DNA of 58,004 nt, the filler included, from Sphacelaria rigidula (lineage: Eukaryota), in NCBI GenBank assembly GCA_964200075.2. It is 9 parts of 9 records of this genome, joined end to end, with 100 filler letters (N's around TTAATTAATTAA, not from the genome) between each part and the next. Parts side by side here need not be neighbours in the genome. Positions count along the whole stretch, not along the records: positions 51,649 to 58,004 come from CAXNAA020020576.1; 8 more parts are not named here. One strand, given 5' to 3'. The position numbers and the translations under genes were made by a program. A model generated the notes under the pieces. The model was given only the letters and a program-made list of their open reading frames with translations, searched no databases and was not told the DNA's origin. Of the stretch, positions 1-58,004 are shown piece by piece. How positions within the stretch are numbered: position 1 is the stretch's first letter; every line of letters begins with the position of its first letter.

Positions 1-101
1 ACAATAGTCGCAATAGGCCTTTACTTTATGCAGTACGTTTCTTGTCTATTGCATCTATTGACCATATACTGTCCAAGGTGTGATATATATCAAGGATTCA
101 C

Positions 102-309
102 CTCTTTGTCAGTGTACAATCTTTGACCCTGCTCATCCCGCCAGATCCCATCTGCCCCCCTCCCTCCACCAACCCCAGCTATGGCGCCGGTCCCCGCACG
201 CGCCGCGCAACACGGGCTCTCTCCCAAGCCCGCGCACTGGTGGTGGTGCTGCTGTTGTCGATGGTGATGAACGGGCTGGGGTTGTTGTAAAATCAATTGT
301 TGTTGTTGT

Positions 310-352
<43 letters not shown>

Positions 353-748
353 GTTGTCGTTGATGATGCTGCTGTTGGTGTTGCGCCGACACAGTCCATG
401 GAGACGAGGAGGACACCTGGCCAGGACGGGCGACACCGACCTCGTCGCAGCCCGCGACATTCAACGCGCCCATCGGCAAGGTATCCACGCCCCCGCCGCC
501 CATTATCTGCAGCTGCTGTTGGCCACCGCCAGCACCATTGCCGCTCACACCTTCGGCACCAACGGCAGATGCCGCACTCATCCCCAAAGACATGGTGCCG
601 AAGCGGCTCATGGCGTCGTCGAGGTCGTGATCAACCACAGTGGCGGCATCTGGAGGGTACTGACGAAGGTGGGGGTGGTCCACATTCCACCCAGACTGGT
701 CCTCTTGCCGGCGCTCATGGTTGTCCATTGTTACAACTGCGTGCTCTG
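102..748 (-). CDS. Probable exon of an unknown poly-Q/His/Gly-rich protein
   Basis: ORF 90..773(-) reads as natural protein (MDNHERRQEDQSGWNVDHPHLRQYPPDAA...DDAMSRFGTMSLG...Q-tract). It is bounded by a candidate acceptor ttatttatacAG (749-750) and donor GAG|GTGAAT (101). Confidence 0.6.
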
Positions 749-1663
749 CTGTATAAATAAGGTCGTAAGCCAAGGAAACGTTACATTGAATTCAGTCGGG
801 AGGGACAAGGGAAAGTGTGTTAGAGCGTCAGTCGTAGCGTGGAGGGAGAAGTACGCCCTACACCTCCTTTTCGCATGCTCACAACTTTATTTTGAAATTA
901 GCGTGGGAATTTTTGCGCACCTGATATATCCCATATTACGGCAATTTTATGGGGAACATCGGGCGCGCGTGAGCCGAAAACACGTCGCCGATAGGTGGGA
1001 ACATCCTACCCGCTGCAGACTGGGGATACGCGGAGTATTGCGCGCAATTTCCGCACTGGGACTGCTCTGACCCACGGCCTTCTTTTCAAAACTCAAGAGC
1101 GAAAAAAATAGGGCTGCGCACTGGGCCAGTTAATGTCGTAGAGATGAAAAAAAAGAAGCGTGACTTAAATACGGTCGGATGCTTGATGCGTATCTGCCAA
1201 ACGTCGAACCCCAATTGCCCGTTGCGTACATGGTAAAGAACGTTCTCAACATAATGTAGGACATTCTCATTACACCTCGAAGTGATAGAGCGGATATATG
1301 CCACAAGGGTTGTCCTTTCATTGCACGACATACCAAACCATAAATGATAGATGGTGACCTGCAACCCCAGAACACACAATACAACGTGGCTTGCTGTTCA
1401 ACTTCATGCGTGTTTTTTGGTCCAGACGTGGGCAATTTTGCACTCTCATCCATCCATCCCCTCGTGCTGCCAGCCTTGGCTTACTTGTCCCCATCCCTCA
1501 CTCCCCCCCCCCCCCCCCTTTTTGTTTGCGGGCCGGTTTCGGGGAAAAACCCCGCCACCCGCGGGGGTGTTTTTGAGGCNNNNNNNNNNTTTTGGGCCCG
1601 ACGGGGGCCATTTTTCCCTCCTCCCCCTCCCTCCCCCCGCTGGGCCACCCTTGGTTTACTTGT

Positions 1664-1694
<31 letters not shown>

Positions 1695-4600
1695 TTTGTG
1701 TTGTCGGGCTGATACGGAGTAACACCCCGTTCATCGAGGAGGTGTTTATGGCCACATATGGCCGGTTTTTCGGCTGTGGCCGATGAATATCGAGAAAACA
1801 GAGAAACTGAACCCGCGGAATTTTCATCATGACGATCTGACCCCGTTCGGTCGAGCCAAAATATCAAAGAGCGAAATCGGGGGCTGTACACTCGTAGGGC
1901 TCCCAAAGACCGGTGAGTCCGTGTTTCGTTCAAAATGGTCGTAGGATTTTTTCTTCCGGAATCTTGTTTCGGGTACACATGTCTCTCAATTCCTAGAAGT
2001 TTGGAATCAGAGAGAAAAGGTGATGGGTCGTGGTGACCTCAAAAACTGAAAAAAATCGGTTCTAATCGAAAATGTGATTTTTTTTTCAAGTTTGACTAGT
2101 ATCGATAATTTTCGAATCGCTCACCACGTTGGGTGAGATTTTAATGACATTTAAGCGTCCTTGCTCCCTCATGTGAGGGCTCACATTTTTTTTTTTAACA
2201 ATTACCAAGGATTTTTAAGGGGAAATCAAAAGCCAAACATCACCATTTTTCTTGCTTTTGGCGGCGCTCCCGCGAGGCCCTCACCGGCCGGGGAGGGGGG
2301 GACTGTTTGCCCTTAATCGGCTTCTCCGATCAAGTGGGAAAACAACGATTAACTGGCTGTTGGCGTAGCGGGCTCAAACTCAACTGACCCTGACCCTGAA
2401 TCCGACCGAGGTATGCGAGAACTCGCGGGCAAGGAGGCTGCAAAGGTTGCTCTAAGCAAAGTATGCGTTGCAGTGGACATGAACACATTTTGGGCAAGCC
2501 ATAATATTAACACACTGGACTGTCAGCTACTCTGATCCGAATATTGGTGTTTATTTTAAAACCAAGTGATCAACCATTCCAACGACCAAGTCGTAAGCTG
2601 TAGCATGAGAGCGTGTCTCAGCCCCCCTTTTTTTTTATCACACCAAAAAATGCGGTGGAATCGATTTGAGCGAATTCCTTCATTTTCTGCTAGTTGGTTT
2701 GAAGCGAATTTGCAAAGCTTTCCATCGCAAGAATATCAAGAAATTCGTGAAGCGCCACTTGTTCGCTCGTCTACACTACGGACGGTACACTGTTACACTA
2801 TACCGTTTGCACATAGAGTGGCTGTGTGTGTATGTGTGTGTGTACGCGCGCGCGCGTGTGTGCGTGTTTCGTACGGTAGGATGTGGAAGAGAAGCGGGCA
2901 ACTTGCAGTACAGACGGCACTCGACTATCTGCACTCTCCACTTACAATGCGACGTCAAAAGTAGTTGAACAATGTGCAGCTTTGTAGTGCCTGTTTTGTA
3001 CATGAGCGTGTACGCAAGTGGGTCGTCCACCGTACTACGCAGTTCCGTCACCGATCCCAACCATGAAAGAAGATGCCCAAGTTTTCGCCAAAAATAAACG
3101 CATCACACCCAGCTACTGCAGTGTACATATCTCTGTGTTCGACTCGTGTTCTATGCTGCAGGGTTGTGGAGGAAGTTGAGAATGAGTTTTGTGGGGTTTG
3201 CATGGTTCTGTGGACGGGTGATATATGGCGTGGTGGTCTGCAAGATAGGAGTCAAGTGCCCCTTCGTACCTGTTACTACAAATGTTTTCGTTTGAAAAAG
3301 CCCAGCTCAGCAGCGCTGTTCCTTTTCCAGAATATGGAAGGGTGAGCCGCGGAGACGTGTCATAATTTGTACGCTATGTTGATTGATTTAATTTGATTGA
3401 TTGATTGTCGTAGTTTGACTGACCCCCCAGGTAGTCATGATCCAGCCGTGGTCACATGATAGACGTACCAAAGAAAAACAAAACTGAAACACTCGCTGAG
3501 AAAAAAAAGATAAACAGAAAAAAACGTAGAATAGAACAACATCGTAGACTAAGACGTAAAAAACAAAATCAAATGAATGAATAAAAAAACAAAAAAAATA
3601 AAAAGAAGAAGTGGCCGGTCTCTGCCACACGGCTTCGGCGTACAAGGTCTTGCGCAGGACCACACTCATACCCAGTCGTGGAAAACAAAAGGCGGTGGAG
3701 AGGAAAAGGCAACATTGAACCAGTCATGTTCCGTAGTTTGAATCATCTTGCGCTCAGAGGAGAGGTCATCGCGGGAAGAGGGGTGGGCACCATCAGCACG
3801 GGCAGCTGACTCAACAGGCGACTTGCAGTGGTGGTGAAAGCCGCTCGACGCATGAGGAACACGTCACTGCGCAGATTGCAAGTGTTCCCTACTTGAAACA
3901 TGCCCTTCTCCAGGAGTACACGGCGAAGTTCGTGCTGAGTTCTCTACATGCGGGCCTCACCACGTGCTGTCTGTGTACTTCTTACTGTACCCTGTGAAGC
4001 AGGCGTGTACCCAGTTCGAATGCCGGGGGTATGCCGGCGGAAAAAATAGCAATTTCCTCTGTCGCCTGGGGGGTACCTGAATCAAGTGTGCGTTTGCCCT
4101 ACGTGGCGCGCGCCCCCTCCGTCAAAATGGGTGGCCGTACCTTCAACGAAGCGATATAGAAACACGCAGGAGATGGCGTGACATCACCAAAATATGCATG
4201 TACAAACCCCATGCGGCCGTACTTGAAGTTGGTACCGGGATAATACCCAATTCTGCGCACCCCCCCCCCAAAAAAAAAGAGAGAGTGTTTCGGAACATAA
4301 TCTGACTTCTCTTGACCTCGTCGCGCACTGCTGCAACATTCAACCCCAAATCGGGGCAAATAGGCTTGTTGGCCATGGTTTATATGACATGCGGCCGAAG
4401 TTTCGGCGCGCTGCAACGCCGACAGCGTGCGTACGACCGTGCCTACCGAATTGAGCACCTCCAGAGGCGATGCCCGCACGATTATGTAAATGTTATCATC
4501 CAGAGGGTGTCCCAGTACAGATCTATGATTGCTTGCGGGCACGGCACCCCCCCCCTAGCTGCTCATCATGTGTTAGTGAGTGCACCAGCGTGTCTAGATA

Positions 4601-4730
4601 TGCGTTCACTCGCGGTGTACGAACTCTGGGCTGCGAGAGAGCTGATTAGAGGGCGTATCGTCGGTATTGCCGGGGATCCAAGTAATCGTTTTCTTCAACT
4701 TGTCTGCACGCCCTTGAGTACCGCCGAACC

Positions 4731-5940
4731 AAATCGGGGGAGATGCGGGAGTATCCCGATCTGAGCAGAAAGGTGATGAATCAAAAGTCAACGTCCAGAG
4801 AATCGGAGAATTGATCTAGTTTCCTCAAAGCTAGCCGAAAAACAATGCCAAACAGACTGGGGTCCGAAAAATCAATCCACGGGAGGAAATTCCCTGTAGA
4901 CGGGCTGAAGTCTTCATAGTAGCACAAATATGGATTGGTTGCCACAAAAATGGTCTTATATTTTCGAAACTCAGATCCGTGGGGTCTGTTTCATAATCTC
5001 ACAGATTCGTGAAATAGTTCTGTATACGGACAGTCATTTTCTGCACAAGTGTGGTATCGCGGATTCGTGAAGCCGAAGAGCAGGCAGGCGGTGAAAGATC
5101 CTCCGAGTATAGTATCGTACCGTGGTACCCGAGGGCAATACATTGCAGCACACTTCATCACATAGCATGATAATGCTGTGTGGTGATACATGATGGGGCA
5201 GTCGGTATTGCGAGAACACGTAACAGTGCGCGAGAAGAGTTCAGAAGTGCGGTGCCACACATCACCCGGCAAGTACAGCGAACAGACTAGGATAGTACAG
5301 TACCGTTCGTTATGGTGATGCATGCGGCAGCGCAGTGCAGCATGAAATATTACCATTGCCGCTGGATACAGCGTCAACACTTTTTATCCGCATGCCAAAC
5401 CCCGTGCGGAGCTACTGCAGCAGCTGGCGCGGGCATGCACACGCCCTGCGCTGTCACGAGGTTGTCCGCTGCTGCGGCTGCAAAAATATCAAACGCCCCT
5501 TACCCTATCACCGTACGTCATATTTCTCGAAATCGTGAGGCCTTACCGTAGCTTCGCGAAAAATCGGGAAAATATTCTCAAATCGTGACATCCCACAGTA
5601 CGCTTCCCCGATTTGGTCTAGATTGGGGTTCATGAGATGAGTTTCCAGATTTTAGGTCCCCCGATCTGTGAACAAATCGAGATAGGTGATGCCCATAAAT
5701 GTTGGTCTTTAATTTCTTCGTCTCTAAGACCAACGTTCATGTGAACCAATCTGTGTTTGTACAAATATGAGGATTTCAGCACGTCTACAGGCGATTTTCT
5801 CCCGTGGATTGACTTTCTCGACCCCAGTCTTATCGGCTAGCTGTGAGGGCACCAGATCAGTTCTCCGATTCTCTGGACGTTGACTTTCGGCATATCACCT
5901 TTGTGCTCAAACGGGGACACTCCCGTATCACCCCCGATTT
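4731..5940. mobile_element. Non-autonomous element with ~230-bp terminal inverted repeats
   Basis: 4731-4960 (aaatcgggggagatgcgggagt...aaagtcaacgtccagagaatcggagaa...aatcaatccacggga) is the diverged reverse complement of 5720-5940 (...ttctccgattctctggacgttgacttt...tcccgtatcacccccgattt). A further partial arm copy lies at 5990-6073. No coding signal inside. Confidence 0.7.
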
Positions 5941-6072
5941 TTGAAAAAAACGTTCTCTCACAGCTACTTGTAGCTGAAAAAATTGCGCAACGGACTGGGG
6001 TCCGGAAAATCAATCCACGAGAGAAAGCCACCTGTACACGGGCTGAAATCCTCATATTTGTACAAATACAGA

Positions 6073-6356
6073 TTGTGTTGTGTTGCGTTGTCGTCCCATC
6101 TATTCTGGGCGCCAGTCTACACCTTTCGGTATATGTGGGCGCATCAGCCGGGGTCACACAGGAGGAGGGTCAACACAGGAGTTTTTATTTTGTTTGTTTT
6201 CAATACCCCACCTTCCCTCTGCGGTGCTTGCCTTTTTATTTTTTATCGCGAGAGGGGTTCAACAGTCCCTTTCCCTCGTCGACCGTTAAGTCGAATTTTG
6301 TGTACCCACGCTACAGTCGCTCTCTACTGTTTGGCATTGTTTAACAAAAGATCCCA
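6073..6356 (-). mobile_element. SINE family A copy (head cut off by contig end)
   Basis: Matches 25825-25909, 28481-28702 and 44686-45010. It ends in an (ACAAC)n-like tail on the minus strand. Confidence 0.8.
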
Positions 6357-6456
6357 NNNNNNNNNNNNNNNNNNNNNNNNNNNNNNNNNNNNNNNNNNNN
6401 TTAATTAATTAANNNNNNNNNNNNNNNNNNNNNNNNNNNNNNNNNNNNNNNNNNNN
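6357..6456. other. Artificial contig linker
   Basis: N44-TTAATTAATTAA-N44; the core has stop codons in all six frames. Confidence 0.98.
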
Positions 6457-6538
6457 TTTTGCTGCCACGTTGGTTCTAATTGTTACGGTAATTGCGATTA
6501 GGTGGGCGGTAGTCGCACATGCGTTTTTACCGTCGGCG

Positions 6539-7743
6539 TCACGCGGGTTCATTGTCCTGCAATTCAGGGTTCATTAGATCAAAGGCATTGATGCATGGAC
6601 TGTCGCAGTCGCACATACTGTGGCCGTGAACACTACAGTTGATGCAACTGTGGGCATGACTGCTGAATGCATTACGTCTAGCGGAAGATAAAAGAAGTGG
6701 GTTCCACAAATGGGGGTCATCGGTAATGAATGCCGTTGTTGAAGTCAAATAAATATCATCCCAAGTTTTCTCGGAAAACGGCCAACCATCAAGGCTCTGG
6801 TACTCTGAACATGCATAAGTGAACCGGCGACCGAGTTGGGCGTCCATGAAACGCGAGACGAGCTCGAATTCCTGCCCCGAGCCCCTTGGGCATAAGCGGA
6901 GGACACAACCGTAGGTTGTTAACGCACAGACGTAGAAAGTTTGCCACATATGGCGGGCGTCAGATTACCCTCTTGGTATACAAAAGCAGGCCACATAGTA
7001 TCAACGGAGGCGTAAGGCACCTCGCGATGCGCCAAGACACCCGGAAACAACGACGGCACCAGAGCCGGATACTATTGAGCAACGCCATTGCGAACATAAG
7101 TCTGACATATTGCATCGCTCGGTCCGTTTTGGCGTCCGACACCCGTAGTACCCGAAACCAAAAGCTTAAATTCGCGGAGATAATCTCCGAGGGGAACATC
7201 CGATGCGACGACAAAAATACTTAGCTTTTGGATGACGCTGGCCTGGTAACTTTTGTCGAAGTAGCCAATTAAACGCCTCTCCAAATCAGAGAGTAATACT
7301 GGGCCTGTCTTCCCCTCGGCACGGTCCGGATCCATTTCGGCGAGGAAGTCATCGGGAATCTGCGTTAAAGAAGCAGCGATGTCGGGAGAGCGGCGGCTGA
7401 TGGATCGATGCAATGCTTTGTGCAAGGGAGTCTGCCAGCCCTCTACACAGTCGGAGTCTTCGAAACGTTGAGTGCCAGTCGCATCCGTCAAGTGAAGGAT
7501 GTTACAAACAGTACAGCGAATGGACGTGATAAGAGCAGAAGTAAACTGGCCCGAATCTTCGTTATCCGCAGCAGGCACTGTTTTAATGTGCCAGAGGTGT
7601 TTCACATCCATCTGAGGATACTGCCTCTGTATTACAGCTACTCGGGCAGACTCAGCTCTATCGGAAGCTGCTTTTTTACTAGCTACGGAACGTTCTTTGT
7701 CAGCCGCAGCGGTTGCTAAAGCGCGGGCTGCAGTAGAAGACAA
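6539..7743 (-). pseudogene. gag: Gag capsid and nucleocapsid (stop/frameshift interrupted)
   Basis: ORF 7072..7743 has an MHR-like segment (QKLSIFVVASDVPLGDYLREFKLLV). ORF 6539..6949 has CINCSVHGHSMCDC, a CX2CX4HX4C knuckle. Confidence 0.75.
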
Positions 7744-8318
7744 AGGACGGTCAGGTGTGTCCGTATCGGATAAACCTAAAATGAGAGCCGAAAATCAGCC
7801 AATTTAGGGATCACTTGCCTGGGGGTCGCCGGACCCGAGGGGGAAAGGTCTGTACCGGACCGATTCCAGCCGGTTGCGGAAGATCCGCAAGAATTACCTC
7901 CGTATTTTTAGCGGGGCGGGTTGCGGGGGTTGCGAGCCGGGAGGCTCGGTCCGGAACCGCCCGAAGAAGATCCCCCATCGCCATGGCGGCGGCGTGAACC
8001 TCCGCCATCGTTGTCGTCGTCATCTCGCCGGTGGTTCTTCTTCTATCCCCGGCAGTTGGTGATTGCGGGAGTTCATTCATCTTCATCTTCGTCTCCGTCG
8101 GCGATGGTTGCGCCGGGATGAGGGTTGTAAGCGACGCGGAGCGCCGCAAAAAGTCTGGTGACAGCGTCAACGTAAGTCTGGTGATCCGAGTGATCGCCGA
8201 CGGTCGTTTGAAGGACTAGTTGGCCCAAGGTGAGCACCGATACGCCCTCATTGGGGAAGAAGCCGCCCTGGTCCACGTAAACACCAACGGCCTAGAGCAT
8301 TCGCGGCGAAATTAGTGT

Positions 8319-9305
8319 CTATGCTTCGCGGGTGTAATGAAGGTGGTTGCTGCGACGGAAAGGACCTGTATGGTCGGCCGTGGAACGAGAGAGCCAATCT
8401 CGTTCGTGGGGTGCCAGTTGCAGACCTTGGGTAGGGGCGGCATTCGCCGCCGAGCTAGCTCCTCGAGGTGTTTGTGTTGGGGCCGTCGTGGGTACGGCAG
8501 TGGCCGCGGCGGCGTACGGCTGTTGGTCAGCTTTACGTGGGGTTTTGTAGGATGGCTGATCAGTCTTGAGCGGGGCCGCTTGGGTCGAAGGCTGGCGAGG
8601 AGGACGGGCACTGAGCAAGTCGCTGGCGGAAGGCGGGGAGGCTTGATGGTTTGAGAAGCGCGCCACCGACGTAGCCGCTTCTTGAGCCGTCCGTCGGACA
8701 CGATCTTCCAGCTCGCGCACTCGTCTCTGAGCCGCCATGTCTGCAGTACGACCTTCGTGAAGCGCTCGTTGGGCAGCCGTACTCGTGCACTGAGCGTTGG
8801 AGGCCTGCCGCTGGAGATCCTTTTGCTTCTCAGCGTGTTCCACCAGAAGGAGGCGGGCAGCGGCGCCGTCAACGTTTCGTTGTTGATCGAGTATGTCTTG
8901 CGCGAGTGCTGGTGCTTGTGAGGCGTAGTCGTCAATGAGCTGCAGCTGCTCCGCGCGGGGGCGGTTTCTGAACAGCCTCAAGAGGAGGCCAGTCGGGCAG
9001 CGCTCGTCGCCGAGCGGAGGGAGAGCCTCCACAGATGGGGGCGAGCGCACGGGGGCATCCTCGACCAGGCCATGGGTTGGACCACTGTCGGCGTCCGTGT
9101 CAACCGCAGACGGGGCGGCGGCGGTTGCAGGAGCCGTCGTGGGGGCGGCAGAAGGCACAGCGGTCAAGGTAGCGGCGGCGGCAGCGGCAGGTATTACGGA
9201 AGCAGTAGCTGCAGGAACGCCAGTGGGCTCCGTGGTCATCGCGGCGGCAGCGGCATCGGATCTTGAAGTGTCCATTGTTAGTAGTTGTCGCTCGAGGTAT
9301 GTCAA
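8319..9305 (-). CDS. Ala/Pro-rich and coiled-coil ORF upstream of the Gag core (retroelement-encoded)
   Basis: 328-aa ORF with a heptad-like helical stretch (EQLQLIDDYASQAPALAQDILDQQRNVDGAAARLLLVEHAEKQKDLQRQ...RVRELEDRVRR), on the same strand as gag. Confidence 0.5.
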   Translation of the reverse strand: MTYLERQLLTMDTSRSDAAAAAMTTEPTGVPAATASVIPAAAAAATLTAVPSAAPTTAPATAAAPSAVDTDADSGPTHGLVEDAPVRSPPSVEALPPLGDERCPTGLLLRLFRNRPRAEQLQLIDDYASQAPALAQDILDQQRNVDGAAARLLLVEHAEKQKDLQRQASNAQCTSTAAQRALHEGRTADMAAQRRVRELEDRVRRTAQEAATSVARFSNHQASPPSASDLLSARPPRQPSTQAAPLKTDQPSYKTPRKADQQPYAAAATAVPTTAPTQTPRGASSAANAAPTQGLQLAPHERDWLSRSTADHTGPFRRSNHLHYTREA

Positions 9306-10945
9306 TCATTGTTGACGAGAACGAACAATCGCAGCATTGGAGCGGGACGGTGGTTCGCGGTCAGTGCGGGGTCGTCGGTTTTGCGATGAGGTGCGGCCGG
9401 ATCCTCAATTGAGGATTCCAGAGCCGGTGACATGTCCGAAAATATGTTTTGGATATCATCAGCATGTACAGTGTTATCATTGCGTACATGACGGCGGCGT
9501 GACAGATGCGGAGCAGGAGGGATGCGCGCGGTTGCATGATCGGTGTTTTTCGAGCGCGAGTGAACGCGCAAAGAACCTGATCTGTGCCGCGAATCATCCT
9601 CGTGGGTACGATCATGGTTGGCATTCACCGGGCGCTTCGGAGCGCGCAATGAACTGGAACTATGGCGTGAACTACCGTCATATGTGCGACCATGAGCGAC
9701 ATTCTTCGAGCGTGTAAAAACGCGCGATGAATTCACGCTTTGCCGGGAATTGCCCTTAGAACTGCCAGAACGGGAGACATGGTCGTGACCAACTGTTGGT
9801 GTGCGGCGCCGGTCAGAAGTGCGAGCAAGACTCTGGTTTGACGTTGAGGAGGGGCTGGACTCATGTTCGTTGAATTTTGCATGAGTGACGAACGGAGGAC
9901 GCGATGTCGCCGATCGGGGGGCCAAACGTACGGGTTTGGGCGTGGCAGGTGCAGAACCATCGTTGAATTGCACGTGAGCAGACACCGATTGGTCTTGGAG
10001 CGTGGCCTGGCAAAAGGCCGTAAATGCCTCTACGAGAGCTGAAGCTGGCGAGTGCGCCGACGCCGATGAAGTGCGATGCAGAGTCTGCATGGCAGCATGC
10101 ATGGCCGCGACTGCAGGTCCAACATTGGACTGCGCAGTAGGGCGCACGGGACTATCGAGAGTCGTGCGATGGGAGTCCGTAACGGAAGCAGTCCGCGTGA
10201 CAAAGTTTCTCGCTTCAGAAGTGATACGCTTCGTCGGGACCGAATCGTCTCGAGAGTTGTCAGCCGTCATGCGACGGGGTGCCACGGTTGAAGCAACCGT
10301 TACAGGGCCAAGCTGGACACGTGTGTCCAGGGGTAACGACTCAGCTGGGGGCACAATCCTGACTTCAGATTCCACATTGGGAATCGGAAGAACAGGACGC
10401 AGCGAGGGGGGCGCTACGGAATCCACCGTTATGGGTTCACTGACATGTCCGTCAGGAACCAATGACTCAGCCGGTAGCACAAGCCTGTTCCCTGAGTCCG
10501 AGTCGGAACGTGAGAGAACAGGTCGCGGCGTCATAGTCTTGTCTTCAAGCCTCGAAGAACGAGCACCGCTCGAAGGTTGGTCTTCAGATCCCGAAGATCG
10601 AACAGCGCTCGCATACGTGCGGCAATGAGTTGGAGGTGACGTGACACTCATATTAAAAGATTCCGAACCGCCAGTGGTTTGACTCCGTGTCCGACGAAGC
10701 GATTGGTTTCCCAATTGAGGGGAAGAGCCAACGTTATTTCTGTGCGACATGATAATCGTACGCAACTTGTGTGCTTGAAAAGGCAGGGGCAGTGTGTCTG
10801 GTCGGCGGGCTCTAATCAAGAGAGTGTGACACGAAGATATGCTAAGTGCAACGGCCGAAGCTTGTATCCGGAAATACGGGATAATGAAGCCTAATAGCGC
10901 CTGGAGGGACCTTGGGACCTGATGAGCGCGAGTAGCATTATTCAA
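9302..10945 (-). CDS. Ser/Arg/Pro-rich disordered ORF with internal peptide repeats (retroelement ORF1 or Gag N-terminal extension)
   Basis: 547-codon open frame, likely starting at MSHRNN (~10750). It contains duplicated peptides (LVLPAESLVPD..EPITVDSVAP / IVPPAESLPLD..GPVTVASTVAP) and ~26-aa H-x-R-T...SRH repeats. Confidence 0.5.
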   Translation of the reverse strand: MNNATRAHQVPRSLQALLGFIIPYFRIQASAVALSISSCHTLLIRARRPDTLPLPFQAHKLRTIIMSHRNNVGSSPQLGNQSLRRTRSQTTGGSESFNMSVTSPPTHCRTYASAVRSSGSEDQPSSGARSSRLEDKTMTPRPVLSRSDSDSGNRLVLPAESLVPDGHVSEPITVDSVAPPSLRPVLPIPNVESEVRIVPPAESLPLDTRVQLGPVTVASTVAPRRMTADNSRDDSVPTKRITSEARNFVTRTASVTDSHRTTLDSPVRPTAQSNVGPAVAAMHAAMQTLHRTSSASAHSPASALVEAFTAFCQATLQDQSVSAHVQFNDGSAPATPKPVRLAPRSATSRPPFVTHAKFNEHESSPSSTSNQSLARTSDRRRTPTVGHDHVSRSGSSKGNSRQSVNSSRVFTRSKNVAHGRTYDGSSRHSSSSLRAPKRPVNANHDRTHEDDSRHRSGSLRVHSRSKNTDHATARIPPAPHLSRRRHVRNDNTVHADDIQNIFSDMSPALESSIEDPAAPHRKTDDPALTANHRPAPMLRLFVLVNND

Positions 10946-11520
10946 GCGAATTGCTGTATGTCACAACAACGTCCGGGATCTGGTTAAGACAACTTACCCA
11001 AGTTGTGGCGGTAATAGCTATCAACGGAAGCTCGGGATTGCGCACAGAACAGACGTAGGACGTCGAAGAAAAGCGAAAATCCAGTTGTCTGTAGCAACGT
11101 TGGTACATGAAAGTCGTACAACTCACACGTGTTCCGGTTGTGGCGTCACGGGCAGACTGTAACTATATTATCCCGGCACAAGCTGAGAAACGACTGGCGG
11201 TGTTCAATGAAATTTGTTCTTGATGAGCACCGAAAGATCGTGCAGCGTAGGGCAGCACAATAGCTTCTACAAAGGTTGGGATGTAGACCGCGAGATCGGA
11301 CCTCGTAATGCACAGGCAAGGCTTGTTACACAACGGAATTGGGACAACGTACGTATGTGCAACAAAGTTGAAGTTGTGCACAGCAGGGGTCACGCTGAGG
11401 GCGGGTGCCGAAAAGAGGTAGTGCAGAGGCAAGGGGCACTGGTTTCGAGTGCTGTCTGCTCCAAGTGAGCACGTAACGTAGGTTTGGAATGTTTCAAACG
11501 AGTATTATCGCAAGGAGACC

Positions 11521-11890
11521 GTCTCGGAACAATAAATTATTGTTCGTTCGAGAGGGAGTCAATGAAAGAAAACTCACAGTTCGTGGAGCTGTGTATTGTT
11601 ACTTATTACTATGATGTACAGCGCTGCTCTACAGCTGTGCGAAGTATACCAGAAGAGCAAAAAACAAACAACATAGCTACGAATAACGTGTATCACGACG
11701 AAACTGTCTCGGAACAATAAACTATTTTTCATCCGAGAGGGGGTCAAATGAGAGAAGACTCACAATTCGTTGTGCTGTGTATTGTTACTTACCACGTTGA
11801 TGTACCGCGCTTCTCTACAGCTGCGCGAATTACACCAGAAGAGAACAACAACAACAAAGTGTCACGAATGACGTATATCACAACGAAACT
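11521..11890. repeat. Two diverged ~185-bp tandem units in the retroelement 5' UTR
   Basis: gtctcggaacaataaa...ctcaca.ttcgt...ctctacagctg.gcgaa...acgaaact occurs at 11521-11705 and 11706-11890. Confidence 0.85.
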
Positions 11891-12224
11891 GAAGTGCCAG
11901 AACGGATACAAATCTCGTGTAAAGATGTCCGTGGTCATCTCTTTGGGAGCACGGGTTGTGTTGCGCAGCGACTTCGTGAACAAAAGATGCAACAGTCGTG
12001 TACAATCGATACTAAAATGTGCCAGCGGCAGATTGCTGACTTGGCAAGGAGCTCAGGTCAGGAACAGCGGCTGACTATGAGCAACAGTGCGCCCTGTGCA
12101 CTGGTGTCCTGTAACAAACTTGTAGTAGAAGACTCTCCTGCCAGAAGGAAGGGGGCAACAAGACCAAATACGCGAGCCAGGGATGGCTGGGCGCGTGATC
12201 GTGCTGTACTGAATCACCAAGGGA

Positions 12225-12748
12225 TGTTACATTGTGCAGTCGGAACGTACCACCGTGCAACGTACAGGTGTATATGTCACAAAAAGACACAAAAACACAG
12301 CAAGGCGAGGCTGGTGTGTGGTGCGCGTTGACCCAACGTGGCACAAGATGTGCAGTCAAGCGCTGCAGCAAGCAGCAAGCAGCAAGCAGCAAGCAGCAAG
12401 GCACGAATACTATGTACGAGGGGACACACAGGCCAGAAGCTTTGCAGCAGCTCAAGAACTGACTATCGAGAAGCGATAGGTATGACTACTTACCGTACGT
12501 GAACCGAAGAAAAACACGAGGGGGGCAAAATTGATCACAAAAGCTGCGCTCGTGCAGCCCGACGGGCAGGGATGCAAATCGGTGTCAAGAAGGAAAAAGC
12601 AATTGCAAAAGAAGAAGCTCCTTCGTCAAACGCCAAATGTAATGAGGTTGCGGTGCTATTATAGCACAGGCACAGCTTACAGTCCAAACACAGGCTAACA
12701 AGGCAAGTGGACAATAGACAGTCTGGCACAGCTCAGCACAATATAACA
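12225..12748 (-). repeat. Candidate 5' LTR (~524 bp) with possible PBS
   Basis: Minus strand begins TGTTATA at 12748 and ends TGTAACA at 12225 (TGTTA/TAACA terminal inverted repeat). TGGTGATTCAG follows after 5 nt (12219-12209). The second LTR is not in the window. Confidence 0.45.
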
Positions 12749-12812
12749 GCCGATCCTAATTTTTGGGGTTGAAACAAAATATGAGGTTGAAGTCCCATCC
12801 CTTCATTGCAGG

Positions 12813-12912
12813 NNNNNNNNNNNNNNNNNNNNNNNNNNNNNNNNNNNNNNNNNNNNTTAATTAATTAANNNNNNNNNNNNNNNNNNNNNNNNNNNNNNNN
12901 NNNNNNNNNNNN
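12813..12912. other. Artificial contig linker
   Basis: N44-TTAATTAATTAA-N44. Confidence 0.98.
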
Positions 12913-13039
<127 letters not shown>

Positions 13040-14792
13040 GAGCAACCGCCATCGTAGTAGCTATCGTTCTTCCTACAGCAAAAAAAATCATATATTCTCG
13101 AGGGTTATGGTCGGGGAAAGAGTGACCGTGAGGTTACGCATACCGGTCGGAAAGCGTGCGAAATTGGTTCAAGAATGACTGCGTCACAAAACACACCCTC
13201 GGGGTGGGTTTCTTTACACTCCTTATGTGATGGCGATGGACGGAACCACCAGCAGTAACATATGCATCCTACTTGCGGCCAGTGCCAACTTGCGTGTTGG
13301 ACACCAGAGGTGTGCTAGCGGGCCGCTGAATACCGTGAAGACGGTGTACTCTGTACGATGCATCGACCCACTCTACAGTGCCTTCACGCGTGTTCCTGAT
13401 GTCAGCCTTTTGCAGCTAGCGGACATCACTAAAACAGATTTTACAACTTGGGTGCTTGCTGAGATACAAAGATGGCATCACATTGCATGACACAGATACA
13501 TCTACTTCGTACTCGTTGACACCGCTTCTGCTGACCGATGGTTGCTGTTGCATATACCGCATCTCTGGTATGCGCGGCTGATTGCCCGCTACAGCGTAGC
13601 CCCGACATACCTGACAATCGACAAGCGTTCGTTCACCTGACAGGCCGTATCATCCGCGGGACAGCTAACGCTCCTGAGTATATCCGCAAGTGTAGGCTCA
13701 CGCTTCTGATCCAGCATAGACAGCGCTACTGAGCGCCGTCGCCCTTGGGGCGGGCGCTTAGGAGGCGACATCTAACCGCACAACGAGGTGCTAGCTAGCA
13801 CGACGTGTGTTTGTCGCAAACGTGGAGCTAAATGCCCACTCGTATGGCTGCATAGCCATGCAATATAGCTGCGAGTTCAATGTTTTTGCGGCAGTACTGA
13901 AGACCATACGCGGCAGGTATCCATATATTTTCTTGACGAAAGAATGCGCTCCATCTGTGTGCGCGGATATGTTGCTATAGGTAGATGTGTGCTCGTATCG
14001 CCTTTCGCGGTGCCAAGACATTCTGAACATGAACGGCAAAAATGCGGGATAACTTGTTCCGTTTGGAGTTAGTCAGTTTGTACGACGTCAATTTGCTCGA
14101 GATTATAAACACATTGAAAAACCTCCTGATTTGACAACAACGGCGGCATCAGTGCATTTCATCTTTAAGCTCAGCGCTGGGGGTGCTGTATAAACGCTGT
14201 GCAGGTAAACACTCCATTCTACAACCAACGCAATGTTGTCGTTTCCGCGGCACGGTGTACATAGATAGCCCTACAGTCTTAGCAGTGTGGCGGAAATCTG
14301 ACGCCGGGAAATCTCCACCTACCGCAATTCCACCGCATATTTTGTTCTCACGAACAGTTTAAATTGCCCCAACACTGGCTGAGAGCGTTGAGTCGATCGG
14401 GAGGCGGCTACAGCGCAAGGCATACAATTCCATGGACACTCTCAGTTTCCGTAGCTTACACCAGAATTTGAGGAGCACAGGGTAGGTGCGGAAATCGCAT
14501 GCACTTGAGATTGTCCAGTTCGAGGACTACTACTACTACTACTGTACTGTATACTGTATATTGGTTGGAGGTAGATGGGACGGTCAGCATCCCCGCCGCC
14601 TGTAGCCATGCTTTCAACATCACTTTTTTCGAGCATTGTGGTGGCGACACCTGATGTTCAGATCCCACCGAAAGTTCTCCCATTCAGACAATTTTCCCAA
14701 GTACCTCGTTTCTCTAGGTATTTGGAAGTACAAGGTTTGTGTCACATGAGGATTCGTGTCATTGGTACTACACCACCATGCTTCGAATTATA

Positions 14793-15407
14793 CTTCCTTT
14801 GACACATGAGTTAGCTCGATTACGTTTACACGGGTCCTTAACCGTGTCCGATTTAATTTTCGTTTTGTTATTGCATTCGTTGGCGTTTTTTGAGCTAGAA
14901 ACAACACTTTTTCCACAACGTGGGTGCTCAACGCGTGCAGTCTCGTCGTCGAGAAAAAGTAGGTCGGCCAAAAAACGGGAGTTTTTCGCTTTTTTTCGCA
15001 GTAAGCATGGGTGATCCGGGAACACGAAAAATCGCGAAAAACCGTGAAACAAAACGTGAACAAAACGTGAAAATCGCAAAATAACCATGGATTTGGGATA
15101 CCTCCTTGACGCTAACCTACGCACGCCCCATCAAACATATTTTCAGCATGTAATCGCCAGTGTTTGACGTAAGAACGTCCAAAATTGGTCATTGTTGGGG
15201 TATACATGGACCAAAAATGGGACAAAATGGGCGTATTTTGACGTCATTTTAGATTGGACCACTGACTTTTTTTTCATTTATTATTCTTGCATCAGCTTCG
15301 TTGGCGCTTTATCTTTCCTACGAATCCAACCACGGGATGATCGGAAGAGTTTGAATGCGCAAACGATTAAAAGCCCATAACCGACCAGACTTATGTGTCA
15401 GAGGAAG
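14793..15407. mobile_element. Stowaway-like (Tc1/mariner) MITE, 615 bp
   Basis: TA|CTTCCTTTGACACATGAGT ... ACTTATGTGTCAGAGGAAG|TA: terminal inverted repeats with a TA duplication. A related right end is at 37690-37815. Confidence 0.75.
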
Positions 15408-17475
15408 TATATGTCAGCTATTGCATGCGGTATTATTGTACGGCACTGTCATTGTGACGAAAAATGAATATGGCTCCGCCAGTAAGTCTCGGCGATCGAC
15501 TCCTGTGTACGAGCTACTCCAGCCCCAAATGACCCCGTACATCATCCGATGGAGGAAATGAAAGTACAAAGTCACCAGTGTCCGAACTTCAAAGTAGTAG
15601 TGTCTTTCTGCTGTTCAAGCTTCACAAACCCAAGGTACCACGCTGTCGGGTGCGGTAAAACTCCATAAACATAGACGAAGTACATTTTATACGTCCCAAA
15701 TAATAGGTTATAAGTTTTTCTTCCTCTTATACTGCAAGTAGTTTGCGATGACGACGTTCCGTTACTTCTGCGTACACAGCTCGCACATCATGGAAGAGTG
15801 CCGAGGACATTGACATTCGATCAATACCGCTACGTGTATGGACCATTAATCCTGTAAATCGGACAGACCTTTTTCGCAAGTCAACCACGAGGTGATCCTG
15901 CTTCTTCGCTCAACCGGAGCCAAATCATGATATTTCGATAGCCAAATTAAGATCTGGAAGGCAGACCAATCAGCTCGACAAGCGGTGATCCATACCAGTG
16001 TTTGATCAAGACCATGTCGGTGTCCAAGCCGTCTACACCTCGTGCTCATTTGTTGCACTGAGCGACCGCGAAACGCACGCGTCCCCGAAGTTGGCCACGA
16101 GAAAGTTCGCTGTTCCGGCTCACACATCAGTCTACATCCAGCGATCAAATCGCATCAACCATCGAATCGCTTAGTGAGTGAGGAAATTTGGCCGAGTATC
16201 CTCACGGACACCAACCGAAGAAGCCGCCTGACTGCGGTGAGACGATGGAATTTCCACTTGTCCTATGCGCCCCCACATGAACGGGGCAGGTCAAGACGAT
16301 AAATAATAGAATCAGAGCAAACCCAAGACAATCCTGCTGGCAATTGCAGGCGGTATTCTCACGTCTTGGAGAATGTGATGTGGGCTAAAACTGTATTTTC
16401 CAACTCAACATGAACGCCGATAATTTTTAGCAGTGGGGAGAGGGGAAGGGGTGGTATCTGCCTTATTGCGCTCAGGTTAGCAGCAACCCACCAGAGCTCA
16501 CAATCATCGGCAGGGGGAATATCGTGCAGAAACGTTACCCCGGGTCATTATGTGCAGTGTGGTTGTGTACGCTAGGTGGACATAGACAACTGTCTCCGTA
16601 TTGAGACCCGAAGCCTTGTCGCCGAACCGCCCCCTCGCGACCATTCCTTGTCGACGTTTTTGCGGTACTTTTTGTATAGTGTAGCGATATGTCTCGGTGC
16701 AGCTGGAGGAGCTCGGAAACTTTGTATCGAAAACACTGCGATCAGCGCAATCTCCGGATCAAAGAGGAAAGAGCCAGACTGAAACGACTGCGGGAAGCGG
16801 AGGAATGGCATATCACAGGCGAGTGTTCCCCGAGTACAGTATTGATATATTGTTGCCACGCTTCAGCTTGGGTTACGAGTCTCGCTATAATAGTGTTATG
16901 ACATGATGTTGGTATAGTATCGAGGGTCCGCCGGGAATTTGTAAAGTAGCTGTGAGTGATGGCGTGATGAACGTTACGCAGTGTTACAGGGACCGCTTGT
17001 GCCATTCGGTGTGACGTCAAGTGCAGTACACCGTTTGGACGAATCGTTTGGGTATTGGGTTAGGGTAGTAATCCACAAGGATTACAAGCGACGTTAGCTT
17101 CTTGCTGGTAGTATTTCTGTGGGATTTTGACAAAAATTTGACATAGTTACACGTATTCATGGGGTGTGTTTATGCGTGATATTCTTGCGTGCGTCATTGA
17201 GAGCCCCTCGTACTGCAGAGTCCGAACACATCGTTAGCATGCTATCGAGTGACGGCGGACTAAAACTTAATTTTTAGTGCATCGCTGTCCCTCGGGGGTG
17301 ACGCCCCTAGGAACGGGGGCTGGGGTCATACGGGAAGGTCGTCCGGCGGGCCGGACATTAGGACCTTGAATATGAGCCAAGGCTATGATTGCTTCACGTT
17401 TGGCGCATTTTCGGTGATTCTCATCGTACGTTTTGCTTCCTACGGCTTACCTGATGGAGGGTTGTGACCGGGCCC

Positions 17476-17775
17476 TTTTTTTTTGTCGCACTTCGAACCC
17501 CTCCCCTTCCTCGGGATGAGCACGTGGTCTCGAGGGAGCATCACATCTCTCCCCCAGTACACGCCTTACATTTGGGTCTAGGGGATTGGATCAGCGCTCC
17601 CGCACCGCGTCAACTCACGTCAAACAAACTCAGTCGGCTACTTTGTTTACTCCCGTTCTCACGCTTTCCACGAAAAAAAACGACACTACGAAAAAACACC
17701 CAAGGCATCGGGAATCGAACCCTCGTTTTGTCCACCCTACTGGCGACAGTCGGACCATTACACCACCGGTGCGCG
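17476..17775 (-). mobile_element. tRNA-derived SINE family B, near full length
   Basis: Minus strand has A box GGTGGTGTAATGG, B box GGTTCGATTCC, body ...gagtttgtttgacgtgagttgacgcggtgc...gaggaaggggaggggttcgaag and an A-rich tail. Related copies at 20555-20860, 35920-36050 and 52870-57205. Confidence 0.8.
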
Positions 17776-18563
17776 GCGGCCATGTATGTTTTCCTGTAAC
17801 TTGTACTGTGTGCTATTCATTCCGTCGGGTTCTTCCCCGCTAGTACCCATGCAAATGCCGCAGTCAAAAATCAACGTTGATGATGGAGTTGCACTGGTAG
17901 AATGATCCATCGGTTGCCGCACAATCCGCTTACCCCCGGGACTCCAGCTGCGGTCTTTATGCACACGATGAGCGTACCCAAGCAAGGTGGACACAACGGC
18001 AATACTCTCTGAAGAAAACTCGAGAATGGCAAAAGACAAGAAAATGAAGACAGAAAGGAGGAACATTTGTAAACTGAGCACGCGAAAAAATGAAGGCAAA
18101 GACTAAAACGAAACGATGTTATTGGTAAAGAAAAAAGCGAGAGGGGAGGGATGGGAAGAGGAAAAGAATGACGCCGAGATACTTCTGTCGCCAAGCTATC
18201 TAAATTATTCATGCCCATGTCTTGACGTTTCAGACGCGTTTTGGGTTTGAATATCTGGTATTGGCCAGGATAGTGGTTGCGGTCTATTCCTCACCCGCTG
18301 CTTCGTGTCTTCTTGAGACAGATTGGTAGTTTCATTTCCTCGATCAAGTCTCTTATCTACAAACATAATAATAACTAAAACTGCAGGTCCTCATTAAGTG
18401 AATACTCCAGAACGGACCGGCGTTTCCGTTGCCGAGTTTTTGATGCCTCGGATCATTCTGCAGTTTATGCCGCACCACACTTCGACATCGCCACCTGAGT
18501 TCAGCACGCTCTTCCTATCCATGGAAACTACCGTGTTGTCAACACGACTTCACAAATAAATTT

Positions 18564-18983
18564 CAGCCTAGATCTGTTTGTGAGGTTCAACAATTGGGTG
18601 TTGTTCAACTCGAAAACAGTGCTTTTCCTGACCTAAAGTCATGATCAATGAACTTCATATGGACAAACTCAAGCCCCCCGACCTCCTTGAAACTATTTCT
18701 GGGGGTTGCCCGTCTTCCATGCCCTCAAGGCGTATGTGCGAAAGCACCTTTCTGCCTCGATATCGGGGCGAAAACGGGGACGTTATTCGCCCGAAAATGG
18801 TGCTTTCGCATACACGCTTTGAGGGCACCGAAGACGGGCAACCCCCAAAAACAGTTCCAAGGAGGTCGGGAGGCATGAGGCCGTCCATATGAAGTTCATT
18901 CGTCAAGACTTCAGGTCAGAGAAAACACTGTTTTCGAGTTGAACCTCACCCAAATGTTGAACCTCAATAACGCATTCAGGCTG
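18564..18983. mobile_element. Fold-back MITE (~420 bp near-palindrome)
   Basis: Arms 18564-18750 and 18797-18983 are reverse complements (CAGCCT...AGGCTG), with TTAA after the right end. A second copy begins TTAA|CAGCCTG at 25660. Confidence 0.85.
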
Positions 18984-19268
18984 TTAAGTAGCGCCTTGGT
19001 GTCCTAAGTAAACTCCACGCCCGGCACCAGCTCGCAACATTGTAGATGTCGAGTTTTAGATTTGATGACGCGGCTACGAATTCATCATGCCGCTGCAAAG
19101 ACGGTATATCGACTTCGGCGATCAAGCGGTGGGTGGCGGAAAGGGGGCATAAATGTGATGATCCCGTGTGGAAAGAACAGCCAAATTTTAATTTCGGGGT
19201 TGAAACAAAAAATGAGGTTGAAGTCCCATTTCTCTATTGCAGGGAAGATACGAAAGAGTAACACAGAG

Positions 19269-19368
19269 NNNNNNNNNNNNNNNNNNNNNNNNNNNNNNNN
19301 NNNNNNNNNNNNTTAATTAATTAANNNNNNNNNNNNNNNNNNNNNNNNNNNNNNNNNNNNNNNNNNNN
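19269..19368. other. Artificial contig linker
   Basis: N44-TTAATTAATTAA-N44. Confidence 0.98.
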
Positions 19369-19705
19369 CAGCCCCATATTTTGTATGAACCCCAAAATAT
19401 AAAATCGGCTGTTCAGTGGTCTAAGGCGAAAATATACCTCAAGCAAACAGCGGCCTTGACATTGTTCTGGAAAACAACGAACGAATTTACAACCCAAACT
19501 CAATTTCCACGTGCTGTAATATCGTATTAGCTACATCAGCTCGGCAATCTGCCGGGATAAACAGATTTGAAAATGGTTTCTATGTGATCGAATTTCGCGT
19601 CAAACCGTAGTATTTCGGTGAAGGAGGGCTTAGACATCGTCAGATATCTGCCGGTGGTACGTCCTGACGACTCAGAAATATCCCTGACGGTTTCCTTAAT
19701 ATATA

Positions 19706-20439
19706 TTCCCTATGACCGGGAATATAAGGCCGATAAGCACAAAAAACGGTCTATCTTGAGCCCATCATACTCTTTTCCAGAACCTTTTTTTTTGGTTTTT
19801 ACGAACCAACACGGAGCGTCCAAAACCGGTGTTTCGAAAAAACTTTGACAAAACACGTTGCCCTACCCCAGCAGAAGTCTCTCGAAATCACCACCCCAAC
19901 TTTGAAGACCCGGTCAAAAGCCTTCCCATCTTCTGGTGAGGTATGTACGCTGCTGGGAGTGCCTCCCAGGTGCCACAACGCAAGAATCTCAACGATTTGA
20001 AAAAATCTGCGGTGATTCGGTACCTCCTCGCCGGCAACAAGGGCGGGTTCTGAAGCGAGGTGCGTACAAGGCACCAGCGGAGGAGTTCGGCTTCGGATGG
20101 AAGTCGATCACCAGGTTGTGGAAGAAGTACGATCAGCAGCATAAAGCAGGCGTCGCGCACCCACAGCTGGCGGGGGTGCACGTTCAGCGTCCGCACTTCG
20201 TTTCTCCCGTGGCCGGGGGTGTATTTAAGCTGGATTTTCCACGATTTTCACCTATTTGGGGATACTAACCAACCACCCTCCCCCTATCGAGCGGATACAT
20301 TTTGTTTTATCTAATTTGATATTCGATCATACACCAAACTCATCCGACGTCCGACGTGACTGAATTACCGGACATATCGGACATATCGGCCTTATGTTCC
20401 GGATATCCTCATCGGCCTTATATTCCCAGCCAGAGGGAG
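19706..20439 (+). mobile_element. Internally deleted mariner-like element (plant/DD39D type) retaining the transposase N-terminal HTH
   Basis: TIRs are TA|ttccctatgaccgggaatataaggccgat and atcggccttatattcccagccagagggag|CA. Inside (~19979-20170, one frameshift) it reads RKNLNDLKKSAVIRYLLAGNKGG-LKRGAYKAPAEEFGFGWKSITRLWKKY, resembling the N-terminal HTH of plant mariner transposases. No DDD domain. Confidence 0.75.
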
Positions 20440-20554
20440 CATGTTATAAAAACTGTCAGACTGCACTCAAACGTGGCACTTCGCTAGGTATTGGTGATCC
20501 GACTGTGAGAAGTCATTGTTGACAGCACGTATGCTAACAGCGCACGTTTGCTCG

Positions 20555-20860
20555 CTTCCCTGCCTCGGGACGAGTCCGTGGTTTCAAAGGTGCAGTCCTT
20601 TCTTCCACGGTACACGCCTTGAACTTCGGCATCACGGATGAGATCGACACTGCCACACCGTGTCGACTCTCGTCAAACAAACTCTTCTCTCTCTTCTGCT
20701 ACTCAAGTTCTCACGTTTAAACGTTCTTTTTTGGCGCATATTGGACCCCTCCCCTTCCTCAGGACGAGTCGGTGGTCTCAATGGATCCACTCATCCCTCC
20801 CCGGTATATGCCTTGCATTTTAGTATTGATAGAAGTCAGATACCCCTCCGAGAATGACGA
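20555..20860 (-). mobile_element. Two tandem 3' fragments of SINE family B
   Basis: cctgcctcgggacgagtccgtgg...gactctcgtcaaacaaactc and acccctccccttcctcaggacgagtcggtggtctc match 17490-17640. Confidence 0.65.
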
Positions 20861-21043
20861 ATGCGCCCAGAGTCTACGGGCAGAAGATGTTCGGCCACGG
20901 ATCGCCCCCCTCCCTCCCGGAGGGCCACTTTTCCCACGTTGTCTTGATTTTTTTTTTGTCGAATATCGCTGCAAGAGTCGATTAATGAACACTGACAAAA
21001 AGCGAAACCGAAACGTCTGGTGGGCTTTGCGGGGTTCGTATAC

Positions 21044-21366
21044 ATGCTGCTGCTCCTTGCCCGCTCTGTCTCGACGACCTCAGATGCCGGCCACGCTCAC
21101 ACACATGCATGTACACGAGCGCACGGCAGCGACAGCCTGCAGCCAAAGTGGCAGCATTATCTCACGCCTCGCCAAACTTGCCCACGCTACTGATAATTTC
21201 TCCAGGCACACGACATGAAAAATGATGAGTGATAAGTTCGGGAGGAGCGGGGTGTTCGCCATGTCAGGGGTTTTCATTCCAAATATGTCTGGACACGGCA
21301 GCAGACCGCATCCACCAACGCCTTGGCAATGAACTAGGGGACAGCAGGTTGGGTGTCCTCTCCCCC
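21044..21366. repeat. Unclassified interspersed repeat (family C)
   Basis: Reverse-complement match to 44325-44685 (ctgctccttgcccgctctgt...tgtacacgagcgcacgg...catccaccaacgcct.gg.aat.aactaggggacagcagg). Confidence 0.8.
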
Positions 21367-24234
21367 TCAAAACTCCAACTTTCGATCTTGGGGCTTGCGT
21401 GTTCCGGAATCTTTCCCCCGTGGACTCTCGTGCGTCTGCCAGGAATGAAATTTGCATTTTCCACACCTACTTGGATCCGTTTGTACCATCAGAGCACCAG
21501 GGAGCAGCTATATACATTTAGTCGTATGCATATATGCTCGACACCAAAAAAATGGTGGCAAGCAACAATCTCAGGACTCCTTCGTAAGGTTGAAACAAGC
21601 GTGAATCAATAGCAGGCGGGAAAAATCCACAGAGCAGTACTGAATTGTGCACCCACAGCTGATGCCGCAGAGATATCGCTCTCGTGTACGCGATGTCCTG
21701 CGGGCATACGTGAAATCAGCTGGGTAGACTCCACCATGCACATGCCAACCGTTACTTGGATCTCGGTGTACTGCTCGGAACAGTTCGGGAAAGGAAACCT
21801 GTCGCCTATCGCGAACTCCGTGCGTTGCGGGTTTGGATGTCCCTGGGCTTCGTTTAGTAGGATATGGATATAAATAACACGTTCACGAGGTTCTGTGTCT
21901 AAAGCTTAGAGTGACCGAGGATAAAAGCTGCGTTTTTGATCTCCGTGATTTGAGGATATCGATCTTTCTCGACCTTGTTCAATTAGACCTGGCAATGAAG
22001 GAACGCATTATTCACGTAGTTCTGTGTCTCAATATTCGAAAGGCTGAAGATAAAATCTGGATTTTGCGAACGCCCTGATGGGTATATCGAGAAGTGAGTA
22101 GACGACGTTGTTCAGTGTCCTTTGTAGTGGCAGTTCAGGATTGTCAGGATGTGATCACTACCCAGTGATGGATTTGATCATCTATGTCAGAAATGTTTTG
22201 AGTAAATGTTTTTAGATCGAAGCTGAACTTCCTCGGCCGATTGATTTTCCACTGCATACCTTTCATTTCGCTTGCACTGCAAGTCTGCAGTATCCGGTGA
22301 AAACGGGTGACGAATTCATAACAAAAGTACAAGACGAGTTCTCTGATATACATACAAAATACAAGGAGCTTCCACATGCTGTGGTGTACGTGCCCTTGTA
22401 TACCTTTTTGCTCCTGTGCCTGATGATGCTTCTTGTAAGCACTTCCGGTAGCAATCCTTGAGCCTGCGAGTAGCTGCTACTGAGTCAGGGCTGGTGTGAA
22501 ATGAGCGTACAACTTCTAACACCATCATGGTTCAACGTAAAGGGGAGGTTTGTTCAAAAATAAGCAAACCGTCGTTTATTGCTAACATCGAATTGGCCGA
22601 AGAGGCGTCTAATAGATCAGCCGCTCCCCTAGGGTCACGGAGGAACAGTCAAATCGTCAGCCGCCTTTTCATCATTTCAGTCGCTTTTTGAGGGTCACGG
22701 AGGAACAGTTGAATAGTCAGTCCCAAGCGTTCACTTTGCGGGAAAGTCCACGGATAGTCAGAACAAGGAGACGCAAATCAGCGTAGGTTGGAGACACAAA
22801 AGGTGGACAGAGAGCATAGAAGGAGATGGGCCAGTTCGACAGGGGCCAACAAGTTTTATCGATTAGGTGCGCCTTTTTCCCGCCCACCCACCCGTTTTCT
22901 TTCGAAGGTGGAAGGGAAGGGAGGGGGATTGCTTGACATAGGGTGAAGGAATGGTGGAGTACCATTTGGGGACTTGGTCGTTTGAGATTTTCACGTGCAT
23001 TGGGAGAATTTATGTGTCCCCCTGGTTGTTCCCAGGGAGAGAGAGAGACAGTTTTCATGAGCAGAGACACGATAGTCTATGGCAGAAGGGTTTAGAGATC
23101 GTGCCCTGCAAGCAGTCGTCTCTCTCTTGCCTTCGGGCCCGAAAATGTCAAGGAAAAAAAGGCAATTCGAAAGAAAAGCATCAAACATGGTACTGTATTG
23201 ACAAGAATATAATGCATGTCTCATTTATCTCCTTCCACATTTTTCACGTGTCTTGAATGCCAGGAGGTTTAGTAGATATATTGCTTGGGACCAGTACAAC
23301 AAAAACGATGTCGGCTCCACTGCCGAGGCTGTACGACCTTTATTTCCAAATGTTTCAGAAATCGTGTACCTACTTCTGCGATATATGTGCCGTCATCTTC
23401 GCGTGCTTACCACTCCCTTCACGTGCAGATCTGCTGACGATCTTTTGGCCTATTTTCTTCGTCGTGACTACCCGGCAAGAGCCGTTCCTCAAACCACGCA
23501 ATTTCAAGAGATCAGTCACTAAAGTGGCGGGGAGCGCAATGAGCGTGACGCGCAGACGGCCGCCAGCTTCAAGGACGACCGCGTCTGAAACAGATGAGGA
23601 GCGCCCTAGCTGGGACAAGTCGGCCGCTTCCTTTCGTGAAACAACACAGGTAACAAATCCTCAGGGAGCTGGGTGATTCGGGGTATTGACTCCTTGAAAC
23701 GGCCTCACACGGTTCAATTGTCTATGTAATGTTATGTTGCGCGAAGATTGCGGGAAAATACTTTTGTTGCGATGGCGGGCCGACGCTAGGCGTACATCTC
23801 TTTCAATAGAGTGCGATCTGCATGAAAAGTGCAGCATCGTTCGAAATACTGTTCTGGGTGAAGGATGTGATGAATGGGTCCCCCCGTGTGGACATATCAT
23901 GCTGTGTGTGTGTGTGTGTGTGCGCGCGCGCGCGCGCGTGCGTGTGTTTTACAGACGCATCACATATTTTGAGGGCTTGACTGGCATCACGATCCACGAA
24001 GTAACTGCCAAAATCATGCCGATCTTTCATGCAATCAATACCACCAGTCGAGACCGATCCCACGCAATCGCAAGTGCTGAGACATGCATACCACTCACTT
24101 CTGTTGCATCCTGTACTCCGACTATGCATACATCCCTCTCGCGTCGTGACTGGTGGTTTTCCGACAACGGCATGAAAAACAAAAATAGTTATGGATAACA
24201 TCAATGAAATACCCTTATTTCATGAAATGCTCAG

Positions 24235-24534
24235 GGCGAGGGCGAGGGCGAGGGCGAGGGCGAGGTGCTGATTCGGCTATTCGATCACCACGGGCTTGTC
24301 GCCGTCATCAACGGCGCTTGTGTTAAGAAATTCCTCAAGTCGAGGTTCAACGCGAAGTGCCTCAAGATAGGAGCCCTGGAGCCTTCTCTGCAACAGCTAC
24401 TTCCTCCTCATACATACGTTATCTTGGTCCCGCGGGGAAGCACAGCAGAGTCGGTTGCCAAGGAGGTAGCGGCTCGGTGTAATACCGGCGGTGATGTGGT
24501 TGAATCCTTCGATGACAAGCCAATACCGGTCAAG
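24235..24534 (+). CDS. Probable internal exon, unknown protein
   Basis: ctcAG|GGCGAG...AAG|GTGCGA defines a 300-nt phase 0-0 open frame: GEGEGEGEGEVLIRLFDHHGLVAVINGACVKKFLKSRF...SFDDKPIPVK. Confidence 0.5.
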
Positions 24535-25659
24535 GTGCGAAATCGTTTGTGATTGTAGAGTGCCTGCTGACCCTGTTGTCTCACATGCCCACAGGGGTAT
24601 CTTTGATCGAGACATATGTATGTTCTTGCACCTGTATACGATCTGACAAGCTGCGCCTAGCAATCTTGTATACATCGGCTATAATGTTTCGACGGCTCAC
24701 CCTGACTCGGTTCGCTCCAAAACCACCCTCTTGGACAATATACTGTCGGTTTCGTCCTTGTTCTCGACATGAGCTCTCAGTGTCATTGCTCGTTTTGACT
24801 GCACGATGCATCAGGCGAAGAGACCACGGCTTTCAACCCTGCAGTCGCACACGTTGAGCACTGCAAACTACATCTCTGACATCTCAGACATTGCGGGAGA
24901 GTCGGACGTGGATTTAGGAGAGGTAAGGCGATTTTGGTTCCGAAGCAGTTAGCAGGGTAAAGTGCGTGACTGGCTCTACCGCTGGATCTGCAAAGCTATC
25001 ATAGTTTCCACTCATGCTTAGTGGGGAAATGCCTCGCAGAATGTTGTTGCCCCGAGGACGTCTCTGCACGCAGACACATTTGTGGAAATCATCAGTCGCT
25101 TTTCATGTATAGCCGAGACCGTAATGCGTACCAACCCCTCAGCCATAGGGGTTGGGACACAAGTCCCTTTTCGGCACTTCATAGCCTCGTCCTGCTTCTT
25201 AGTTAACGGAATCATCATTTCCTGGGGATATGTGCATGAGTCGTGCAAGCTCATGTACTGTGCGAGCTGGACCAGTGAAGAAACCGGTATCACTTCAGCA
25301 CAAAGTTACTCTTTCATTTTCCCGAACTGACCCGATAAACGTACATCGCTGTGCACTGCAGACCAGCCTGCTGACGCACACTTTGCCGTTCAAAAAAAAA
25401 AAAAACTGAAGTGCACATTGATGGCTTCAACCACGGAACCGGATTCTGTTGGAAGAAAACATACGTACGTGTCGGGATTTCGAACTCATTACCTTTCGCC
25501 TTTGTGACAGCCTTTACACCACTTAGACAACGGGGTGCAGCAATGTCACACAAAAAGTGGAAAACCGTACCCATCTTTGCAGGATTTTCAGCCGATATTT
25601 GACAAAAACCTTGTACTCAACGGTTGAAAAACCTCAAGGGAAGTTCTTACAGCATTTAA

Positions 25660-25724
25660 CAGCCTGGATTCGTTATTGAGGTTCAACATTTGAATGAGTT
25701 TCAACTCGAAAACAGTGCTTTCCC
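25660..25724. mobile_element. Left end of a second fold-back MITE copy
   Basis: TTAA|cagcctggattcgttattgaggttcaaca...tcaactcgaaaacagtgcttt matches 18564-18626; truncated by the contig end. Confidence 0.75.
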
Positions 25725-25824
25725 NNNNNNNNNNNNNNNNNNNNNNNNNNNNNNNNNNNNNNNNNNNNTTAATTAATTAANNNNNNNNNNNNNNNNNNNN
25801 NNNNNNNNNNNNNNNNNNNNNNNN
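25725..25824. other. Artificial contig linker
   Basis: N44-TTAATTAATTAA-N44. Confidence 0.98.
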
Positions 25825-25909
25825 TGTGTGACCCCGGCTGATGCGCCCAGATATACCGAAAGGTGTAGGCTGGCACCCAGAATAAATGGGACGACAACAC
25901 AACACACAC
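25825..25909 (+). mobile_element. SINE family A 3' end
   Basis: tgtgtgaccccggctgatgcgccca...gggacgacaacacaacacacac is the reverse complement of 6075-6160. Confidence 0.8.
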
Positions 25910-25926
25910 TGTGTATGATCCTGCAG

Positions 25927-26182
25927 GATCAGAGCGAACGTGAACTACGAAGCGCATCTTGTGCCGTCGTGGGACGCAGAAACGCGGCGGGTGCATATAG
26001 AACCGACGGACTATGCATTGCACTTGGCGAGAAAAACACCACATGGTGACATCAAACTCGGGCGCAACAGATTCGGCCTGCAGTACGCGAGCGGTTGGTG
26101 GTCGTGTCCTGATGGCGCTCCGTTCATCGGTCCGTCGAGCCGAATCCTCGGGCCCTCGCATGAAGCTCGAGGTTTAGACTAA
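25927..26182 (+). CDS. Possible terminal exon, unknown protein
   Basis: cctgcAG|G is followed by IRANVNYEAHLVPSWDAETRRVHIEPTDYALHL...GLQYASGWWSCPDGAPFIGPSSRILGPSHEARGLD*. Confidence 0.4.
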
Positions 26183-28480
26183 CCATAACACGTACAGGGC
26201 ACGTGTCAGTAAACGGCAGACACCACAACAACTGTACAATATCACCGAGCCCGCGTTGGCTCCCTGGTCCAAATTAAATGCTGAAGCGACAGAGCTCTAA
26301 AATAGTGATGAACTCTGGTCCGATCCGCGTCGACACCAACGGAGGCAACATCAACACCGACTCTATTTGTTCCCGCTAATATGCGCGTCTGCAGAGCTCA
26401 TAAGTCGGGGCCACGCGGAGCCCAAAACGCAAGGTGCCTACAGTAGTCTACTGGGCTCGGGGCAAAAGTGAACCTTCCTTAGATGAGCGAACGGATTGGC
26501 GGGCGCGGACGACGAAAATTGCGGCGCGCGGGGATGTTCATTTTCCTCTTGACCCGCATTCGATCGGTCGCACTTTTTTCAAATCCAGGACCAGTTAGTC
26601 ATCAGGGGATGCAAAGCATGTACCGTAGCGGAGGAGTGGCAACAAGGCCTTGGAAGCAGATGCTTCGAGAGTGCTTGCAATCGCAAGCACATCTTCACGG
26701 CCACAGTTAAAGGTTGAAAGCTGAAGAGCCTCTGGAGGTTGAATTATATCACATGATATGCGTCGGCACACGCACCAGGGTGGCGCCAACAAAAGTGGAG
26801 GGATTTTTGTGAGCTTTACGGTACATACTGATTTTCATCACCATGCTGTACTTCCTGGTGCGCAATGCCGGCGATGTACATTACACACTTGAGAATTCCT
26901 TTCGTGAAGATGTGTTCCTGGGAAAAGACAGATGTGTTTCATGTCCTGAGTTAAGATTAGCTACGGACATAAATTTGGACTGCTTCAGATGGGAAGGGCT
27001 TCTGGTCGGTACAACAACAGTACTGCGCTGTGTTGTACTGTTTTGCACAAGACGGGGCTGCCTGTGCTGTTGTTTATGCAGGACGGGGTCTTTTGTATTT
27101 TGTACCTTTCTAGTTCCCATGCAACAACTCGATAGAACCCGACACGAGTATGATATGCCGACAATGACAATGATGTATACAGCTTGTCGAGTGTTCCCCA
27201 ATTTCTGACAGTCACTACTGCAAGCTACCGTGATTGTCTCATCGTACCTCGCGAGTCCATTTAGTGAAAGGTGATCAATCAGGGTCCCAACGCGCACTTA
27301 CTGAAGTTAAATGTGGAGCATTTGATTTGAAGCCATGGTATCTCGCAAATCCATACATGTACAACTGCGCTTACCTTACCTCGGGTGCCGAAAGATGCAC
27401 GATTTCTTTGCTTCGATGACACAAGACACGGCCCCGTAAAAGCAGCGCGCAGTACAGCACAGCAACGCACAGCGAGCACCGTCTGTCGGTGCACCAGTTC
27501 AGTTCCCGCACTATTTTGGCACACGGATTCAAAAACTCTTTCGCTGTATAGATCATGGATAATAGTTATTATTCACTATTGATGCAGCCCCCTACCTGCA
27601 GCATCCATTTTCACGAATTTTCTTGCTGATGACAACTCGTAACTTTGCGCCTACTGCTGTGTACGAGGCCAGTCAACATGGAAGTGTGAGTACTTCAGGT
27701 GCTTGATGATCACGTAGATTCAAAATAAAAATGTGTTTGAGTGCTTAATTCATTCGCCATCAGCGATATCCTTTCAGCGTGCGACTAGTGCCAGAGCTTG
27801 AGAGAGCTGTGGCAGCGTCGATTGACAGTACGGTGTATAACACCCATAATATCCGAGCTTCCCACCTGGTTTTTTCGAATCTTGCTGTAGTCATGTCGTC
27901 GAAACTTGTACTTGCCGTATTAAGTCTGGATGTTATGATACATGATATCTTTTTGGTAATGAATTTCCTCGACTCTGTAAGATATCGAGGTTCAAAACTA
28001 TATCAAGAGGGGGTGTTATACCCCGTGTAGGGCGGTGCTGTACCGTACATTTGTACTGGCTCGCACAGCGGCTCTCGGAGCTACAAAAACCGCCCACTCA
28101 CCAATGATATTGGATAAAAGAACTGAATTGTACTATACAGGCTGGCTCAGGGTGAACGCCCGCATTCCAGTCCCCACGAGATGCAGAACGCAATAGCGGT
28201 CCAATTCACACCAATTTGGGAACGCATTGTCCTAGTAGGGGAGCAAGACGCTAAATTGTGTCTCGACCAATCAGGGGCCCTCAAATTATCCTGAAATTAG
28301 ATATGTGAATTCCCGACTCAATTTTCGCCCAATCTCAACAAACCTTTGTAACCGCTCATCAACTCAGAAAATCTTACACAATAAAACATATTTGAAACGG
28401 TTTTTGTGAGATTGAGTTGTACCCCAAAACGTGGTATTTCGGTGATGTGGGGTTTTGGCGTCGTCGGATTTCCACTGGTG

Positions 28481-28702
28481 AAATTCGACTTAATGGTGGA
28501 CGGGGGAAAGGGACTGCTGAACCCCTCTCGCGATGCAAAATAAAGGTCAAGCACCGCAAAAGGAAGGTGAAGCACTAAAACAAACAAGAAAGAAAAAACT
28601 CCTGTGTTGACCTTTGTCCTGCATGTCCCCGGCTGGTGCGCCCACATACTGTATACCAAAAAGGTGTAGAGCGGCGTCGAGAATGGATGGGACGACAACA
28701 CA
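28481..28702 (+). mobile_element. SINE family A, 5'-truncated copy
   Basis: aaattcgacttaa...gggaaagggactgctgaacccctctcgcga...ggatgggacgacaacaca matches the other copies. Confidence 0.8.
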
Positions 28703-29789
28703 TGATGCATCATAGACCTAGAAAGATTCTTGGCGTTTTCCCTCGTGACTTTCGTCCAAAAGCTCCGATCATCCTCGAACTTGGCGTTGGTAGATACCTT
28801 AAACAACAAGCGTCGGCTCGGAACAGTTTCAAAGGCTGACAGTCCGGAGACATTCGGGGGTTTCCAGTGGCTAGGAGAGGGTGGTTTTGAGGGCGGCGGG
28901 GATGTACTCATTTTTGAGGGGGGGGGGGGGGGGCTGTCCGTAGAGGAGTCGAAGAGCTCACCGAGTCAACCATGTGTATTTGGAAGTTTCCTGCGTAAAA
29001 TTATCAGCCGTCCACGAGGCCCGAGAAGCGGGGGAAGCCCATTCTGACCAATCGCAGTTGTCCAAATGAGCACGTTCGTTCGGTTCGGGTGGACTATATT
29101 GGACTTATTCGCTGTCTATCCCCACGACTCATTTTGGTCATGGAAAATCAACCATAGATTACATGGGTGCAAATAACTTGTTTTGCATTCTGCTCGTGGT
29201 CTACGCCGCCTGCCTGACCCCTCATGTACTGCCAGCATAGCTTCATATTGTCTGTTGTGTTCATGAGCACTATAATAGGCGGAGGCATCAGCAGCATGCA
29301 GTAAATTGTGTTCAGTGGAGAGCGATGGCACACTTGTACTGTCTCTTGCCGTTGTGTCCAGTGAAGACATACAGCACACATAGATACCGACTCTGCACGC
29401 AATTGACTGCAGGGTCAAAACTGGTCACGGATTCTCCGGTACTATTTTCTATATAGATAACAAATATCCACATGTTCATGAAAAAGGCGTTTTGTGTTGT
29501 AACGAAGGAATGATTCTGAACCCAAAAAGTGGCATAGTCCAACTCAATCCATCTGCGGGGGGGTCGATGTCAAAAACAATTAAATGGGGAGGGGGGGGAA
29601 ATCATTGAAGAATATTTCGACGCTTACCCACTCTACTCCGGCTTCCGGGGGTCCCAGCGTGAAGACCCACGAAAGGCCAGTTCGGATTGCTTCAAAACCA
29701 AAAGTTTCAATTTGACTCGTCCCGAGGTAGTCCAGGGAACTTTTGGACAAATTTTCGTTGCGTAACTCGGAAAAGTAATCCCCAACAAG

Positions 29790-30650
29790 CGCAGAAGGAA
29801 ATGGTCGATAGCATACTAAAACAAGTAAATAGGGGGCTCCGAGTACATCTGTATACTTCAACGCACAGACGGATGATTGTTCGCGTCTTATATGGAGTTA
29901 GACCCTGAATTTTCACACAGGTACTCTGAGATATTCAGAAGGGCTTCGTGAATGGTATCTTTCGATCTCAATCTTTTTTCGCCAGACATCAGGGATCCCA
30001 GGAGGCGGGATCTCAATTTGGAGGGAGCCCTCTATTGTATGACCCAGTAACCTACAAATCCATATATATCTTTTAGTTTTTTTCAAATCCCGGCGGGAGG
30101 TGCTGATAGGTTTGCGTCGATAAATTTCCGTCCCAAACATCGATAATCTCGTGTAGTTCCGGCGATTTAAGCTCAAGCGCACAAGGAAAACGTCGGTAGC
30201 ATACTACAATCAACTAACTAGGGGGGTTCCGCCACATCGGTATACTTCAACGCACAATGGCCAATTGCTCGCGCCCTTTTCTGGAGCTAGACCCTGAAAT
30301 TTTGCATTCGGGTGCTCTGAGATATTCAAGACGGTTGTATGAATAGGGCCTTTCAAGAGTCTTTATTTTTCAGTAGATATCCGGGGTCCCAGGAGGGGGG
30401 GTGACCATGAAATTTTTCATAATTGTGGCCTTTAAGCTATTTAGAAGGGTTGTGTGAATAGGGTATTTCGACTTCTTCTTTTCACCATGTATCCGGGGTA
30501 CGAGGAGGGGGTTCAAACCCTCGTGGGACCCCGGATATATGGTGAAAAAACAAACAACTCTAAAGACCCTTTTCATAGAGCCTTTCTAAATATCTCAGAG
30601 CATCCGTATGCAAAATTTCAGGGTCTAACTCCAAAACACGGCGTGAGCAG
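29790..30650. repeat. Cluster of direct and inverted copies of a MITE-like motif
   Basis: 29790-29960 is directly repeated at 30185-30350 (tagcatacta...tatacttcaacgcaca...agaccctgaa...ctctgagatattca). An inverted copy lies at 30570-30650. The same motif forms the TIRs at 31893-32172. Confidence 0.7.
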
Positions 30651-30776
30651 TCGCTGGGGAGTAAATTTCGGTCGTTCACCCTGAACCAGCCTGTACTGCA
30701 CCGCACCATACTGTACCATAGTCCATTTCAACAACCATGAACATGATTTCCTGGATGCTCTATTACCCTACCTCAG

Positions 30777-30978
30777 TATAGCATACGACCGGCTCGTGTT
30801 AGACTTCGAGGCACTGGAGTGTGTACGGGCACGGCGTCAAGAGCGAAAAGGCGGCGGGACAGAAAAGGAGCCTCCAGACCCCGACCACACAGATGACAAC
30901 AGCGGAGCCATTGCTGCAGAGGCTGCTGCAGAGCGATATTTGTCGGCAACATCCACCGGGGAGCAAACCAGGGAGTCG
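30777..30978 (+). CDS. Possible exon, unknown protein
   Basis: ccctacctcAG|T...GTCG|GTGAGA; frame reads IAYDRLVLDFEALECVRARRQERKGGGTEKEPPDPDHTDD...EAAAERYLS. Confidence 0.4.
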
Positions 30979-31399
30979 GTGAGAATGGCGTGTGTGGTCG
31001 TCCTTGCGATGCCACTATCTGTACGGTAGAGTAGTTGTGTGGTTGGATTTCGTGCATATGTTCTTGCCGGATTCGGTTGAGGGTACCCTGAGGCTGGAAT
31101 TTCGTACACCTGTCAATCCCCTCTGGGGGGAAAAATGAGCTCTTGAACACTCAGGAGGTGAAGAGGAAAACACCACGGAATGAAATACTCTGGAGCATTT
31201 GACACCCACACTGGAACGAGTACTACGTTGAAGTGAGGGGAGGAGTGATAGAGGAGCTGGTGAACGATAGCGCACACACTGGGCTTTTACAGTGGACCAC
31301 AGGTCAAGTGGATCTTGGACCTTGTATCTTTTCACCAAACAAGAAAAACAAGTGTAAGGCCACTTCTTACAGCCGACAAGAACATAAATCTGGAAAAGT

Positions 31400-31795
31400 G
31401 TATTTTTGAAGCTTTTACGTCGTTTTACGCCCTAATAGAGAGCTAGGCGAATTTTGACACATTGGAAGCCTTGCTGTACTCGTTGGGACGATTCCAGCAC
31501 ACCTGTGCGTTTTTCCGGTGGTCGCAATTTTTTCTGCCAGCCTTCCCTTTTTCTCGGAGACGGCTCATATTTGTCGGAGACCGGTCAAGTCCAGAAAAAA
31601 TATGTCCAGAAATCCCCTGGAAAAAATTCTGGACTTGATCGGTCTCAGATAAATGCAAGTTTGGGGAAGAAAAAAACTGCGGCTATCGGAAAACGCACAG
31701 GTGTGCTGGAACCGTGTCAACAGGTCACGCTAAGGTGTTCATATCCGCCTAGCTATCATTCAGGGCGTAACACGACGTAGAAGCTCCGAAAATGC
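31400..31795. mobile_element. Fold-back element (~400 bp)
   Basis: agcttttacgtcgttttacgccct...ttccagcacacctgtgcgttttt...gagaccggtcaagtccagaa pairs with ttctggacttgatcggtctc...aaaacgcacaggtgtgctggaa...agggcgtaacacgacgtagaagct. Confidence 0.75.
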
Positions 31796-31892
31796 CGGTT
31801 TGCTTCCTGTCTCGAGAAAAACGTGACGAACAAATTACAGCTGTCTTATACAGACTGGTTCACGTTTATCACCCGAAAAACACTCATCGGCA

Positions 31893-32172
31893 AAACCTCA
31901 CGCCGTTTTGAGGGGTTAGACCCTGAAATTTTGCACGAATATTTTATGGGTAATAACGCAACTTCCGAAGGTCGAGGTTTTTCTACTTTTTCACCTTTTT
32001 CACCGTTTTTCGGGGGTCCCAGTTTTGGGGAGGTAACCTCGACCCAATCGGACCCCCGTAAAACGGAAACAGCAAGAAAAAAAAAAAACTCGTGCATCCA
32101 CAGTTGCGCTATGTCCCAAAGCACAGTTGTGCAAAATTTCAGTTTCTAACTCCTTAAAACGGCGTGAGGTTT
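31893..32172. mobile_element. MITE with ~45-bp TIRs
   Basis: aaacctcacgccgttttgaggggttagaccctgaaattttgcac pairs with gtgcaaaatttcagtttctaactccttaaaacggcgtgaggttt. Confidence 0.7.
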
Positions 32173-32180
32173 GTGGCCTT

Positions 32181-32280
32181 NNNNNNNNNNNNNNNNNNNN
32201 NNNNNNNNNNNNNNNNNNNNNNNNTTAATTAATTAANNNNNNNNNNNNNNNNNNNNNNNNNNNNNNNNNNNNNNNNNNNN
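32181..32280. other. Artificial contig linker
   Basis: N44-TTAATTAATTAA-N44. Confidence 0.98.
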
Positions 32281-32342
32281 TTTTCTTCACTTGAAATTGA
32301 TGCCGATTCAACAGAAGACTAACCTCGCGGTCTAAGGGTTAA

Positions 32343-32663
32343 CTGTGGAATATGTCACTCGTCGGACGAGCACGAGTGTGACTCGTGGCACTCGCACTCG
32401 TTGGACTTGTCGTTGGCCATAAATGTTAATAGGGCGAGCACTCGAGTCATTGCTCGTTGTGGACAAAATTAATATCGCGAGCACTCGAGTCGTTTCTCGT
32501 TGTGGACAAAATTAATAACACGAGCACTGGAGTCAGTGCTTGTTGTGGGAAAAAATCAAAAGGGCGAGCACTCGAGTCATTGCTCGTCGTGGAAAGAAAG
32601 TAATAGGGCGAGCACTCGAGTCATCGCTCGTTGTGAAAAAAATGAATAGGTACGCCCCACTAG
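32343..32663. repeat. TTAA-flanked 321-bp element containing five ~43-bp hairpin tandem units
   Basis: TTAA|CTGTGG...CCACTAG|TTAA. Units GCGAGCACTCGAGTCATTGCTCGTTGTGG plus an A-rich linker span ~32434-32650, with decayed units upstream. Confidence 0.7.
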
Positions 32664-34262
32664 TTAATGAACCCTTAGGCCGCCAGGGTGGATACATAAC
32701 TTGGGTCTGACAGTAAACGTAATTTTGACGTGGAAATGGTTATGCTGATTCAATAGATGACCCCCCGTCAAAGGGCTGAAAACCACCTCAGTTTAGCGTG
32801 GCCGCAGTAAGCACCCACGTTAATCCGAATGGTACATATAGACGACCTGTAGCCGCAGATATCCCAAGATGTCTCTGTATACCTGTTTTTAGCATACTTC
32901 AATTGTTTTGCGGCTGTGAACTGGCTGCTCTGGCCAGTTGAGTTCAAACTGGTCGCGCCAGCGACCAGCACATCGATTGTTTTCCAGTTAATCGGCTGCC
33001 AACGGCCTCCCCCCCCCGGCTGGTGAGGGAGCCCCGCGGGACCGCTGCCGGAGGCGAGGAAAATTGCGTCATTTGGCTTGTTTTTCCTTCAAAAATGTGG
33101 AAAATTGTGGAAAATGTGACCCCCCACATTGAGGAGCTTAAGGTCTTAGATGACACAGGAGTGCACCGAAAAAACTCCGAGGCCTCATGTACCCCCTTCC
33201 ACCCCCGCCTCCCTCCGGCGGTCGTAAGATTTTTCCTTTTTCACATGAAGAAACACTCAATGAAAAGCCATTTTGGGGCGACGCGTTGGTGAGGTAGCGC
33301 CCATAGTTGCTGACCCTATCTGCCACCAAGATGCGACGCACATTGGACGCAAATTGATGGTGCAGGTAGATGCGTTTAGCTTGATTCAGCAAGCATGGTG
33401 GTATTTGTCTGGTCTTATTCTTGTCGGGGAAGTGTGATGTGCAATGTATTGCCGAAACCCATAAATACAACTTGGCCTTACTTGACTCCGAAGGTATGCG
33501 AAGAATTACAGCTTCATTCACACGAATTTCATTTCTTGATATACTTTTCAGTCTTTTTTTTTACTTCATGTATGGGATTTATTAACCCCCCCCGCTCCCT
33601 CTACCCCCGAAAAACTTCAGGATTAAAAAAAGGGGCATAGGGTCTCGAATTGTTTCTTTGGGCACTCGCGGATGACGTTCAAATCCCATTCAAAGCGGTG
33701 AGCGATTCGAAAACCATTTATCTGAAATATACAGCAGCAGACTCTCCGTGAGGAGAGTAGGATGCAAAAGAGCCAAGGCTGGCAGCACGCGGGGATTAGA
33801 GCGCAAAATGATACACCTCCGGACCCACGAGCACGCATGCACTTGAATTGCAAGCCGTGGTGTGCTTCGTATTTTTGGTTGCGGATTACCGTTTGCTTGC
33901 TATTTTTGATTCCAGATGTCATGCTATGAAACGACAAACCTGGCGTATATCCGCAAGATCACTTCGAGGCGTAGTGACCACGAGTACTGTACTGTACTGT
34001 CTGTACCTGTACTATTGTCAGGTGCAGACCCCAATCCTGTTGTCATTTTGTTCGTAGTCATGTAAGCATCTTTGTTATGAACTCACTATACTAAAAATGG
34101 TATAAACATAGTCGGTAACGGCAAACTTCAAATTAACTGGATAAACTGAAGTCCTCATCACCAGTTTCAACTAACTGCCAGTACAAAGTGGTCCAGTTCA
34201 CAGCTTTATCAATTGCTGACCATCTTGCAACATTGTTGTGCAAGCTAAGAATCGGCCGGCGG

Positions 34263-34275
34263 ACACACACACACA

Positions 34276-34354
<79 letters not shown>
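34263..34354. repeat. (CA)n microsatellite
   Basis: Near-perfect dinucleotide run. Confidence 0.97.
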
Positions 34355-34356
<2 letters not shown>

Positions 34357-34359
<3 letters not shown>

Positions 34360-34534
34360 TATATGGGAAGACCTAGTGAAACGAAGAAATAAAGATTTCG
34401 ATGGCGGGATGAAACAAATGTGGGTAGGGATAAAAGAGGGATTATGGGAAACCAGGCACAATAAAAAAGGGATGATGGGAAACCAGGCAGGAAAGATTGA
34501 CAACGGGATAGCCACGCTACGAGCACAGCACGGG
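34357..34534 (+). mobile_element. Small LINE ORF2 fragment (endonuclease-RT linker)
   Basis: GIWEDLVKRRNKDFDGGMKQMWVGIK...GIATLRAQHG has the W....N.......W..I...I..L...G pattern of LINE ORF2 upstream of RT. Confidence 0.5.
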
Positions 34535-34666
34535 TATTTGAATAGTCATCTACATTTTTCCCCACATTGTCATGTCCGTTGTTGTTCCGTTCGTGTTTCA
34601 CTTTCTCTCTCTGTTGCCTTATGTGTTTTCCTCTGGCACGTGCTTTTTTTTTTTTTTTGAAAATAG

Positions 34667-34783
34667 GGACATCAAAACACCAGCAGCAGTTTCCTGCGAG
34701 CAAGCCTAGGGGCGGAAGAGGGACTTGTGTTCGGAGGCAGCGATGACAGCAAGCTCTGCATCTGGCATCGTCAAGGAGGCCAG
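34667..34783 (+). CDS. Exon of a WD40-repeat protein (resembles the WDR26/GID7 C-terminal blades)
   Basis: Poly-T tract and gaaaatAG|GGA...CAG|GTGAGG define a 117-nt phase 0-0 exon. It reads GHQNTSSSFLRASLGAEEGLVFGGSDDSKLCIWHRQGGQ, a GH...GS.D..L.IW WD40 signature. Confidence 0.8.
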
Positions 34784-35919
34784 GTGAGGTGATGTGCGGC
34801 TTCTAGGAAGCCTTTTCGGCTGACCTCTTGAAGTGTCAACAGACAAGATAACTGTATCCGGTAGTCATTGCCAAATGAGCATTTGATCACGATCCAACAC
34901 ATGGACGGAAATACAACTGTGGGCGTTCTCGGGGTTAACCCCGTGACCACCGGACGTCATTTCAGAACAATATCTCGAGCTGACATAATATAATTTTTCG
35001 GGACCGGTGCTAGATCTACCTGACGTTTTTTCTTTATTTTTTCCTCTTCCCTTACTTTTCTCTTTCCCTTACTCTTTCCTTTTGCCGTGTGCAGTTTTAC
35101 TCGGTCGCCTTTCGTTATTCCTTTCTCCTCCTTGTCTTTTTTTTGTATCTTTTGTTCCCCGAGCTTTCTTGATCGAGTGTTTCTTTTTTTCATGTGTGGA
35201 TTATGTTCACGTCGTGGCCACGGCTGTATCCGATGGTCGGTCGGTCAAGGTGCGACGATCAATCAATATATCGAGTATCATTTCATCAATTGACCATTTA
35301 ATTTTGAAGGTTTGGCGTCTACCTAAAATGGTTGTGCGCGGTAGGATACGTGACAGCAGTGTGACGCGGAGCGTGACAGTACAGAGCAGTATTGTGTACG
35401 GTGCCTCTCTTTTTATTCGGCCACGGTGCCTTTACGGCACCGTCAACAGTTGATGAACGTGCTGCGCTGTACGCCGAGAATGTGTCTACGCTCCTAGTTG
35501 ATACGTTGCAGTAAAGCACAGTATGTCATGATCCAATTCAGCGCGGTAGAATGTGTTATTTTCTCGTACAGGGCAAAGTAGGCCACGACACAAACTGTAC
35601 GTCACGGGGCATGCAGCACGTGCAAGTTTAGAACCATGTAATACCGACAGCGCAATGAATCGAACGTACGTACCGTAGTCAGTGCTAGACCGTTTTTTAT
35701 TGCTCATGTATGCAAAATTCAATTGTGTATCAGGACCGCGCCCCGGTGTTGTAAATGAAAAATGATGCAACACCAAACTGGTTATTAGGCAGATGGGAGG
35801 GGGGGGGGGTTCGACCCCCAGCAGATGCAATTCTGAAACCTTTTTTCATCATCCAATCATTATGTGGTTATTCCGTCGCTGGAAACATGGTGATTTAACT
35901 AGTAGAATGGATTATGACG

Positions 35920-36050
35920 AAAGTTGACGCAGTGCGGCGGTGCTGGGCCAACCCGCGATACATTACCAAGATGTGTACCAGAGGAGAGACGAGCTTGTCC
36001 GTTGAGACTGCGGGTTCGTTCTGAGGAAGGGGAGGGGTTCGAAGCATGAC
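35920..36050 (+). mobile_element. Diverged SINE family B 3' fragment
   Basis: agttgacgcagtgcgg...gtgtacc...ctgaggaaggggaggggttcgaag matches family B. Confidence 0.6.
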
Positions 36051-36395
36051 GGAATTTGTTGTAACCCTTTCGGAACTCGCGGAAAACATAATGAAGTTCC
36101 TATGTGCGAGCTTTCGTCACCGGGGAAACGTCACTTCGAGTTGGGTGCACGAATCTGTCACATTAGTAGACTTGAACTTGGAGTGGTGCACCTTTTTGAT
36201 TGAATGCATCATCAAAATTTGCAGAAAAATAAATAATGTCTTGACCAGGAAAACGTCGAATGTAAACCGTCATTTTTCCATCAACGGTTCCAAAAGGATT
36301 GAAAAAAACCCCAGCCTTTTCCATCTCGCCGGGAGGTCACGTATCATCCGCCGGTCTCTAGTGTGTATGATGGTCCTTGATTGATCGGTTAGGAA

Positions 36396-36866
36396 GCTTC
36401 TTATGGACTGAAAAAAATCTCTCTGGGAGCTGCCCTTTTGAACCTTTCATCACGGATTATTGGCGGAATACGGACCTTGGCGGATTTGGCCTCCTCGGAA
36501 AGATTTGCTATATGTTTCACAAGGATTCTAGCATATTTCCCCGTCTGTTTGTACACCCAGTTTTACTTTTGACTGGATCAAGATTTTTTTCAGTCACCGC
36601 AAAAAACTTCGAGTTGTCGGGAAAAAATACAAAAAAGAATTCCGACAACTTGACGATTTTGGGGGCGACTGAAAAAAATCAGGATCCGGTCAAAAGTAAA
36701 ACCGGGCGTACAAACAATCGGGAAAGTGCGCTAGAATCCCCGTGAAACATTTAGCAAATGTTTCCGAGAAGGCCAAATCCACCAAGGCTCGTATTCCGCC
36801 AATAATCCGTGATAAAAGGTTCAAAAGGGCAGTTCTCAGAGAGATTTTTTTCTGTCTATAAGAAGC
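36396..36866. mobile_element. Fold-back element (~470 bp near-palindrome)
   Basis: Arm 36396-36620 (gcttcttat..aaaaaaatctctctg...atcacggattattggcggaatacg...gagttgtcgg) is the reverse complement of 36640-36866, around an ~20-nt A-rich loop. Confidence 0.88.
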
Positions 36867-37689
36867 GGCGTTATGGGTCAGTCTTGTCGGGGATGCGGCT
36901 ATGACCACGGGGTTGGAATCAGTGAAGACAAATACCTTCATGCCACGTACAAACATGGATCATCTCGAGTGCGGTGTTCGTGTGTCAGCACATGAGAGCA
37001 CTGTCGAGTCGGCACGTCTGTTGAAGACCGGTGAGCGATGCTGAGACAGTTGTTTTTTCTTGTCCTTTGACGTTGGGCATATGGGTGCCAAGCGAGTCAC
37101 TCTCTGTTCACTATACATGTGCTCTCCTGCTAACCGTATCAAAGCCGCTTCGAACGGAGCTCTAACGTCCAATATATATACACCCTCTGTTCCGTACGTC
37201 TGGTCGGTTATGTTCGTACGAGCCTCCACCCGTGTCCCATCTGATTTTCGATGTTTTTTCGAGTTCTCCGCTGTTTTTTTCATTTTGAAGCATATCTTTT
37301 TGCTCTCCAGCTCGCTGTTGAACTATGCGGCGGATCGGCCGCAAAAAAATCAGTCGGCCCAAAATGGCCGTGTTTCGCCCCTTATTCAGGGGCAAAACAT
37401 TGGCCCCAGCGAGCCCTTGGGCACTCTCACCTTGCCCGGTGGAATGGCGAGCGCAACCTTTATCGCAATCGCATAGCTGCGACCCAATTGTAGCTCACCA
37501 CCCGTTCGGCGAGGGGGGGTGGGGGGGTACTTGGGGGCAAATCCATCGTATTGTGATGTCTGTGGGCTAGGTCTGGGATGTTTGACACGAATTCTCTAAA
37601 TAATTCTCCCAGAAAAATACTCGAAAGAATTCTCAAAAGAAGGCCCAAGTACGGTATATTCTGACCTGGTTTTAGTATTGAAAACGATT

Positions 37690-37815
37690 TCTTTTTTCAT
37701 CAGCTTCGTATGCGTTTTACGTTCTTATAGAATCCAACTATGAGGTCAGCGTCAACACCGTTGCACCCAAACAAACAGCCGCCCATAACCGACCAGACTT
37801 ATGGGACAGAGGCAG
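37690..37815. mobile_element. Right end of a Stowaway-like MITE
   Basis: catcagcttcgt...gaatccaac...gcccataaccgaccagacttatgggacagaggcag|TA matches 15290-15409. Confidence 0.7.
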
Positions 37816-37848
37816 TATATATACATATACTAATTAGGTTTTTTGGGT

Positions 37849-37886
37849 AACCCCAACCCTAACCCTAACCTCAACTCTAGCCCTAG
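37849..37886. repeat. Short degenerate interstitial (CCCTAA)n telomere-like tract
   Basis: aaccccaaccctaaccctaacctcaactctagccctag. Confidence 0.5.
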
Positions 37887-38636
37887 TACATTTTGTTGTC
37901 AGTGCCAGCTTACCCCTGATGTCGAATTTTGGGTTGATCTCACAGCGTACATATATATATTTTGAGTGTTTCTAGGCCGTGTCTTTGCAATATATTTTTT
38001 GGGTGAAAAGCGTGCGGTGAAGAACGAGAATTACGATCTCGTGGGTCACGATTCTCCGTCGATGACGATAGTTGATATCGACCCATCAGATCGAAATTTT
38101 CCTGTTCGATCGCAAATTTTTGATCGAAAAATAGTGTGCTAGGACACGGCTTACGTTAATCAGAAGTGGAGCGTTGAGTGATCACAGAGCTTCCGGACCG
38201 CGTTGTGCTATCGTCCGAGTCACCGACACGTCGATTTCGGGGTGGTATCTGAGCACGCGGCATTCCGTTGTTGTCTCCGAGACGAATTTGAGGAAACTCC
38301 TGAGCACCCATGCCCCATTTTTGCACCGTGTAGTTCAGCGAGAAGCCGAATATGGGATGGTATACGAGCGTTCATGCGGCAGTATTTCACAGTCCAAATC
38401 AATGCACCCACCAATCGAATTTGGGGTGATGTCTGAGCATTCATGCCACAAGTGATTGAATGACACCTGGGACAAGGAGCAAACTGACAGAGAAGCACGA
38501 AAACGGGCGGAAAGTGCTGATGGAGTGGACTGACAAAAAATCCCGCTAGACAGTCGTTTACCTAGAACTCGAAGACCCCCCCAGCCTGGTCCGGCGAGAA
38601 CCCGGCGTGCTCCGTCCAGGCTTTGTAGGGGCGGAC

Positions 38637-38736
38637 NNNNNNNNNNNNNNNNNNNNNNNNNNNNNNNNNNNNNNNNNNNNTTAATTAATTAANNNNNNNN
38701 NNNNNNNNNNNNNNNNNNNNNNNNNNNNNNNNNNNN
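38637..38736. other. Artificial contig linker
   Basis: N44-TTAATTAATTAA-N44. Confidence 0.98.
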
Positions 38737-41700
38737 GATACTGCTTGATACACCTGTACATTGCCTGATGCGCACAACACCCGAATTATAGTACGGACAG
38801 TTTGTGCCTGAAAATAGGTTGGGTGAAACTTTCGGTCTTCATCCAAGCCTGCCGTTACATACATTCGTTGATTTTCAGCAACATGAAGCCACTGTTCCAT
38901 GCATGCGCAGGACACGTCATTCCTCACCAGCCTCGTTGGTCGTTCTGGAGGCCCAGTCTCAAAAGGGTTATTCATTTTTCGACCAGTCCCTTCACGTTTC
39001 ATAGTGCATTTCGTCGTTAAAACCTGCTTCTGGTATGCACTCCGTCACACATGGTTATGCTGGTCTTCCGGTGCCCGCATCAGCAGTACAGTACCGTGCG
39101 GAGGCAGGATGACATCCAAGATAACGGCGGTCTCACAAGCGGCGCTCTGTCGATTGGTATACGGGTTAGTTTACTCAACGTTTGCTTTGATTGTCGCCGT
39201 GCCCGCGGTATAGTTGCGGTGGCCAGGGTTGGTATTGCAGTCTCCATTTGCGCTCAGCTCGATGCCGAATCCTGCACGGCGTTCGATTCGGGACATGACT
39301 CAAGATAGCTCCATCGTCGTCGCTATGTGTTGTTTCATGCTGCTCGGACGGATCGCATCCCGAGAAAAGGATTGTATCCCCATAACGCTGCTGGCTACCT
39401 TTTGTAAGCTGTCGTGCTGTTGTTCTGGATGGCTCGCTTTGATCGGTGCCGTACTGTACAGATTGAAAAGCACGGTGCCAGCTGACTGGCCAGCGCTAGC
39501 GAATCTTCGTGCAATACAGATACAGTCGGTATCGCGACAGAAAGTTGATGAGGTAAAACGCTGGAGACAACCAAGCACTCCGAACACGGAACATCAGATA
39601 GCTAACGTGGTAGTGTTCTTTTGCGTATGCGATCCCGTGTGGTGTTCCGTGTGGTGGAACGCCGCTTCCTTTCCAAGGTGTACGGTACGCTTCGCTTGCT
39701 TCATGACTTGGTGCGTATAAAAAATATTGTCGCTGCCGACTGGAAATGTTTTTTTCAGCTTCCCTCGTGCTACTGTCCTGGGCTTCAACAAGCTGACGGG
39801 GGGGAATAAAACCCAAACCGAACATGGACAATGAATGACCAAACAGTTCAGTCTTGTTGACCACTCTGCGGCAGATAGGGTTCGAGTGGCGCGCGTGTAT
39901 CCAGCGAAAATCCCAGGATTTTCGATAAATCCTGATAAGAATCATGGTAAAACAACAAAAATCGCTGATTTCAGGTTTAATTTTTCAATAACACGTACCC
40001 ATGAACTCGGTGCCGACTCAAAATTGCCGGCTAGCGGTGGCCTTGTTATTTCATATCATATTCTTATTTCGGTGAGGGATTCGGGTGGTGAGTGGGGTGC
40101 GGTTGATTGAGGCTTGAGGACATGAGGATGGTGTGAGGAATTGAGTCGTCACTGGGAAATGTAGTACGTGCGAGTCCTGCACCAGGGAAATGTGAGTAAC
40201 GACATATCTCATGCCCGCTTTCTTGGGAGGCCGTCAACGCGTCAACGCCTGATCAAGGTAGGGCAATGTGATCCGATATGGCATGTTTCGCTCGAAATTC
40301 CTCCTCCGCCGGCGAACCCAGATGTCCCATGGCGCCCCCGGCGGCTGCCGAGACGGTTCCGGCCGGATTGACGCGACACGGCATTCATGGTTTCACTTTT
40401 CGACTGGGCTTTTCCAAGTGGTCAATCATTCACGACCATCAACGACTCGACCATGTGCGTGATCAATACCAGTTGGGCAGCATCACGAGGACCTCGTGGT
40501 TTGCGCGCTGGCCAGGGAAATCAGCCCGCTCCCCGGCTTTCGACGAGGGTCCACGAAGACGAGAGTGATTGCAACGTGATACATCTACACGCCATATAAA
40601 TTTTAGCACAGAAAGGGTTGGGCATGAAACCACCTCGTCTGCCATTCCATAAGACGCAAGTCGCCACATACCCGACTGTATAGGTTTTTGGCGGCGGAAC
40701 ACCTTGTGCACATCCGCCATGTATATGTACTCTGCTCATACTAGTAGCTGGAGAACCTATTCCTTGTTCGGGCACTAACCCATCGCACATCTGGAAAGCG
40801 CGTGCTTCGACCGCCTATGTGGCGTCTCTTGTCATATTCTACAACAGCACACAGTGGAAGGAAGAACGCAAGGAAATCATGTATACCTCCTCTCGACACA
40901 CGAAGATAAGTACCCGCTTTAATGTTCCGAGAACGGAATAATTTAGCAAGACCCATGCACAACGGGGCCACACCACGAATATTGCAACAAGACAGGAAGT
41001 GGGGTAATTATTTGTAGCAGAATTTTCTCGTCAACAGTCGAGGGACGAAATGAGCGCTGAGGTTACTGAGACGAAGAACGACCAGACCACACCCATATCC
41101 ACGCTGAATGCGTCTCTAACGTTCAGGACCGTGCACCATAATCCAACATTCATAAGGCTACACGACACCCTGGAGATGTACCTAGTGACTGTACTGTCTG
41201 TCTGTTCCACCACAACGCACGTGAGTTCGCATACGACACTCGTCATACCACCACATAGTTCGAGATCATATCGGTGCCATCTTCGGGACACGGGCAAGAT
41301 GGAAAACACACGTACGTGGCATGCGATGTAAGACAGTCTGTAAGCCTCTGGGATTTTTCACCGTCTCGAAAATGGAGTCGGCCGGCATACTCGTCTGATT
41401 TTAGTGCCGTTGAATTTTGTATGATTTTGCTTTTGCGAGAGACCCGCGATTTGACCGGCATCATGTCTGTACCGTAAGTGTATGACTAGTCAGTACGTGC
41501 ATTTTATTTTAGTACAGTTCGCAGAAATCAACGTATGGCTCGAACTGGGTGAGGGGTACATGAACTGTAGACGGCTAACTCAGCAGCATGTGTTCTGCGT
41601 TGACAAAAAACTGGGGATCAATTCAGTAAAGCACATAGCCAAGCTTGGATGCACGGCCTGAACTCTGCTACGATAGGAACCGGGTGAGTGCACGGCCGAC

Positions 41701-42284
41701 TGTGTCGTCATGGCTCGCGTGTCTGGGCCATTTGCCAAGTTTTGGTCAGGTGGACTGTACCGTGTCAACTGCCAACCCAATTTAGCAGGTGGCAGTACGG
41801 CACCGCGTACGTCAGTCTGCACCTATGAAGAACAAACCAACCAACGCACAATACCAAGCCAGCTACACCATGAGGTGCTCGGTGCGGCCTCGAGCACTAC
41901 CATAAGCGCTTGCATATCGTTGCCTACTGTAGTGCAATACTACTGTGCTGTTGTAGAGCAATGCGAAATACATCCGCATGGTTGGCCCGCAGTCGCTACA
42001 CAAAAGTCAAATAAGTACTGCATTGTAAGGTGCTGTTGTACTAGTGCAAAGTAGAGGTCTGATATACGTCTACACCTACGAAGTACCACCGTATATCCCA
42101 TCTCACATTTGTCCCACCCATAGCTACAGTACGTACAATACTTATTTTAATATAGAGCCAAAGCGTCAGCTGTGGCGGAATACACACGAGAAATAAAGAG
42201 CTTTCACTATACTCGAGTAAGAGACTGGGTGCTATCGCACTACCTTCAACCTCGGTATTTTTGGGGGAGAAACACGAAACTTAC

Positions 42285-42536
42285 CGTAACAGAAGGCACT
42301 CGCCGATGTTCAAGGTGATGGCTTCTGGCGCATGAGTACCCTGGCGCCCTCGCAGGCCCAGCTACGTCACTCTTCGCTACTGCGCTTGACCTCCCGCATA
42401 GCCCATCGCCCAACGACTGCGTGAACAACGCTCCGCCACTTTGGAAAGCGAGTAGGTCATGGTCATCTGCTGCAGTTGTCACGAATGCGCCTACAACAGC
42501 GCACGGGAGAAACAGAAGTGCTAGAATCAGCAGCAT
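42285..42536 (-). CDS. Probable first exon of a signal-peptide-bearing protein
   Basis: ATG at 42536 starts MLLILALLFLPCAVVGA-FVTTAADD, and a canonical donor ACG|GTAAGT follows after 84 codons. An in-phase acceptor gtttgttcttcatAG|GTG lies at 41822. Confidence 0.55.
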
Positions 42537-44324
42537 CGCACGAGGAGCGACCAGCGTAGAGTGCCCTATCAAGCGCCTCGAGCTGGGAAACTGAGCGCCT
42601 CGTTTGAACTGCAGAGTTTCTTTCTCGTTCCTGGCTTTCCCGGTTCGCCTTTGGACGGTGTATTCTCGCGGAGTGCCGTAGTCTTCAAGCAGCCGCCCTC
42701 CTCTCAGCTGTGAGGTTTCGAGCCCAAACTTATCAACAAGTTAGAGAGGCGGCGCGCTGACTCTAAGATAGTTTAGAGGGCGACGTGTGTGACCACGTCA
42801 ATACACCTGCGTTGAATTGTTGTTCACAATCGCACAAGAACGAGTCTCGGAACACCGCGGATGAAGACGGTATGCTTTCCTTACGAAGGCTTTGGCTGCC
42901 AGCTAAGCAGTCTCGATCACTGTCTGTCGCTCCTCTCGAATGGTGCTATGAGTGTGGGCGCCGGCGCCTATTCAATTTTGAAGCCGCGTGAATCTATATC
43001 GGAATATATTATGAACGAATCTGATTGGTGCAATATTCTGCCGAAGATGATTTATCCGATCTGTGTCTTGGTGTCATCGCATTATCAGAATAAAACCGCC
43101 CTTTTCTGTACGTTTGTCCGGCCCCACCAAGGGCGTTCTACGTAGTTGTGGAATCATCTTCAGAAGCGTAAGATACGCAGCAGCACGATACACCATCATG
43201 GTGGTTCATAGTTGCGGAATCCTCGGCGTAGGTGATGGAAGTGCATTCTTCGCCGAAAACAACAGCGCTCTCGGTTGATCATTTTCGAGGCAGTGACTGC
43301 ACGGGAATAGATATCGGGGATACAGCAGAAGAAGGACACGACTTGTGACGAGAAGATATCGACTGACGAGAATTTGAGCCGAGGAAAACGAGTTTTCACA
43401 CAATTTGATTTTCCGTACAAAAAGTCGTCCCCAGAGGTTTGCCCTCATATGAGAAGAGAATAAGGGACAAGGAAGGGCGAGTTTTATGGCCATCATGATG
43501 GATAATAAGGAACGCGGGCCATGTCGAACAAACTTTTAAAGTTCCCGTGAGATTGAGAGTATATATACATGGAGCATTGATTGAGTGGGTTTTATCATCA
43601 CCACGGTTAGGACAAATCATCACGACTCAGAATTACCAAATCCACGATTTCTTCGGCCTGATTGCGCAAAAGGGAGAAAAAAGTTGACCGCTTATCCAAG
43701 GGGTATCCACGCAACTTTTGCGCCATTCCACGTGTCTGGGCTGCGCGTACCTGGGTTGCAACGCTGAAAGGATTGATTCGTCACGAGTCGACTCATCATA
43801 CTAAAACCAAGTAATTTCTAGACAAATCGTTAGTTGTCCGACCCTTGATCACTACTATCGCTCTGGCTCAGGCTTGATGTTTTTTTTTTCTCTGCAGGGG
43901 TTTGCGTGATAAAGATTTCGGGACACGTACGAGTAGCCCCTTTTTTTATCTCAGCAAACAGAAAAGGCAACTGGATTGGTATAGTCCCGCATGAGCGTCT
44001 TGAATCAAGTGCAAAAACACGATTGAAATGAACCGAAAAAATGGTGGAGGTATATACTAATAAATGTTTAGATTTTGGTTTGATATTTTTTTTGCTTTTA
44101 GACAAGAAGACAATAAAAAAGGGGACATACATAATTTAATTAATATAGGATTGTTTGAGGATGGATGGTTGGATGGTTGGTTTTAGTTTTTGAACAAGGA
44201 GAAGACAATATATTATTCTTGATGTTTTTTTTGTTTCTGAACAACAAGAGGAAGACAATATAATAATGTTAACTTGAGTATTTGAGGGATTCTGGGAAGA
44301 GGGGGGGAGGGGGGGGGGGAGGGG

Positions 44325-44685
44325 GGCGACACCCGGCCTGCTGTCCCCTAGTTTATTACCGAGGCGTTGGTGGATACGGTCAGTTGCCGTGTACAGACAT
44401 CCTTGGCATGGAGACCTCTGAGATGGCGGACACGCCGCCCTCCTCAAGCTCACCACTAACCATGACAACATTTTCTCGGGATCGTGTTCCGTGTCGTGTG
44501 CCTCGAGCATATACCCAGCACCACCACTAGTCCGCGCAAGTTTGGCGAGACGTGATAATATATTATGTTGCTACTTTGGCTACAGGCTATCGCTACCGTG
44601 CGCTCGTGTACATACATACGTGTGTGTGAGCGTGGCCGGAATTTGAGGTCATCGGGACAGAGCGGGCAAGGAGCAGAAGAAGCGT
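44325..44685. repeat. Unclassified interspersed repeat (family C)
   Basis: Reverse-complement match to 21044-21366. Confidence 0.8.
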
Positions 44686-45010
44686 ATATGTGTGTTGTGT
44701 ATTGTGTTGTCGTCCCATCTATTATTCTGGACGCCGGTCTACACGTTCCGGCATATATATGTGGGCGCACCAGCCGGGGTCACACAGGAGGAAGGTCAAC
44801 ACAGAAGTCTTGAGTTATTTGTTTGTTTTTAGTACCCCACCTCCCTTCTGCAGTGCTTGCCTTTACTTTTTGTCGCGAGAGGGGTTCAGCAGTCCCTTTC
44901 CCTCTTGGACCGTTACGTCGAATTATGTGTACCCACGACATAGTCGCTCTCCACTGTTGGGCATGGTGTGAGAAACATCTCGGATCACCCCGAGATTTGA
45001 ACCCACGAGT
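44686..45010 (-). mobile_element. SINE family A copy with tRNA-like head remnant
   Basis: Minus strand has B box GGTTCAAATCT (cgtgggttcaaatctcggggtg, ~44985-45007), a body shared with three other copies and the tail acaacacaatacacaacacac. Confidence 0.8.
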
Positions 45011-45092
45011 CATCCTACGATAGGGGGGGGGGGTATTTGGTTGCCCAAAAAAAGGGCCTCTTATGTATGTCAGACACCCTCCCCCACTTGCG

Positions 45093-45192
45093 NNNNNNNN
45101 NNNNNNNNNNNNNNNNNNNNNNNNNNNNNNNNNNNNTTAATTAATTAANNNNNNNNNNNNNNNNNNNNNNNNNNNNNNNNNNNNNNNNNNNN
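45093..45192. other. Artificial contig linker
   Basis: N44-TTAATTAATTAA-N44. Confidence 0.98.
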
Positions 45193-48100
45193 GTGGGGAA
45201 AGCACTGTTTTAGGCTTGAGCCTCATCTCGAAGTTAAACCTCAATTCTCACAATTTGTTGTTTTTTGTCGTGTCTTTCCTGTAGCAGCACAGAGATGTTG
45301 TACCAATGATCACTGCTACTATGGATCCGCCGCATTCTCAAACTTGTGCGCAGATCTGACTTTCTCGGACAGAAAAATGCGTCCTCGGCCGGACTGAAAG
45401 TGATACTTGCGGTCACGTACGTGGTTACTGAACAGATTTTTCGAACAGATTTTACCTGCTGTGTCTTGATAGCACACGGACTGATCCAGGGGAAAAGAAG
45501 AGTCGCTGCTACGAGATGAAGACGTCCGTGATTTGCGCATAAATCCGCACCGGAAGCTCCAGAACAGTGCGTCATATGCATATTTAGACTTTCGAAGTCC
45601 ACGCGCCGAAATTAACAATGACCTGAAGCTTGCACTAATTTCGTGGTTTCCCATTTTCCCCCACGTGCATTTCGCGCTTGTATGCCTTTTTTTTTTCTCC
45701 TGCTTCCTGCTTCTTGAAGCGAGCGGCGTCGGGCGGGGAGCTTGGCGTGCAGGGTGTGGTCGCCGTGGTCGCTCTGGCCATAAGCACCATTTGGTGGCTC
45801 ATCGCCGACGCCGCGGAGGAGCCCATGACAAAGGTACTCTACTGTACCATGGGCGGTTCCAGCGTAGTGCGATGGGTCGTCAGCCCGGCTTGATCCCACT
45901 TTGCTAGGACCCCATACTTTTTTTTGTGTCACACTTTCAACCATCCCCCTTCGTCGGAACAAATCCGTCGTCTAATGGTCTCGAGGGATCAACACATCTT
46001 TATCTCTCCGCCGGAGCATGCCTCGCATGCTTGGTCTTGCGGTTTGGATCATGACTCTCAGTTCTCACGCACCGCGTCGACTCTGGTACAGCAAACTACG
46101 TCAAACCATTTTTTCGGTACTCCCGTCCTCAGGTTGTCAGCGACGGGAATCTCGAACCTTCATGAAAAATACCCAACATATACGTACTGGTACACTACGT
46201 TTTACTTGATATCGGAAAAGGAGATCGGGCATGTCACGAGTAATTTTTACCGCATTGTAATGGGACCCTAACTGTAGTGGCATCGTGCTCAACCCCATGG
46301 GTACCAGATGCCACAACTGGACCTCACGTGATCTGCTGGAAATAATGTGGCCAGAACCTGCTGCGGTTAAACCATGTACCATTGATGAGGTGTTGGGGGC
46401 CATGAAAAACTTGGAAGGTTGCCATTGGGAATACGAAGTGAAGACAAAATTCAAGAGTACTCTTGTTGGTGCTAGCGCGGATGTGCCTTAAACGAAGGGT
46501 GTTCCTGGTTGAGTTTTTAGTTTGAGGTGATCTCTGATGCCTACCGCGTGTGCGCACGCTGGGTCCTCGGAGGGGTGTAAAGAGTGGCATCGCGTAGTTG
46601 ATCTCTGAGGCCGTCAGCGTTTTCGCTAGTGGGTGAATCTGTTTTTCGTGCTTCTTGCCGTACTTTTGGACGTTGTTGGACGTTGTTGGAACAGGCTCAA
46701 ATGAAGAAGGCTGCCAAGGAAGCCGCCAGGAAAGCTGCCAAGGGTATATCGACCTCCGCGCCAAAGATGCTCGCCCTAGAAAAGGGAAGCGATGTCGTCA
46801 CTGAGTACTTGTGAGTCGTTCACCGGACCCTGGTTCCTGCTGTTCTTGAGCTCAGCTTCGTGTTTCCTGTGTTCCTGTGGGAACGTGGGTGTGTATCAAG
46901 ATATATGTGTATTCTGTCAGGATGTAGGTGAACGTGACGTTATTCTGTGTCCAGTGTGATCGTTTTTTTTTGTTCTTCTTCATATATCTTCCTCCCTGTA
47001 CAGTAGGCGTTTTTGTGTAGTTCCGCGATGCACCTCTTTTTAGTACCCTAAGAACCGCTTATTTGGACACGCGATCGTCATCGCCCGTGGAGTTGCCATT
47101 AGTAACACGGGTTACCCGATCCATATGCCTCTTCTTCCGCGTTGTTTCGCTAACCTATTCGAACTGCTTCGGCTACTTACACCGCGCATTGCTTCAGCTA
47201 CTTGACCCGCGAATTTCTCAATGCTTTTTTGTGGTGCTGAGCACAATTCGCTCCTGGTCGGCAGTGCGATCGACTAGCTGCCGCAAACATGACATGCGAG
47301 GCTTATCGCGTGCGTGGGTCTTGAAATTCGTTGGCGCATCTACCCGTTGGTGTTTGACAGGCACGTCGCGCTTGCTGCCTTGGTTATGGCGATTCTGGTG
47401 CTTGCATTGGTGAACGGGCCGGGCGTCTGGCCGAGGAACGTGAGTTATTACACGCAGAATACTCTTGACTTGCTGTAGATGCACTTGGTAAGACCGCTAG
47501 CTGTTGATTGTACCCCTTCGATGAAGCAACCACGGGTTTTTGACGGGTAGTCAAGAGCCTAGATATGTTAGAACATGAGTTTCGACTCGAACAGCTTGTG
47601 AGGAGTTCAGACATACATGCGCTGAAGAAGTAGAGCTCGTGAGTGTTGAATGGTTGATGAGTGATTGATGAAGTGTTGCACATCAACTATTCCGATACGA
47701 CGCGAACTGAGCCGTGGTCATTGGACACAATGTACAGGCACCCAAGATAAAAGAAAATCGACAAAGTAGACTGGTGAGGAGGAACGAGAGAATGAACGGA
47801 GTAAACGGCAAACGGATAAAAACAGGAAATGGAGGAGAGGAGAGAAGGGGAAAGAAAGGGAAGAGAAATGAAGAACAAGAGCAAAACACCGGGCTACGTT
47901 CTAGCATTGGTTTCGACAGAAGAGAGATACACGTGTGAAAGAACCCGGTCAAATCCCTGTAGTAAAACTGTAATTCCCTGCTACAAGATGCAAATACGGT
48001 GGGGTGTTGGTAATTTGCAGAATAGGATATGCAGGAATGTGGGCTGTCGACAGCGGTTTTGTTACGTCGATGGTAACGGCGAGGATGCTAGCGGTAACGC

Positions 48101-50731
48101 CTTCTTACTAGGAAAGAGCAGTCGAGTATACGATTTGAGAATTAACTTCCGGCTTCAATACATGCCCAACGTATCATGGTATTGTATTTTTTAGACGAGA
48201 GGACCGATCACTCGATCACTGCTTCTTCATTTATTTTTTCTGTTCCTTGACTTTCCTGAACAGGAATTCTTAGCCCCGAAATTATCTCAAGGGGTACGTG
48301 TATTGTTTACGGGTCTGTCCCCCCCTGAAATTCCTGCATTTTTCGGGGAAAATTCTGTTTCTCCGAAAAACATGTGGGAAGTTTATTTTCCGGGTCAGGT
48401 AATAGATCAATTGAAAACTGACTACGGGTTCCTCCGAAAATCTAGCGTCGTTTTTTTTCCAGCATTTTTCGCCGGGAAGAATTCGGAGAAGAATCCAATT
48501 TGTCGCAAAAAATTGAAGAGGAAATTCTAGAAAAATTATAACCTTACACGAGTGCTAAGACCCCTGGCTGACTGTTATCGAACGGTATGCCTAGAGTGCT
48601 GTAGCACGCGCTTGCGGGTTTGCAATTGGCTGCAATACCGACACCGTTCGCCGCTTGATTCACGCATCTCGTAGCTCTGTCTTACTGGTTGTTCCGCATA
48701 ATCCGCGCGCGCAGCTCCAAGAGGGCTCCTTCCCAGCTTGCTTCATGGTGGTGGTGGGAGTACTGGCGTACAACTCATTCCTGCGTCAGGCGCGCTCAGT
48801 TGAAGATGGCCACTTGCACCATTTCCTACCTGCCTTTGTAGCCATGCTTGCGGCTTCGCTCGTTGCCAACCGTGGTGCCGCGATGCAACGATCGACATCG
48901 CCGTAATACGATAGCTACACACCCGACAGCTGCTGTGCGCCGGGGACAAAACTATGAAGGCTGTGGCCATCATGTTCTCGATGGGCTCCGTTCCAAGGAT
49001 CATGCACGAGAAGAGTTGAATTTTGTACGGGTCAGCTGAGATGAAATATAAAACATCCATATTTTTTTCCCCTCTTGTTGCTCTTGTTGAAGCAACATTT
49101 TACGGTGACACACTGAGCAGCCACTGTTCTGTGGTGTTTTATGCGGAGTAATGAACGGAATTTGTGCAGCATAGAATCAGCGAGCCCTTTACGGGGACGT
49201 GTTGACTGCGTTTTTTCACGTTCTCTTTGGGTTCTAAGAGCCGAGGCTCCATTTCTTTTGCAGCTGAAATGACGTATGCTGCTCTGCTTCCATCAGCGCG
49301 TGCTGTTTTTAGCATTTTGTATGTGATTGCGTTGAGGGAGAGGGAGCACCACTTGCTTGCGTTTTCGTCTCGGGTGCTTGATCGCCATCTTTGTGCTTGG
49401 TTGGATTGCCGAGGTATTTCAGCTTGGTTACCTAGAATCAGGACATGGCACCCTTGTATTGCGGTAGGCCTCGCCGAAGTCGTACCTCCAACAAAGATAT
49501 GGACAGGCGTAAAATTTGATCCTTGATTTGGGGTGAGAGAACACGTATGCCAGGTATTTCGTTTGAGCTTCTTTCTCTACCGCTTCTTTGTTTCTTATCG
49601 ACGAGAGTGATGCAAACCGAGTCGCCAGGCACACGGTCTAGGATAGACACAACTGTCCTGCAGTGCTCATTTTGCAGGCTTATCTATCCCTGCGGGACAT
49701 GCCGAAAGATGTCGCTCAACCTAGCTGTTGCAATTTGTTTGGCGCATGCTTGCTGGAGTGTGGTGTGTGCCACGGAAGCAGTGACTCGATACACGTACCT
49801 GCGCTGTGTGTGAATCGTGTGAGTAGCCGAGATATGACCGTCGAGAATCGAGGGAGAAAAGTGCAAGAAAAATGTTGGATCCCAAATCAAATGCTGAAAT
49901 ATTTCGGGGTTAGGGCAGGGGTATCATTGGCGGGTCTGTTTCCTCCTTGAGTGTCCGAATTTTCCGAGAAGTCTTCTCTTCTACAAGAAATGTGGGAGCA
50001 TATTTCTTCGTCAGGTCAGGCAATACACCAGTTCAAGAGACTCGCTACGAATTTTTCCGAAATTTAGCGCCGGATTTCCAATTGCACAAAATTAATCAGG
50101 TTTTTGCTGTGGGTAAAAATTCGACTGAACGGTTTTTTGCGACTCCATTTTTGTGATGGGGTTTTTGCGACTTGATTTCTGCGATTCGATTTCTGCGACT
50201 CGATTTCTACGACATTTGTTTTGCTAAATTCTTTCACTCCAAAACCCCTGTTGACTTGTTTTTTTGGGAATAACTTCGTCGAACAGAAACGAAACGCATC
50301 TTGCTCCAAGGGGCACCTGGACACACAGTAGTCGCTGCTGCCTACCTAGTATCATCCTCCAAATCAAAGTCCTGAGTGAGGATGATCTGCTGTACATCTA
50401 GTATCATGTTCCAAAACGTACCCGACAAGGGGGCAACATCCCGGTACAGGCAGTAGCAACGCTAGCGGATCCTAAGTCCTGTCAGTCTGGCAGCCGGCAA
50501 GATGGTTACGGTAGCGTCCTTCTAGCGATATCAGCTTACAGTGCGCTGGAGCAGAGTTTGCAGGTGAATATTTCGGCGATTGCTTCACCTGCAGTTCGCC
50601 CAGATGTTGCAGATTGTTTTAGCTGTATCACCGAGTAACATTACATATATTTACATCTGGAAAGTATGTCAAACTCGGCTCCCGGTATCCTTGTTTATTC
50701 GCTGGCTCTGAGTTGAATATCTAGGCTCTGA

Positions 50732-51400
50732 GTTGGATGCTCGAAAACGACGAGTGACACAGGTTTGAGAGCAGAGTTGGGAATGTACTTACATGAAACA
50801 AACAGAGGCACGAGGAAGTGACGATGACCATACAGCGTCTAGAACATGCAGATAAAGAGATTACCAGCTAGAGTTGATAAGGCTGCATGGAAGAAAAATA
50901 CGAAAGGGCGGGCTGGAATAAGGTTGGATAAAGAAGTCGAGAAAATGTGGAAGGATATAGGCGGAAACCGAGACGAGATTCTGTCCATAGACGAAGGCGC
51001 GGGGGTACAAGGAAAAAGTAAGAGATATGATAGAAATAAGGGGAAAAGGAGCGCTCAGACGCAAAGTAAACGAGGGAGATCACCTGGAGGTATACGGGTG
51101 GTTGAGAGAGGGGATAGGGATGAAAGCATATTTGCATGGCCGAATGGACGCTGCGAAAACTCTGAAACTGCGATTTCGGGTGGGGGACCTGGACCTGCCA
51201 GAAAGAAAGAGGTCTACCCGTAGTCGACAGGAGGAGGAAGTAAAGGGATAGAATTGCCCCTGTGGCGAAGCAATAGAGAGCAGAAGCCATGTAGTAGCAG
51301 AATGTGAGCTATACAAGGAGGAACGGGACGTGCTAGAGGAGGAAATGCGGGACATGAATGAAGATGGTAGAAATCGTTTGATGCATTGGACAGTACACAC
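50732..51400 (+). mobile_element. Decayed LINE ORF2 C-terminal fragment with zinc finger
   Basis: Across stops and frameshifts it reads LGCSKTTSDTGLRAELGM...KRLPARVDKAAW...LEVYGWLREGIGMKAYLHGRMDAAKTLKLRFRVGDLDL...CPCGEAIESRSHVVAECELYKEER. This is the post-RT region and CCHC-type finger of non-LTR elements. Confidence 0.8.
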
Positions 51401-51548
51401 GCGGCCATTCGGCAACCTATAAAACACTCTGTTCCGGTCAACTTCTCGAGCCTCCAGAGGAATTAAACGCCTCTAGAGGGTGCGCGTAAGGACTGAATCT
51501 CCTACTCAGCGCTGGGGTCTATGTGTAAGAAAAGATCGTGGGACCTCT

Positions 51549-51648
51549 NNNNNNNNNNNNNNNNNNNNNNNNNNNNNNNNNNNNNNNNNNNNTTAATTAA
51601 TTAANNNNNNNNNNNNNNNNNNNNNNNNNNNNNNNNNNNNNNNNNNNN
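51549..51648. other. Artificial contig linker
   Basis: N44-TTAATTAATTAA-N44. Confidence 0.98.
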
Positions 51649-52142
51649 TTATTCCCCCCGCCAAACAGGGTTCGCTGGGCAAACGCCCCATGGCAAAAGC
51701 CAGGAACAAATAGGCGCCCCCCCCCCCCCCCCCCCCCCCTCCCCTATATCAGAGGATCACTCACCTACCACTATGCGGCACAGTGAAACAACACGCATGC
51801 TTGAATCCATCAAAACTGGGGGTGCAGACAGTCAACATAAAAAAGACTGCCTATTGTAACCCCCACACTTGAGCTCCGGTCACTTGCACACCGCGACAGT
51901 GTTTCATTCTGTCCAGCCAGCCGTTTCACAAAAACGACAAAGCCCCAACAACTTTGGACGATCCGCTAACCCTCGGACCGTTCTCATTTCTGGAGTGCGG
52001 TGCGAACTACCAACACGCAGCAAAACAAAAGATACACACGCGCGCGCACACTCACGCGCGAGAAAGGATATGGTCGCTACTCTTTTCACGCACAGCATTG
52101 AGCTGTATGATGACAGTGGGGATGAAAATAGGTCTCTCTCAC

Positions 52143-52424
52143 CACCAAGATCGAACACGGCCAACACGTAGAGGTCCGCCGTCTCCGCCCCCTCCAGCTC
52201 GCCCCGGAGCATTCTCGTCTCCCGACCGCGCGCTATCGTCGTTGGAAGAAGCAGGGCTGCTGCTGCCGCTGCTGCTGCTGCCGCTGCTGCTGCTGCTGCT
52301 ATTTTCCTCGTGGAACGGTACCGCAACGAAGTGATTGTCGATATAACGATCACCTTGGCGGTTGTCGGACCACGCGTTGAGTACCACGTGGGCCACGCCA
52401 TCAGACACGAACGGTACGGAGCAG
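52143..52424 (-). CDS. Probable internal exon, unknown protein
   Basis: ctgtttcccgtcgcAG|C...TG|GTGAGA defines a symmetric 282-nt exon: CSVPFVSDGVAHVVLNAWSDNRQGDRYIDNHFVAVPF-Ser/Gly linker-PLRVGRVRSW. Confidence 0.6.
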
Positions 52425-52869
52425 CTGCGACGGGAAACAGTACACGGGATGTACACGCACACGCACACGCACACATGCACACACGCACACACGCACACAC
52501 GCACAACCGTGACGTAACGTAAATGGGTAATCATGAATGGCTTATTCGTGATTACAATAAGAGAGGCGGGGATAGACTTGAGACGGTGCGGCATGCGTGC
52601 AGGATCAACATACGCTCGTGGCGTGCCAGCCCTGCCCCAAAGTTTCAGGACTGCTGCGCGGGCATTGGAAGAAATGCATGGTGTTTGCATATATCGCAGC
52701 AATGGAGGCTGCCGGCGTGCGCCACTTGCAGACCATGGGAGTATAAAAGCATGTACCCCCACAAAACTGGAAACTGCTCAGCCAAGAGATAATGTACTGG
52801 CCCTGGATGCACTTGATTTGTTGCTCAAAACCGGCTGGGGGTTCTCCGGGACTACTTCCTTTACATAGG

Positions 52870-53131
52870 TGCCGCGCCTCGGTGATTCAAATTAAATGAC
52901 CCGGCTGTGACCATCGGGGTGGAGAGAGCATTGGTTCGATTCCCGATGCGCTGGGGCTTTTCTTCGAAGTATCTGTGACGTTCACCGTCGAAAGCGTTAG
53001 TATGTGAGCAAACACACTGTTGGCTGAGTTTGTTTGACGAGAGTTGACGCGGTGCAGGAGTGCTGATAAGTTATGACCCGATCCACGAGATCAAAATGCA
53101 CCGCGTGTACCGGGGAGAGATGGGTGGATCC
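52870..53131 (+). mobile_element. SINE family B, 5' part (interrupted by the Copia insertion)
   Basis: B box ggttcgattcc at ~52933 and body ctgagtttgtttgacgagagttgacgcggtgc. Continues at 57146. Confidence 0.75.
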
Positions 53132-53541
53132 TGTGCGCTTGTGAGGTGTTTGATGTGGCCGTGGCGCACTTCCTCCCAGTGCATCGTTTTATAGCGGAGC
53201 AAGGCAATTGTCACGAGAGATCTTGATGGGTTGAGCAGACGACGGACCCGAGTGGGGCGCCGCATCGCTGTGCTTTTCATTATTCAATTAGATGTCACCC
53301 GCTTGTGTACAGCTCTGTCTGGACCTTATCTCTCTGAACCTCAGCCCTAAGCCCCTACTATAGAGCTTGTAATATACAGCCATGGAGCCGTTATGGCTCG
53401 GCTAAATACTGGCTACAGCACTGGTTCCCGGACCGTTCTTGTTGGTACTTTGTACTGGACCGAACTGGCTCCGACCAGGCTGGTTGACTACATGCCCGAG
53501 AATCTGCGTGTGAGATCTATGTTCGATACACAATCTGCGCA
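53132..53541 (-). repeat. 3' LTR (410 bp), with PPT ATGGGGAAG at 53550-53542
   Basis: Direct repeat of 56736-57140, about 92% identical by manual count, with one 5-bp indel. Confidence 0.95.
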
Positions 53542-54225
53542 CTTCCCCATGATCGTACAGCGGTAACACCAGAGAGTTGATGCGATCACACCCAACGTCC
53601 TAGATACGAGACAAATGAATATTTCCATTGAATGCCATAGAAGCCATGTGGTGGACCTGGACCCTCCGGACTCGTCCCGACTTCTGCCGCCTTTTTCGCT
53701 TTGACATCCCTCGTGGGAAACGGCGACTTGGACGTTTGTTGACTTTGTGCGAAGCTGTCTCCTTGAGTGGCATCCCACACGTTCCGGTGGCCCATCCACC
53801 GTCTTCGTCGCTTCCTTTGCCACGGACTGTCCCTTTGCTTCTTCGCCAAGGCTAGAACCCTCCGCGCTCGGCACGAATATATTCTCGAGCTTCGCTCTTC
53901 CGTTATCGCGCAGCGTCTCCGGTGGTTCGGCGATTCGGCCCTGTTCACGATCATCTCCGCTTGAGGAGGCGTGATCCTCCCGTCCGACCTGCTGCCCCTT
54001 TCTTGTCGGCGGTGCCTCCGTCTTTGGGCCTGCGGAGCGCTCGTCCGCGCTTGGAGTCGCATGAGTTACAGGCGCCGCAGGTGGCACCCGTGGTCCCAGC
54101 GCTTCACCGGCCTCTCGGCTCTGAGGCTCGCTGTCGTTCTGTTGAATATCCTCTTCCATGGCCACCTTCCATCTGTCAGCATCAGATCCTACCAGGGCTT
54201 CTCCCGTTCTCGATGGTTCCTGTGG
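53488..54225 (-). CDS. Copia pre-RT motif fused in frame to a charged low-complexity tail with a hydrophobic C-terminus
   Basis: PQEPSRTGEALVGSDADRWKVAMEEDIQ is followed by ~220 open codons ending WLLWHSMEIFICLVSRTLGVIASTLWCY and reading into the LTR. Confidence 0.5.
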   Translation of the reverse strand, partial: PQEPSRTGEALVGSDADRWKVAMEEDIQQNDSEPQSREAGEALGPRVPPAAPVTHATPSADERSAGPKTEAPPTRKGQQVGREDHASSSGDDREQGRIAEPPETLRDNGRAKLENIFVPSAEGSSLGEEAKGQSVAKEATKTVDGPPERVGCHSRRQLRTKSTNVQVAVSHEGCQSEKGGRSRDESGGSRSTTWLLWHSMEIFICLVSRTLGVIASTLWCYRCTIMGKCADCVSNIDLTRRFSGM

Positions 54226-54299
54226 TCAAGTGACGATTCCGCCCCCGAGCATGCAGAACGCGTATTCGTCCTGATCTTGTAGAAGGGTGGCGACGAAAT

Positions 54300-55860
54300 C
54301 ACCGTCATCAGAGCTGCTGAACTCCTAAAGCGCTGCCGTGCATTTTCCCCTCGATGCCGTTGCGCCAGTCGACTGGACCTGCGCAGTACACTATCTGGAG
54401 AAGAGCATTCCGATGATATCGGTTCCTGTGGTGGCTGTCTACCCGGGCCATCATCGCCGTCGATTGGAGCTTCTTTTTCTTCTTCCGGTTCGTCCTTGTC
54501 GTCACTAAGTTCGACCGCCTTCAGCTCCCCCACGATGTCTAGGATCTCGGCCTCTGAATCAAACGTGATGTGTGAAGACTTGAGGAGTTTTGATTCCTGT
54601 ATCAGCCATACATACCAGCAGAGAGAGCGCCGATCGTGCCCCACCAAGATGCCCCGCTTGGCATATGAGTGGAACTCTGCAGCGGCGCCGCGCTGCTGCT
54701 TGTGGCGATGCACCAAGCACTCGGATCCCCAAGCACGAAGCCGGTCGTAGCTGAAAGGCTTCCCTGTCAGCCTCTCACATGGGGTCTCGCCCCCGAGGTA
54801 CTTGTGGGGCATCCCTGCGGTCTTGAATGTCGCGTCCGCCACAGCGAAGAACCAGTGTAGTCCCCTCCGCGTCCCGCTTTCACCAGTTGGCTGCGTGCTA
54901 TCCTCATCAGTTGTTGAATTGCACGTTCAGCAAATCTACTACTTTGCGGTGTCCTCGGAGGTGAACAGCGCCACTTGATCCCACGACCGGTCAGCATGCG
55001 TCAAAATTTAACTGACCGTCCAAGTTCCACAGCGCCGTCTCCGCTGATGTATTTAATGGTCACTCCCTCACGGGCCATTTCGTCGATGTAGGTTCCCGTG
55101 GCGTCAGTGGTAGCATCTCGTGTCTTGAGTCGAACAACATGCTTGTCTCGACCGTCCTCGTCCACGAAAACCTGAAAGTATTTCATGCCCCGTGACAGTG
55201 GCGTGGAAAGACCCTTCAAGGTCAGTATGCAAAACTTCACCTGGTGCTTTGGAACTCCTGCCGCCGCGGCCGTAGCTGAGTGCCCCGGGCTTGCATTCCT
55301 TGCAGACGCTGCAGTGTATCTCGGACGCCACCGTGGTATCAGTGACATCGATCAGCCCATGCTTCTCGAGGTGTTTCATTGCAGCCGGATCGATGTGCCC
55401 TAACGTGTCGTGCCACTGCTTCAATGTAAGGCGCTGCTTCTTGTTTGCGAACGAAGCATGCGCCGACGCCGCATATTTGCCATTCCCCTGCAGCGATACC
55501 GACAGGATCAGCAACCCTCTATTCTCGGCTAGGGGGATCGTCGGCCCATCCTTTCTGAACCGAAGGTAGCTCTCCTTCCTGCCGGAGTCCACGAATTCTC
55601 CTCCGTCACGCCGAATCGTTCCAGTACTCAGCAGCCGGCAAGGTAGTCCAGGGACCCAAAGTACGTCCTTCAGGACAACCTTTGCCGGAGCCTCCTTTCC
55701 CCGAACGCTAACGTGCAATGGGATATCTCCCATTGCGAGCGCCTGCAGCTACCCCTTGTTCCGAAATGTACAGCTTCGATTAACCATACGCGTGTTTCTG
55801 AGATCCTGTTTCCAGGGAGTCATGTGGACATTCGCTCCCGAGTCGCAGAGAATCGATACC
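54300..55860 (-). pseudogene. pol: Copia protease and integrase (frameshifted)
   Basis: Protease ILCDSGANVHMT and LKDVLWVPGLPCRLLS; HHCC WHDTLGH...CSVC; DDE core LHTDLEG / ISGDGA / PQSSRFAERA; C-terminal AKRGILVGHD and LRRSSR. Confidence 0.92.
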
Positions 55861-56057
55861 CCTGTGTGACTGTTGGTCGACGTGCACATGGATACTACTC
55901 GCTCATCCTCGACTACTGTACCACGTTCATCGTCACGAATGCCCTCGGTCTGTCCCTCCTCCCATTATTTCTGCTGTTTTGTGAAGGTGGGAACGTTCGC
56001 GCGGGGCTCATCCCCGGCGGTCGTTCAGCCGGTGGGTTGCCGTTGAGGTAGGAGCGA

Positions 56058-56731
56058 CACTCCCGTCACCTATGATTCCGCTTCAAACAGTTGGCGCATT
56101 GATTGCTATCGAGCCCTAAGTCGGTTTTGTTGCCATCGGTTCTCGATTTGAACGCTGCTGCCTCATCGTGGCGTTCCATGTCAAACCCGAGGTATGCTGA
56201 TGATGCTACGACTGCCCGGTTTAGCTCATCGTACGTCATACCTGGCTGGGTTTTTAGCTGGATGAATATTTGTGGAAGCGCCTCCTCGATCCCGAATAGA
56301 AGGGCTGCCCTCTTAGTCTCCTCGGCTTTGGCGTAAAATCTGCTGATTCTTCTGCAGAATTTCATTGGAGATCCCGCAGTCTTCGTCCCAATGCGAGTAG
56401 TTGTACAGGCCGCTCGTCCTATGCACGTCCTCCGTAGATCCGATGATGGCTGTGGCTGACCGTTTCGTAGCTTGTGCCCGGAGGAACCAACCACAAGGAT
56501 TGCGTATTGCGTTGGTGCGTTTCGTACGTCCTACGCTGGTCGAGTGTTGTGGTCGCTGTCGGAACGGCCGGTGCGGTGTAATCCGGTCGCAGCAGGGGGT
56601 ATAGTCCCTTCCTCCCCACGTATCCAGCTATGGAGAGTCTCCATGCGTCCCATGATTGTTGCGACTGCCCACGAGCGTCCGTCCGGACTGGCAACTTGCG
56701 TGGGTCTGCCTTCATACTCCTCGAGGCTCAT
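56058..56731 (-). pseudogene. gag: Copia gag (frameshifted)
   Basis: ATG lies within the PBS (MSLEEYEGR). N-terminal motif SWDAWRLSIAGYVGRKGLYPLL; zinc knuckle CANCLKRNHR*REC with an in-frame stop. Confidence 0.85.
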
Positions 56732-56735
56732 AACC
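56725..56735 (-). promoter_or_regulatory. Primer-binding site for the initiator tRNA-Met half molecule
   Basis: GGTTATGAGCC directly follows the LTR's CA and is complementary to the anticodon stem-loop GGCUCAUAACC. Confidence 0.85.
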
Positions 56736-57140
56736 TGTGCACTTGTAAGGTGTTTGATGTGGCCGTGGCGCGCTTCCTCGCTGTGCACCGTTTTATAGCG
56801 CAGAAAGGCATTTGTCACGAGAGATCTTGATGGGCTGAGCAGACGACGGACCCGAGCGCCGCATCGCCGTGCTTTTCATTATTTATTTAGATGCCACCCG
56901 CTTGTGTACAGCTCTGTCTGGACCTTATCTCTTTGAATCTCAGCCCTAAGCCCCAACTATAGAGCTTGCAATATAGAGCAATGGAGCCGTTATGGCTCGG
57001 CTAAATACTGGCTACAGCACTGGTTCCTGGACCATTCCTGTTGGTGCTTTGTACTGAGCCGAACTGGCTCCGACCAGGCTAGTTGACTACATGCCGGAGA
57101 ATCTACGTGTGATATCTATGTTCGATACACAATCTGCACA
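56736..57140 (-). repeat. 5' LTR (405 bp)
   Basis: tgtgcacttg...atctgcaca, a direct repeat of 53132-53541. Confidence 0.95.
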
Positions 57141-57145
57141 GATCC

Positions 57146-57205
57146 CTTGAGATCACGGACTCGCCCCGAGGAAGGGGAGGGGTTCAAAGTACGACCAATA
57201 AAATC
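57146..57205 (+). mobile_element. SINE family B, 3' remainder
   Basis: cttgagatcacggactcgccccgaggaaggggaggggttcaaagtacgaccaataaaa is colinear with the 3' end of the 17476-17775 copy. Confidence 0.75.
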
Positions 57206-58004
57206 ATAGAAAAGGTATATGCCGAACATTCACATCGCCCAGACGAAAATTCTCATGTATAAGAAGGTTAAGTACGCTAATTGCATTCCGTACTGCACAC
57301 AGATTAAGCCACCGTGCTTCAGTACAATCACAGATAATTAATGCAGTGTAGGCGATTATCTACACTTGCATGAGCCTTCTGTAAACAGAACAGAACAAAC
57401 ACGGCATGGTACGGTATGGTACAGTATGGTACAGTATAGTACAGCGCAGACTGCTGTACAGTTTCTGAAGAAGGCATTTGTATCATCGACAAAACAACTG
57501 GACGAGCCAATTTAAAAGGCCGTTTCTCTAGTATTGTCCGTTCTAAAGCGGTTACTTTTCAAATGTACACAGCGAGTGCGATTTCAATGCGTTACCGGTG
57601 ATGTGCCCCCACGTTCATATGCATACGCTGTGTTCCGGTTGATCAAACGCTACACTAAAAGTGAGCGTGAAAATCTGGCAGCTCTCCAGTTTCCTCTCAC
57701 CTGCACGGCGCGGTGCCGACCGTTTTCCACTATGTTTCAAACACTCTAACGCCTCCGTATTCTTCGGAAATGATGACGAATATCACTCGCTGGTGCCTCT
57801 GCCGTTTTCCCCACAAGTCTGTTTTTTTCTCTGTGAACGTAACTGGGGTTGTTTTTTACTCTCTCTTGGTGTCCGGTTTAATTCTTTTCTTTTTCTTCTC
57901 TTTTTCGCTGTTTTTATTTCTTCTACTGTAATGGTGAGGCACCCATGAGGCGGTGTATAAGCTGTGACTGTCTCGGGAAGTGGCAATACCAGAAAATAAA
58001 GCAA

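Follow-up and report, generated by a model that had tools for sequence, protein, structure and literature searches.

A decayed Ty1/copia copy lacking reverse transcriptase in Sphacelaria rigidula, very probably from a semi-autonomous family

In the usual descriptions, non-autonomous LTR retrotransposons carry no coding sequence (TRIM, LARD), gag alone (TR-GAG) or no gag (BARE-2), and the env-like ORFs of Sireviruses (SIRE1-type Copia) are separate frames downstream of an intact reverse transcriptase (RT) and RNase H (RT-RH). LARD and TRIM elements, which are amplified in trans, comprise LTRs, a PBS, a polypurine tract (PPT) and internal sequence of unknown origin, and TR-GAG and gag-only non-autonomous Copia are LTR-bounded, partially coding, devoid of RT and thought to be trans-mobilised (excerpt of PMC4350172). 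Gag-only Copia families have been reported in a brown alga, namely Ectocarpus Copia-N1 to N4 (excerpt of PMC12477816), and sugar-beet families with POL remnants have been placed in a continuum of non-autonomous LTR retrotransposons (excerpt of PMC13570524). In barley, BARE-2, a partly coding LTR element, relies on one protein function of its autonomous partner BARE-1 (excerpts of PMC4350172 and PMC7730604). The literature on non-autonomous LTR elements yielded gag-only and POL-remnant families and no brown-alga Copia family of the gag-PR-INT-only type, which is not proof of absence.

Here we analyse a Ty1/copia element of 4,009 bp (53132-57140, minus strand) in a window of 58,004 nucleotides of Sphacelaria rigidula DNA. 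Like TR-GAG and Copia-N1 to N4, it is an LTR-bounded Copia derivative that kept some coding and is without RT, but those elements consist of a single gag ORF (in TR-GAG, with no Pol domains), while the window family adds protease, the whole integrase and an ORF that continues into a novel tail. LARD and TRIM have no coding capacity, whereas recognisable gag-PR-INT makes up about 2.6 kb of the internal 3.2 kb of the window element; BARE-2 is without functional Gag and kept Pol, whereas the window family kept Gag and is without RT-RH. The sugar-beet families are fragmentary remnants and mostly small (excerpt of PMC13570524), in contrast to the clean RT-RH excision, the collinear gag-PR-INT, the suggested ~100 copies and the brown-alga-type lineage found here. 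We consider it very probable that this element is a dead member of a non-autonomous ('semi-autonomous') Ty1/copia family, which would have retained gag, protease and integrase together with its cis signals (LTRs, PBS-like site, PPT), and in which the whole RT-RH block would have been exchanged for ~590 bp of other sequence.

Element structure and loss of RT-RNase H

The features of the element and of its insertion site are:

52898..53126, plus strand: left part of a SINE-like host repeat of very high copy (contig depth, joints, loose ends)
53127..53131, minus strand: target-site duplication (TSD) GGATC, 3' side (direct sequence comparison of flanks)
53132..53541, minus strand: 3' LTR, 410 nt, within which the tail ORF ends at TAG 53490-53488 (LTR-LTR alignment)
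53542..53548, minus strand: PPT GGGGAAG (sequence)
53549..53760, minus strand: tail part 2, including the hydrophobic stretch 53652-53560 (frame not kept among relatives)
53761..54141, minus strand: tail part 1, 127 codons (frame the same in most relatives)
54139..54145, minus strand: junction, the end of homology to autonomous elements and expected RT start (polyprotein alignments)
54142..54449, minus strand: acidic linker and pre-RT motif (..DEYAFCMLGGGIVT*PQEP..AMEEDIQ) (alignment to autonomous Copia polyproteins)
54450..55748, minus strand: integrase, with GAG-pre-integrase zinc domain, catalytic core and SH3-like domain (Pfam gag_pre-integrs and SH3_retrovirus)
55749..55913, minus strand: aspartic protease region (DSGA motif) and start of the Pol beta-barrel (Pfam Pol_BBD E=1.9e-11; P0012 78% identity)
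56066..56718, minus strand: Gag, including the CCHC zinc knuckle (tblastn with P0016 and P0003, 58-71% identity)
56716..56735, minus strand: PBS-like stretch GGTTATGAGCC.., directly adjoining the LTR and overlapping the gag start (read from sequence)
56736..57140, minus strand: 5' LTR, 405 nt, TGTGCAGA...AGTGCACA (LTR-LTR alignment)
57141..57145, minus strand: TSD GGATC, 5' side (direct sequence comparison of flanks)

The two LTRs end in TG..CA and are identical at 374 of 405 positions (92%), with 31 mismatches and 5 gap columns. These paired LTRs, the 5-bp TSD and a domain order (gag, PR, INT, pre-RT motif) collinear with that of P0016, P0003 and P0012 identify the element as Copia, and its closest named relatives are brown-alga Copia. 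LTR starts at 57146 and 53547 were rejected in favour of 57140 and 53541, the six extra matching bases being a chance match between flank and PPT. The PBS-like stretch presumably resembles the initiator-tRNA PBS of Copia elements. ARAGORN found no RNA genes, an Rfam match to mir-1976 at 55635-55688 was sub-threshold (26.5 bits versus a gathering score of 71) and was taken as chance, and no tandem repeats were found.

The host repeat carries a B-box-like GGTTCGATTCC at 52933, and its right part lies at about 57146-57190; ARAGORN called no tRNA. Empty-site joints from 53126 to 57141 with 5 shared letters, derived from paralogous copies of the host repeat, occurred in 3, 5, 1 and 3 contigs in four runs. 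With the 5-bp TSD, these empty paralogous sites establish that the window copy entered its site by integration. It has since decayed and is dead, with LTRs 7.7% apart and 11 lesions. The several lesions in gag and integrase that the preliminary description reported were confirmed as 6 in-frame stops and 5 frame changes in the 2,577 nt of gag-PR-INT, against none in the tail. A TGA at 56068-56066 interrupts the CCHC zinc knuckle of Gag, which also has two other in-frame stops and one frame change. The integrase region, 64-78% identical to P0003, P0004 and P0012, has two frame changes and a stop at 55003-55001, and is immediately preceded, at the protease boundary, by another stop (55751-55749). 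The linker and pre-RT region hold a TGA at 54228-54226, where P0024 has G, and a frame change near 54320.

The pre-RT motif PQEPSRTGEALVGSDADRWKVAMEEDIQ (54225-54142, minus strand) can be aligned with the corresponding region of autonomous P0004, P0016 and P0012, and similarity to autonomous Copia polyproteins then stops at ~54145-54139, in agreement with the earlier observation that the motif breaks off where RT should start (~54142). The reported absence of RT and RNase H between the LTRs was likewise reproduced: a search of all three sense frames, in which X stood for each stop, returned neither RVT_2 nor RNase H at E≤0.01, and the only Pfam matches were to Pol_BBD, gag_pre-integrs and SH3_retrovirus, whereas the same search on relatives returned RVT_2 at E=7e-46 (P0016) and 7e-34 (P0004). 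An autonomous element encodes RVT_2 and RNase H, and the window element does not. The autonomous brown-alga Copia P0004, P0012 (Sphacelaria rigidula) and P0016 resemble it in domain order, in the pre-RT motif and over PR-INT (63-78% identity), but in them RVT_2 and RNase H follow, and the protein ends directly behind AD(I/A)LTK. The idea that the tail is an extension following RNase H in the parent element was not borne out, since P0004, P0009 and P0016 end within ~25 residues of the AD(I/A)LTK motif and none of the three has a tail after RNase H.

A junction common to diverged copies

From 1.84 billion representative proteins we recovered 16 relatives of the tail at E≤0.001, all of 76-182 aa. 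Half of these (P0024, P0025, P0023, P0001, P0026, P0028, P0033, P0002) span the junction (residue 28/29), the pre-RT motif being complete in P0024 and P0025, and all eight, which are independent ORFs at 40-71% amino-acid identity, run on into the tail and not into RT; the other eight begin downstream of the junction and carry no information on it. At the DNA level, contigs were placed on the segment at a likeness of at least 80% (10,339 from run X1, 12,490 from X2, 11,283 from X4 and 695 from X6), and position 54142 was bridged by 5 of the 32 listed contig pieces (X1 rec1, X2 rec9, X2 rec10, X4 rec18 and X6 rec26), which came from four public runs of three studies. Another piece, X6 rec25, covers 53413-54110 and bridges the tail to the LTR. 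The six bridging pieces had 14.4-17.6% other letters (about 82-86% identity), and X4 rec17, which covers the tail, had 16%.

The preliminary description had asked whether the junction is unique to this copy, and the 8 database relatives and 5 listed contigs that carry it show that it is not. A one-off deletion in the window copy, or an assembly artefact, might be suspected from the single copy in the window and from the window's being made of joined short segments, but the independence of the eight ORFs and the spread of the contigs over four runs refute it, and we hold it to be exceedingly improbable. A junction shared in this manner is expected of a propagating non-autonomous LTR retrotransposon family, and together with the clean TSD and the paralogous empty sites it supports the earlier proposal of a gag-PR-INT-only family that borrows RT in trans.

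Summed contig depth, which is a rough guide and not a copy number, was 852-1,686 over the tail versus 7-25 over the unique flanks in run X1, and contig cover suggests a family size of the order of 100 copies. Cover over INT exceeded that over the tail, which is compatible with an autonomous partner but does not prove one. Run X6 also covers unique flank and its RNA nature is only a guess, so we draw no inference on transcription from it.

Because other copies differ from the window copy by ~14-18% in the tail, which exceeds the 7.7% between the element's own LTRs, the deletion would be older than the window insertion, an argument that assumes a clock and compares contigs that are collapsed and possibly chimeric or from other subfamilies, while gene conversion between the LTRs would make the insertion look younger than its true age. 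The template RNA would thus have been RT-less already at insertion, and for that reason reverse transcription would have been performed by RT-RH that came from a related autonomous element and was co-packaged in virus-like particles. As long as master copies were intact, the family may have provided Gag, PR and INT itself.

The open tail and its hydrophobic end

Past the pre-RT motif, the frame is open for 217 codons to the TAG at 53490-53488, crossing the PPT and reaching 51 nt into the 3' LTR, which matches the ~220-codon open frame through the PPT into the LTR that had been described. Dinucleotide shuffles gave P=0.0014 for 216 open codons (mean 5.8 stops), and P=0.046 and 0.059 for parts 1 and 2 alone. 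T makes up just 16% of the minus strand, and this scarcity lowers the density of stops in every sense frame. From the upstream rate, 2.5-2.8 lesions would be expected in the tail, and the probability of none is ~0.06-0.08 (Poisson). The contrast drawn previously between an open tail and a lesioned gag and integrase is therefore correct as a count (0 versus 11 lesions) but weak, being marginal, as an argument.

The description of the tail as charged and disordered largely holds by prediction. Part 1 is charged, rich in Ser, Gly, Pro and Ala, and predicted to be unstructured, and in the AF2 model residues 32-189 are without predicted secondary structure (pLDDT 41-66) and residues 190-226 form a confident helix. 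Codon periodicity is weak in part 1 (chi2 p=0.009; first positions G-rich and T-poor) and absent from part 2 (p=0.56). Scored by the codon usage of the element, frame 0 of the tail reached -0.033 versus -0.131 and -0.158, and coding controls, which are inside the training set, scored +0.06 to +0.16. Tail GC is 0.62-0.63 versus 0.52-0.59 in the rest of the element. The 10 listed variant positions in the tail fall on codon positions 1, 2 and 3 as 2, 4 and 4, and are too few and reflect the decay of a dead copy.

A selected, functional polyprotein extension (an integrase C-terminal module, an RT-competition peptide or even a membrane-anchored or env-like protein) would account for the improbably open frame, for the position-specific composition of part 1, for frame 0 being the best of the three by codon usage and for the predicted helix. 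The relatives, however, have a common frame only as far as about tail codon 125. In favour of such an extension, several diverged copies (P0023, P0001, P0026, P0027) have 100-134 open codons in frame 0, but P0002 and P0032 shift frame already inside part 1, and the protein search catches only ORFs holding some stretch in the query frame, so that the frame preference in part 1 is partly ascertainment. Downstream of ~53760, six relatives are in the window's +1 frame (P0002, P0029, P0031 and P0034 by tblastn, P0026 and P0027 by eye), three of which end at 53595-53601; only P0032, P0035 and P0036 keep the window's frame, P0001 and P0023 stop at the site, and five relatives fall short of it. Conservation of the tail frame, which had been proposed as a check, thus extends over the first ~125 codons and fails beyond ~53760.

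The TM-like hydrophobic C-terminus noted at the outset is present in the window copy, where it occupies the final ~90 nt upstream of the PPT, has a Kyte-Doolittle 19-residue maximum of 1.79 (IFICLVSRTLGVIASTLWC); AF2 predicts a helix at 190-226. It is not hydrophobic in the relatives that keep the frame, whose maxima were 0.51 (P0032), 0.35 (P0035) and 1.18 (P0036), so that no conserved transmembrane segment was found. The tail resembles the Sirevirus case in being an extra non-Pol coding stretch near the Copia 3' end with a hydrophobic segment, but differs in that it continues the frame of the pre-RT motif in a Pol that is missing RT-RH, and in that the hydrophobic segment is not kept; nor does it have a signal peptide or a separate ORF, unlike env-like genes. 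Given the varying downstream frame and the non-hydrophobic relatives, the earlier suggestion of an env-like or membrane-anchored extension is not supported, and a long ORF with a hydrophobic end in the window, in a copy that is dead, is not evidence for a new envelope or membrane protein.

Searches for similar sequences also argue against a functional extension. Among the 1.84 billion representatives there was no tail homologue outside its own repeat family and no protein longer than 182 aa with the tail, and none of 430-2000 aa was present in a set of 5.8 billion proteins, which is weak evidence. Pfam had no match for the tail frame, an alternative sense frame or an antisense ORF, the best PDB profile match had E 0.26, and the ESM Atlas gave no usable match. 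The tail was not similar to the rest of the element or to the window (tblastn, tblastx), and had no DNA relatives in metagenome, viral and genome contigs; DNA scans with P0021, P0016 and P0012 found a single locus at 30% identity, which was left out of the analysis. Together with the negative codon-usage score relative to controls and the largely unstructured model, the protein searches make a selected extension improbable in our estimation.

Under the preferred reading of a semi-autonomous family, the polyprotein frame of the founder probably continued for ~125 unstructured codons (part 1). In 5 or 6 of the 16 relatives the frame then ends at ..SYLA(R), ~40-50 nt before the PPT. In the window copy, indels near 53760 would have changed the frame, and the new frame would by accident be open across the 3' untranslated stretch and the PPT and as far as 51 nt into the LTR, with the hydrophobic C-terminus as its product. 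Given the open-frame probability (P=0.0014) and the part 1 periodicity (p=0.009), part 1 at least may have a coding role, and the first ~125 tail codons may be a genuine coding extension kept in master copies.

Origin of the tail and implications

The tail may derive from the 3' untranslated stretch of the autonomous parent, between the RNase H stop and the PPT, brought to the pre-RT motif by a single internal deletion or template switch, or through reverse transcription of a spliced subgenomic RNA, an origin that we hold tentatively. It would fit the unbroken passage of the tail into the PPT and 3' LTR in other copies (X6 rec25) and the lack of a coding signature in part 2. Drosophila copia makes spliced subgenomic RNA. 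Such RNAs are also known from sunflower Copia (shGAG; excerpt of PMC7730604), and the junction may be the splice junction of a reverse-transcribed subgenomic RNA. Outside the pre-RT motif, however, the RT-RH proteins of P0004, P0009, P0008 and P0011 matched no tail frame (E of 0.12 at best), and an open frame through ~590 nt of untranslated sequence would be coincidental.

The homology searches gave evidence in neither direction on the captured sequence suggested in the preliminary description. Capture of host or other mobile-element sequence by template switching during reverse transcription appears rather unlikely. In its favour, the tail bears no relation to any Copia domain, part 1 is weakly periodic in a coding-like way and the GC of the tail is above that of the rest of the element; yet all 16 database relatives are short ORFs of the same repeat family, no host-gene-like homologue was found, and nothing similar is present elsewhere in the window.

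An event like that proposed for an origin within the parent was found in a sister lineage, in which P0021 is identical to autonomous P0016 at 858 of 870 residues up to ..DAFCMM and is then followed by an unrelated 123-residue tail. This young RT-less form (P0003, P0020, P0021) has an intact ORF of 976-984 codons, 99% identical to its parent P0016, and breaks off after DAFCMM, ~30 residues before the break of the older, abundant window family (after AMEEDIQ). The C-terminus of P0003 matched none of the tail frames. Judged from these sequences, the RT-less derivative of the sister lineage appears to be a second case, independent of the window family. Read jointly, the two cases might mean that brown-alga-type Copia repeatedly excise RT-RH at the INT/RT boundary and give rise to semi-autonomous gag-PR-INT parasites, a generalisation that we regard as doubtful. 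If it is true, such elements would supply capsid, protease and integrase themselves and steal the polymerase alone.

A family with three of five protein functions, in which the polymerase alone is absent, is a cleaner natural experiment, and bears on which retrotransposon functions work in cis and which can be borrowed. If such families are recurrent in brown-alga genomes, they would also matter for TE annotation, where copies of this kind are easily scored as 'degraded autonomous' elements.

Anatomy and insertion of the element

The window comprises nine 6,356-nt segments with N44-TTAATTAATTAA-N44 spacers between them, adjacent segments being non-contiguous in the genome; a 10-N run lies at 1580-1589. 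The true context of the element is about 6.4 kb, namely the last segment only (51649-58004). Sequence reading and end alignment placed a complete LTR element of the Ty1/copia type on the minus strand (53132-57140; 4,009 bp), with the following boundaries:

57140-56736, minus strand: 5′ LTR, 405 nt
53541-53132, minus strand: 3′ LTR, 410 nt
57145-57141 and 53131-53127: GGATC at both element ends, 5-bp target site duplication (TSD)
53548-53542, minus strand: polypurine tract (PPT) GGGGAAG, adjoining the 3′ LTR

Both LTRs had TG..CA termini and were identical to each other at 374 of 405 aligned positions, with 31 mismatches (20 of them transitions) and 5 gap columns. LTR starts six bases further out, proposed by repeat tools, were rejected, the six bases being a chance match between flank and PPT.

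The element sits in an extremely abundant short repeat on the plus strand (52898-53131 and 57141-57190), for which summed contig depth was 49,000-70,000 versus 7-25 in unique flank in one public sequencing run (X1). This host repeat contains a B-box-like GGTTCGATTCC at 52933, is followed by A-rich tails in other copies, and yielded no tRNA call by ARAGORN; it is probably a tRNA-related SINE. Further fragments of it occur at 17482-17537, 20741-20787, and 35998-36050. The segment ends in a further ultra-abundant or low-complexity repeat, rich in pyrimidines (57797-58004), whose bin was the segment's deepest in each of the four runs (364,365 in X1). Two simple repeats in the left flank (52245-52311 and 52445-52508), one GCN/poly-Ala-like and the other (TG)n, were left out of the contig comparison as repeats. 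In four runs, host-repeat contigs connected 53126 straight to 57141, sharing five letters at the join and exposing empty paralogous sites. Given these sites and the 5-bp TSD, the window copy arrived by integration.

In tblastn comparisons to related polyproteins, the gag, protease, integrase, and pre-RT regions were collinear with P0016 (an autonomous relative), P0003, and P0012 (from Sphacelaria rigidula) at 53-78% identity. Upstream of the tail, the same comparisons located five frame changes, near 56320, 55918, 55190, 54857, and 54320, and six in-frame stops, at 56421, 56364, 56068, 55751, 55003, and 54228. Pfam domains in the element were Pol_BBD, gag_pre-integrs, and SH3_retrovirus. The integrase-core model (rve) was not found in the related proteins P0016, P0021, and P0004 at an E-value cut-off of 0.001, nor in the window frames at 0.01; it was missing even from an intact autonomous polyprotein, while HTDL.. 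and ..SGDG.GE.. stretches were still visible in those proteins and at 54860-55200. The integrase core of this lineage diverges from the Pfam model.

Loss of reverse transcriptase at the integrase boundary

The pre-RT motif PQEPSRTGEALVGSDADRWKVAMEEDIQ (54225-54142), said in the preliminary description to end where RT should start, indeed aligned just before the RT of autonomous relatives. Past it, the autonomous P0004 continued with MEGLWDQGTF.. into RVT_2, the window continued with QNDSEPQSREAGE.., and similarity ended. The reported absence of RT and RNase H was borne out as well: between the LTRs, none of the three sense frames, read with stops as X, contained RVT_2 or RNase H at E<=0.01, and the Pfam comparison detected RVT_2 in P0016 (E=7e-46) and P0004 (E=7e-34).

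We used the 245-residue ORF as the query of a full HMMER scan against 1.84 billion representative proteins; the 16 tail relatives recovered at E<=0.001 were all short (76-182 aa) and all from the element's repeat family. The junction is not unique to the window copy, since 8 of the 16 cross it: in P0024 and P0025 the pre-RT motif is complete and leads into ..EEIQQKDNEPQTREAGE.., P0023, P0001, P0026, and P0028 begin at the Met of AMEE, and P0033 and P0002 likewise span it. The remaining eight start downstream, and none of the 16 continues into RT.

Contigs matching the segment at >=80% likeness numbered 10,339, 12,490, 11,283, and 695 in four public runs from three studies. Among the 32 pieces listed, five contigs spanned 54142 and extended well to either side of it, and a sixth linked the tail to the 3′ LTR; these six diverged from the window by 14.4-17.6%. 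Summed contig depth in the tail was ~50-150x that of the unique flanks, which is not a copy number and only roughly indicates a family of many copies, on the order of 10^2. Integrase bins were 2-5 times deeper than tail bins. The difference would fit, without proving, an autonomous partner or other relatives with gag-PR-INT but no tail.

The closest named proteins came from the brown algae Sphacelaria rigidula and Choristocarpus tenellus. No tail follows RNase H in the three autonomous relatives compared (P0004, P0009, and P0016), all of which end right after that domain. The 90% cluster of P0003 joined the 1,384-residue autonomous P0016 with three RT-less forms, P0003, P0020, and P0021 (three records, two sources), which carry unrelated tails of 115-123 residues. 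P0021 matched P0016 at 858 of 870 residues (99%) up to ..DAFCMM, and then had an unrelated 123-residue tail without RVT_2. Since this second, young form breaks off ~30 residues earlier than the window's element and the two tails are unlike, RT-RNase H would have been lost at the INT/RT boundary at least twice. The young form may be either a genomic derivative or an isoform of the RNA. P0012, annotated at 526 residues on a 9.6-kb contig, ends with ..DADRWKAAMED at the window's junction position and may be a further RT-less copy or a gene-model boundary.

The open tail

As described previously, the frame after the motif runs on past the PPT into the LTR and includes a hydrophobic stretch; it is open for 217 codons and closes with a TAG lying 51 nt inside the LTR, and the stretch has a KD maximum of 1.79. 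Dinucleotide shuffles of 216 codons averaged 5.8 stops, with P(open)=0.0014. The strand is T-poor, the two remaining sense frames hold only 3 and 6 stops, and the tail halves taken separately gave P=0.046 and 0.059. The claim that the tail stays open while the rest decays stands in that it has no lesions versus 11 in 2,577 nt upstream; at that rate 2.5-2.8 would be expected, and P(0) is ~0.06-0.08. Due to these values and the T-poor strand, the evidence that openness amid decay exceeds chance is suggestive, not compelling.

The tail had no relative in Pfam or the ESM Atlas, nothing significant among PDB profiles (best E 0.26), and no counterpart in proteins of 430-2000 aa. In no frame did it resemble the RT-RNase H of relatives, nor did it match the remainder of the window. 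By these searches, it is without relatives outside the element's RT-less family. AlphaFold2, using a 17-row alignment, predicted no secondary structure at residues 32-189 (pLDDT 41-66) and a helix at 190-226, where alignment rows are few.

Placing the 16 relatives on the window divided the tail in two, with the caveat that a one-frame query preferentially finds ORFs in that frame:

54141 to ~53761, minus strand: tail part 1, window's frame in most relatives
~53760 to PPT, minus strand: tail part 2, frame varies among relatives

Conservation of the frame holds for part 1 in most relatives, and fails for part 2. Within part 1, P0002 and P0032 shift frame, and the window has weak codon periodicity (p=0.009). 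In part 2, periodicity was not detected (p=0.56). There, P0002, P0029, P0031, and P0034 (tblastn) and P0026 and P0027 (by eye) use the window's +1 frame, three of these six ending at ..SYLA(R), ~40-50 nt before the PPT; P0032, P0035, and P0036 use the window's frame; P0001 and P0023 stop at the ~53760 site, and five fall short of it. P0032 terminates just upstream of the TM-like stretch, and P0035 and P0036 cover it without being hydrophobic (KD maxima 0.35 and 1.18). An env-like or membrane-anchored tail, one earlier suggestion, finds no support in these two relatives or in the varying frame. On the same grounds, we conclude that the hydrophobic C-terminus and LTR read-through are likely accidents of the window copy's frame, not a family feature.

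Mobilization and place among non-autonomous elements

Tails of other copies diverge from the window copy by ~14-18% versus 7.7% between its own LTRs. By a rough clock, lineages sharing the junction would have split before the window copy inserted, so that its RNA template would already have lacked RT, and RT-RNase H would have been supplied by another element; this reading relies on collapsed contigs and the clock assumption. Gag, protease, and integrase may have been supplied by the family itself while master copies were intact. The proposal of a non-autonomous gag-PR-INT family that borrows RT is supported by the family-wide RT-less junction, with the borrowing in trans as the inferred part.

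TRIM, LARD, BARE-2, and TR-GAG elements are described in passages of PMC4350172, gag-only Copia families of Ectocarpus in the text and supplement file 1 of PMC12477816, and sugar-beet families with decayed POL remnants in passages of PMC13570524. Our literature searches turned up no brown-alga gag-PR-INT-only Copia family, which is not proof of absence. The boldest reading still standing, though rather unlikely, is that semi-autonomous "polymerase thieves" arise recurrently, possibly through splicing, and carry a tail that is partly coding. The RT-less state of this Copia derivative is real and shared across its family. The copy in the window is dead and lies inside a SINE-like repeat, and the family adds a new variant to the continuum of non-autonomous LTR retrotransposons already known.
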